Shown here piece after piece: positions 1 to 64,000 of a stretch of DNA of 64,000 nucleotides (its first letter is position 1; the number at the start of each line of letters is the position of its first letter). Source of the stretch: Mytilus trossulus (Eukaryota). The notes below the pieces were generated by a model. The model was not told the DNA's origin. It saw only the letters and a program-made list of their open reading frames with translations, and did no database searches. Where the stretch lies: the NCBI RefSeq assembly GCF_036588685.1, contig NC_086373.1, forward strand, positions 51,398,001-51,462,000, given 5' to 3'. Position numbers and translations under genes: made by a program.

Positions 1-2308
1 TATTGCATAGAATATTCATGAAATCGAAAGATAAGTCAAATTCGCTTCTGAATTCTACTAATGAAGCATATAAAATATCACAAAACGTCGCCACAGTGGG
101 ACCAATATGTTTCAATGTATATTCAGGCTCCTCACAAATATAATTAACTGTCTTAAGCAAAAGTATATTTTAGTGGATGTTTGGAATCGGCTTCATTGAT
201 CTGTAGGAATCAGAAAATCGTATATCAGAGGAACGCTGCAATGAGCGAGAGCAGGCAACAAAGTGAGACGAAAACAAACGAGAACAAGACCCTCGTGAAA
301 GGATGAATGATTTCATATAATATTATTAAATGAATAAATGAATAACAGTACTATGTTTGAAGAGTTACCACCATAATTTGGAGTTTGACGACCGAAATTG
401 CAACAAAATGAGTTGTAGACAAGAATCATGTTACTAGGTTGAGAGTCTTAGCTTGTTATTAGATTGAAAGTCTAAGCTTATACAACTAACAATTGCTAAG
501 GACGAACAAACTCAGCAATATTCAGCAATAGTTATCAAAGATGAAATGCTTATATTTTTGTACGCCAGACGCGGTTTAGTCAACTTAAGAATTAGAAATG
601 CCTTCTTTCTGTTTTATTAGGACGAAAAGCCTTGACTGAAGTACATTATTATGAAAAGAGACAGAAAACAACGTGTTAATATTTATTGGAATCCACCGTT
701 CTAAGACAAAAGAACAACAAAAAAAAAATAAACAGAGGTAAAGGTTACAGATAAGTGTATGTATATATATATCTATGACTTTGCATAAAATGGAGTCATG
801 CAAATAATTTATAGAGTTTTATGACTGTTGTTCCATTAGTGCAATATTCAGGCGTTCAGTGTTGGCATTTTGTAGGAAACTAACTTATAAGCTAAACCCA
901 AACTTTCAAAAGCAGATTTTATTGACCAATATCTAATTTTGATTGGAAATGGTTTGTGAAGCCTTAAAATTTGTTGATCAGCAAAATGAAACAATATATT
1001 GTGCATCTATCTGATACTGAATCCACAAAACAGGACCACCGGTAACAGGAACACCCCTTTTCACCTGTTACAAGTAAAATCGATATTTAATTAACAAAAT
1101 AAAAATAGATGAGTGTCCGTGATGTCTAACACAGCCATCAGAACGCACCATATCGTTTCATGTATATTTCACCTACTGACATTATGTCGATTCCAGTCAG
1201 ACGGGGTTCGGTTTATCGATGCCTTGTGTCCAATGGTAGAAAAACACGCCACGAAGAGGTCACAAAGTGTTAATCCAATTAGATATCCGCATCATTGGAA
1301 TACGAAATCAACTATACTCTACAATTAAATAACATGGGATTAGGTCAACTGCGTGCATTCACAGGTTTTCTCAGTACAGTTGTTGCTATCAGCAGTAGCC
1401 GACAATTAAATTCCGCCATTTTATAGTACTTCTGTTAAATAATTGATAAGCAGAACTGTAAGTGACCATGAATATCTTTAAATTAGAGTATTACACTTGC
1501 TTATGGATATGAGATAAAAGATCGTTCATTCTTGGTGTTTCTTAAGATAAATTCAGACTAAAAGATGACACCAAGTAAAATGGATAACAACTCAAACCGC
1601 TTTTTATAGTTTAGTAAATATTGATTACAAAAAAAAATTGTTCAGAACCACTTTGTGACTCAACATTTTTCTGTCGTTTAATATATTATTTAGTACTTTA
1701 TATTGTCCCCGTCTTTTTCCCTTCATTTCCCAAGTCGCATCGAAACAGAAAATTCCTGATTTCCATGTGCACTTATATAGTGATTTTTCTGACAATAAAT
1801 TCAAAGTAACAAATTTGACTAAAATTCAGTTATAAACCTAATCATTGATCAATATAATATCCTAATGCTAGTATAATCATAAATAACATCTTCATCCATT
1901 TCATGTGACAGATTTTTGTTGTACAATCAGTATAATTAGTTATCTAAATGGTTTTCGGAAGGATGATCAAATATAGAATTTGTAATTCCATGATATTGAC
2001 ATCGACAAGTGAATAAATGGACGATAAATGCAAATTAACATCAGAATTCAAAAATGCTTTTTATGTTCTGGCATTCGTGATGTCAAGGCCAAGATTGTAT
2101 TGTATTTAAATTTCTGACTACTGACTGTCTCCGTTAAAATAATGTGTATTTTGTCCTTGAAGAATGCCATTTGCCCTATAAATTATAATAAATTTTTTCT
2201 TTAAAATATTGATTCCTATTATAACATTTTTAGGAGAAATAAGTACAAATTATGGCATCAAGTAAGTTGTTTGCATTGACAATTATTTATGCACTGAAAA
2301 TTTCAGAA

Positions 2309-2440
2309 ATCAAAGGTAACAGGATTATAATTTAGTACGCCAAACGCGCGTTTCGTCTTCAAAAGACTCACCAGTGACGCTCATATCAAAATATTTATAA
2401 AGCTAAACAAGTACAAAGTTGAAGAGCATTGAGGATCCAA
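2309..2440 (-). mobile_element. Retrozyme-like repeat with mutated type I hammerhead (HHR 2336-2382)
   Basis: Minus strand reads GAGCGTCA CTGGTGA GTCTTTTGAAGAC GAAA CGCGCGTT TGGCGT. The core is CUGGUGA instead of CUGAUGA. Flanks match the copies at 41333-41485 and 43630-43765. Confidence 0.75.
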
Positions 2441-2492
2441 CATTTCAAATTGTGAAGTGATACAATGAAACATGGTTGCGTTATCGTTATAA

Positions 2493-2549
2493 ATAAACTC
2501 ATCATAGATACCAGGACTAAATTTAGTATATACGCCAGACGCGCGTTTC
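2493..2549 (-). mobile_element. Truncated retrozyme fragment (3' half of hammerhead)
   Basis: AAACTCATCATAGATACCAGGACTAAATTT...TACGCCAGACGCGCGTTTC is nearly identical to 41335-41389. Confidence 0.7.
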
Positions 2550-4674
2550 ATAAACGATGTTGACTTAGAATATATTACATCTTAGAAATTTTTTTAAAGA
2601 TGTTCAAATCATTAACTGATATATACAAAACATTTTACTCAGCCTACAGGGTGGACATATAAAGTACCGTATAACAGTGTGTTCCGATGCATAAGTAAAC
2701 ATAATGTTATGACACACTTTTACAATATAATACTTTAAATATGAATGGAATGATGTATAGATAATGTAAGACCATTGTCAACTGTTTACATGTTTTCTTC
2801 AGCAATTATGAAGGGTTTCTACGAGGGAACTAATGTTAGATGTTTTTCGTTTTAATATAAATAAGGCCGTTGGTTTCCTGTTTGATTTGTTTTACACTAG
2901 TCATGTATCGGGTCCCTTAAAGCTGTTCGATGCGAGTAAAGATTCCGTGTTTAAGGACGTACTTTGACCTATAACGGTTTACTATTACAAATTACGACTA
3001 AGAGAGGATGCATTGACACTCATTTCACATCTTCTTATGTCTATCTAGAAGATCTTTATAAAAGCAAGACATTAGCAAAGGAAATATCAATAATTCTTTT
3101 GATTTTAACGACACGTCAAAGGACGGAACTGGAAGTGCAGCTACATAAAAAGTTCTGAAACATATGTTGAAAATCGATAACTAGTATATTCCAAACATGA
3201 AAATGTCGTTTAATCACTACGAATCTATATAACCTTTTATATTGTTATATAATGCAGTGCAGTTTTTACTGAATGCTGTGGAGATATGTGTCATGATATT
3301 AAGTAGAGAAGGAAAAAGGAAAAATCACAGGTAACCGGGTTACCCGACTTCCTCAATTAGCAAACAATAATAATATACAGTATTCTATGACAGGCCTTGG
3401 AATATCAGAAATGTGAAGAAAAAAAATCTAAATCGAACAACAACTTCTGACATGAGCACACAAAGAGAGACAAGATCAGATAAACAAGTAGTAAATGAAG
3501 TAACACAACACGTTTTATCATATACCACTTATAATCATGTAGACCTCCATTGAGATTACCTTCAATAAGTAATTAAAATTGCAATAATTTTGGTTTCTAT
3601 GATGAATCACGAAATAGTTGGTTTTAAAGTGACGATGATTTTACACTGCTTTTCGCAAATTTTGATGAAACACATTAAATTAAAGAAATATTTCTTTGAA
3701 ACATGCCAGGCCTTTCTGAAAATCTATATTATAAAGTAATTTCAAATCTGGGTTCGAGTGAGACGGGTAATAAGAAGCTTGATGTTTCACTGGAGACCAT
3801 TATGGAAGACGCATAAACTATTCCTGAAAGGTCATAGTGACCTTTGCTCTTGTAAAAAGTTAATACTTATATTACCTGGTAAGAAAAATTGGATAGTTTT
3901 GTAGTTTATAAGTCATCCATTTTTTATTATGTTTGTGGTAATAAAGTTTTGTCTTGGAGTTTTTTAATGAATACAAGACAATTTTTTAATAAAACATCTT
4001 CTTTGTAAGACAAGCTGACATTTAATGACAATATATTATTCAGTATAATATGATTGCAGTAAAAGGTCAGACTAAGTACACTACAGATTACCCCGACATT
4101 TATCCTGAATAATACTTCATATGGCATTTTAGTTTTGCATTCAATATACAGCTGATATTTATTGGAAAATCTGGTCGCTTAAGTCAATAATTTGACTCGA
4201 TGTGTTGTAGTATTAATATGTGGATATTTATTTTCTAAACATTAATTCTTTAGCAACTGAACATTGACGGGGATGTCATTTGATAGCAACAATATGCTAT
4301 ATTGATGATTGCATAACACGCTTATGTAATACCATAAAAGCAGGAAAGTTCAATGCAAGAAAATTCCATTAGTTTGTAATATTGCACAGTTATGACATAT
4401 AAGCCATTAATGCTTCATTGCACACGTAATAATCAATGAATGAGAAAGAAAAAAGTAGTTATATGCACAAAACATAGAAAGAAAACTCTTACTCCAGTTA
4501 GATATACATGTACACAGAAATACTATGACGAACAGTTTGTGTAAATAAAGAAATAAAGGATAACATTTTATAAATGTTATGGGTCCAATGCATTTTTTCT
4601 ACGTTTACCTTCACAAGGTACGATGAAAATCAAATATTTAAAAGCCAAGTATGAATAAAATCCGAAAATGCAGA

Positions 4675-5630
4675 TGGTATGATACTAAACCCCTAACAGG
4701 AAGGATCGTGTCTGATGTTCATATGATGAAATCATAATCTTTCATTCAGTTTAATTGAAGTCTGGAGCTGGCATGTCAGTTAACTGCTAGTAGTCTGTTG
4801 TTATTTATGTATTATTGTCATTTTGTTTATTTTCTTTGGTTACATCTTCTGACATCAGACTCGGACTTATCTTGAACTGAATTTTAATGTGCGTATTGTT
4901 ATGCGTTTACTTTTCTACATTGGTTAGAGGTATAGGGGAGGGTTGAGATCTCACAAACATGTTTAATCCTGCCGCATTTTTTCGCCTGTCCCAAGTCAGG
5001 AGCCTCTGGCCTTTGTTAGTCTTGTATTATTTTAGTTTTAGTTTCTTGTGTACAATTTGGAAATTAGTATGGCGTTCATTATCACTGAACTAGTATAAAG
5101 ATATAGGAAGATGTGGTGTGAGTGCCAATGAGACAACTCTCCATCCAAACAACAATTCAAAAATTAAACCATTATAGGTTAAAGTACGGCCTTCAACACG
5201 GAGCCTTGGCTCACACCGAACAACAAGCTATAAAGGGCCCCAAAATAACTAGTGTAAAACCATTCAAACGGGAAAACCAACGGTCTAATCTGTATAAACA
5301 AAACGAGAAACAAGAAACACGTATATATTACATAAACAAACGACAACTACTGTACATCAGATTCCTGGCTTAGGACAGGTGCAAACATTTGCAGCGGGAT
5401 TAAACGTTTTAATGGGCCCAAACCTTCTCCCTTTTTCTGAAACAATAGCATAACATCACAACATATAAAAACATACGATATATTTGTTTAGGGGCCAGCT
5501 GAAGGACGCCTCCGGGTGCGGGAATTTCTCGCTACATTGAAGACCTGTTGGTGACCTTCTCCTGTTAATTTTTTTTTTGGTCGGGTTGTTGTCTCTTTGA
5601 CACATTCCCCATTTCCATTCTCAATTTTAT
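4675..5630. mobile_element. SINE-like interspersed repeat family A, interrupted by a family B-type insertion
   Basis: Reverse complement of 27424-27895 and 45334-45557. Continuity (CTGAACTAGTATA|TATTTGTTTAGGGGCC) is broken by about 5097-5478. Confidence 0.75.
5097..5478. mobile_element. SINE-like repeat (family B variant) nested in family A
   Basis: GAAGATGTGG...CCAATGAGACAACT...GTACGGCCTTCAACA motif is shared with the copies at 14014, 25538, 38820 and 63765. Confidence 0.7.
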
Positions 5631-7737
5631 TCTATATATGACGAAAAGAAACATATAACTCAAATCAAATCCATTTTAGTTCAAATGCGAAAGTTTTTTT
5701 TATCAATTCAAAGAAACCTGTCTTTCAAAGTTGGTTATACGAAAAACGGAATAAGCAGGAAAATGGAAGTAAACGAGTTTAATTGTTGTAGTATAATTTA
5801 AGAACTAGACGGGACTTTCCTGCATCATATCTCATATTGACCTATGATAACACGTGTCACATTAAAGATGTAAAGACAGGGAAACTTATTTTGTTTGAAA
5901 GCTGTACAAAGACAAGAACTATATTAATTTAGTCAAAAGACTCACTGTGTTACATCTATGTATTTGTATCTTTTGCGTTATCACCATTTTTGGTTTATGC
6001 GATCAATGGATTAGAAAGTCCTTTTGGTTTAAAATGTAGCGTTTATCGAATTTCAAACGTCAGAGTCGAAGCTTGTGTAACAAAACGGTGTACCCTATGA
6101 ATTTAATGTGTTTGAAGTGTTTTCCTGGATATTCTGTGTCATTGCATAAGTTAGAAAAAAGAAACTCGATTAAAGCATTTCAATTGGCATCTAGATTTTA
6201 CCAAAGAAATACATCTAATTTGATAGTTTGTACATCTATTTCAGTACAGTTCTTTTTACTTTAAATATTTACACTCATTAAGAAAAACAGAGTGGTAATA
6301 GACAACTAATACAGGAATACAACCGAACAAATGGCTCTCTTAATGTTTGTTCAGGACAATATTGGATTCAAACAAATGTCTTTTTCCTTAGGAGAAAATT
6401 TAACTTGCCAATAAATCACCATGGATTCTAATTGTAAAACATTTCGGAAAAACGTGTTTAAGACAGCAACAGTTGTGCATTTATCTTTACATTACAAAAG
6501 TGCTATGCAGATGAAACTTACTTCTAGTGTACTAAAGTATACACCTGGAATCTTTGATGAAATTTTACTATTTTTCTAAGGAACAGAAGATGAGTGCATA
6601 GTTTTTTCTTGTTTTTTTCTTGTTTTTTTTTTAAAGGAAGAGAAAGTCAAATATAACTGGGTATTTGTTTCATCCAGGATTTTATTTATTCTAAAACAAG
6701 TTTATCTTATCAGTACATAAAACCGATTACTATAAATGTTTCCTTTACTACATAACGGCGCATAATTTATACACAGAAGAATGTGCAATTTGTTAGAGAT
6801 GCTACATTGTTCTTTAACTTAATGTCTGAATAAAATAAAAACTGATACTTTTATAATTTTTTAAATATGCCCAAAAAAAATCCAAAGCCCCGGAAAAACA
6901 TTTCTCCGATATATTCTTTGCTTTAAGTATGTTGAAAATAAGAAATAAAGTGTAATACATTCAATGCATCTGAAACGAAAAATTCTTTTTGTGTATTTAA
7001 AGCGCTATCAGCTAAACAAAAAAAATTAACAAATCCAAAGGTGTATAAGTACATAAACAGCTTTAAGACCAAAAGGGACATAAAAAGATAATCAAATCCA
7101 TCTAAGGGCAATTGTGCCTGTGGGAGTTGGAACCTTAGTTTCTATGCAGTAAGATATAAAAATCTCCATTCAGTTTTCATGGCGACAAGTATCCATTAAT
7201 AATTTGTTTATACAGACAAGCTTCTTATACAAGGATACGCGTTTGTTCGCCTGCATATATGTACACAACACACACAACTAACTTTGTGTCGACTTGAAAT
7301 TCCTGTTTAAGTTCTGGAGACAGCACAAAGTTGATTGCAAATGAAGAAAAGGCATGAAAACATATGGGTAACCAACAAAGTTCTGACTATAAAGAAAGAA
7401 ATGGAATAAACTCGGCCATCATTATGTAAGTTTATGTAAGTTTATTCTGAAAACCTTAATTTCAGATCTAAAACAACAGCATTAAAATATGGCTATAACA
7501 TTATTTCAATTAATCCTTCATACCAAAACAGTATAAATCATAACAAAACTTTTGAAAGTTTATGTCAGTTTATGTAAGTTAAACTGCTAGCAATCTAATT
7601 GTGAAATACACAAAATAAAATACAAACGTTTAGAAAACCACATGGAACTTCAAGGTAACTTGGCTTAACTTCAATTAAGTCACGATTTCGATACCCATAA
7701 AACCCAACAAGAGACAGTTATATATCGTATACATGAA

Positions 7738-8250
7738 ATAGAGGAGAAAGATACCAAAAGGACATATAAACTCAGACGTCGAAAGCAAACAGACAATTCC
7801 TTGGCAAAAAGTGAATAACAATCAGAAGGCAAACAACAGTGAAGCAAATATTATATAAAAACTAGAATGGTTAAAACGAACCCGAGCATATACCAAGAGT
7901 GATTACAGGTACTTTGGAAGGGTGAAAGGATCCTGCGTTCACCCGTCGTGATGTTCGTGCCAGTACACACCCGTTGTGATGTTCGTGCCAGTACAATCCC
8001 GTTGCTATGTCTTATATGGTAGGTCACACTCGAGGAATGAGTACGTGATTGTGATTATGATCATTGTAAATACCGACAGTGATTACAGGTACTTTGGAAG
8101 GGTAAAAGGATCCTGCGTTCACCCGTCGTGATGTTCGTGCCAGTACACACCCGTTGTGATGTTCGTGCCAGTACACACCCGTTGCTATGTCTTATATGGT
8201 AGGTCAACTCGAGGAATGAGTACGGGATTGTGGTTATGACAATTGTAACA
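7738..8250 (-). repeat. Penelope-like 3'-end fragment with a 180-bp tandem duplication (7890-8069 / 8070-8248)
   Basis: Two near-identical 180-bp units, each with internal 29-bp repeats. Similar in reverse orientation to 39890-40653. Confidence 0.7.
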
Positions 8251-8992
8251 TTTATAAAAGATTTACATGACAATGTGCGATGACATATGTCAACGAATAT
8301 TATCTGCACATTCGAAAATATATTCTAAAAGGGACTGTTTCAACATTTCAAATTAAAATCAATATAAATTCTCTTCTTTATCACAGACATGAGAGACAGG
8401 ATGATAATGCTATGAGTAAGCTTCACCAACTCACACGACAATGCAATGTGGTGCCTCTTGTTTGTTAATTACTGCTATGGAGAATTTTTCTACAATTTCA
8501 AACAGCGGAAAGTATTTTTTATACAATTGCCGCAAACATCCATCAGACCAATTGTACAAAATTAAGCATGAGATCATGGAAACATTCTAATTTACCAGTA
8601 TATATTGATTTGATAACTATATTGGGTAATGAATTAAATCTTCCACTCGGTATAAATGACAGAAATTACACAACCGAATCTTATCGTCTGCCAAAATCTT
8701 CCTCCGCTCAGCCATAAAAATCGAACTTTTCTCTATGATTAATATGATTATCATCGATTATGTAGACAATTATTTGAAGAATGACTGAGAATCTTTCGAC
8801 ATGTATTTAGATATGCCTTAATCATAAATACAAAAGAGAATACAAGTTGCTTTCTTTAAAAAAAGAAATGCAATCGTAAACCCAAATGCTTGTTTGGCAT
8901 TATATATTAGATAATTGTTTAAGAAAGATGTATTGTTTTATATTACTTTTGTTGTGCATTAGAAACTGGCATTGCCTGTTTACTCAATGTAA

Positions 8993-9255
8993 TACCGGCT
9001 TCACACATCAACGTATAGCTCCGACGTACGTCGACCGTGGTAAAAAAAAATCATGCACGCTCTTGTAGCGTGTATATTATGTGCGTGCAGTTTACAGGTA
9101 TACGCTTGACAAACGCTTAAGCTGAATGAAAATTTGTATTTTCCATTAAAATTTCCTGGAGTAAAAGCGTTCACCAAGCGTATACCTTTGCATTTCGACG
9201 TACTTCAAACTTATGCAACGCGCTTTTAAACGCTTGCTTAGCGTTCCTCTGGTGA
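8993..9255. mobile_element. Probable truncated end of a Harbinger-like MITE
   Basis: ACCGGCTTCACAC start resembles the TIRs at 26917 and 29141, followed by CpG-rich AGCGT/ACGCT subterminal repeats. No partner TIR found. Confidence 0.35.
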
Positions 9256-9264
9256 GCAACTAAG

Positions 9265-9630
9265 TTGAATTGTTTTACATTGTCTTTTCGGGGCCTCTTA
9301 TAACTGACTATATGCGGTATGGGCTTTTCTCATTGTTGAAGGCCGTACGGTGACCTATAATTGTTAATGTTTGTGTCATTTTGGTCTTTTGTGGATAGTT
9401 GTATCATTGGCAATCATACCACATCTTCTTTTTTATATGCATACGATGATACGGACTTTGTTAATTTTCTATTGTCATTTCGGGGCCTTTTATAGCCGGC
9501 TATGCGGTATGTGCATTCGTGTTGTTGAAGACCGTACGGTGACCCATAGTTTGTATTTCTGTGTTATTTTGGTTTCTTGTAGATAGTTGTCTCATTAATT
9601 GACACCAAACCACATCTTCTTTCTTATATT
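9265..9630. mobile_element. Two tandem partial family B SINE-like copies
   Basis: Reverse complement of the family B motif (TTGTTGAAGGCCGTACGGTGACCTATA...CCACATCTTCTT) occurs twice. Confidence 0.7.
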
Positions 9631-11388
9631 CGATATCTTATCGCCGACCTTGTTAAGTCTGCTAAAATTGCATGCATGATTAATTTTTAGGTTATCATGC
9701 AGTCGTAATTGAAGTGGCACATTTAATTCGTTGTTTCATTGCTCGAGTATTATTTTTTACATCTGCATGGTCAAATGTGTATTTTTTAAAAATAAATTTT
9801 AGATTTAGTTTTCAGTGTTATTTTTCCCCCCTTCATGTTGAATATCTATACTTATCAGTCGCATTTTAATGACGAAAAGGTATCAGAGGTTATGTGACCT
9901 CTTTGTTTTAAAAATAAAGGAAATATTTAAACAAAGAAAATAACTTTAAATTTGCAATATTAATGAAAATAAATACGGACATTATATACATTTTGTACTT
10001 TCATAATTAATTTTTGACGTTATTTTCAATAAATGATATATTTTGAAAAATCCTCGTTTTTTTACACCTATTTGAGGCACATACTTATGATTATGTTGCC
10101 ACGTCCTTGGTCTATCATAGACGTAAAATTTCAAGAAAGTGCTAAAAGTTTTTTTAAAGATTTTATTTTTAATTATTCTTGTTCAGATAGAATATAAAGC
10201 GCATTGTTTACATGAAATCTTATCTCATATTTAAACACAGCTGGTTACATCGTTTGACTCTAATTAAAATACTACGCATGTAGGTTAATATTAGCAGCTT
10301 GTAATCGTGTGCAAGAAAATATTATATCATAATAAATTTCAGATCATACGTAAAATATCTCTGTAGCAACTTAAGATGCTGATGCATATTCAACAGATTA
10401 GTAACCTATTGCGCATGTATTTGAAAGGTGGTCATAGAAAGAACAGAAATGTTCCGAATATCATCCGGTGTTCCGAAAGACTACATCACTCGTCCAATAT
10501 ATACTGCGTAAACCCTCAGGGGTTTACGCAATAATATGTATGAATATACGGAAGATCGGTGATGTATACAACGCCTGGTTACACAACAGACATGCTTTTT
10601 AATCATGAAAGTCAAATTCTATTTAATACATCATAATGTTATAATTGCATTCCATACATTCGACATTTTTCCTCCGAATGACCTCCTGTCATTCCATTGA
10701 ATAATTTCATCGACTTATGTCATGGCGAGGTCTTACATAAGAATACTTGATTAGACAGTCTTATATTCGGTTATCCTCCATCTTTTGAATGTAAATCTAG
10801 CACAGTAGGAGAAAGCTTACTTTCGGATGATAACTTTTCATGGCGCCAACAAGTTGGTCGAGGGATTCAAAGTTCTAATAAAAGCTTAATAAGAATTCAA
10901 AGATGTATAAACCGAGACAGAAGAAATCAATAATATTCGATCCTCTACTTTCCAGATTAAGCACATGCGTATTGCACTACCACTGTTCCTATATTTCTTC
11001 TGCTATTAAGACAATTTTATTTCTAATTTTGTTGGTATGTCTTTGTTGATGGAATAATGTTTATTATGTCTTAACCATGTTAACTGTGTCTATCCTGGAC
11101 CTTGGCCTAATATCTGCTTTGAATCCCTCCTGTCGAGCTGTGGTGCATTGTTTTTTCCAAGAAGGAACTCACTTTGGAGAAATAAACATGTACGGCGTTC
11201 GTGTGTCGGTGCAGTAGTTAAGCAAGTTCTTGGATACTCACATAATGTTCAACACAAATCAACTGAAGACTCAAACTTTCTCAAGCAAAATTGGTCGTTG
11301 ATGAAATTTGATATTCGTTTTGGATATCTTTTGTCATAATGCACTCAAGTACCTACACATCATTCAATTTGGCTTTCGTCCACATCAA

Positions 11389-11915
11389 AGGAGTAGGTTC
11401 AGCAAAACCCCTTTCGGCCCCCAAAAATAGCAGTTTTACAAAATTGTGAAAATGTAATCTTTAAGCTAAATTTTGGAAAGTAAAATGCTTCGGCTACATA
11501 AATACGGGCTGTTTTTGACAATACAATGCACAAATATCGCGTACAACTTGAGCATCATTAAGTCATTCTAAATTACTGAAATCTTCAAAATTTTAGCATT
11601 TTGGTTAATTTTTAGACGGTTTCCGTCTAAAATGAAAGTGGCTGCATTCGTATTCATTCATAATATTGAAATGTAAGTTGTATTTGATGATAATACAAAA
11701 CATATATAAAGGTTGAGGATGAGCACGGATGCAGTCACTTTCATTTTTGACAAAAGCCATCTGAAAAGTGACGTTTTTGGCATATTTGATAGATTGTACA
11801 TAAACTTAATCAAATCAATTGAAGTAGACACTTAAGTGTTTAAAAAGTGTCCAAAACTTTCGTTCGATGAACCTGAAATTTGAGGCCAAAATCGGCCCTT
11901 ACCGGACCTACTCCT
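11389..11915. mobile_element. Kolobok-like non-autonomous DNA transposon (MITE)
   Basis: TIRs AGGAGTAGGTTCAGCAA... / ...TTACCGGACCTACTCCT, flanked by TCAA / TTTA (degenerate TTAA TSD). Confidence 0.6.
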
Positions 11916-14013
11916 TTTATAATGTTATTTTCCTAACTATTCCAAGGAGCTGGAGCCATATAAGTTATTCTAAAAACCCGAAATGCTTAGTGTTTTAACG
12001 CTAATACGGAAGTTCTTATAAATTATAGATTATAAGTTCTTCTATATGCAAGGCCGTATGTTCGACAGGGAGTCAAACAGTTAACAATTATCTAAACACC
12101 GCATCAAACAAAAATTAATAACAAAAGAAACGATTTTTCGTTCCTTATTGTGAACTAGCTTTCAGTACTGTGAGTTATCTTAGTGCGACACTTTCTGTCT
12201 CTTGTGTTTGTGTTAGTTGCTTTGTGCTTCGTGCCGATCTGGAAAGTCAAGTATGTTTTTCCTAAAGTTTATTACCATGTTGCGCTTTTATACCAATGTC
12301 CTACGTTTATGGAATACTAGTATACAAGGATCACAAACATGTTTAACCCTCACATTCTGTATGTGCCTGTCCTAAGTCCAAAGCCTTTTATTAAGTAGTT
12401 GTTGTTTGCTGTATGTTTTCATTTGGACTTCGTTTCATAGTTGTCTCATTGGCAACAATACCACATTTCCCTATTTTATTTCAATAAAACATCCATACTG
12501 TTCTAACGGCAACGATGGTTACATTCAAGGAAAATGCCACCTTAATTCAAGTCAAATTTGGCTCAACCTCAAAATATTACAGCCAGAATCGTGCAAATAT
12601 CAAAAGTAAAAAAGACAGTGTAGGTCTAACGACCAATCAGAAACGGTATCAAATAAATCAAAATAAACACATAAAAATCGATTGCAGTGAACTTGATAGT
12701 TGACATAATTCCCATTGCTTTGGAGAATTATGAGGTTAGCTGCAATGCAGAAAACAATTAAAAGTAAAGACAATAACTCATTTCTGTAATATACAAGTAT
12801 TAAATATTTATAATCAAGTTTGATTTACATTAAAGCAAACATATCATGAGTAGCGACGAAATACATTTAATTAAAATATTGCATACACATTACTTTTTCT
12901 GAAGTATTATATTTTCAAGCAAGGAATAAAGACTAGGTGTTAGATTAATTTTTTCATAATAGCACGTAGCTATCTAAGGTACACAGCTTATATACCTTCA
13001 TGGTTGATTAAATTTCAAATACACCAGTATCGAAAGTTGTATTATAGTTGTAAAATCGAGTTCACCCTAAAGTCTTTAATTAGTTCTGAAGGCTTGCAAT
13101 TTCGATTTGTTTTGTTAAGCTGGACACGGTGATTATACACTGATTGAGTTTCTCAAATTAACTGATCATTTTGAAGATTCATTTAGAAACGCACTGAAAT
13201 TACCATTTTGCATTTCAATTTGTTTGTTACACTGCACTATTGATATGCAATAAAGCAGAAATATTAATCATGTCATGTATGAACGTTGAGTTTGAAAAAG
13301 TGCAAATTGATCATCATGATTGAAATATCTGTTTGGGTTTGAAATACGTGAGTTGTTCAACTGGAGTTTTTTTTTGTAGCAAGTTTTTTAAAACATTATT
13401 TAAAAAGAGGGAGCTAATACCATTGTGATAATTTGGCAATTACAAATAAAACACATAAGAACCGCCTGTCCTGCTCTAGCAATCAGATATAGGATGAAAC
13501 AGCAAATGCATTTCCGACACAATAAATTGTTTTGTAAAACTGGTACCTTTGATGAGTGTTTTATTTATCATTCTATATGCCGTCTTTATTGAATTTGTAA
13601 ATGCTGGATCTTCTACCACTTGATAAGCAGATAAACTTTGCTAAAAACCTTTTGAATATGTGGGATGTATAACTACTAAGACACATCATTTCGGTATGGA
13701 AACATTGAATCAGACATCTGGTAAAGATGAATGTCAAACTCCCTATACGTTAAAATAATATGGCCTGCTGCAAGACAAAATTTTCGCTCTCTTTTTCGGT
13801 TTGGAGTTTAAATTTCCCGGCGTTTATCCTGATCAAATCATTTTGCACAAACCACCTAATGCATATATTGTTAAATTGTTCTTTAGCTTGAAAATGCGTG
13901 AAATATTTGTCACTGGACATTCATTAAATCAATCTATACAACGAAAATAATATACTTAATATAACTTTCGATGATTTGAGTAATAACTTCGGTTTATAAA
14001 AAAAATGTGTTAA

Positions 14014-14364
14014 ATATAAAAAAGAAGATGTGGTATGATTGTTAATGAGACAACTATCCACAAAAGACGAAAATGACACAGGCATTAACAACTATAGGTG
14101 ACCGTACGGACTTCAACAATGAGCAAAGCCCATACTGCATAGTCAGCTATAAAAGGCCCCGATAAGACAATGTAAAACAATTCAAACGAGAAAACTAACG
14201 GCCTTATTTATGTAAAAAATTAACAAAAAACAAATATGTAACACATACACAAACGACAACCACTGAATTACAGGCTCCTGACTTGGGACAGGTACATACA
14301 TAAATAATGTGGCGGGGTTAAACATGTAAGCGGGATCCCAACCCTCCCCTAACCTGGGACAGTG
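14014..14364. mobile_element. SINE-like repeat family B
   Basis: High identity to 25538-25980, 38820-39140 and 63765-64000. Confidence 0.8.
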
Positions 14365-17019
14365 ACTTTAGATAACCATAACAAAAACATCAAGGAACAG
14401 CAACAACGTAACGCTATCCTGGATACTTTCTCACTTTCAAGGTCATATTTGTTATAAAATAAAACAATGGATAAGATAAATGCTAATTCTAATGGCATTT
14501 ATATGAATTGTACCGCATTCCAAAGTACAAACGTGTAAATCAATATTTGTCCTGTCAATAGAATTGTCCTCCGGGGGAAATGCATCAATGTTGATAACTG
14601 TACTCATATTTCTATGTTACAGTATCAAAATAACACGCGACAATAAGCTAAGTGAAACGTGGCCACCAAATATTATCACTGTCAAATAAAAAAAAGAGAT
14701 AAGGTCACTTAATTCAAATTGTATTCGTTAAAGCTTTTCGGAACACTTATTAAACTTGGTGGAAGAATAGTTAGGAGCCCACAGGGGTTTCAATTTATAA
14801 AATTGTTAATTGAAGGATAGAACCAACATCCTACAGGAGAAGCAATTCATAGAGTAACTCCCTAAAATTTTAGTTTTTAAAAATACTGAACTCCGAGGAA
14901 AATTCAAAAAGGAACCATCATAAAAATTACAAAAACCTTTTCTAGGTCTGTATGGCATTTGCAATTTGATCAACTGTTAAAACATATGTAAAGTTTTCAA
15001 TTCTCAAAGAATTTAAATGAAGATTTAAGTTTGTTTTTTTTTAAACTATCACACAAAGTGAAATCAATATAAGGAAAATTGCCCAAACTTGATTTAAAAG
15101 TTTTATTACATTTGGTTCTATAAATTATTTGTTAAAACAAATGGTTTGAACAAATAATTAAGTTGAGAAACTAATAAGAAAATGATTTGAATGTATTCTA
15201 CCAAAATAAATTGTACGGAAATGTGCATCAACTTTTGAAATACTGAAGTCGCGTCAGTTCAAATCGACTGACACAATTTATCAACTTAATTATATCCAAC
15301 TTTGATAATTTACATTAGGTTTGACATTTCCCAAAATATCAACTTTAATCCGAATTTTACAGTTAATACACCAAAACTACCTTTATAAACGACAAGTCAC
15401 GACATTGAAGACGACATTTTAAATTACAAAATTGTACTTGTTTCTATAAATTTCGAATTCAGAACACTTAAGACTTTATTTGTATGTGATGAATAGTGTA
15501 ACAACCTGATCAAATTGATCTTTTATAGCGAACTCTATACCGATGGGTTTAGTTCAATGATGAAAGCCTTCTGGTGACCCACAAGTGTTGAAGTCTACAG
15601 CATCCTAACTATGGGGGATATTCCTCTCATTGAAAATCATAGCACATCTTCTTATTTAATATAGATATGAATATCGATCAATTACAATCCCAGAAAAGTT
15701 TTGAGAATACCGATAAAGAGTAATGAGTCAAAAAGATGGTAAAACGAAAACTTACATTCAACGAATTTTCGAAAGCAATTTATTATCGCGCTTTTTAATT
15801 GCAAGAAACCAAAAAATTAACGCGAAATTAAATTGAGGCGAATATTTTAAACAAGGATCTTCCCTTATATGCTGAAAATTTAATATTTAGAAAGTTGTGA
15901 AAATAAATCTCCGGAAAGTAGCTAAGAAAGAACTAAGCCCGAAAAAGAATCCTCGAAAAATTAGTTCACATTTCTAAATAATACAGACAATCCTATACTG
16001 CTCATGAATTTTCGCCTAAAAACATATCTAGTTAATAAAGAAATATAAGATATAAAAAAATGTTAACATAAAAAAAAAGATATTAATATAATCGTGTAGC
16101 GCCATGGTACATGTATGACACGTGAATTGATGGTCCAAACACGTGGAAACAAATCCGAGCATGGCACCAACAAGCTTCTCTGTAACATATGACGCAGCTA
16201 TACTACTCTCTTGGTGAACATAGAAATATTGCCATTCAGAGTTCTACTATATTTTCATTATATTATCACACAGAAGAACAATTATTCTGCACCTAGGGTA
16301 TTACATGTAACCACATTTTCATTAATTAACTGATCTCCATTAACATTTACTAATTATAGAATGTGAAACATGGAACATGTCACTGTAAAGCCGAAAGCAA
16401 ATTGTGTATTACAGATCCGATCAATAAATTTCATATCAAAATTAAAGATGACTGTATAATGTTCCGAATATGGATCAGAAACTTTTTCAGTCATTTTACA
16501 GGAACTATTCACAGCATGCAAATGATATTAAAGAAACCCTATATTATACATGTAATACAATTTCAAATCAAATTGAGTAATGCAAGAGAACGGTGAATGA
16601 AAAAGTATTTTTAAGGACTCTGTCTATATTATTTATGATGCAAAAATTATCATTGTTTTCAAATAAACTGTATGTATAAACAATCAGATAAGCACTTAAA
16701 ATATATATTTATCGATTGTATATTAATTCCTTGGGGGTCATACAACACAGTTACATGTTTATACAGATGGCTAAATGTTGTATGATTAAAAAAAATGACA
16801 TTTACTGATTTTTTGCATTAAAAAATGTTTGAAATAACCCATTTTGTCATTAATTTTCAAACGCGTCTGCCTAGGACACATGTCTCACTGGAACAAATGC
16901 AAATTCGTACTCCCAAGTATTTAAAAAAAATGAAGAAAAATATTACTTTAGGAATTTTGATATATTCAGTTGGTTAAGTATATAATGACCAGAGTATGCA
17001 AACAATAAAATGTACATAC

Positions 17020-17296
17020 CCGTTCTGTAAAAATCAATTACTGAATTGAAAACAGCAGGATGACGATCAAAAAAGTATTCATCTTTTTTATCTGAAAGAA
17101 CGTGGTATTCAGCAAGACGCGCAAGTCTTGTGTTCGGTATAGTCCGGAGTGTCGAAACGTGGGTCTCGTGTCGAACACCACCAACATTGAGCAAAATTCG
17201 TTCATCGTCACCCGTTTGCTTCTGGTATCCATTTTTTCTAATTGGAGTTGCACCTACATCGTCCAGAAAATTTGACGCTTTCTCCTCATCCTGCAT
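17020..17296 (-). CDS. Voltage-gated K+ channel, Shaw/Kv3-like, first coding exon (T1/BTB tetramerisation domain)
   Basis: [30 protein letters not shown]...[21 protein letters not shown] is a typical Shaw/Kv3 T1 sequence. Phase-1 donor ACGG|GTATGT at 17020/17019. Downstream exons not found. Confidence 0.88.
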
Positions 17297-19799
17297 ATCC
17301 GATCAGACATTTGAATATATATTCCGTGTTAAACAACTCTACATCAATTAATAGGTGTTAATAAACAAATTATTGAAGAAATATAAAATCATATTTAATT
17401 CTATATAGTCCTCTTGAGTCTTCGGTGAAATATCCATATATGAAAAGTAACTTCCAATTAATCGTTTCCATATTTAGTTTCATCACAGAACAGCACTAGA
17501 TTATTTGACTCTTTTATTTATTTGCAGAAAATAGTATAATTCAAGTCACGTGTTTTCCTCAACGCCGAAGTTGTTTCCCTTGTGTTATGAAAAATATACC
17601 GCCCCCTATCTTAAAGAGAATGAACAGAATATCGGAGCGCCATCAAACCTAGTCACCGTCTTCGAATTTACTTTAATGAAACATTATAATAGTAGAACAT
17701 CGGAAGAACACATCCAGGGAATAACTAGTAATTTGCCGGTGCAGTATCCTGCACTCTGTTTATCGAACTCTGTCTAAATTATTATCTTGTAATCATGGAA
17801 TAATGATGTCGATCGAACATTCATTGCTATGTAGAAGCTAGACACCATTGGGACTTTCGTGGATTGTTTTAAACACATCAATTTATTATTTATTGTCATA
17901 TAATGTATAATTCAGCAGCACTGATAAAAATTGTTGGTTCATTAAAGTGCGGAAATATTTCAAACTCTTTTATTCATTCTTGTGGAAATTCCATGTTTTT
18001 CTATAGTTAAAGAGTAAAAAAGGAGAATACATGTTATAATCCTGGAATTTATCGGAAGTGTCGTTCGAGTGCAGAGTATATAGATATTTGTGTCAGACGA
18101 AACGGTTCATTGTTTTTGTGTATCCTCTTTTGTTTATCTATTTCCTTCGTAATCCATTGTCCTTTCTTTTTCGATTAGCTTATCCACCCTATATATAATG
18201 CATGACTGTCATATAACGATAGTTAGGAGGATACTGCGACCAAGCAGACAATGACAAACTAATTATATTGATCCTAGAATTGTAATCCGTAAAATTTTAT
18301 TGCAGTTCGTCATAAACAGTAAACTTGATGCAATGATATTCTCCCGTGTGGAGTCATCCGAAACTAATTAAATTCCTTTCTCTCTAGGTATTTCAATAAA
18401 ACAGAATGCCATGCGTTTTTCAAAATGATGTAAATGTTTTTTAGATGATGTTTTTGATCATTGATTGTCCCGTATCGATTCATACGATTGTCTAGAGCAG
18501 ACTTCATCAGTGTAATTCTCACAATTGCAAAATTGACATCAAAAGTAGCCTTTTTCTCTTACAAGAAATATTCATTTCACATGCCGATGAAAAATCTATA
18601 AATATGCAATCTTATATACAATATAATTCTTTACTCTGACATCCAAAGGAAATGTCTGTTAGACATTTATTAGAGAAATCTAACAAAAAATATAATTCTA
18701 GTTTCGAAACATCTTATCTTTGAGCACAATCAATATTTTGATATTATTAGACTATGCGAACCGTCAGTTATTTCATTTATAATTTCTCTTCATAAACATC
18801 CTTATCAAAGAAAAAGCAAAATAATTGTGTTCAGTTGGCAGACACAGAGATGGCGTTGATATTTGATTTGTTTAGGAATCCGTATTAACATTGATAATTT
18901 TGTTTTGTTTACAAATTATATTTGTTTCATTGATACTATAATTGTCTGGAATTTCCCCCAACCCAACATTCATAAAAATAATTGAAATTTATTACTGAAT
19001 ATTTTTATGCGTAATCAAATATTGTTGAAGGAGTCAGGCGACCAAATCAGAATTCTTATATTTTTGGTAGTGACAAAATGATGTTCGGAAGTTCTTAGCT
19101 ACTGCTAAAATTGCATGTTGCTAATTGATCGACATCTCATCGCTCCCGTTTTTTATATGTCGCGTGGCATTACTATACCGAGTGCGTTTATAGGTATTCG
19201 TCTCCTGTTTTGCACGAATTACCCGTCATGTGAATCCACATGCAATGAAAATGTCACACAATCGGGAACATGACAGAGGATTCTTGTATCTAAAGATTTA
19301 CGTCCGCAAAAAAAATGTAGCTAGCAAGTTGAGCTACATATATTATGTATCGGTCAACTTGTAAGACTTGTTCAATTGGTCTATCAATGTGTGCTTTATG
19401 TAAACATCTTCAACCCCTTCTTATCATACAAGGAGCCACAAATGCGTTTTTCTTTAAACTTCGGTTCTTTGAGATGATGTTTGCGCCCGGAGAGAACCAA
19501 TGAATACCTATGATTGGATCGGAGCGTATTTGTCACGTGTGGTTTTCGAAATTCCAACCTCAGTGTTGACAGGCTAGTGATACAGTTTGTTTACTTATAT
19601 AGACTACGCATGCACCGATGTCCCAAACGATTTTAAAACAGTAAAAAAAAGAGAAAATATGGCAAACATTTAAAAGAATACATTTTCGAATTGCCGCGAA
19701 ATTTTGCTTTTTCTCTGCTTGCAGTACTGGTACTTTTTTTTTAGGACAAGAAAAGAATTGGGCTTATCTCGCCCATTAACACAAAGATATAACAATTAA

Positions 19800-20690
19800 G
19801 GGTATTTAACAGGTTTGGGCTCATATAGCCTTTATTTTATCCACTTTTCTCAATTTGAAATTGTTCTCCTTAGCCACTTCTTTTTCGATGTTCAATTTAC
19901 GTTCTTCTGAGTACAAGAAAATCATCTTGTCCCGTACATCTAACCAGTGGTCATGACTTCTTTTGATGGCGCTGTAGAAAGTCGGGTCTTCTTCGTTTTC
20001 GATCAGTTTATAGAGGTACAGCTTATCTGAATAAACAAGGATAAAACTGTTTTCCTTTTCAACCTCGAACAGAAAGGTCTATTGTGGGAGGTCGAGATAT
20101 ATCTTTCCTATCCTGTATCTTGTAGTTCTTTCAGTTTCAGATTTTTCCATTCCTGCATAACTTGCTGAAAGTTGACCTTCGGCACCTGTTGTACTGGCGG
20201 TCTCCTAGTGTGTACAGGAAATTTTTCTGTCATCATTTGTTACTGTGATTAACGGTTCTTCCTGTGTAATCATTTCCTCTGTATGTTGAGTGGTATTTTC
20301 CCCGTTCTCTTCGGTATTGTTGATAAGCTCTACATCGGGGTCATTTTCTAGACATTTTTTCGAGCGGGTTCTCCATTCTCACTTGTCGTTGGTGTGGACG
20401 TCGATTGTGTGGACTCCTTAGCTATGTAAGCTTCTAGACGGCGTTTGTTCCTGTCTGTTCTAGCTTTTGATGACCGTTTCCGTGTCTTTTATATTGTAGG
20501 TGACTCGGTCTGCACTTCATGTTGTCTGGACTTTTTCCATCTTTTTACTAGCTTGTAATCTCCATTGCTTGCTGAGAGGTCCCAGTTGGCGGTTTGATGT
20601 TCAAGTAAGTGTACAATGGTGAAGATATCTCCAGTCAACCACGAAGGTGAGCATGACTCATTGCTCGAAGTCATAGCGATCCACCTCTGC
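19800..20690 (-). pseudogene. Decayed ORF of unknown, probably mobile-element, origin
   Basis: GC-richer block with frame-broken coding segments on the minus strand: TIVHLLEHQTANWDL...LVKRW; KTRKRSSKARTDRNKRRLEAYIAKE; RYRIGKIYLDLPQ*TFLFEVEKENSFILVYSDKLYLYKLIENEEDPTFYSAIKRSHDHWLDVRDK. Confidence 0.45.
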
Positions 20691-22083
20691 CTGACATTGC
20701 CTGACATGTTTAACTAAATGTGGTGATTAGTCAAATACAGTACTGATACAAGCGAATCCAATCAACTAATAAAAAATTGGTGTGACCATGTGTCGATATT
20801 AAAACTTCCATGGTATGACATAAGACCTACTGTTTTACTACTAAATTTGAAAGGTGATCCCCAAAGTTAACAATATTCTTAATCAAATATTTAACGTGAA
20901 ATAGTAACAAAAAAAAAAAACCATAGACGTATTTATACGTGGAGAAATTGTGTATCTATTGTGCGAAAACGAAATACTACCACACTAAAGCAGCTATGTA
21001 TGAGGTATATAATGACACAAAACACTATCAACTCATTCTGCTAAAATGATTATTTCTTTGATATGGTGTATTAATAATTTATAGTAACGTATTGCATATT
21101 TATCGACAGAACAATACAATGGTGTTATTAAAATCGAATGTTCGATGAATTATTTATCATTACACTATTAATTGAATTGAAACCAAAGTCATACACGCTT
21201 TTATATTAATATATAATAGGTTCAACAGAATGAGTTATCTTTGAGCTGTAAATGAATTTACAAATTAATCATATGATTAATAAAAAGATCATAGTATGCA
21301 GTCGGAAAGCAAGCCCTTAGAAACGACCGTTGTTGCTACTTTCTTAAGACAACAATAGGACTGATATTAAAACCCGCCATTCTGATATTGCGTTAATATC
21401 GCGGAATTTTTTTTTGCCGCCAATTTGGAATTTTATCTTTTTTTCAGTTTCCTACTTGCCATTAGGGTCTGAAATAAATTTATTTCGATTTGCTAAGCAT
21501 GGATTTTATTATCAAAAGGGAAAAAAATCTCAAACATGCAAAGTGGCCGTCTTTTTACGATCCCGTAATGCCGTTGATCGTCGTTTCAAATTTTCTTCTT
21601 TTTTTTTTTATAGATTTACAAAGACTATATGTACTATACAAACGTTACAATTAATAATACGTATCTCAAAATTTTAAAAAAAGCATTATAAGCATAACGT
21701 TCCATCACCCCTTGGGAAACCCCGTCTGAACTAAATTCCAAAAAGAAAGACATTTTTTGACATTGTAGTTTTTCGGTCTTACACATCGATGTCACCTTGC
21801 ATCTGAACACAGTCAATGTACACACATTTAGTAGTTTGTTTGAAAAAGTAATGGCGAGATCAGCTGTGAATATTTGACTGGATTAATTATTCTCTTTAAG
21901 TCAGTGACTTAACTAAAACAAGGTAAGGAAATCTTATACTGCCTTTGCACAACCTTAACTGCTTTGGATGACTGACATGAAAATCATTCGTTGTTTATAA
22001 TAATAGATATTTTTGTGTCACAGATATCAGATAAAGGAATCCTGCAAAAGTAAATGAAAAAGTATTGTCCTAAATTTTAACAT

Positions 22084-22333
22084 AGGCAGCCAACAACCAT
22101 TTGCTTTCTGGTGGGGGTAGGGGGACGGTGGGATTGTTTTGAAGAAAAAAAGTTTGTTTCCATTTTGTGGATAAAAAATTATTTGTTTTTGACCCTGAGA
22201 AAAAAAAACATTGTTTGTTTTACCCTCAGCTGCTATTGAATGAAATACTAAAATTGAAAGAGAAGTATTGTTTTCAACTTGTCTGGAAAAAAATCCATAG
22301 TTCCCCCTCCCTGAAAACGAATGGTTGCTGCCT
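22084..22333. mobile_element. Small MITE nested in the CAG-TIR element
   Basis: AGGCAGC(CAA)CAACCATT... and ...AATGGTTGCTGCCT inverted ends, with internal G-run and C-run. Confidence 0.55.
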
Positions 22334-22655
22334 TCAAATAATCTCTTTCAGAGTATCATTTTAATCAATCTTATTCAAAACATTATCATACTGACATGAA
22401 CTGTGACTTAATTTTGACTTGTGATCTAAAACAGAATTGTTGACTTAGCCCCCAGACACTGCTCTGAAATACTTTTATATATTAAATTTATATAAAAATG
22501 CATAGTTTTTTTAATATTATTATTTTTTTCAAATAGAAAAAGAAAGACATTACTGAGTCTATTTTGTTCTTATTTATTTTCAAGTTCATGATTAGCACCA
22601 TTTATTTATTGGTTTAGTGTGTTATTTTTATATTTTTATAATTTTATTCAAATAC

Positions 22656-22692
<37 letters not shown>
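22656..22692. repeat. (AAT)n microsatellite
   Basis: About 12 perfect AAT units. Confidence 0.95.
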
Positions 22693-22694
<2 letters not shown>

Positions 22695-24537
22695 TCTTTA
22701 TTTAAAGAGAGTAACTCAATTAGAAATAGTCTAATTTTCATTGAGGCCTACCATTGTATTTTAACCTACCATTGTATTGTATTTATTGTTAACTTGTTCT
22801 CACCCTTAACATGCATGATCTATTTGCCACTGGACCGTCACTTGAAACTTAAGTTGTTAAAATGCAAATCATTGCCTCTGATTTTTTCTAAGAAATTGAC
22901 AAAGTTTACGAACATTTACGCAAAAAGAAATATCTTTTATATAATTTGAGTCCATTCATTAGAACTAACTTGCATGAAATCAATGAGACAACATTTATTG
23001 TTATATTTAGTTTGTTCATACCAGGATTGCAAACTAATTTTCCTTTTATTTAAAAATATGAAGATTTTACATACAGAATACTTCCATTATGATCAGTTTT
23101 AGGTTTAAATGAAAAGGTAGGACCAACTTGCAAGTGTCAGTAATGAAAAGGAAATCCTGGGTTTTCTTTTATCATTTTATTAAATACTGTCTTGACCCAT
23201 TGTTTATGAATATTTAGACTACCCCTTGTACAAATTGAGTAGACATTTATTTCTGTGTTAAAATAATTTGGTTGCAGTAGTAAAAATACTTACCATAAAA
23301 TGAATATTATATAAGATCTTGGAATATTAAATTAATATTAAATTATCAACCCTATCATGGCACATAGGGACACATAGGGCATATTTCACTGGGACTGAGT
23401 TCTGAAAAGTGATAAAATGTGTTCCTCTGTTTTTTTGACACATGTTTACAGTATCAAAAATATTTAATAAAATTATTTTTAAGAATATTCTCTTGTAAAT
23501 AACAGCATATGGTGCTAGATATGGTGTTCCTGATAGTGTCAAACAAAGGGACGTTACTCGTGAATTACCGTCGGCCCCGCTTCGTCAGAAATATCGACAC
23601 ATCTAACTGGCACATTTGCGTATCTTAGCATATCAACTGGCACAAATTTGACATATCATAGTCCAAGTTATGTTACATAACATAATTTAAATTCAGCATA
23701 GCTTCCCGAGAAGTTAAGAAAGAAAATTACGATTTTAACTTTCTGTGACCAATTTTTTTCGTCAACACCTTGACTTTGAAGACACATTCTGAGAGAAAAA
23801 CATGAGTTTAATCCATAATTGAGTTGAGTAATATATTTCTTATATACTCAAGCATGTTCCCTTAAAAGGAAATTAGTTTTAATTCATGCAAAAAACTACA
23901 AATTCCAAAAAACGAGCTTCACTTTTTTTTGTAAAAAAATGCCCATATATGGTAATCACATGACGTCCATTGTTGCTTTAAGAAATGGGGTCAAACCGGG
24001 GTCAGCTTTCCGACTGAATTTATGTTTTTTTTCAGTTTTCAACGCCTTCTTTTTGTGTCGTTTATCATAAGGAAAACACATTGTGACATCATCACAACAA
24101 TGACAGTAGTCAGTTTACGCTGAATAGGCACTGCACGGTCTCCAGATGCAAAGCTGTCATTCCATAATTTTCAAAGTTTAGCGTATAAGATTGAATAATT
24201 CACTTTCTAACTAGGGTAAACTACATTTGATTCTCTTATAGACCCCAGACACACCACACCAAAAAAATAGAAAAAGTTTAATCTCTAAACTGCGCTGTAG
24301 GTCCTCGATATGGGTTGGTGTTCCCCTGCATAACCAGTAATATCATGCCTTTTGCAAAATCTCAAGGACTATGGGTAATCGCATTGTTCCGACGGTACAC
24401 CAAAATAAAAATAACGTTGCGTCATTGGTTCAATTTCCATTGTTTCTCTTGAACGTTTAAAATCAATCACAACGTTTTGGTTTACGATTTTGAATATATT
24501 ACCCAGAATGCATGAGACTAAGTTATGAATCGGTGAA

Positions 24538-24929
24538 TAGACCACTTTCGAGTTCATCCGTCACCGTAAAAAACTCGTCAATTATACGCGCCTTTATCAT
24601 CGTCATTTGTGCGTTTAGGGGCGTCGTCACTTCCTTCCAATGTTGAGCGAGTGGTTGGAAAACTATAATTCTATATTGTACGAATTATTCGGCAAATTGA
24701 ATTCTCAAAATTGACAATCAACACTGCTGTCATTAGGGAAATGTCAGTAAGTACCTACAGAGCAACCACTATTTCTAGTTTATCCTGCACAAAGACGATC
24801 ACTAAGACGCTTGGTGAACGTAAATAGTGCAGGGATACAGGCGAGCCCCTCTATCTGGTAAATGACGTCATAAAGGCGTGTATAATTGACGAGTTTTTGC
24901 CGGTGACGTATGAACTCGAAAGTGGTCTA
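24538..24929. mobile_element. MITE with long (about 70-bp) TIRs, possibly ISL2EU/PHIS-like
   Basis: TAGACCACTTTCGAGTTCATCCGTCACCG...TCGTCAATTATACGCGCCTTTAT is mirrored by ATAAAGGCGTGTATAATTGACGAG...TGAACTCGAAAGTGGTCTA. AT at the boundaries. Confidence 0.8.
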
Positions 24930-25537
24930 TTATACGGGTCGACGTCTCTTTTTATTTGCGTGTTTTCAGCGATTCAGTATTAGTGATTATAAGCATTCTT
25001 TGCGAGTCGCGCATTGATTCTAGTAAGTACTTCGAGTAAACTTTGAAATTATTCTTAACTAAAAAAAACCAATCCGATATTAACATCATTAACTGTGTTA
25101 TCAATCGATGACAAATTACTGTAATTAAAAATAAGGGTTTCGTCGATTATCAGTTCATCAGATAATTTATCGCCATTCCAAAAAAAAAAACCCGGATGAA
25201 TTGATTTATTAATTCGATGATCAAAATAAAAAGATGGTTTTGATTGAAGGTTATATATTTTTGTTTGTAATCGAAAAAATTACATGAAAACATCATTAGT
25301 CAAAATGTTATTAAATAACATCAATATTACTTTCGCAGAAGCTTATACTGGTTTCATTGTAGCCTTCAAACACAGCAAGATATCTTTCATCTTATGATAT
25401 ACTCATCAACATAAGACACACATCAACTCTTGTCAGAGAGTGTTTATTCTTTATGCTTCAAGTTTTCGATAAAGATAATTTTTTGGGGGGAGGAGGTTAA
25501 AATTGAAAACAAAATCTTCAGAACAATATCTTTATAT

Positions 25538-25980
25538 AAACAAGAAAATGTGCCGGTATGATTGCCAATGCGACAACTATCCACAAAAGACCAAAATGAC
25601 ACAAACATTAACAACTATAGGTCAACGTATGGCCTTCAACAATGGGCAAAGCCTATACCGCATAGTCAGCTATAAAAGGAATCCGATAAGACAATGTAAA
25701 ACAATTCAAACGTGAAAACTAACGGCCTTATCTATATAAAACAATGAACGAAAAACAAATATGTAACACATAAACAAACGACAACCACTGAATTACAGGC
25801 TCCTGACTTGGGACAGGCACATACATAAATAATGTGGCGGTGTTAAACATGTTAGCGGGATCCCAACCCTCTCCTAACCTGGGACAGTGGTATAACAGTA
25901 CAACATTAGAACTAACTATAAAAATCAGTTGAAAAAGGCTGAACTCATCTGATAGACAAAAAATACAAGTGGACGTGGCT
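25538..25980. mobile_element. SINE-like repeat family B
   Basis: Near-identical to 14014-14364 and 38820-39140. Confidence 0.8.
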
Positions 25981-27423
25981 TAGTCAGTTAAAACCATGTT
26001 AACAATTACTGTTGAAAAGAAATACAAAATCATTATGAAGTCTAGACATATGAAAACAACAACCAGAAAATCTTCGTTCATTCATTCAGCGGTATAACTG
26101 ACTAAAACGTGTCTTAAGTTTTTAAACTATCCAGTCTTTCATTAAGATCTATTTGAGAATGGGAAAATAAAATGTAAGGTACATGAAACATTGTGTACAA
26201 ATCTTCATTTCCCACTCTGATTCCTTGTTAAATATTTGAGAAATGAATTTGCTTGTCGTGTTTCTCCTTTTTCCGTTCAGTGTATTTATAACTACGTATT
26301 AAAAGCATAATAAAAGATTCAGAGATCAGTGAATTTTATTGAGAAACAATTATTTTCGTTATCATCATTGGGAAAACGAGCATCAAGACCATCTGTAAGT
26401 TAATTTTTATTTCATTTATAGTTTAAACATACATATTTTACTGTTCAGAAACTAAACACACGGATGAGACACAAGGTTTATAACTAAGTAATGTCTTTCT
26501 TATAGTTTGGAATTATTTATGTGCTACATTCAAAGGGCCGTACATTCCCCCCTGTTATCATTTATATTATGTCAAGAGATATACACGATGTCTTAAAATT
26601 AAATTACTAGCTTTTTAAAAAGCGTGCGATTACCTCCATCTTATAAAAGAGATTTTTTTATCACTATACATTTTGGCTGATTTTATTAATTTATGGAGTG
26701 ATTCCTAATGTACATGTAGTAAACTCTTTTAAACTTAGCTTAACGTTTGATCACACACTTTTAGTAAAGAGAAATCAAGCTGCGTAAATGATAAAAATGA
26801 GTATTTGAAGCCAATGAAATTTATCTGTAGACTGTGTGGTTCATATTTCTTAAAAATTTTACATTTTTCATCAAGTCAAAGTTGATATTTTCTAAAAAAA
26901 AATATGAATATAATTATGCCCGCGTCACACTGTCCCGATTTTTTCATACGATGAACACCCGAATGCGAAAATTGTAAGTTCGTACGAAGATGGTCCCGGT
27001 CTCGTTAAAATACCAAAATGTGAACGAAGCAAGTACGATGAATAACGAAGTCTATACGATGGTGCCGAAATTACACACGATAGCGAAAGATGGACATACG
27101 AATGGTAACTGAAGACGGATATTTAAGCTTCATATCTCAGTCGAAGCCTACACGATGGATCACGAAGGCTACACGATGGATTACGATGATAGCGCGATGG
27201 CCATACGATGTATAAAAGACGTCGTGTACAGCTTATGATGATGGACTTGTTTTTTTCTCCTTGAAATAGCATATACAGGAATTTGGTTGCTCATTTGTTT
27301 TACCTGCTGGTTCTAAAGACAATATTATTACTGAATGTTTTGGTTGATTTCTAAAAAAATGGTTAATGTATCAAATATGCATATTCAATTTACCATTTTC
27401 TGCATGTGTCATATACAAATATA

Positions 27424-27895
27424 GTAAAATTAAAATTGAAAATGGAAATGGGGAATGTGTCAAAGAGACAACAACCCAAACATAGATAAAAACAACAGCA
27501 GAAGGTCACCAACAGGTCTTCAATGTAGCGATAAATGCCTGCACCCGGAGGAATCCTTCAGCTGGCCCCTAAAAATATATACTAGTTCAGTGATAATGAA
27601 CGCCATACTAATTTCCAAATGTACACAAGAAACTAAAATTAAAATGATACAAGACTAACAAAGGCCAGAGGCTCCTGACTTGGGACAGGCGCAACAATGC
27701 GGCGGGGTCAAACATGTTTGTGAGATCTCAACCCCTCCCCCTATACCTCTAGCCAATGTAAGAAAGTAAACGCATAACAATACGTACATTAAAATTCAGT
27801 TCAAGAGAAGTCCGAGTCTGTTGTCAGAAGATGTAACCAAAGAAAATAAACAAAATGACAATAATACATAAATAACAAAAGACTACTAGCAGTTA
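27424..27895. mobile_element. SINE-like repeat family A
   Basis: AATGGAAATGGGGAATGTGTCAAAGAGACAAC... matches 45334 and the reverse complement of 4780-5630. Confidence 0.8.
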
Positions 27896-28510
27896 TACTG
27901 TCCATATTTGTCCCCAATATGTTACAAACGAGGATATGCCACGCTCGGCATTGCCTTGATTGAACTGTAAAATGTGTGCACTAGTCTGAATATTCACCCA
28001 TAATTATGCCCATGTTTAATGATCTATCTTAAATGTTAGGTAATTGGTTCGTTGATCCCTTTTATTCAAAAAGAGCTTTTTCCTAAGAGAATATCATAAT
28101 AATATAGACAAAAGGAAAGAAAGCAACAAATACGGCCAAATATGACATATAGAAAACAAAATGGTTATGGGGTACACACTCGTTTGACAACAACTCGGAC
28201 GATACATAAAAAATCAGAATAATGAAGAAAAAGTGTGTTTCCCTATATACGTGTACCTGCAGTGTTGGTGTACGAGGCGCGTTTATGATTTTCATTATGT
28301 TACTTGAAATGAAAAATGGTCAAAAAAATAATATTTTACTTGTAAAAGTAAATCCTGAGCCTGTTATAGCTGCTCTTCCTGTTCCATTTTAACAACGATG
28401 GCGCCTTTCTTGTTCTCATAGAATCATATTATATGAGCTCCATGTTTTGTGAACGTCTTTCTTAACTGTCGTATTAGACTGACTAGTGCGTATCGTGCAT
28501 GGCACTTTAA

Positions 28511-29100
28511 GGTAATATGGGAGTCTAAAATAGAAATGATATAATTTGTTCATACTTGGCCAAAACGTAGTATCTGTTGATATATGTTGCAAAATAAAAT
28601 AAAAATGATAGGTCACCGGGCATTTTCTCAAGCTATAGGACGTGACAAAATGATACATTTTGTATGGATTATTCAGGAAAAAACACCATTTTGTGATTAG
28701 AAACTTAACAAAATGATAGAATTGTTAAATACTTAAGGAAAAGATAGCTTTCAGACAATGCTTTGAGAATATCAAAAGAAAAGATAGGGTCACCGTACAT
28801 TTTTTCTGGCTAAAATACAAAATAGGAAAATTCCATGTAGAATCCTTCAGAAAATGCACTGTTTTAGAGTTACCTCCCCTTAAAATGGCAATTTGATTTT
28901 TTTAAAACAACCAAAAATAATCAACATTTGCAAAAATATTAATATCTATAAGTTATTTTTTTATAAATTGGTTCTGTTAAATGAAAATTTATATTAAATA
29001 TCTGCATTCCTGCATCAAATTTTGCTAACTTGATAGAAAATCTGGACCTTTGGTTCACTGTTTTTTACAATCCAAGATGGAGGAAGACACCCATACCACC
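28511..29100. mobile_element. Kolobok-type non-autonomous element
   Basis: Exact TTAA on both sides (28507-10, 29101-04). 16-bp imperfect TIR GGTAATATGGGAGTCT / AGACACCCATACCACC beginning with GG. Confidence 0.8.
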
Positions 29101-29776
29101 TTAAATGTATTTTAGCGCGAAAATTAACTTACATTTATACCCCCTTCACATACACGAATGTGTCTTACGATTCCTTACGAATGTTGTTTGTTTTATCAAA
29201 TGCAAGCATTCGCAAGCAATCGTAAACCACTCGCAAGCAATCGTAAATCACTCGCAAGCAATCGTAAACCACTCTTAAACAAATCGTAGACATTCGCAGA
29301 CAATCGTATCGATTCGTAAAACTATTTGGAAATTTTTGGACATGCCAAAAATTTAACACGAATGTCCACGAATCATTTCATTCGTAAAGAGCTCGCAAAT
29401 CACTCGCAACAATTCGTTAATGCATCGTTAACCGATCGCAACAACTCGTAAATCATTCGCAAGAAATCGTGAACAGTTTGATTTAAGAATGTTTAACGAT
29501 TCATTTACGAATAGTTGCGAGCAGTTTACGATCGCTTTGCGATGGATTAACGAATTGATACGAATTCACGCGAGTGCTTTACGAATATATCCGAATGCTT
29601 TACGAATGTATACGAATACTTTGCGACTGCTTTGCGAGTGCTTTGCGAATGTTTTACAAATAGGAATATTTAACAAATGATTTGACGATAAAATTGGGGT
29701 TTTGTTTTTATTCTAATAGTTCGTTTCAGTTGTTATAAAATCGTGGAAGAAGGAAGTCGCATTTTACTATTGAATC

Positions 29777-31620
29777 ATGGCTCCAAAGAGAAGACCTGCT
29801 GCAAGGAAAAGGAAGACAAATCCTGCTTCACCTAGATCCCCTACACCACCACCACCATCGCCCGAAACACCAAACCCCGCCGAATTACCACCACCAGAGG
29901 CAAACCCACCAACCGTTGGTATCGAATATCCTGAGCAGCAACTTTCAGATACTGACAATGTTGATACAGCCGGCTCAAACTTTGCCTCAGATGAGGACGA
30001 TTTGATAGCCACTGCCACAACCAGTGCAGCAGTAAGTGAGATTTGCTTATTCAATGTCTTTGAAAATCACCTTTATAAAGCACATAAAAAATGTATGAGT
30101 TTCATAGACAGATATTTAGTGAAATTGGCAATTGAGGAACTGCATTTTATTCAAATAAATCATCAAAATACGATACATGCAAAGAAAATCTGCATTATTT
30201 AAATCAGATTAGTTGGACAGAATAGCAATATAATAAGATTAAAGTTAAAATAATTATAACACGGAATCTATATCCAGAGGCCAGTGTATAACTGTTGTTG
30301 AACGTATTGGCAAAAATGTAATTAAAAAAGATAACAATGTTTATGATACTTTTCAAACAATTGCAATCAGCATATGAACTTCTTGAAAGACCGGTCATTA
30401 TAAAAATATTTATGAGTGTATTTTATAGTAAAGTCGTTGATAGTTATCACGAAAATGGACATTGTGTATTTTCAGACTCGCAAGAAGAATAAACCCAAAA
30501 CTAAAAGTGCGAGAATACTGACGATCGAAGAGGAAGACGAAGTAATTGAGTGGTTAAAGTCAAATCGTTTTCTATACGACAAGACAAGTATTGATTTCAA
30601 AAATCGCGATAAAAAAGAGCGAACATGGCATGAAATGGAACAGAGGATGAAGTTGAATCCCGGTGATCTTCAAAGATGGTATACGTCCTTAAGAACCACG
30701 TATGTGAAAGAAGTAAAGAAAAGAGAAAACACCACACGATCCGGAGCCGGTGTCGGAGATGGTTTGCTAACATCTAGAACTAGCTGGTTGTTGGAGAAAT
30801 TCGAGTTTGTAAAACCCTTTGTCTGTCAGGCAAGAGGAACCAAGGGGTCACAGATCAAGAAACCTGACCGGTACTCAGACTGCAGTGAGTCATCAGTTCC
30901 ATCAATAACGACCACGGAAAGTACACCACAGTCAGTGACAACATCGTCAACTACAACAAAGATATCTGACTGCCTAGAAAAAGTTTCTCAGCAGTTAGCA
31001 GTCCCAAAGAGTGACATAGAGAAGACCTGCGATTTCCTTAGTACGCTAATGGCAAAGATGACCCCTTCCTGTCTGGAGGATTTTACGAATGAAACTATCT
31101 TCAAGGCAATGGAGTATGTTAAACAGTCTAAACAGGAACAGCGTCAAACACAACAACCGCCAAGGGATGATTTTATACAGCCATCCCAGCTTTCATCTAC
31201 ATTCACAGACCCTTCCCAGCAAGTAAATCGCCAAACATTACCTCAATTTACCCAATTACAACCTCAACAGCAAACTGCATTTGAAATAACAGGCCTTCAA
31301 TTAGACCGACAACATCATCCATGTCGTTCAGGCATCGTCAGCCGCAACAAATGTCTACTGATCGCGACTATATCATTGCACGCAACTTAGCAGCTTCGAA
31401 TCCGCCAGCTGACGTCCTTCAACAATATGGTCGATACCAATGGGCAGAACTGCAACCGACTAACTTGCAACCTATCTTAATGGGTCAACAGCAACAGACA
31501 GTATACTCAACTCACACTACAAGTCAGACACCAAGTGCTATTGAATCAACTGCGACAGATACAACATCAGTACTGACGGATGCTTATGAGACAATAAACC
31601 CAGAAACACCTTTCATATAG
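29777..31620 (+). pseudogene. Harbinger MADF/Myb-SANT DNA-binding protein (2 exons: 29777-30031, 30476-31620; frameshift near 31300-31325)
   Basis: Phase-0 intron GCA|GTAAGT...TTTCAG|ACT. MADF motif EVIEWLKSNRFLYDK...DFKNRDKKERTW...QRWYTSLRTTYVKE; WLLEKFEFVKPF. The Q/T-rich tail continues in another frame. Confidence 0.82.
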
Positions 31621-31899
31621 ATCTTCGACGTGAATGACTGTTTATTTTCATTTAGAAAAGATTTAGGAAAATCTTGAATAGAGAACCTTTAAATGTATAA
31701 CTATTTGTAGATTGTAGAAAATTTGTAGCTTTTTTTGAGAATGAAAAGAAATAGGTTAATCCACATTTGTTTATGTTGTTTATTTTAGGAACCAAAATTT
31801 TTAAACAAAACCAATAAAAAATGACATCGCTGAAAAGTGTAATATGCAAACGGAATCTTTTGCCATTACTTGGCGCCTGTGCCCTTTTCAATGTACATT

Positions 31900-32115
31900 T
31901 AGTTGTAAATCAAATTCGAACACACTAAGGAGCAATCAATAATCATAAACCACAAAGAAGACAATGCCATGGCAAATACACAACAGGCAACACAAATAAC
32001 AACATAACAAAAACTAAAAACAAAGCAACATGGACCCCAAACAAAAACAAAATGTGGTGAACTCAAGTACCCTGGAAGGGTTAGCAGCTCCTGCTTCAAG
32101 TGTGACAACCGTCGT
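31900..32115 (-). mobile_element. Penelope-like 3'-end fragment inserted between the Harbinger genes
   Basis: Reverse complement of the GAAGCAGGA..TGCTTACCCTTCCGGAG... motif seen at 40448 and 59665. Confidence 0.6.
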
Positions 32116-32462
32116 TTAGCTTAAATGTCAAAATCATTCTGAAACTCATTTATTGATGCTTATCAAAGTTTGTGTTTAAACTCAACCTATTCTTTTTTGC
32201 GCGTGTTGGGTCGTTGCCTCTTTGACACATTCCACGTCTTCACTCATATTCTATCCCTTAAATACCATTCCAAGTACTAGTATTGCAACAAATTTGTATT
32301 ATAAAGTGTATGTCAAACAAAGTTGGAGTGAATTATTCATTATGATAGAACCTCATTCTGAGATTTTTTATAGTCCTATCTATATCTAAATTTTTATTTT
32401 TAAACATTACATCAATTAACACAATACTGATGCATTCAAAACAATCAATGTTTCTGAACCAG

Positions 32463-34190
32463 TCAAATCATGTTCTCTTGCCAATCTAAGGCGCCTGCTT
32501 CCGAGTTGAAGTAATTTTTAAGATAGTTCCTTTGATCAATTCCAGCAGCGTTACCAAAATTTCTCTGATACCCTGGGTCTCCGTCGGTAAGTTGCGCACC
32601 TTGTCGCCATTGTCCCTCTATTAAATTATGATTGTTGTCTTCTTCGTCAGCAAACAGTTGTAGATCAGCACGTTTCCTTATCCGAAGTAAGTTATGAAGA
32701 GTAGTACAAGACAGTACGATTAAATCTACTGTTTCCGGCAGTTGTTGCATAGTTCCAATCAAAATCTGAAATCTCATGGCAAGAATGCCAAAAGCATTCT
32801 CCACAATTCTACGTGCACGGGACAACCTATAGTTAAAGATGCGCTCATCGTGGTCTAAACGTTTTCTTGAATAGGGTTTCATCATCCATGATCGGATCGG
32901 AGAGGAAATGCGTCATCGCCAATAAGAAAATAAGGAATATCTGTTTCACCATTTGGAAGAGGGGAGGGAGGCGGATGATCCAAAGTTCCATCTTCTAACA
33001 TTGGTCGTAGTTCCGAGTCCCTAAATATCTGGCTATCAGATGCACTTCCGTATGAGCCCACACTCAGCCAAATAAACTTATAATCTGCATCAACTAGAGC
33101 CATCATCACTGTAGAGAAGAAATGTTTGTAGTTAAAAAATAACGACCCCGAGTTAGGCGGTTTTCTTATTCTAATGTGCTTCCCATCCAAAGCACCACAA
33201 ACGTGTGGGAGGTTCCATATTCTTTCAAAGTCAGATGCTATACGCATCCAATCTTCCGTCGTAATCTCATCCGGCATGACTTCATCTTTGTATGCTAAGT
33301 AAATTGCTTCGCAGACTTTAGGCACAAAGAGTGATATGGAGTTCCGGGCAACACGAAAGGCATACATAAGATCAGCATACGTGGAACCGGTAGCCAAATG
33401 TCTGAGTGTAACGGCTAACTTCAGTCCTGGTTCAAGTGGTTCCCTGTAACGAGAAATATTTATCTAAACTTACAAACGCATAAAAGGTAAACTGGAAATG
33501 TGTCATACATTAGAATAACAAAAGACAAGACAGTTTAATATACCCACTTCCATATGAATACGAACGTTATTTGGGGCGTTACTAACACGTACTTTGTTCA
33601 CTTTGTATTAAATTTAATTATTTAGAAGCAAAGTGCTTAAGGAAAATTTTTTAAAAGATTGTTTTGCTGACCTTTTTACTTAGATATGAATTTCTGAAAA
33701 AACAGTTAGTATGGTTTTCTAAACTGACTATATCATGCGGAAAATCCAAGCCTCGTCCTTCGGCACCGTCGGATATTCATATGATATAGTCAGCATACAA
33801 AATAAAACTAACTATTATTCTTAATGTACATTTCTGTTTTATTTTGCTTGAAAATTGAAGTACTTACCTGAAAGAGGTAGAGCTTTTTCTGATTGCAGGG
33901 GTAATTCTGTCAAGTATCTCCCCAAACAAGTCGGCATCAACTCTTAAAAAGTTTCTGTAACCAGACGCATCTTCCCGGTTAAGCTCATGCAGGAGTTGGT
34001 CATATTGTCCAAACAAAGTTCTTCTGATGAGCCATGGCCTGCACCAAAATCTACGTTGAGTCCGCCTCCTCCTCCTCCTAAAACAAAGAGGAAACAGTTG
34101 TTGATTTTCTTCCTCTGCCCTCTGTGCCAGTGGAAGAAGAAGTCGAAGGAAGTTATGGAAGAGTAATAATTTATTTCTCTCGTAAGACAT
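32463..34190 (-). pseudogene. Harbinger DDE transposase (HARBI1-like; exons 34190-33868 and 33443-32463; one frameshift)
   Basis: Phase-2 intron TTCAG|GTAAGT...TTACAG|GGAACC gives REPLEPGLKLAVTLRHLATG. Catalytic motifs GALDGKH, GDDAF and RRIVENAFG. A 5-bp duplication at 32891-32900 shifts the frame. Confidence 0.92.
33704..33813. mobile_element. Palindromic mini-insertion in the transposase intron
   Basis: CTGACTATATCAT (33724-36) / ATGATATAGTCAG (33781-93) and outer AGTTAGT / ACTAACT inverted repeats. Confidence 0.55.
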
Positions 34191-35292
34191 GTCTTGTTAC
34201 TCCGAATGTTTACATGGATAATAAATGAGACTGTATGGCCTACTATCTATATGAGTGCATGCATTTCCCATTGCAAAAAAAATAAACATTCGTAAAACAC
34301 TCGTAACTCAATCGCAAATGTTCGTGGGCTATCGTAAACTATTCGTTAACCAATCGTAAAAACTTGGATCAGATCGTTACCATTCGTATTGTGCTCGCAA
34401 AACACTCGTATGCATTCGTTAATTGCTCGTATCTATTCGCAATGAATCGTCTACTGTTATCGTAAAAGCATCGCATTCATTCTTAGTAAATCGTAACCAA
34501 TCGTAAAGCACTCGCAAATCACTCGTAAAAGTGGTTTATTCGCAAAAGATTCGTTAAAGTTTAACGAATCTTGTAAATTTTGGTGATTCGTTAGCATTCG
34601 TAAGAAACATTCGTGTATGTGAAGGGGTTAGGTGGATTTATTGCCGTCGTAGTTCCATCTTGTCGCCTTCGTACTTTTATTCGATGGCAACACGACGGGA
34701 TTACGAGGTCTTCACGAAGTCGTATTGCCATTGTAAGGCCTTCAGGTAGCTTCGTGATACATTCGTATAAACATCGTAATGTCAAAACTGCCCGATGGAA
34801 ACGATGGAAACACGAATGCAATACGATGTTCAAAGATGCATTCCCGGTGACATAGCGATGGTGAGGATGGTGATACGAATTCAATACGAACCCTAAACAT
34901 CGGACACACCTTCGTGGATTTTTTAACATGTTAAAAAATTTAGAACCCTTCCCGAAGTTGTCCCCGAAGGCTAGAAAAACTGGCCGATGGCTTAAGATGG
35001 TTAAAGATGGCACTACGAATAGTCCGATCTGGATACGATCAGTCCCGATTTTGAAAATTTCCATAATCGTGTTGCCATCTGCGTAAAAATCGGGACAGTG
35101 TGACGCGGGCATAATTAGCAAATACCAACCCGAACACATTTGTATGATTTCATTGAGACAATCTTTGTTTGTGTTGCTTGGCTCTAAGCAGCATCTAAAT
35201 TGTTATTTGGATTGAGAGTTGTCTCATTGGGACTCACACCACATCTTCCTTTATCTATATACCTTAAAAACTATTTAAAGACGAGTTTGATC

Positions 35293-36893
35293 CTACCAGG
35301 TATCGAATATACAACCCCGTCCGCACTGGATGCCTCGAATATGCTACAAAGTACAACGCGACCATCGAGTCGGTTTAAACCAAACAGGCCAACGAAAAGA
35401 GAATAATCAAGAAATTCTCAGATCAATCTTAGATTAAATAAAAGAAGAAAAAAGCAATACTAGTAATACAAATTCAAATTTAGTTATATAATTCAATAAA
35501 TTATTGTGACAAAAATAAACATATTACCCATAAATTAAAGAAAGTAAAAAGTATGTATCATCGGATTGCATAATTCAATTCAGAGCACCGAAACCCGAAA
35601 AAGGGACAAAAGTAAATAGAAAATGTTTTCAAAAATATAATATGATTGAGGGATTCGGAACCTCAGTTTGAATACGAATACATTAATTGCGAAATATAAG
35701 TTTTACTAAGAATGTTTTATCTAAATCAGGCCAGTAAAAAAAAAGCAAATTACATAATGGACTAATTCTATTTCATCAAAGATACCGACCAGTCACAGAT
35801 TGAATCCTACTCCATTTGAATGTCTCGTATACACAAAACTGTCCATAATGGCGCAATATATTTTTCAGTCTATGTACAATAGTTCGGTTTTTTTTTTCAT
35901 TTTATGTATTATGTCGTTTTTTTAAGTTCTATGTAATTTATTTTCTGATGCACATCGTCAGAATTTTTTTATATATAATTCTTCATTTAATTTAACAATT
36001 GCGTGTTAAATGATTGGTTTACCAGCTTTCCTCTTAATATCTCCACATCTATATTATATCAGGCGAAGAAATATTTTATTCCTTATCAATCATTAAGCAT
36101 CATGGGATTAGTATTGTAATATTTTATTAAAATACTTTTGATCTTAAATTTTGCTTTTATTGTATGATCTTTAAAATAGATGAAATGCTCATATCAGTGA
36201 CAATACTTTAGTCGACTAATAACTTGGCAATTAAGTCTTTGTACTCCGAGTTATCTACCCGATCCCGATTAATTTCCAACATTAAGTTTATCGTAGATCA
36301 TCATACTCTGTCATTCCATATTTTAGAGTGGTCTGATTTGGAAACTATGAAACAGTGTTGAAGTTGCTTTGCTAAACTAGCTTAGCAAGGAGAGCATATA
36401 CAGTGTTTCGGAGGTTGAAGATTTAGTAGTATCAAAATTAATACGCCTTCGGGTGCGGGAGTTTCTCGATACATTGAAGACCCATTGGTGGCTTCGGCTG
36501 TTGACTGCTCTTTGGTCGGATTGTTGTCGCTTTGACACATTCCCCATTTCCTTTCTCAATTTTAGTATTATTTTCAAATTTTAAATTTTAAATTTGTTTG
36601 AGGCTCATATAGCTCAAATGGTAACCAGTTTTACTTCAATAACGACTGTTTATTCAAAATTACAGTTGATATTGATGTGAAAATAAGCAAATTTAACATA
36701 CCAAGAAACTAACCAAAATTCAAGCATCTCGATGATATCAGCTATTTTGTTTCTGATGAACATTCTGTTTTATTTTGTTGTTCTCTTTTCGTAGGCCTTG
36801 TTTGGTTTTTCAACCGCATTGATGGTCGTGTGGTATTATGCATCATATTCGAGGCCACCTTGCGGACGGAGTCGTGATTTCGATCCCTGGTAG
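35293..36893. repeat. Diverged inverted pair of about 115-bp tRNA-like repeats (35293-35407 and 36778-36893)
   Basis: CTACCAGGTATCGAA...CCTCGAATATG...GACCATC...AAAAGAGAA is mirrored. B-box-like TTCGATCCC at about 36879. Confidence 0.6.
36443..36565. mobile_element. Partial family A SINE-like repeat
   Basis: Same sequence and orientation as 5505-5630. Confidence 0.7.
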
Positions 36894-37109
36894 TGTAAAC
36901 CCAGTTGGCATCAAAAATAGAAATTACTAACATTATTGAGATGTTTAATTTTATTAACAAAAAAATTGTTAAGCTGGAGGATATTTTTTTCAGCAAACAA
37001 TCGACATTCTCATGAAAACCTACTGTGCTAATTTTTTTGCCGACTGAATCCTTTAAACATATGAGAATGACTTCATATTTAGGAAAAAAGTAATTTTTAT
37101 CCACTAAAT

Positions 37110-37440
37110 AGGAGAGGCGAAAGATAACAAAGAGAAGTTCAAACTCAGTCGAAATTAAATTGAAAAGGTGATGGCAAAAATGGAAACAAACCAACAGAAA
37201 AAAGCAGTATGCAAAACACAACATAGAAAACTAAAGATTGAGGACCAAAAAACATGTGGGGACCTCAAGTGCTCCGGAAAGGTTACCGGATGATAAGTAA
37301 CATTGAAAAAAGTACGGGATTGTCGTTACGACAGTTGGAAAAACTCTGGATTTCGTCCGTAAAGTTTACGAAAAGAATATTTCAACTTTACACATGGAAC
37401 CTTCACGTTAAAAACTGCCTTATAAGGAAATCATGGTAGG
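37110..37440 (-). mobile_element. Degraded Penelope-like 3'-end fragment
   Basis: GAGGCGAAAGATA...AGTGCTCCGGAAAGGTTA, the reverse of 40450-40653. Confidence 0.5.
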
Positions 37441-37623
37441 AAACGCAAGCCCTGAAATATCTTGAAAATATATACATATCATCGTAATACATTTTTGTGG
37501 AAACAATACAAGTTTTGAGTTCGATATTACCTCTTCGAAGCTGTGTGGATTTTTATTAATAAAATAATCAGATTATTGACTTTTTTTCCTCTCTTACAGA
37601 TATATTATATTAAAATAAAGTTA

Positions 37624-37760
37624 ATAAACTCATCATAGATACTAAAATTAAAATTGTGTGCGTCAGTTGCGTGTACATTAGACTCACAATTGACGCTTGC
37701 ATCAAAAAAGATAAATAGGTAAAATAAAGTACGGAGTTGAAGAGCATGGAGGACCCGAAA
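37624..37760 (-). mobile_element. Degraded retrozyme-like unit
   Basis: ATAAACTCATCATAGATAC...GACTCA...TGACGCT...GTTGAAGAGCAT flanks. Hammerhead core destroyed. Confidence 0.55.
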
Positions 37761-38284
37761 TAAAATCCAATGTGTTTACCAACAAGAACTATTTTTAAAA
37801 AAGATATCCGACGTATTTAAATTTGAGTATATGCTTAAAAAAAACGCGGATATCGCACATGCGTAGGTGCGTTCTAAAAGTCATGTACGTACAACAAAGT
37901 TTACATTAAAAAAATTATATAACTGTCCCGAATAAACACCTGTCATGGATGCAAAGAGCTATTGGAGAAACAATTATTTCAATAACAATATAAATCTGTG
38001 TAAGATCTAGTTCAAATATTTATAGTTTTTCACTTACTTTCGATCACGCTATATTAACGAGACGTTTTTTCAAACACAACCAAATCACCCACCATGACAG
38101 CATGTTGTCCAATCACAGAAAGCATTTTCGAGCATGCGTATTCTGTTGCCATAGTTAAGCGTCCTTAAGTTCAAAGGGCACAAACCGAAACTATACCGAC
38201 TACGTCGGAAAAAAATAAGGTTATCTTTTCCTTGGATAGAAAATTCTTAGTATTTGGAGAAAAACATTTTGCACTGATTGAGAT

Positions 38285-38550
38285 TGTGACATGGTGATGA
38301 CTGCTGTACCCATATTTTGACAATTGTACTTATCATGTCTTGTTGTTCATGCATCGTTGTAAATAAAACGGAATCTGATGCGACTGTTATACATGTTCAA
38401 TCTACCATTTCTACATTTTAAAATTACTGTATCAAGTCAGGAATATGACAGTAATTGCTCGTTTGATGTGTTTTATCCTTCGATTTTGCCATTTGATAAG
38501 GAACTTTCCGTTTTGAATTTTCCTCAGAGTATGTTTGTGATTTTACTTTT
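38285..38550. repeat. Interspersed repeat family D
   Basis: TTCCGTTTTGAATTTTCCTC...GTGATTTTACTTTT is shared with 44735-44920 and, in reverse, 14878-14912. Confidence 0.6.
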
Positions 38551-38819
38551 AATAATTATTTCCATATCAATGATTTTTTTTTGTCAACACTGACAGGCTG
38601 ACTACTGGGGTTTTAAATAGACAAAAAATTAAGGCAAAACAGCAATAGAAGAGAGCCCCTTACTTGTATCACAGATTGAAGTCTTATAAAACATTAACAT
38701 ATTGCAATGTTTATTTTCATTACAATAATAGTTTACCTGTGTTATAAACATGCATAACACAAAATTACAAAGATTGCCTTTTGTTGTTATCTAGTTCGTG
38801 CTTAGTGTCATAGGATAAA

Positions 38820-39140
38820 ATATAAAAAGAAGATGTGGTATGATTGCCAACTATCCACAAAAGACCCGAAATGACACAAAAATTAACAACTATAGTTCAC
38901 CGTACGGCCTTCAACAAAAAAAAATGAGCAAAACCCATTTATATAAAAGATGAACGAAAAACAAATGTGTAACACATAAACAAACGACAACCACTGATAT
39001 ATAGGCTCCTGACTTGGGACAGACACATACATACCTAATGTGGCGGGGTTAAACATGTTAGCGGGATCCCCCTAACCTGGGACAGTGGTATAACAGTACA
39101 CCATAAGAACGAACTATACAAATCAGTTGAAAAAGGCTTA
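38820..39140. mobile_element. SINE-like repeat family B
   Basis: Matches 14014 and 25538, with an internal deletion. Confidence 0.75.
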
Positions 39141-39248
39141 ACGCTCAGTTTGAATTCTAGAGATGAAAAGACTATATATATATAGACACTAAAGTGAGGA
39201 GCGTCTATATTTTAAATTTTTACGTTTCTTAGAAATATTCGATACACT

Positions 39249-40653
39249 TAAACAAGATGCTTGATTTCTTGATTGACAACATATTTGTAACGTTTGGAGG
39301 ACGTGTTTTTCAACAGACTGTCGGCATCCTAATGGGAACAAACTGTGCCCCTCTTCTTGCTGACTCGTTTCTTTATTATTATGAGGCTGACTTCATGCAG
39401 GAACTTCTTAGGAAGAAAGATAAGAAGTTAGCAATATCCTTTAACTCTACTTTCCGCTATATAGATGACGTTCTTCCACTAAACAATTCAAAATTTGGTG
39501 ACTATGTGGATCGCATCTATCCCATCGAATTGGAGATAAAGGATACTACAGATACAGTTAAGTTATCTTGACTTACATCTAGAAATTGACAATGAGGGTC
39601 GGTTGAAGACAAAACTTTACGACAAAAGAGATGATTTCAGCTTTCCAATTGTGAACTTTCCATTTCTAAGAAGCAACATTCCAGCAGCACCTGCATACGG
39701 GGTATATATCTCCCAATTGATACGATATTCCCGAGCTTGCATTTCCTATCATGATTTTCTTGATAGAGGGTTACTGCTCATAAGGAAGCTATTAAAACAA
39801 GAGTTCCAAATGGTGAAGATCATCTCATCGTAAATTTTACGGACGCCATCACGAGTTGGTTGACCGTTATGGAATAACCGTTTCACAAATGATATCGGAT
39901 ATGTTCCTTACGTCGTAACTACAATCCCCTTCCCTTTCATGAATTTGACCTACCAAATTAGACTATTTACCGGATTTGTAATCACATAAATAAAGGCAAC
40001 AGTAGTATACCGCTGTTCAAAACTCATAAATCCATGGACAAAAAACAAAATCGGGGTAACAAACCAAAACCGAGCGAAACGCATTAAATATAAGAGGAGA
40101 CACAACACCGAAACCTAACACACACAGAAACAGACCAATCATCAGACAAAACACCACGAGAATAACAAATGTAACATGAAAACCAAATACATGAATTTGG
40201 GATAGACAAGTACCGTGCCACGTCTTATCTCAATATCTCAAAAATAAGAGAAAACACAAACGACTCAACGTTAAAATGCAACACAAAGAGAAACGAACAA
40301 TATTATAACAATGACCATCTTCCTGACTTGGTACAGGACACTTTTAAAGGGGAATAAAAGTGGTGGGTTGAACCTGGTTTTAAGGCATGCCAAACATGCA
40401 TAAACATAAGCAACACGACGGGTGCCGCATGTGGAGGTGCCGCATGTGAAGCAGGATCTGCTTACCCTTCCGGAGCACCTGATATCACCCCTAGTTTTTG
40501 GTGGGGTTCGTTATGTTTATTCTTTAGTTTTCTATGTTGTGTCACGTGTACTATTGTTTTTCTGTTTGTCTTTTTCATTTTTAGCCATGGAGTTGTCAGT
40601 TTAATTTAGATTTATGAGTTTGACTGTCCCTTTGGTATCTTTCGTCCCTCTTT
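39249..40653 (+). mobile_element. 5'-truncated Penelope-like retroelement (RT fragment, disrupted) with 3' UTR
   Basis: MLDFLIDNIFVTFGGRVFQQTVGILMGTNCAPLLAD...FRYIDD and LYDKRDDFSFPIVNFPFL...AYGVYISQLIRY (PLE-type RT core and thumb). Frameshift near 39565. Interrupted by 39990-40403. Confidence 0.85.
39990..40403. mobile_element. SINE-like insertion (family E) with 6-bp TSD
   Basis: ACATAA duplicated at 39984-89 and 40404-09. The uninterrupted target is visible in the copy at about 48700-48735. Confidence 0.75.
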
Positions 40654-40769
40654 CAAACCCAAGGATTGTTGACCCTAAGCTTATCTGGCATAATCTTTTT
40701 GGTTCTTTTGGCTTACAATGCTCTTCTACTAAGTGTTTCATTTAGTACACACTTTTTTTGTTTGATAGC

Positions 40770-41078
40770 CACTAGTTTTAATTCCCCGATAGTATCACCA
40801 GCCCAGTAGTCAGCACTTCTGTGCTGACATGAATTATCATTGATATGGTCAAATTTATAAATAAACTGTTTACAAAACTTTTCAACCTCAGGAATAGATT
40901 GCCTTTGCTGTATTTGGCAAAACGTTTTGGAAGTTAGGTCCTCAATGCACTTCAACTTCGTACTTTATATCGTCTTTTTAACATGTTTGGATTTCAGCGT
41001 CACTGATGATTCTTTTGTAGACGAAACGCGCGTTTGGCGTAATACAAAATTGAATCATAGTATCTATGATGAGTTTAT
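40770..41078 (+). mobile_element. Retrozyme-like monomer with type I hammerhead (40997-41040)
   Basis: GCGTCA CTGATGA TTCTTTTGTAGAC GAAA CGCGCGTT TGGCGT. G10.1 is changed to U and the cleavage triplet is GUU. Confidence 0.78.
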
Positions 41079-41372
41079 GAGTCGTTAAAATAAGACTAGA
41101 ACTCTATCCACAGGCAAAGAATCGGCCAACTTCTTAAGAATTTATTTCTGTCAAGTGTCAGATCTATATTGGTCATACAGGTGATTACATAAAAAAAAAA
41201 TACAATATATTTTACTTAGCATAGGGTATTCATGATTGGTTCGCCTATCTGTCATACTACCAAGTAACAACAGTTCATTCATAATAGTTAAGGCGGTATC
41301 AGTAATTATATATATACGAAATACCAATATGCATAAACTCATCATAGATACCAGGACTAAATTTTGTATATC

Positions 41373-41415
41373 CGCCAGACGCGCGTTTCGTCTACAAAAG
41401 ACTCATCAGTGACGC
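41373..41415 (-). ncRNA. Type I hammerhead ribozyme, intact core (in retrozyme-like unit 41333-41485)
   Basis: Minus strand reads GCGUCA-CUGAUGA-GUCU(UUUGU)AGAC-GAAA-CGCGCGUC-UGGCG: complete conserved core, stems I and II, minimal palindromic stem III, GUC cleavage site. Confidence 0.85.
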
Positions 41416-41764
41416 TCGAATCCAAAAATATTAAAAAAGCCAAATAAAGTACGAAGTTGAAGAGCATTGAGGACCAAAATTCCTCATGAATTTATTGAAA
41501 AACACCTAAGAAAACAAGTGTAAAATGATCATTTAATTCAGTTACAAGGAAACACAATTTTGATTGTTTACTTTGCCTATTCTTCTACCATTGTTCACAG
41601 TGTCGGTTTTCCATCAAAGTACCATGCAATCTAGAATATTAAAAAGCAGAACGTATGGTTGTATTTTTAAAATTGATCAAATTTATTTTTTAGAATTGCA
41701 ATTTACATTTGCTATTTCAGATTCTCTCGGCAAAACTATCGTCTGACGTTCAGCTGACATCACG

Positions 41765-41960
41765 AAAAGGGGCGAGAGATAAGAGGGACATTCAAAGTAG
41801 AAAAAAAACCTGACAACATCATGGCAAAAAAAAGGAAAAGTCCAACAGACAAACGATAGTACATTACACACAACAAAGTAAACTAAAGTCTTAGCAACAC
41901 GAACCCATCAACAACTTGGGGTGATCTCAAGTAGTCTAGAATGTTAAGCAGATCATGTTC
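41765..41960 (-). mobile_element. Penelope-like 3'-end fragment
   Basis: Reverse complement of the motifs at 40450-40653. Confidence 0.55.
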
Positions 41961-43629
41961 TCTTGTTTGCGAACAAATGAGTTTGGTTTGAGTCATAAAC
42001 GTTCTCCTTTCTAGCCCGGTAATGGTAATCTGTTTCAAACACTTACTGCTGATATGTTTATTGTATTTTTGGTGGGTTTTTCCAAAAGCATTACTTATCT
42101 TTTAACCATTGTTGCTGTATACCATGCTGATCTCCGAAAAAACAATACCATTGCATTATATCATTTACGGTTTTAATGCAGTTATGTATTTATAGGTCGA
42201 TGTTAGGAGTGTTCTAAATTCTGTGGTACGAACAGGACAGGTTTTCAATATGGTTATTTATATACCAAGTGTCTACATTATGGATCTCAGTAAAACGGAA
42301 AAACTGATATTACGATGGAAACCTTAAGGATATTCAAATCGTTTGCACTTTTTAAAAAAAATATTTGAATTCCGAATAGTTTCCTGCGACAAAAGGTTTA
42401 ATTGGTCGAATCGCAGCGATAAAATGTCTTATTCGACGTTTTACATAGAAGCGTAGATTTACCTTTAAGACATAATCGGGAAACGGAATTGAAATAAGCC
42501 ATGCTCAAATAAATTAGCAAATATCTAAAGAAGTCCCTTACACAAGAAATTCTAGATGTCTATGATTACGTAACATTGGAATTCTTCCGTATTTGTTATC
42601 ATCTAAAAGCCGTCAAATGTGTCATGTGATGAATCGGTTTAAGTTAAATATTCCATTTGTCTCACTTTGCACAAAGCTAATGGATATCTAAAGAAAATTT
42701 ATCTTCGTTCTATTATATAATGACACTTTAAAATAAAACTTATGGCCATATTTATCTGACGGCAAAAGAATCGAAGCACTCTTCGAGTAATTTGAATGAC
42801 TAATCAAATGTGTACCTGAGTACATTCAAGACGGTTATATTACAAGAGTTGACCAACTTAGCAAAATCTATCACTAGCTATTGTAGTATGTGTTAATTTA
42901 TTGCAACTGGACGCTCAACCAATTGCAAATAAATCGATAAGACAACTTTGGGAAGATTTGTTATCAAGGACGGACTATCATGGACAAGACAACACAGAAG
43001 ATAGAGTTATTGTATCGAATAAGAACAAGTGATAATCGATGGGAAGTACAAATACAAAAAGTTTTACATACTGATTATGCACCCTACAGACACTGACTGG
43101 AGTTTTCAGCAATCGTAAACACTGATGTAATGATAAAAAATTTCCTGTGTTTCCAAAGAATTTGATGTCCATAAAATGATATTGTAAAAATTGGAAGACA
43201 GAGGACATTATCCTTTCTTCTAACGCTCGACATTAAGTTCTACCATCTTTTATCAAATGTATAGTTTATTCAAATGAAGTTAACTGCGATCGCGTGAACT
43301 CAGGCCTCATCATACACACCAGTTTTGAAAGGTCTATTGATGTTCCTCTTTCTGCCCGTTTTCTCCTGATTATAGATCGTACTGTCTCCTGTTAGAACAA
43401 AGCTGCTATCAATAGGAAGATATGTTAGTAAAACTATTTTCTGTAATTAAGTCTGCTTCCAGTATAAAGCTCTCTCCCAAAAGCTATAGGGCATAGGGTT
43501 GCGTTTTACGACGGTATTTCCAGTAATATTAATTGAATCAATATATAAACTGTTTTCTAAATGCTATTCAAATGATTCTTACTATCTAAAAAGGGAAAAC
43601 AAATTAACACCCTTAGCATATATATGTTA

Positions 43630-43765
43630 TTTGGATCCTCAATGCTCTTCAACTTTGTACCTATTTTTGGCTTTATTATATTTTGATATGAACGTCACTG
43701 ATGGGTCTTATGCAGACAAAACGCGCGTCTGACGTACCAAATCATAATCCTGGTACCTTTAATAA
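43630..43765 (+). mobile_element. Retrozyme-like unit with mutated hammerhead (43692-43735)
   Basis: ACGTCA CTGATGG GTCT TATGC AGAC AAAA CGCGCGTC TGACGT. Stems intact; core A9 is changed to G and G12 to A. Confidence 0.75.
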
Positions 43766-44734
43766 CTTTTTATACTATTGAACAAATAATACCTTATTAA
43801 TGAATATCGATTTTGAAACTACGAGGAAAACATTCGGGCTGCAGATATTAATTTCCTTTAGCTATCATGCTCCAAAGAGAAGAAACTATTTTTTTCATAT
43901 TAAAAGTAAACATGCTAAGAAAGGCTGTCTTCTAATACATTTGAGCAATTATACACTGATATTTTGTTTTACCATGAAACAACCTCTTAAAGCAGGGTAA
44001 GGTCTAGCAGGAAATCATATTAAAATCGAATAATACTAATAGATGTGTATGCCGCAGATTTTAAGATGGGGGAAAAAGTAATAATGAGATAGAAAATATA
44101 TCTACTTCTCCTCCCGATCGCTTCTACCCATAAAATGTTGAGTGACACGAAAGCATGTTGTTTAATCAAATTAAATCGTTTATACTGCAGTAAGTAATTA
44201 TGTAACGTTAACGGTTTATATGTTGTTTGAATGTTTTAACGGGCTAAAGGTTTGTTTTTGAAACTCAAAATGTGACACCCAAATTGTAGTTCCAAAGAAA
44301 TATGCATTCAATGACGAACATGCCTTTAAACGAGCGACCACGTAGAATAAATAGTTTATACTTTTATTAACTAGTAAAATCATACCTGTGTATCTTATAG
44401 ACAATTGTATTTACAATACGTGAACAAAATAAAGCCCAAGCAAATAGAGCTTATTTCGCGATTGTTCACACAATGAAAATTATTAACAAGAAATTTATAC
44501 CCATGATTCCAATTTCTATAGAAAAAGCTCTGTTAAATGAGATGGTGGATTTTATCTTTCATTTGAATAAGGGGGATAGTAGTGTAAAGCGTAGATAAAT
44601 CATAGGTCTTAATGTTGCTGCAAATTTGCAGAGATTGTGATCTAAAATTTAACAGTAGAACTTTAGAATATGTAGACACCACTGGTTAGATATATCTCAT
44701 TACAATATTTTTAAAGGCCATCGTTTGAAAGGTT

Positions 44735-44920
44735 AACTAGCTATAAAACCATGTTTAATACACAGTTTTCTTCATAAGAAAATATCTGTACCACGTCATT
44801 GGAATATGACAGTTGTTATCCATTCGTTTAATTTGTTTGATCTTTTGATTCTGTCTTTTGATAAAGGACTTCCGTTTTGAATTTTCCTCGGAGTTCAGTA
44901 TTTTTGTGATTTTACTTTTT
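44735..44920. repeat. Interspersed repeat family D
   Basis: Matches 38400-38550. Confidence 0.6.
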
Positions 44921-45333
44921 ACTGTAGAAAGAATAGTAGTCAGCACTTAATAAATATGTTTAGTCGAACATCGTGATGATCTAGAGATGTATCGTTCTTT
45001 ATACAGAGTTTTTGGTATCCAGTATAATGACGGTAGATTTTCTTTGTTTTCTTTTTTAATACCAAAAAAGAAAAAAGAAAGACAGATTTGTGATCTTGTA
45101 AAATTTTATCCTTTGTAAATGATGTTAAAGAATATGTAGGATTACGATATATGCATGTGCTGTTTATTCCGACACTTGCTTTAAAGACTATCTGTATTAA
45201 TTAAGCTGACATCTGTGTAATAAGACCATTTATTTTACTGTAGTGAACTTTTATAGATTGAACCTGTATTAATTAAAGGATCACCGGTCTTATATGAGAC
45301 AACTGTTTAGGTCTCCTTTAAGTGGATTTCAAC

Positions 45334-45557
45334 AGTAAAATTGAGAATGGAAATGGGGAATGTATCAAAGAGACAACAACCCGACCATAGCAAAAACAAC
45401 AGCAGAAGGTCACCAACAGGTTTTCAATGTAACGAGAAATTCCCCCACCCGGAGGCGTCCTTCAGCTGGCCCCTAAACAAATATATACTAGTTCAGTGAT
45501 AATGAACGCCTTACCAATTTCCAAATTGTACACAAGAAACTAAAATTAAGTATAATA
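45334..45557. mobile_element. Partial family A SINE-like repeat
   Basis: Near-identical to 27430-27650. Confidence 0.8.
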
Positions 45558-48500
45558 TCTCAAACGGTAAAAATTTCGAATAGAATTATTAACAATGTAA
45601 TTGTCATACTGAATAATCTTTCGTCGGATCTTTTTCCCAATTGCATCTTCATTACTCAATACACGTATTTATACAGCAAAATCATTCGGGCGCGTGGAAG
45701 TTATAAAGTTTTTTTTAATTTTTTTTTACAAAAGTAGGTCGATACCGTTGCAAGAGGACTACTAGATTAATATCTAGTCAGTAAAAGATAATTTGATACT
45801 GATATGATTTATAACAAACCTTTCCAAAATTGTCAGTTTCTAAATTAATAAATGAAACAGATCCTAAGGGTTTAACCCTACCTGGCAAAATAAACCTTTG
45901 GTGGATTATGTTATTAATTTACTTTGTCCTTTCTGGACATATAGCTCTAGTTCTTCAATTGTTTCGGTTCTTGTGAATCCTTGGTTGTATAAAATTCGGT
46001 TAGCGTCCCAGTTGAAGATAAATTCAGAAAAGACGCTTAGAACGTATCAAATTCATTTAGTGTTGCGTTCATATCTAAACTAAAGAAGAGAAACGATTTG
46101 AGGGTTATTCATTTTAGTAAGTCATCATTCTTTATCAAGATAACTATATTTATGAAGGAGTATCTGTCATAATTCTGAGATTATTACAAAGTGGCAATCA
46201 ATCCATCGCGTATAACTGAATATAAATGTCCTTGGAGCATTATATAAAAAATCCGAAATTCTTATTAAGTAAATGAATTTTGTAACATATTAATACTATT
46301 TCAATACTGTTATTAATAAATCTTTGATAAGTATCACGAATTTTTGATTGGTTAATAACTGTTGAATCACTAATATTGTACACAATACTGTTTCATGTAT
46401 TTTGTTGTATCAAATGAATTAGATTTGAAGGCAAACAGTTTTATAGTTATAAAAACATTTTGGCAGTAAATTTTTATACACTAATTTTTCAGCTATATAG
46501 GCTACTGTTTCAATTTGTATAGGTTTTATTTCTTATCAATATTGTAAGAAGAAACAAAAAATGTCCATATTCTTTGTCTAGGATTTATGCAAGGTTTTGA
46601 TTACAGGCAGTCAAGGTCAGCAAAAGTATGGCATGATCAGGGTCAATACTAATATCATTGGCCACAACTATTTTACTTGACCGATGAGGATGAAGTGTAA
46701 GCCAACTATTGACAAGCGTCCAGTTGCGCCCGTATTTTCACAATTGCACTGACGCTAGTTTTGTTTTGTCAGAAAAGTAAAACAAAAATATATACTAGTT
46801 CAGTGACAACGGGTGTCATACTAAACTCCGAAATATATAAAAGTAACTAAAACTTGTCTGTTGTTAGTTTTTTGGTTTGCAATGACGTTGTCAGCATATT
46901 TCGACTTATGAGTTTAATTGTTCCTTTGTTATCTGTCGCCTCTCTTTTATCCTGTCGTCTCAACCAGTTTAGCGCCTTTTGTACTTAATATGATCCTAAA
47001 GTTTTGCTAGTTGATTTTCCTTTCTCAAGTTCGATTTTATTGTCTCCCCAATGCGTAAGCCGCTGAATTAGACTTTTGTGAGGGACTCTTAACTTGATTT
47101 TATTTACATAAACAATGGATGCAGAGATATGTGGATAACATATCCACTAAAACAGGTAATAAAATCGAACACATATAAACTGTCATTACAAGACCGACAA
47201 CATCATCGTAAAATATAGATATTTAGACAACAAAGGTACTTTCTAACAAAAATCGTACATGTATGAGTAGGACAATTATCCGAATGGATTACGTTACAAA
47301 TCGATACAAATAAAATCCGAAAGAAGCCTTTTCAAATTTCTTAGCGGAATCATTTTGTTAAAATTTTCAACAGATATTTTGCAATTTCCTCCGCCGTAGT
47401 TGAAATTAAGTAGATTAAATTCTATTTGAAAGAAAGTAGAAATACTGCAAAACCGGAGAATACTGTGAGAAAATTCGATTACTGAAAGGGTAATTTATCT
47501 CAATTGCAAATTTCCCAGTAATTTCCTTCTTTTATTTATTTGACTGCTCCGTGCGAATGTATGCAATTGCTGCAAATTGGTGAGCCATTAAAAAGATTTG
47601 TGTAAATAAACCGCCAATACAGATAATAAACAATACCAAAATCAGAAGGTGGCTTTAAAAAGGTGAAATTCCGATGTTTAAATTAGCATCCTGCTGTAAA
47701 ATTTACACTAAAGAGAGAACAAATTAAAAAATCAAAGGAATGAATGTGACAAATTGACAAGTGTTCTCAATAAACCTTGATAAAGATTAACAAAATGTAT
47801 TTGTTCATTGATTGTACAATTAGTTTCAATGCTGTAAATTTGAAAGCAAAGCGAAAGACGTAAATAAATAGTTGTTTATCATCTGCGTACTATATATTTT
47901 TTTGTAAACAACTAATTGATTTATTTTTCTGAAGACATAATTTCTAATATTCTGTAACCATAATTTACTTTTATTAACCTTCCAAATTAATCTAGTAATA
48001 GGCCTAGCTCGAAAATAGTTTCAATACATTCAGTACTATTTTTTTGATTTGGCAGTACTACTGTAAGAGATTTTTTGGAATGATTTATTTACAAAATTAA
48101 GAATAAACAAGCAGGTTTTTCTAAACATGTTGCGAAATCCAGTTATACATCTTAACATATCAATAATGATTATTTTTTTTTTTCGAAATGAAGGCTTGAT
48201 ATATATTGCTAGTTTTATATCGGGATATTTCAAAATAGACTCGAAGTGCATGTAAATCAAATACCAATGCAAATAATTGATACGATAAACCGATATCCCG
48301 ACAGTCCAATAGGTCAACACCCAAATTGCCCAACACCCGAATATCTAGACAATAGACTGTATTTCCATAAAATTACAGACAAAATTTGTGTTAAGATGTT
48401 CAAATCAGATAAATCAATTCAGATAAATCAATTCAGATAATACAAATGACTACAAGAAATTAAATCGTAAGAGCCAAGACTGATAATTAAAACAACGTTC

Positions 48501-48694
48501 CCGGGTTTAAGTTGTCATTATTCTTGTAGGCAAGATGTGAAAGATTTGAATTAACGGGTAGCTCTTCACAAGACAGGGTAATACACTTACATCAACCATT
48601 CAACGTTATGAATAAATAGAAATGCAATATTTGCTGTTGAACGTTAAACTGCCACAAAACAATAAACCAATCCAGATTGTTTATAGTAAAAATA

Positions 48695-48915
48695 GACTAT
48701 CGACGGATTTGTAATAATATGAGCAACACGACGGGTGTCACTTGTGGAGTAGAAACTGCTTACACTTTCGGAGAACCTGAGATCACCCCAAGTTTTTGGT
48801 GGGGTTCGTGTTGCCCATTCTTTAGTTTTCTGTGTTATGTATTGTGTATTATTATTTGTCTGTTTGTCTTTTTTCATTTTTAGCCATGGCGTTGTCTGTT
48901 TATTTTCAATTGATG
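48695..48915 (+). mobile_element. Penelope-like 3'-end fragment
   Basis: Matches 39960-39989 joined to 40410-40610. Confidence 0.7.
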
Positions 48916-49111
48916 TGTTTTGCCCCTGTTCTATATCGAACACGTGTTCTTTGTAGCTAAATGTATTTAATACATAACTATTTCGTTTTCCACCATCTAT
49001 TCACTGCCTCGGTTCACTGTTAACCAAAATATATTTTACAGGTGAAAACAAAAGAACAAGGAACAGAAATGTTTAACCAAGATGACCTGCATTTATAAAT
49101 AAGCAGCGTGT

Positions 49112-49302
49112 CGGCTTATCAAATACTACGGAATAATAACTAAATAAGTTTCTTGTTAGCACAATGTATCAGGAAGGATCACTCTATTTTGATAACAAGG
49201 AAGTATTGTGTATCACGACATTTGGTAGTACTAGGTTTATCCAGATTTTCATTACTTTTAACTCTCATTTTACCTAAAACGACCTAAGATTAAACGATTT
49301 AT
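49112..49302 (+). promoter_or_regulatory. Putative promoter / non-coding first exon of TIR-ZF copy A
   Basis: Alignable with 59882-60081. Both end in AT|GTAAGT donors and share GCTTATCA (GATA), CAGGAAG and AGGAAGT (ETS-like) motifs. Confidence 0.6.
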
Positions 49303-49467
49303 GTAAGTATCTCAACATATTTTCTTTTTGTTTAAATATTTTTTGTTAATCATTTACAATATCGGTCGCATTATGAATAGTGATAGAATAATTTATTTTT
49401 CGGTTAGAATTTAATTGTTAATTAACAACACATAGCTATATATGTACGACGTAGATATCTTTAATTT

Positions 49468-49473
<6 letters not shown>

Positions 49474-49501
<28 letters not shown>
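49474..49501. repeat. (GT)14 microsatellite
   Basis: Direct reading. Confidence 0.95.
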
Positions 49502-49504
<3 letters not shown>

Positions 49505-50346
49505 TTGTTAATTTTGTGGTGTTTTATTTTATCTGATTTAGATTCGTAATATGAAAAATTGCATAATCTAGAATCTCGTGTTATTAACACAAATGAACAG
49601 CTCAAATAGAAAATGTATATTGAATATCCAGTTCAATTATTTTCTGTGATTTCGGTTATTAATTTAGAATAAATTTGTTCTGGGAGATTAAAATACACTT
49701 CATGGAGAATACATTAGAGCGCAATGAAATATGGTCACATTTTGTCTATGCACTTTGTATGCTGTCGTTTGATTTTGCAATCTTTTATATACACTTTTTT
49801 CAATGTAGGCACAACGTTAGTATTCACTATAGCTCTACCTGGAACAGTTTGATACAAATAAATTAAGGTATTTAATTAAATAAACACTATTGTTATGCAT
49901 CTGCTCACTGTGCACAATTGGCTTTGCTTTGACTTTTTTGTTACCAAATGAAGGCGTAATGATTTTATTTGATAGCGCTTTAAGAAAACATATACACATG
50001 GCTCTGTTTAGAATATAACTGGAATATAAATTTAACAGAACAGTAATTTACATAATTGCTTGTAAGTTCCTTAAAAAAATCGCAATACAATTTTCAAAAT
50101 GTTTCAAAAATAAAAATTCAAATAATAAAATCAGATTTAGACAATCAATTGAAAACATTGTTTTATTACAAGGACTTTAGATTTTCCAAGAAAAAAACTA
50201 CCAGACTTGTAGATTTGTTAAAAAACCCAAACATTTAGAACATTTTGGGAGTACAAAGTATCTTCCGTGATTGCTTTTTATAGTACACTCATATTTCTGT
50301 ACCTTCCCACCTGTTGACATTTGTATGACAATTTTAGATAAACACC

Positions 50347-50809
50347 ATGAAAAGTAAATGGAAAAACTTTCTTAACCTTCAAGACAAAGAATACCATGTA
50401 TTTGCCAATTATAGTGAAGATGATGGTAACTTGGTAAACGGATTGCTACAGCCCTTCGAGAATAGAAATTGTTTGTTCTACAATCCTGATCGTGATGGGC
50501 TACCAGGTCAACCAATCATGCGCGGTCATATCGAAAAAGGAATGGAACAGTCCAAGATTTCCATGCTTTTTATCACAAAGAATTTTCTGTCTGATGAATT
50601 GTGTATGTTTATGGCCAATCTTTCTATTTGGAAGTACATGAAAACGAAAGGAATTCATCGAGTATTACCAATCATCCTTCAGCCATGTAAAATACCCAGA
50701 TACCTGAAAGTCTTAAACTGTATTCATGTTTGGAAATACGCAACTACTAGATCAAGTAATATGATGTACCAGACGCAAGCTATTACTCGATTAACGAAAG
50801 CCATGCTAG
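50347..50809 (+). CDS. TIR-TRAF-zinc-finger protein A, coding exon 1 (TIR domain)
   Basis: Box1 YHVFANYSEDD, box2 PDRDGLPG, FLSDELC, RVLPIILQPCKIPRYL. Acceptor TTTTAG at 50337, phase-1 donor CTAG|GTAATA. Confidence 0.88.
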
Positions 50810-50850
50810 GTAATATTTCTAATACACTCTGTTTGAAAATATCATAATAT

Positions 50851-51800
50851 TTAGGTCTTTCCACTTTTGTTTTTCTTCTGATTATTTTTTTTCTTCTGCC
50901 GTCTGAGATGCTTTTTTGTCTTACAACATATCGAATGGATTTTTGGCCAATGATGTTGTACAGTAATGGGGGTATCAAAACTCACCCTGTGTGACCGAAC
51001 ACTTATTCTTATAGGAGTTATCTTCCCGTGTCCCCTTTTTCTTGTTATCGCTATATCTCTAAAACCGTAAAATATTTTAACAAACTGTTTTTTCACAAAT
51101 TGTTTGTCTGCTTTTAAGAATGATTGGTTAATTTTGACTGAAGTGATCGTAAGACATCTTATGGGAGTTATTTCCCTTTGAAAATTTAAGATAGGCGATA
51201 TGTTGGATTAATTCGTACGTTATAAGTCGTAGAGGCATAGTCTTTTGATATGAAGTCCTTGGTCCATTTGAAGGGAATTGAGGTCAAGGTCAAAGGTCAA
51301 GGTTATGTTATAAATTTTGAATTTTGCTTGTTATCGTTATTCAAAAGAAACTGTTACAGTAAATGATATGATGTGTTTGCCAAATAACTGTTTACAATAA
51401 GGTGCAACTTCAAGCTATTCAAGTCGAAGAGTTTTGGTTAACCCTTATAGGAGTGTTCTCCCCTGATGTATTTGAAATCAGTATGTCTCCACAATCATAC
51501 AAGTGATTGACCTGGGGTCTTTTGATTTGAGATGACTGACCTTTGACCTCAAAATCGAGGTCCAGGTCAAAGGTCAATTTTTAACGTTTTAGATTTTTAC
51601 CTTTGCTAAAAAATCTTTCTGGTTCATTATTAAACAATTAAGTCTTCTGCATAAACCTATAAATCTAATTTTTTTCATATCAGTTTGATTTACCACATTA
51701 CATCTACACGAAGTGACATTTTCTAACAATTTGTTTTCAATTTCTTTCTTATTATCGAGGTGGAAAGACCTTCAAATGTTCTCTGAAGAATTGGTTTTTA
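50851..51800. mobile_element. Helentron/HINE-like non-autonomous element
   Basis: Subterminal inverted repeats AGGTCTTTCCAC (50853) / GTGGAAAGACCT (51760) followed by a small hairpin; CAAGGTCA motifs. Absent from the paralog B intron. Confidence 0.65.
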
Positions 51801-52033
51801 ATTTTATTTATATTTGTATGCCCTGTCTATCATAGTGAGTGTGCGTTATATTTTCTGGTCGTTATGTCCGTTCATGTATGTCCCTTACCAGGTGAACAGT
51901 CTGATTTAAATAGAAATTATGTGTTTTTTTTTTAAGTAAGGTGGTTTCCATCGGAATTGAAATTACACCAATTTGTAACTTACAGCACATGTACATGATA
52001 ATATGTGATTGGGATTCACAAAAATAATATATG

Positions 52034-52775
52034 ACTAGTGCACACCCGTGATATCGCGGATCCGTGACTGAATTAAAGTATATAACTATGCGCAAGTCTT
52101 ATTTTAGTACAATGTATTAGTATTGTCATCTGATAAAGTCATGCCGATTTTAAGATACACAGTTTTCTCTGCTTTCAAATCTTTCTGTTTGAACCCGGCG
52201 AACTGTCCAGAACTTATCAATTATTGGTAATATTAGATATTTGGAAACGCGACAAAAGGTCCTGGAATGGGGTAGTTTTTAATCAACAGATTTGTCCTAT
52301 ATTAGTTATAAATAAAGTTGAATTCTTTGATTCGCTGACAAATTGAAAACTGTACCTATACGCCTTATTTTTAGTCCAGATTTTAAGTATTCGTATTGTT
52401 AACCTCTTAAAAGGTCTTACTAATAAAAATACTACAATAGTTAACAATTTGACAATTTAGTAGTGTCAACCCTGTGATAATGACCCGTGTATATAGCATA
52501 TTAATCCTGAATATACCGTTTGGTGATGCGCCTGTCAGATGCGGAACGTACAGATAAGGTAAAGGTAACAGGTGAATATACTATTGGTATCGGTATCGGA
52601 CTCGACCCGGAACTTCTTAATTATTGGCAATATTAATTACGTGGATAACAAAAGGACCTGGAGTGATGTAATTTTTAATCTACACCTTTGCACTATATTA
52701 GTTGTATTCTTTGATTCGTCGATTTTACGTGATGACGGCTGATAAATTAGACCTCGTCTTTTTAGTATTATAGAT
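52034..52775. mobile_element. Helentron/DINE-like non-autonomous element
   Basis: ACTAG...CACCCGTGATATCGCGGATCCGTG hairpin at one end and TTTAGTATTATAGAT at the other. Diverged internal repeats of about 140 bp at about 52205 and 52605. Confidence 0.65.
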
Positions 52776-54813
52776 AACTTAGGGTTGAAACCAGATTTTG
52801 CGGTTCACAGCAAATCCAGGAATCCTAAAGATCAACAAATGTGATAGGGTTGGTGTGGATGGTATCGTATAGGCACAGATTCTGGTGTATTACTTAATAT
52901 ATCAACACACTTATTTGTTTATTTGCTGAGATTGAGGCAGATATATTTTGGTTTTCTTTCGAGGTCGCGAGAATATCTAACCATCAATAAAGAACGATCT
53001 TTATATGGAGAGAACATACCTTTTTTCTGCAAACTTTCAATTTCATTTAAAAAATATTGCTTCTACACATAAGTAAAAATGATCTCGATAAACAATTTGC
53101 ATAAACTGACGATAAAAACTGCAATTATATTATCAGGGAAATAATACCTTTCTGTGGTTGTTTAATCAAACGTAAGTATAAATATTTGGCGGGATTCGTA
53201 GTTGCGTTAAAATTATGATGAAGCGTTGAAATATTCAAATTCATATCGTTATTAATCAACTTTTTATTCTAATGTATGTTTTAAAATATGACACTGATAT
53301 GACTTTATAACTTGATTTTATATTTTGTTGTTTGTCTTATTTGGTTTCTGTCTCTTTGGCATGTTCAAATCATCTTTTATTCTTTTTACTTTAAGAAGAT
53401 TATTAAGTTTAAGTACACTAGAAACGGGAAGTAATTGTAGTTACATGATAAAATAGGTACTTTGCATAACAAAGTATCTACTTCGCATAACGATAAGTAT
53501 ACCCAATTTAAATACTATGGATTACTTCTTATACAAAAGGTTAAGCAAACAAAACAGGACAGAATTTAATTGAGTAAATACGGAAACACGAAACATAATT
53601 AAGAAACCACAGTTCATAAGTATGAGAGCACATCATGGGCCATAAAATGAATCAGCACAATTAAGCCAGATAACTGCTTATAATTAATATATTAACCAAC
53701 TACATGATACAATGATATAGGCAAGTAGATTATATCAAGATGAAAGGACTAAAGGCTCAAATAGCCAAACTGGAAGAAAAAGTATGGCTTATGAAAATAC
53801 TTAGTGAAATAATTAAATGAAAATAGAGAATGCGGAAGGTAAACCCATTAAAAAGGGTTGTAAACTTTGTCTGAATTTAATACGCTTTTTTTAATGTACC
53901 TACAAAATGTTGGCAGGACCCGAAAATGGGGGATATACCTCCGAACAACTTCACAGTGATAGGTACACTGTTCTATCTGTGAAGTTTGTAGGTCTGGATC
54001 TGGGTTGACAATTTTACGAGGAGTTGATTACACGAAATAGGGAACGTCTTTTGTAAATTTTTCCTGAAAAATATGCCACAATTATCCAACATTTGAGAAT
54101 AATTAAAAAATTTGTCAAACAATTACATATGATCAAGTGTGCAACCTTTCTGTGGAGTTTTATGGATCTGGATTGAAAACTGTATGAATAGTAGATAACA
54201 CTAAAAAGGTACCCATTTTTCTCTTCCAGCTCGACCCGGCAAAATCAAAAGGTTATTACAAACTTCACTACATGAGAAAGACAGAGCGTTCAATACAAGT
54301 TTCAAACACGTTTAGTAACTTGTTGTTATACTTAGATCTTGTTATCAAGAAGAGTCTGAGTATTGCATTTGAGCGCTTTGTTGCTTTGCGTAACTACAAC
54401 TCATTGAAATAATAACTTTTTATTGTTGCTTATACGTGGTTTCGTCCAACAACACTGATCCAAAACAACTTACGTGGATATGAACAACTAAGCAACATTA
54501 GCTTCATTGGTTTCGTCGATAAAAAGACGAACATTCATTTTGGAAGTCAAATTTTGCAAAAGTTAAATGTAGATGGTTTCATTAATCTTGAAAAAATGGA
54601 CGGGAATCATGTTGAATATTTTGTTGAATGATGTAGTCGTCATTTTAAAAAGGTTTTCAATTGTTTGGTGAGGGCTTGCGTTCGTCTTGCCATCTGAAAC
54701 TTTCAAGCAAGTGTACGTACTAATGGAAACTATTTATACCTAACAATAAGAGTTTTAAACACTTTTGTATCACGTTTGGTGTTTCTTACAATTATAATTT
54801 TATTTGATTATAG

Positions 54814-55783
54814 ATCCACCACCAAAATTTAGACGAATAAGATGGAATGGAATAAAAACACTGACATGGACACGTAATATTATTGAAAAAGTAAAGAAAT
54901 CGGCATTAAAAGAAAAAGCTTCGAATCAGTCAATACACAACATCAATCTATTTCAACTATGGCGATTAATAGGTGTATTAAAACATTGCTTTCTAAACTG
55001 CCGGTACGGTCATTGTTCATTTGCTTGTAGTGGTAGAGAATTCACAAGATTTATAAGCCATGCAGAAGGATGCAGATATAGAACAATCAAGTGTTCAAAC
55101 AAAGCTTGCCAGACTTTCCTTCCGAAATGGTGTGTCGATAAACATGTCGAGGAATGTCCACTAACCAGGATAACTTGTCCATCAGCTGGATGCGGAAAGA
55201 AAATCATAAGATGTCGAATAGAACAACACTTGTTTAAATGTCAACATCGCACTATTTTTTGTCCGAACAACCATTATGGATGTGCCCAACGACTTACACA
55301 AAAAGACGCCTTCAAACATTCAGAGATCTGTTTGTTTGCTTCATTTCTTTGCAATAAATGTGGTCAAACAATAATGAAAAAAGACATACATGAACATGAG
55401 AAGTATTGTATAAAGTCTGAAACAAAATGCAAGCTTTGTAAAAAAACGATGATTCGTGAAGAAGAGCTTTTTCACTTGGACGATTGCGAAATGGCGGTTG
55501 TCTCTTGTCCAAACATAGGTTGTGGAAAAACAATGGCCAGGCACAAAATTTCAAAACACAAGTTGATATGCTTACTCACGAATATCAGTTGTCCAAATTC
55601 TGAAAGGGGATGTAACGCCAGAGATAAAAGAATAAGTATACAAAATCATACATCATGGTGTCCATTTAGACTCTCACAATGTGAGTTTTGTGGGAGAAAA
55701 TTTATTTTCAAGACACTTAATTTCCACATTAAAAACTGTCAGACGAAGAAGATATGTCAATTATGCGGATCGTCCGTTCCTAG
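54814..55783 (+). CDS. TIR-TRAF-zinc-finger protein A, coding exon 2 (TRAF-type zinc finger array)
   Basis: Repeated C-x2-6-C-x11-14-H-x3-C units. Acceptor TATAG|AT completes G+AT (Asp) in phase with the TIR exon. Phase-2 donor AG|GTAAAG. Confidence 0.88.
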
Positions 55784-56240
55784 GTAAAGATATTTAATGT
55801 AAGCTACGAAAAGGCAAATCGTCAAAATGAACAAATAAGACCATGGGCGACATAAAATTATGCACTATAATCTACAAAGCAGAAAATACACGATACAAAT
55901 CGTATCAAGTATTTGGAAGGGTAAACTGTTCCTGTTTTCAAGGGTTTTATTTGATAAATTGTTGACCACAGCTGAAAGATGTATTGTAAACAAGGATTGT
56001 GTATCAAGCTGAAATACTATTTTAAGTTACATTTTACAGACTTATTGTCACTTTTTTACAATCATTTCCGGTCTAATTAAGGATACGTATACAATTTAAT
56101 TACAAACATAAGATTTAAATCTCGAGGTTATGGGTCAAGGTTATAAAATTGTAAACCCTCAGCTCTTTGTGGTATTAATGTACAATTCTTTTGATATAAT
56201 GAATTTATTTGTATTTTTGTATTTTTGTATTTTATTTTAG

Positions 56241-56376
56241 GTCAACTTGGGGAACTCACGAGCGTACATGTCAAAAGAATTACAGGTCTTCACCTGATGA
56301 TGGTTGTCATGTGAGAACTGGCACATTGGAAGACAACAAAGAGTTATGTATGGAACATGATCACACTCCTCCAGTA
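56241..56376 (+). CDS. TIR-ZF protein A, coding exon 3
   Basis: TTTTAG|G completes the last finger (CQLCGSSVPRSTWGTHERTC). Phase-0 donor GTA|GTAAGT. Confidence 0.8.
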
Positions 56377-56837
56377 GTAAGTCTTCTGAATTATACTTTT
56401 TGAGAGTGAAAATGTGCACAAACGGGGATAATTCTATATAAAAGGCAACCAGCCATTTTTATTTCGGGTGTGATATGTGAAATGACAAAAGTTTTATTAC
56501 CTTATGTTGAGTAGGAATTTTATTGATCACAAAAATTAATTGGTTAAACCAAACATGGAATACAAATGCTTTAATGATAACTTTACATGCAGATAAACAA
56601 CCTCTTCAAGTGTCAACATGCCATCATTTGAAAATATTCTTTTTGCGGACCACTAAATATATAATTATGTATTTACTTTTTTTCCGTGAAAATTTACGAC
56701 TTTTTATATTACCGACACTATTAACTGATTAAATTTTGAAATGCTATTTTCGCAAGAACTATTTACTTTAATTCAAAAAGATTAATTATGAATGGAATAC
56801 ATCGAGCGTTCTTTCTTTATGTTGTTTTAATTTGCAG

Positions 56838-56904
56838 GAGCAACCTGGTTTAGATTTACCAGATGGCCCAGCACTTTCTCCCCCGCATGAAGAGCTTCCT
56901 AAAA
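56838..56904 (+). CDS. TIR-ZF protein A, coding exon 4
   Basis: TTGCAG|GAG... EQPGLDLPDGPALSPPHEELPK. Phase-1 donor A|GTAAGA. Confidence 0.68.
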
Positions 56905-57119
56905 GTAAGAACATATTTTTTTTATTTGAAAGTTTTCGTCTAATTTGTTATAAAAAAAACAAAGCAATTTTATCTTCAGTAAAATTTATTTCCAAGTCTA
57001 CCACGAATTTTAAGCGTCTGGTCACTTCCGTCTAAAGGAAATTATAAGCCAGGAGCTACTCAAATGGTCGTCTTTTGTTATCAATATTCAATCTCAATTA
57101 GTTCCTGTTTGGTTTATTT

Positions 57120-57350
57120 TTTTATTTTAGAATTGTGTACGATTAAGAACTACACAGCGTATAGACAGTTATCTGGTTCTCACCACTTGGCGTTCGTAGT
57201 CCGTCGTCGTCGTCGTCGTCGTCGTCACTAACTTCAACCAAAAATCTTTTATTTTGACCTAACTGGTCAAATACCAGCAGTTTTCAAAATGTATACGACG
57301 ACCCCTCATGCAAACCAACAAACCAAAATATCAAACATGGCCATAATCTT
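57120..57350. repeat. Degraded Helentron-like fragment with (GTC)n microsatellite (57202-57226)
   Basis: GTC run preceded by TTCTCACCACTTGGCGT, an arrangement typical of HINE heads. Confidence 0.45.
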
Positions 57351-57509
57351 CCGCACTATTTTAGGTCTTCATCTTGAAAGTCCGATTAATATACATGTAA
57401 ATGAAACGAAATATAGGCGTAACTTTAGATACCCAAAATCACAAAAACCAAGAGTTTATATCGTCATAATATTTTTTGATATAACTAGATTGCAATTGAA
57501 TAATTTTAG

Positions 57510-57706
57510 GTGATCCTTTAGCCAATCATCATTCTACTCATGGAACAAGTACAGTTTCAATTCGATGGCGACCTAGAACCAGTAGTGACAGTCCAGATAA
57601 TGGTGGACCGCAGACTTTGGAAGATTTTCTAAAAGAAATTCTCCGCACGAATATCAATGTCTATTCGTTCGTCGAAAAGAAACGAAAAGTTGAATTCCGA
57701 CATTAA
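57510..57706 (+). CDS. TIR-ZF protein A, terminal coding exon 5
   Basis: TTTTAG|GT in phase. Open frame SDPLANHHS...QTLEDFLKEILRTNINVYSFVEKKRKVEFRH* (TAA 57704-06). Total CDS 1833 nt = 610 aa plus stop. Confidence 0.65.
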
Positions 57707-58079
57707 ACATTTATATCTACAAGACACCTTTTTATTGTTATGATTTTTAGAAATGTCTTAGTCGCAAGAATCCCATCATGGCAACACAAAGAACTGCTTC
57801 GTATTAACTGTCCTAAAGTTTATCTTTTGATGTTATAATAAGTTTAACTGATGCCAATCAAAAAACTTATCTTGAAAGAACTGAAAAAATTGATTCAAAT
57901 ATATTAGTATATCGTTAACAAGTCAATTATTTCTTGTGATGCATACATCATGAACGTTTGGGATTCAATATTTGTAATCATATACATAATCATAAAATTT
58001 CGAAGCTCATAAGTAAAGGAAGCTTTTAAAATTGTGGCCAGTTAATCGCAGAGTAAATATGTATATGTACTGTGCAGTT

Positions 58080-58400
58080 ACACCACTATCCCAGGATAGG
58101 AGGAGTTGGCGCTCATTCAAACTAGTTTTACTTCGCCACATTCTGAAAGTGCCTGTCCCAAGTCATGAGTCTCTAACTCAGTAATTATAGTTTGTTTTAT
58201 ATCATATTTGTTTTTCATTCATTTTTGTACATAAATAAGGCCGTTAGTTTGTCGCATTTGAATTGTTTTACATTTGCCATTTCCATGCCTTTGATAGTTG
58301 ACTATGCTGTCTTAAAAATTGTTGAATGCCGTACGTATAAGTTAAATTTTGTGTCTCTTGTGAAAGGTTGACTCATTGGCATTGATACCACGTCTGCTAA
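58080..58400. mobile_element. Degraded family B SINE-like repeat
   Basis: GCCTGTCCCAAGTCA...ATAAGGCCGTTAGTTT...GCCGTACG, the reverse orientation of family B. Confidence 0.6.
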
Positions 58401-59640
58401 TTCGTATAATAGCTAAAAATTTCAGTGTACGTATTATACAAGTCATTGTTATTAAAGACCTTTTTGACCAATATTTTGCACTTTCGTTTGTTCCAATCAG
58501 GTAAAAGATTAAGAGAAGCGTCTATCATAAAAAAATACTTTCAAGGAAAATAAGTCAGTTGAGTTTTTATAGGAGTTAGAGCTCTTGACTGTTGATTTTT
58601 ATCCATTTTGGAGTAAAATTCTTAATTATTTGGTAAATATAGAATAACTGATCAGCAAACTAAGATCGGCAATTCCGTCAATATGGCTAAATTGGCAGCG
58701 AATTACGTATATATGAAATTGATCTGAATCTGCACCTGTTTTACTTATAAAGACATTGTGTAATTACATGTTAGGCATAGTCAATCAGATAGCATATTGT
58801 TACTTAATGATGCATGTTTTATTATTATGTATTTTATGGTTTTCCCCGCAATTAATGCTGTTTATCATTTGTCTTAGGGAAAATATGTTTTTGTTACTAC
58901 AGCGCTAGCATTTATAAAACTTTCTGCAATAAAGTATTCATGTATTCATGCAAGCATTTAATCTACTTATCGCTAGCCTGTCAACAGTTATGAGTTTGAA
59001 CCAAGCTCATGATAAGATAAAACTCCGAACTTATTTGACTTAGATTGCCACTTTTTATGCTGAATGTCGGTTGTTTCTTCTGGAAACACTGACGTCTTCC
59101 ATCATGCATATATTGAGTATATGGATTTAATATAAATGTAGAACATCAGCAAGTTCTTGTTTTGTTCAATGCGGGGGAAATTACATGTACAAAAAGGACC
59201 TTAAATTTACATGTTGAACATCTGTAGCTTTGAATAAAAAATCACACTGTTTGATGAGCCAGACACTTGCGCATTATAACAGCACAGAATTTCAATATTG
59301 TCAGATCATCATAGTTATGCAAATACAACATGCAATTTTAAAGGTAAACCGTTATCGGTAAATGCGTTCACAGCACCACCCATGCAATGGTTTCTACCCG
59401 AAAAGGTGTGTCAAGTGAATGTTATCAATACCAGTATAAAGATGGTGTTGCCCTGCTACAAATAAAGATATATCAAATACCATGTCCAACCTCCATTGGC
59501 TATGACCTTTTCATCAGATTGATATTGCAACTTACTACAGATTTAAAGACGCAGGGTGAAGAACTGTATCCTGACTTTCCTCAAGCTAGCCATCCTTTGC
59601 TAGTAAGGTCATACTCAAACGTTTAATTTATACATTTACT

Positions 59641-59871
59641 GTGGAGCTGGATCTGCTTACTGTGGAGCAGGATCTGCTTACCCTTCCGGAGCATCTGAGA
59701 TCACCCCTGGTTTTTGATGGGGTTCGTGTTGTTTATTCTTTAGTTTTCTATGTTGTGTCACGTGTACTATTGTTTTTCTGTTTGTCTTTATTATTTTTAA
59801 GCCATGGCGTTGTCAGTTTGTTTTAGATTTAGGAGTTTGACTATCCCTTTGGTATCTTTCGTCCCTCTTTT
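59641..59871 (+). mobile_element. Penelope-like 3'-end fragment
   Basis: High identity to 40445-40653. Confidence 0.8.
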
Positions 59872-59881
59872 ACAGCTTATG

Positions 59882-60081
59882 AGCTTATCAAATACTACAA
59901 AATGATAAGTTCTCGTCAGCTCAACGTATCAGGAAGGATAACTCTGTACTATTTTAACAACTAGGAAGTATTCAGGATATCACGAAATTTGGTGGTTGGG
60001 TAATCCTTGAGGGATAATCTAGGTTTTCATTACTTTAATCTTCATTTTGATCTAAAAACGACCTCGGATAAAACTAGTGAT
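59882..60081 (+). promoter_or_regulatory. Putative promoter / non-coding first exon of TIR-ZF copy B
   Basis: Paralogous to 49112-49302. Ends at AT|GTAAGT. Confidence 0.6.
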
Positions 60082-60752
60082 GTAAGTTTGTTAATATATG
60101 TTCTTATCTTTTTTAAATATTTTTAAGTTAAATATTTGTAAAATAAGTATGGGATAATTATTTTCGGTTAGAAATAATACATGTATATCGGATGTTGATA
60201 AATATACCACAGGTAAGAAGTATGTATCTTTTGTGTGTGTATTGACTAAGTTAAAAGATGTAACGTTGTGTGTTTATCTGATTAAAATGCATAATTTCAA
60301 ATATACCATAATCTAAAATCACACGACCTTTACACAGATAAACAGTTATATAAAAAAATATATTTACTTTAGAGTCCAATTTTGTTCTATGTGTTTTCGA
60401 TTTTTAATTTATACAATTTTTTTTTGGAGGGGGGGATGTTAAGAGGTTTTAAGAAACACATCATTGAGCAAAAATATGATCACCTTTTTGTTTTGGAATT
60501 TCGATGAATGATTTGTCATGCCGACATATGTAATCTGTCATAAAAAAATGTTCCCAACGTAGGCACACCGTTATTATTACTCAGTATAGATTTAACAGGA
60601 TCTGTTTGATAAAAAATATCAAATTGTAATAGCATGCACTTATGAGAGTACACAATTTCTTTCTGAATATGCCTTTTTAAAGAACACTTATATTTTTGTA
60701 TTTCCGTATTAATTTGAGTGTTAAACAACAATTTTAGATAAACACAGACACA

Positions 60753-61215
60753 ATGAAAAGTAAATGGAAGAGCTTTCTACAACTCCAAGACAAACAATAC
60801 CATGTCTTTGCCAGTTATAGTGAAGATGATAGTGGATTGGTGAACGGCTTGTTACAGCCCTTCGAGAATAACAATTGTTTGTTCTACAACCCTGATCGAG
60901 ATGGGTTACCAGGACAACCAATCATGCGCGGTCTTATCGAACAAGGAATAGAACAGTCCAAGATTACCATGCTTTTTATCACAAAGAATTTTCTGTCTGA
61001 TGAGTTGTGTATGTTTATGGCCAATCTTGCTATTTGGAAGTACATGAAAACGAAAGGAATCCATCGAGTGTTACCAATCATCCTTCAGCCATGTAAAATA
61101 CCCAGATATCTTAAGGTTTTAAACTGCATCTATGTCTGGAAATACGCACCTTGCAGATCAAGTCATATGATGTACCAGACGCAAGCCATTGCTCGACTTA
61201 CGAAAGCCATGCTAG
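60753..61215 (+). CDS. TIR-TRAF-zinc-finger protein B, coding exon 1 (TIR domain)
   Basis: Same 463-nt length and splice sites as copy A. About 89% amino-acid identity. Confidence 0.88.
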
Positions 61216-62714
61216 GTAATATTTTGTATATACTCTGTTCGTAAATACAATAATTCTCTTATTTATGTTTGTTTTATTTTATTTTGATAAGGTACATATA
61301 GTTTTCATCGAAATTGAAATCATATCAACTTGTTACCTAGAACACATGTGACACTGACTTGTAAACCTTACTTGAATCTATATGCTGGTGTAGGTGTTTG
61401 TTTTGTTTGGTTGTTGTCTCCTTTATTCATTTTATTTAAAGGATTGTTAAGTTTAAGTACATAAGGAAAAGGAAGTAATTGTAATATCATGATAAGTTAA
61501 TACAACAAGTTTACGTATATATTTCACATAGAGATATTTGTACACATCGATTACTACATTTATTATTACAAAAGGTATTGCATATAAAAAAGGACATAAT
61601 AATAGGGTACACAAGTATGTAAACATGAAACATAATAAACAAAAACAAAAACAGTTTCATATGGCCTACACAAACCTTTTTGAAATAAATGAAATAGAAA
61701 AAGAAGAATGGTTTAGGAAAAAAAACCTCCTTAGTGAGAGGTGGAGAAATGAAATAGGTTTGTAAATCTTTGTTTGAAGTTCGAAAGAGATAGATTGAAA
61801 ACGAAATTTAATTCACATTTTATTTTTTATTATAATGTTCCTGTAAAATGTTGGGGAAATTCCCCCAAACAACTACATATTAGCAGTTGCACTGTTCTAT
61901 CTGTGCTGTTTTCAGGATCTTTATTGAAAACTTTAAGGGGAGTTATCTTTACACAAAATAGGGAATAAAAATTTGAGAATGGGAAAAAATATTAATACAA
62001 GTCTATATCAACAAGTCATGAACATCATCAAGTAAGCAACCCTTCGATGATGTTTTATAGATCTGGATTGAAAACTGTAAAACACTGAAGCCCCACTAAA
62101 TAGTTACCCATTTTTCTCTACCAGCTCGTCCAACTTAGTGCAATCCGGCTTAAACAACATATTATCACAAACAACACTTAGTCTACCTGAGAAAGAGACT
62201 GCGTTCAGTACAAATGCAAAACCAGATTGTAGCTTGTTATTTCATGTTTTGGTTAGATTGTGTGATCATTATGAGTTTGAGTGTGGTATTTAGACACTGT
62301 GTTGCTTTGCCTAACTACAACTCTACAACTCAATGGAAAGATAACAACTTTTTTTTTACAGCTAGTACAGGGTTTTATTGATCAAAACCAAGTCATATGG
62401 TATGAACAATCAAACAACTTTTGCCTTCGTAGACTCCATTGAGTAATTTACGAACAATAAACAATGGAATTCAAATTTTGCCATAGTTAAAAGTTCATGT
62501 TTAATTATTCTCAAAAGAAAATTGAATGTTGTGGTAGATCATAATGAGTAGTGTTTTTTTATAAAGTTTAACGTAATTGCTTGGGTATAAGTCTTACCAA
62601 ATGATTTCGATCTAAAATGTGCAACCAAGTACTAACGGAAACTTTGTCAAGGAGTTTAAACCCTTTTGTATCACGTTTCGTGCTTCTTACAATTATCATT
62701 TTATTCTATTTTAG

Positions 62715-63684
62715 AACCACCACCAAAATTTAGACGAATAAGATGGAATGGAATAAAAACACTTACGTGGACGCGTAATATTGTCGAAAAAGTAAAGAAA
62801 TCGGCATTGAAAGAAAAAGCTTCAAATCAGTTAAAACACAACATCAATCCATTTCAACTATGGCGATTAACGGGTGTATTAAAACATTGCTTTCTAAACT
62901 GCCGGTACGGCCATTGTTCGTTTGCTTGCAGTGGAAGAGAATTCACCAGATTTATAAGCCATGCAGACATATGCAGATATAGACCAATTAAGTGTCCAAA
63001 CAAAAATTGTCAGACGTTTCATCCCAAATGGTGTGTCGATAAACATGTCGATGAATGTCTTCACACCTGGATAACTTGTCCATCAGTTGGATGTGGAGAG
63101 AAAATCAGAAGATATCAAATAGAACAACACTTGTTAAAATGTAAACACCGTTCCATTATTTGCCCAAACCACCATTTTGGATGTGACCAACGACTTACAG
63201 GAGAGAACGCTTCCAAACATTCAGAGAACTGTTCATTTGCTTTCATTCTTTGCAATAAATGTGGTCAAGCAATGACGGAAAAAGACTTGCATGAGCATGA
63301 AAAGTTTTGTGTAAAGTCTGAAACAAAATGCAAGCTTTGTAAAAAGACGATGCTTCGTGAAGAAGAGCCTTTTCACTTGGACGCTTGTTTACTGGCGGAC
63401 GTCTCTTGTCCAAATATAGGCTGTGGTTTAACCATGAAAAGATACAAAATTTTACAACACAAGTCAATGTGCTTACATGCAAATATCAGTTGTGCAAATT
63501 CTGGAAGGGGATGTAGAACAAGAGACAAACGAATTAATATACAAATTCATATAGCATCATGCCCTTTTCGAATGTCACAGTGTGAGTTTTGTGGGAGAAA
63601 ATTTCCTTTCAAAAAACTTAATTCCCACATAAAAAGATGTCAGACGATGAAGATATGTCCATTATGCGGATTGATGGTTCCAAG
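62715..63684 (+). CDS. TIR-TRAF-zinc-finger protein B, coding exon 2 (zinc finger array; gene presumably continues beyond window)
   Basis: Same 970-nt length as copy A. TTTAG|AA acceptor and AG|GTAAAA donor. All Zn ligands conserved. Confidence 0.88.
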
Positions 63685-63764
63685 GTAAAATTATTTTAAT
63701 TTATTTTAAGAAAAAAATTAACATCATTTAATACCAAAATAAAAAGTATACACACAATATACAT

Positions 63765-64000
63765 GTAAAAAAGAAGATGAGGTTTGATTGTCAACTATCC
63801 ACAAAAGACTAAAAAGATAAAGACATTAACAACTATAGGTCATCGTACGGCCTTCAACAATGAGCAAAGCCCATACCGCATAGTCAGCTATAAAAGGCCC
63901 CGATAAGACAATGTAAAACAATTCAAACGAGAAAACGGACTTATTTATGTAAAAACTATGAATTTCAAAGAAAACAAATATGTAACACATAAACAAACAA
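63765..64000. mobile_element. SINE-like repeat family B (intronic, runs off window)
   Basis: Matches 14014-14255. Confidence 0.8.

Follow-up and report, generated by a model that had tools for sequence, protein, structure and literature searches.

The closest described systems to the proteins considered here are TRAF6, the RING-less finger proteins TRAFD1/FLN29 and XAF1, the TIR proteins MyD88, MAL/TIRAP, TRAM and Hydra TRR-2, and the ecTIR-DC proteins. TRAF6 carries beta-beta-alpha, C-C-H-C TRAF-type zinc fingers arranged as a rod, and works in a signalling context shared with TIR adaptors. The family described here has the same kind of rod but differs in having an N-terminal TIR, in lacking a RING, a coiled coil and a MATH domain, and in having 10-12 fingers, where TRAF6 has fewer. 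TRAFD1/FLN29 and XAF1 also carry arrays of TRAF-type fingers without a ligase or MATH domain, and modulate innate immune or apoptotic signalling; however, they have no TIR, and their similarity to the family falls below cut-offs, so that it demonstrates no homology beyond the common type of finger. MyD88, MAL/TIRAP, TRAM and TRR-2 share with the family the TIR fold, box 1 and the RD..PG BB loop, with TM-scores of 0.69-0.84, but the partner of the TIR in this family is a finger rod, and not the death domain or lipid-binding motif found among MyD88, MAL/TIRAP and TRAM, and there is no transmembrane segment. The ecTIR-DC proteins resemble the family in being cytosolic bivalve proteins whose TIR is joined directly to a different signalling module, and 6wt6 is among the Foldseek matches. 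Passages of one paper describe ecTIR-DC proteins as widespread in invertebrates, absent in vertebrates, and hypothesised to be adaptors or regulators (PMC6321704). The TLR and TIR-protein repertoires of bivalves are very large and their downstream wiring is poorly known, and a conserved protein with a receptor-type TIR joined to TRAF-type fingers is a concrete, testable candidate for a link or a brake in that pathway.

The window, a stretch of 64,000 nt of Mytilus trossulus DNA, contains one complete gene of this kind (LOC134725066, copy A) and the first two exons of a second (LOC134727000, copy B), both on the forward strand. In the list of open reading frames the TIR and the zinc fingers are separate, at 50347-50847 and 54804-55787 in copy A and at 60753-61244 and 62666-63688 in copy B. 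An earlier note, made from the DNA alone, had proposed that they are joined by GT-AG introns, that the first two exons measure 463 and 970 nt in both paralogs, and that copy A splices through five coding exons into 610 amino acids. Each of these proposals was borne out. All the GT-AG exon boundaries are present when the splice sites of both copies are read directly in the DNA, and the RefSeq protein XP_063444679.1 (610 aa) is 100% identical to copy A in all five exons, with exact boundaries. Exon 1 of copy A (50347..50809, 463 nt) holds the start codon and the TIR, ends in phase 1, and matches residues 1-154 of the RefSeq protein at 100%. Intron 1 follows (50810..54813, 4004 nt, GT..AG), and then exon 2 (54814..55783, 970 nt), which encodes a conserved basic linker and most of the zinc-finger array. 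Finger 10 ends in exon 3 (56241..56376, 136 nt), which also holds a degenerate remnant of finger 11, while the disordered tail is encoded by exon 4 (56838..56904, 67 nt) and by exon 5 (57510..57706), which includes one short predicted helix and is coding to 57703, with the stop codon TAA at 57704-57706.

Copy B corresponds to the RefSeq protein XP_063447461.1 (673 aa). Its TIR exon (60753..61215, 463 nt) matches residues 1-154 of that protein exactly, and is followed by intron 1 (61216..62714, 1499 nt, GT..AG), which is about 2.5 kb shorter than its counterpart in copy A, and by the exon for the linker and zinc fingers (62715..63684, 970 nt). The remaining exons, 3-5, are found past the end of the window, at 489-642, 1236-1323 and 3540-3886 of the 10 kb after the window, where they too match XP_063447461.1 exactly; the gene spans about 7.1 kb. 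The tandem paralogy and bivalve origin suggested by the earlier note are both correct, and the two neighbouring genes are annotated in RefSeq on this same contig of Mytilus trossulus. A block upstream of copy A (48743..48920, forward strand) is 82% identical to a block upstream of copy B (59661..59838, forward strand), duplicated alongside the gene. This block is part of the tandem duplication unit and a candidate 5' UTR or promoter. The spacing of the repeated blocks between the two copies is unequal, at 10406 versus about 7900 nt. Rfam at its gathering scores found nothing in the window.

A third paralog was found 9 Mb away, at 60.51 Mb. Its TIR and finger exons are 44% and 34% identical to those of the tandem pair and measure 472 and 967 nt, and its intron positions, its phases (1 and 2) and its split Asp codon are those of copies A and B. 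When the finger exon was compared with its own genome at E<=1e-8, the matches were the three family members only, so the zinc-finger array was not recently copied from a TRAF gene. The earlier note's description of a TIR sitting where the RING of a TRAF would be is accurate as to layout, but such a layout does not in itself show descent from a TRAF.

Comparison of copies A and B shows purifying selection on both exons. The TIR exon has a dN/dS of 0.19 and the finger exon one of 0.34; no 40-codon window reaches 1, there is no signal of diversifying selection, and all zinc ligands are kept. This selection, together with the recurrence of the TIR-finger arrangement in the diverged paralog and in other species, argues that the arrangement is not due to chance. 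The arrangement was also found in transcripts. A public contig of 2193 nt encodes a 673-aa protein whose identity to copy B is 94% in exon 1 and 98% in exon 2, and which the tree places as the sister of copy B, with support of 99/100. As the gene extends over about 7.1 kb, the contig can only be a spliced one. Relatives of 520-719 aa are likewise found on contigs of 1.8-2.6 kb; for these short Logan contigs, splicing was judged by comparing the length of the contig with that of the CDS. The transcript evidence is for copy B only, and for copy A the junction between TIR and fingers is supported by the gene models of three species, by conservation and by selection.

Proteins with both a TIR and zf-TRAF are on record from Mytilus edulis, M. 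galloprovincialis, M. coruscus and M. californianus, and also from Solemya, Sinanodonta, Saccostrea, Pinctada, Mya, Mactra and the brachiopod Lingula. All 10 of the 10 N-terminally extended matches carry TIR_2 and zf-TRAF, and these come from six bivalve genera and Lingula. A profile search for the family returned close Mytilus relatives only. The family is bivalve-wide and may occur in other lophotrochozoans too. The novelty of the architecture, which the earlier note had raised, therefore does not hold, as both genes are in RefSeq and the family is present in other bivalves and Lingula. No description of a TIR + zf-TRAF protein was found in the open literature, and the architecture goes unmentioned in the amphioxus and Aplysia immunome papers. 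A survey of bivalve ecTIR-DC proteins from 2017 (in Dev Comp Immunol) reportedly defined numbered families by homology and domain organisation, and no TIR + zf-TRAF family is among those named in passages of the open papers which cite it. Genuine but uncharacterised, the genes are a variant on known modules, and since genes and architecture were already in public databases, and the role proposed below is read from sequence, the value of the finding is limited.

For copy A the earlier note had described a TIR followed by a basic linker, an array of 10 TRAF-type fingers and a low-complexity tail, with neither RING nor MATH, and this layout is correct. The TIR exons taken singly exceed the Pfam cut-offs, with 30.3 and 40 bits for TIR_2 and 25.1 and 26.6 bits for TIR; full-length copy A is just under them, with 26.8 bits against 28 for TIR_2 and 21.1 against 21.3 for TIR. 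The best sequence matches of the TIR in the PDB are TLR2, TLR6, TLR1 (to E=8e-5) and Hydra TRR-2. Foldseek aligned the predicted TIR to TRR-2 (4w8g) with a TMt of 0.84, and to the MyD88 and MAL filaments with 0.69-0.74. Box 1 and the BB-loop motif RD..PG are present. The domain resembles the TIRs of TLRs and MyD88 and is most likely a non-catalytic TIR of the signalling type.

The zf-TRAF model scores 73.6 and 63.6 bits in full-length XP_063444679.1 and XP_063447461.1, and the finger exons taken singly also exceed the Pfam cut-off. By pattern, copy A has 10 fingers and copy B has 11; the earlier note's label "C3H" gives their composition correctly, and their exact type is the TRAF C-C-H-C finger. 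In structure the finger region comes closest to the N-terminal domain of TRAF6 (3hcs, 5vo0), and matches to UBZ-type fingers are below the Pfam cut-offs. Neither RING nor MATH turned up in the two full-length proteins at E<=0.01, nor in 18 relatives at E limits from 0.001 to 0.01. In the predicted model of copy A, residues 215-488 have a pLDDT of about 88, and the C-terminal 120 residues are below 50 except for one short helix. Copy A has no finger 11 and is missing most of a C-terminal motif which is otherwise kept in the family, and because of these losses copies A and B may differ in action. A four-residue motif resembling a TRAF-binding site, picked out by eye in the copy A tail, was dropped because the M. 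edulis orthologue does not conserve it. A search of the ESM Atlas gave no usable match.

Taken together, LOC134725066 and LOC134727000 are intact tandem paralogs, and we would give slightly better than an even chance to the reading that they encode a cytosolic TIR adaptor or regulator with a docking rod of fingers. The analysis itself establishes the gene structure, a single reading frame spliced through TIR and fingers, the conservation of their junction, purifying selection and the domain folds. In the proposed mechanism, the TIR would enter the assemblies that activated TLRs and MyD88-like adaptors form through their TIRs, and the rod of 10-12 C-C-H-C fingers would offer a docking surface to partners from the ubiquitin system or the TRAF pathway, by analogy to the fingers of TRAF6 and of the RING-less TRAFD1 and XAF1. 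We know of no single established ligand of TRAF-type fingers. Toll-like receptor signalling might be promoted or damped by such a protein, as the sequence is compatible with either.

If it is damped, the protein would be a dominant-negative inhibitor or decoy, whose TIR caps or poisons TLR/MyD88 assemblies while the rod sequesters TRAF-pathway partners, in the manner of TRAFD1/FLN29 or the short MyD88 isoform. Such a protein would differ from the adaptor or regulator proposed above solely in whether its effect is positive or negative. Without a RING the protein has no E3 activity of its own, and vertebrate RING-less TRAF-finger proteins are mostly negative or apoptotic regulators, both of which speak for a decoy. 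One finger is also weakly similar to the TRAFD1/XAF1-type finger (PF21366) and to the FLN29 structure 2d9k (E=0.0077), but the PF21366 matches, at 19-20 bits, stay under the cut-off of 27, and inhibition and activation look alike in sequence. We consider inhibition somewhat unlikely as the main function, while still giving it appreciable weight.

The proposal of a cytosolic adaptor or regulator can also be carried further. The family may be a lophotrochozoan invention which, by way of its finger rod, wires TIR assemblies straight to ubiquitin or TRAF-pathway machinery and bypasses MyD88-IRAK-TRAF6, with the outputs of the paralogs differing by finger number (10, 11 or 12) and by the C-terminal motif. 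This is a speculative extension, and we think it decidedly unlikely to hold in full.

Less probable again is a cytosolic sensor, in which binding of nucleic acid or of a pathogen product by the fingers and linker would trigger oligomerisation of the TIR. The linker is indeed basic and conserved, and the fingers diverge faster than the TIR, with a dN between copies A and B of 0.144 in the finger exon versus 0.063 in the TIR exon; however, the dN/dS below 1 in every 40-codon window counts against a sensor. Among the Foldseek alignments of the rod are some to CTCF and similar DNA-binding proteins with many fingers, but with TM-scores of about 0.1-0.2 and a very high rmsd, so these matches reflect no more than the repeated beta-beta-alpha units. 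TRAF-type fingers are known, moreover, for protein contacts.

An enzymatic effector would cleave NAD+ like the TIRs of SARM1, plants and bacteria, with the fingers regulating that activity. In its favour, the Pfam model TIR_2, which also covers SARM1-like and bacterial TIRs, outscores the TIR model, and AbTir and plant TIRs are among the Foldseek matches. The NADase catalytic Glu would nevertheless be expected three residues past the conserved Cys in helix alpha-C, where both copies have Met and the family varies between Met, Ala, Glu, Asp, Leu and Gln, and the closest structures are non-enzymatic receptor and adaptor TIRs. An enzyme is therefore very improbable, and the NADase reading was rejected on the absence of the catalytic Glu.

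That the genes are true TRAF6 orthologues, or separate genes or pseudogenes joined through mis-annotation, is hardly credible: the first is suggested by database names, those of AYA22142.1 and of some M. edulis models of the family (TRAF6 or TRAF4), but was rejected because RING and MATH are missing, and AYA22142, which a comparison table treats as TRAF6, is only 19% identical to pigeon TRAF6 (PMC7491236), while the second was rejected because spliced contigs, conserved intron phases and purifying selection oppose it.

The name of AYA22142.1 has a consequence of its own. This GenBank entry from Mytilus coruscus, filed as "TNF receptor-associated factor 6" with no genome contig on record, falls in a 90%-identity cluster with copy B, with which it shares about 93% identity in exons 1-2 as well as the TIR + zf-TRAF architecture. 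Judged by its domains, AYA22142.1 is not a TRAF6. Analyses of molluscan TRAF6 which use it compare non-orthologous proteins, and at least one TRAF6 comparison is affected.

Copy A (LOC134725066) and copy B (LOC134727000) are tandem paralogs on the plus strand, and the four ORFs from which the earlier note assembled them are all present in the window's ORF track. When the exons were tested one by one, both upstream ORFs scored above the TIR_2 and TIR cut-offs of Pfam, and both downstream ORFs above those for zf-TRAF and zf-TRAF_2. The exons of copy A were read directly in the DNA at 50347-50809 (463 nt), 54814-55783 (970 nt), 56241-56376 (136 nt), 56838-56904 (67 nt) and 57510-57703 (194 nt coding, then TAA). 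The first two exons of copy B, read the same way at 60753-61215 and 62715-63684, have the identical lengths of 463 and 970 nt that had been reported for both copies. Its exons 3 to 5 lie past the window end, at 489-642, 1236-1323 and 3540-3886 of the 10 kb directly following (L021, plus strand), for a start-to-stop span of about 7.1 kb. The TIR and finger ORFs had been said to be joined by phase-compatible GT-AG introns, and every proposed junction could be read in the DNA: each intron runs GT..AG, with phases 1, 2, 0 and 1 in order, and the phases around exons 3 to 5 of copy B equal those of copy A. Intron 1 interrupts an Asp codon in copy A and a Glu codon in copy B. The proposed product of copy A, five coding exons and 610 aa, is existing public annotation, since RefSeq XP_063444679.1 of Mytilus trossulus (610 aa) matches every one of the five exons at 100% identity, with the boundaries as proposed. 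XP_063447461.1 (673 aa) matches copy B exactly over all five exons.

Intron 1 is 4004 nt long in copy A (50810-54813) and 1499 nt in copy B (61216-62714). The spacing of conserved blocks within it is shifted by about 2.5 kb between the copies, which suggests an insertion in copy A or a deletion in copy B. Intron 4 of copy A contains a short CGT trinucleotide run at 57200-57226.

The TIR-finger junction is confirmed as real by four lines that agree, of which the transcript line concerns copy B, while copy A stands on gene models, conservation and selection. The transcript line comes from P0170, a public 673-aa protein encoded on a contig of only 2193 nt; given the span of about 7.1 kb of the copy B gene, that contig is necessarily spliced. 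P0170 shares 94% identity with copy B in exon 1 and 98% in exon 2, with the two contiguous at residues 154-156, and it is the sister of copy B in a maximum-likelihood tree (support 99/100). Relatives of 520-719 aa are likewise found on contigs of 1.8-2.6 kb. Farther along the same contig, 9 Mb downstream, is a third, diverged paralog (L022 3487-9273; G000:C1:60511486-60517272), with 44% identity in the TIR and 34% in the fingers. Its exons 1 (472 nt) and 2 (967 nt), separated by about 4.3 kb, keep the order and the phases; here too an Asp codon is split, and a Pro-Pro-Lys-Phe linker start follows it. Gene models of other species carry the same fusion. Copies A and B differ by a dS of about 0.35, and their dN/dS is 0.19 in the TIR exon and 0.34 in the finger exon, staying at or below 0.54 in all 40-codon windows. 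The fingers have a dN of 0.144 versus 0.063 for the TIR, and all zinc ligands are kept.

The earlier note did not recognise the architecture, but it is already in databases: both genes are in RefSeq, and the same fusion is on record elsewhere. Queried with the finger exon in a full HMMER scan, 1.84 billion representatives yielded 123 proteins at E<=1e-10, and 13 of the best 150 matches also match a TIR profile made from the three own-genome copies. TIR_2 and zf-TRAF occurred together in 10 of 10 tested members. The sources are Mytilus edulis, M. galloprovincialis, M. coruscus and M. californianus, the other bivalves Solemya velum, Sinanodonta woodiana, Saccostrea echinata, Pinctada imbricata, Mya arenaria and Mactra antiquata, and the brachiopod Lingula anatina; the bivalves named span all major bivalve lineages. 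A midpoint-rooted tree groups the A-type proteins of the three M. edulis-complex species in one clade; its sister clade holds the B-type proteins together with those of M. coruscus and M. californianus, which would tentatively date the A/B split before the M. edulis complex.

Public labels of family members are mostly uncharacterised. M. edulis CAG2202934.1, CAG2202937.1 and CAG2202938.1 are labelled TRAF6 or TRAF4 although they have no RING or MATH, and the same is true of M. coruscus AYA22142.1, labelled TRAF6, which clusters with copy B and has no genome contig on record. A table of TRAF6 identities in a published paper gives AYA22142 as 19% identical to pigeon TRAF6 (PMC7491236). Its membership in the family is a useful correction to its GenBank label. 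None of the open papers searched was found to describe a TIR + zf-TRAF protein, and the family is best regarded as an uncharacterised variant combining two known immune modules.

The proposed protein anatomy held up. Counted by pattern, the C-C-H-C fingers number 10 in copy A, as had been claimed, 11 in copy B and 12 in the M. californianus orthologue of the third paralog; the basic linker appears in the family alignment as a conserved motif after the TIR; and Pfam finds neither RING nor MATH in copy A, copy B or 18 relatives. AlphaFold, given an alignment of 16 family sequences, produced a model (mean pLDDT 69.7) in which the TIR (residues 1-155) is confident at pLDDT ~80, the linker (160-200) is low, the fingers (215-488) form regular beta-beta-alpha repeats at ~88, and the tail is disordered except for one short helix. 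A short motif near the C-terminus is common to most family members. Copy A lacks most of it and has also lost half of finger 11, including its first two cysteines; its exon 3 lacks 18 nt relative to copy B. The copy-A orthologues of M. edulis and M. galloprovincialis (610-611 aa) show both losses, on the strength of which the functions of copies A and B may differ.

The TIR is nearest to TLR2, TLR6, TLR1 and Hydra TRR-2 in a PDB sequence search. In Foldseek, its closest fold is that of TRR-2 (TM 0.84), followed by the TIRs of MyD88 and MAL filaments (0.69-0.74). It carries box 1 as well as the RD..PG motif of the BB loop. The position of the NADase glutamate is Met in both copies and variable across the family, which makes a scaffold far more likely than an enzyme. 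The finger region best matches the N-terminal domain of TRAF6; FBXO30, FLN29/TRAFD1 and the TRAFD1/XAF1 finger model match weakly, below cut-off. Searched against its own genome, the finger exon matches only the three family members at E<=1e-8, and by sequence the array is no recent copy of a TRAF gene.

TIRs of receptor or adaptor type signal through joint assemblies with other TIRs, and the TRAF-type fingers of TRAF6, TRAFD1 and XAF1 serve as protein-contact surfaces in immune signalling that depends on ubiquitin. In the simplest view, the TIR of this cytosolic protein would partner activated TLR and MyD88-like TIR assemblies, and the finger rod, having no catalytic module, would be a docking rod brought to them. 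From these properties we are led to lean towards an adaptor or regulator, with either sign of effect. A pure inhibitor or decoy seems rather unlikely, and a sensor that binds a ligand through its fingers is unlikely. An NADase effector is very improbable given that Met and the variability at its position. A true TRAF6, or a mis-joined gene, can be virtually dismissed.

Over the complete 64-kb window, no Rfam family reached gathering scores. A PIF/Harbinger-type transposon occupies 29777-33397, with its DDE_Tnp_4 transposase split over adjacent minus-strand ORFs (32463-32885 and 32882-33397) and a MADF DNA-binding ORF on the plus strand at 30416-31390.
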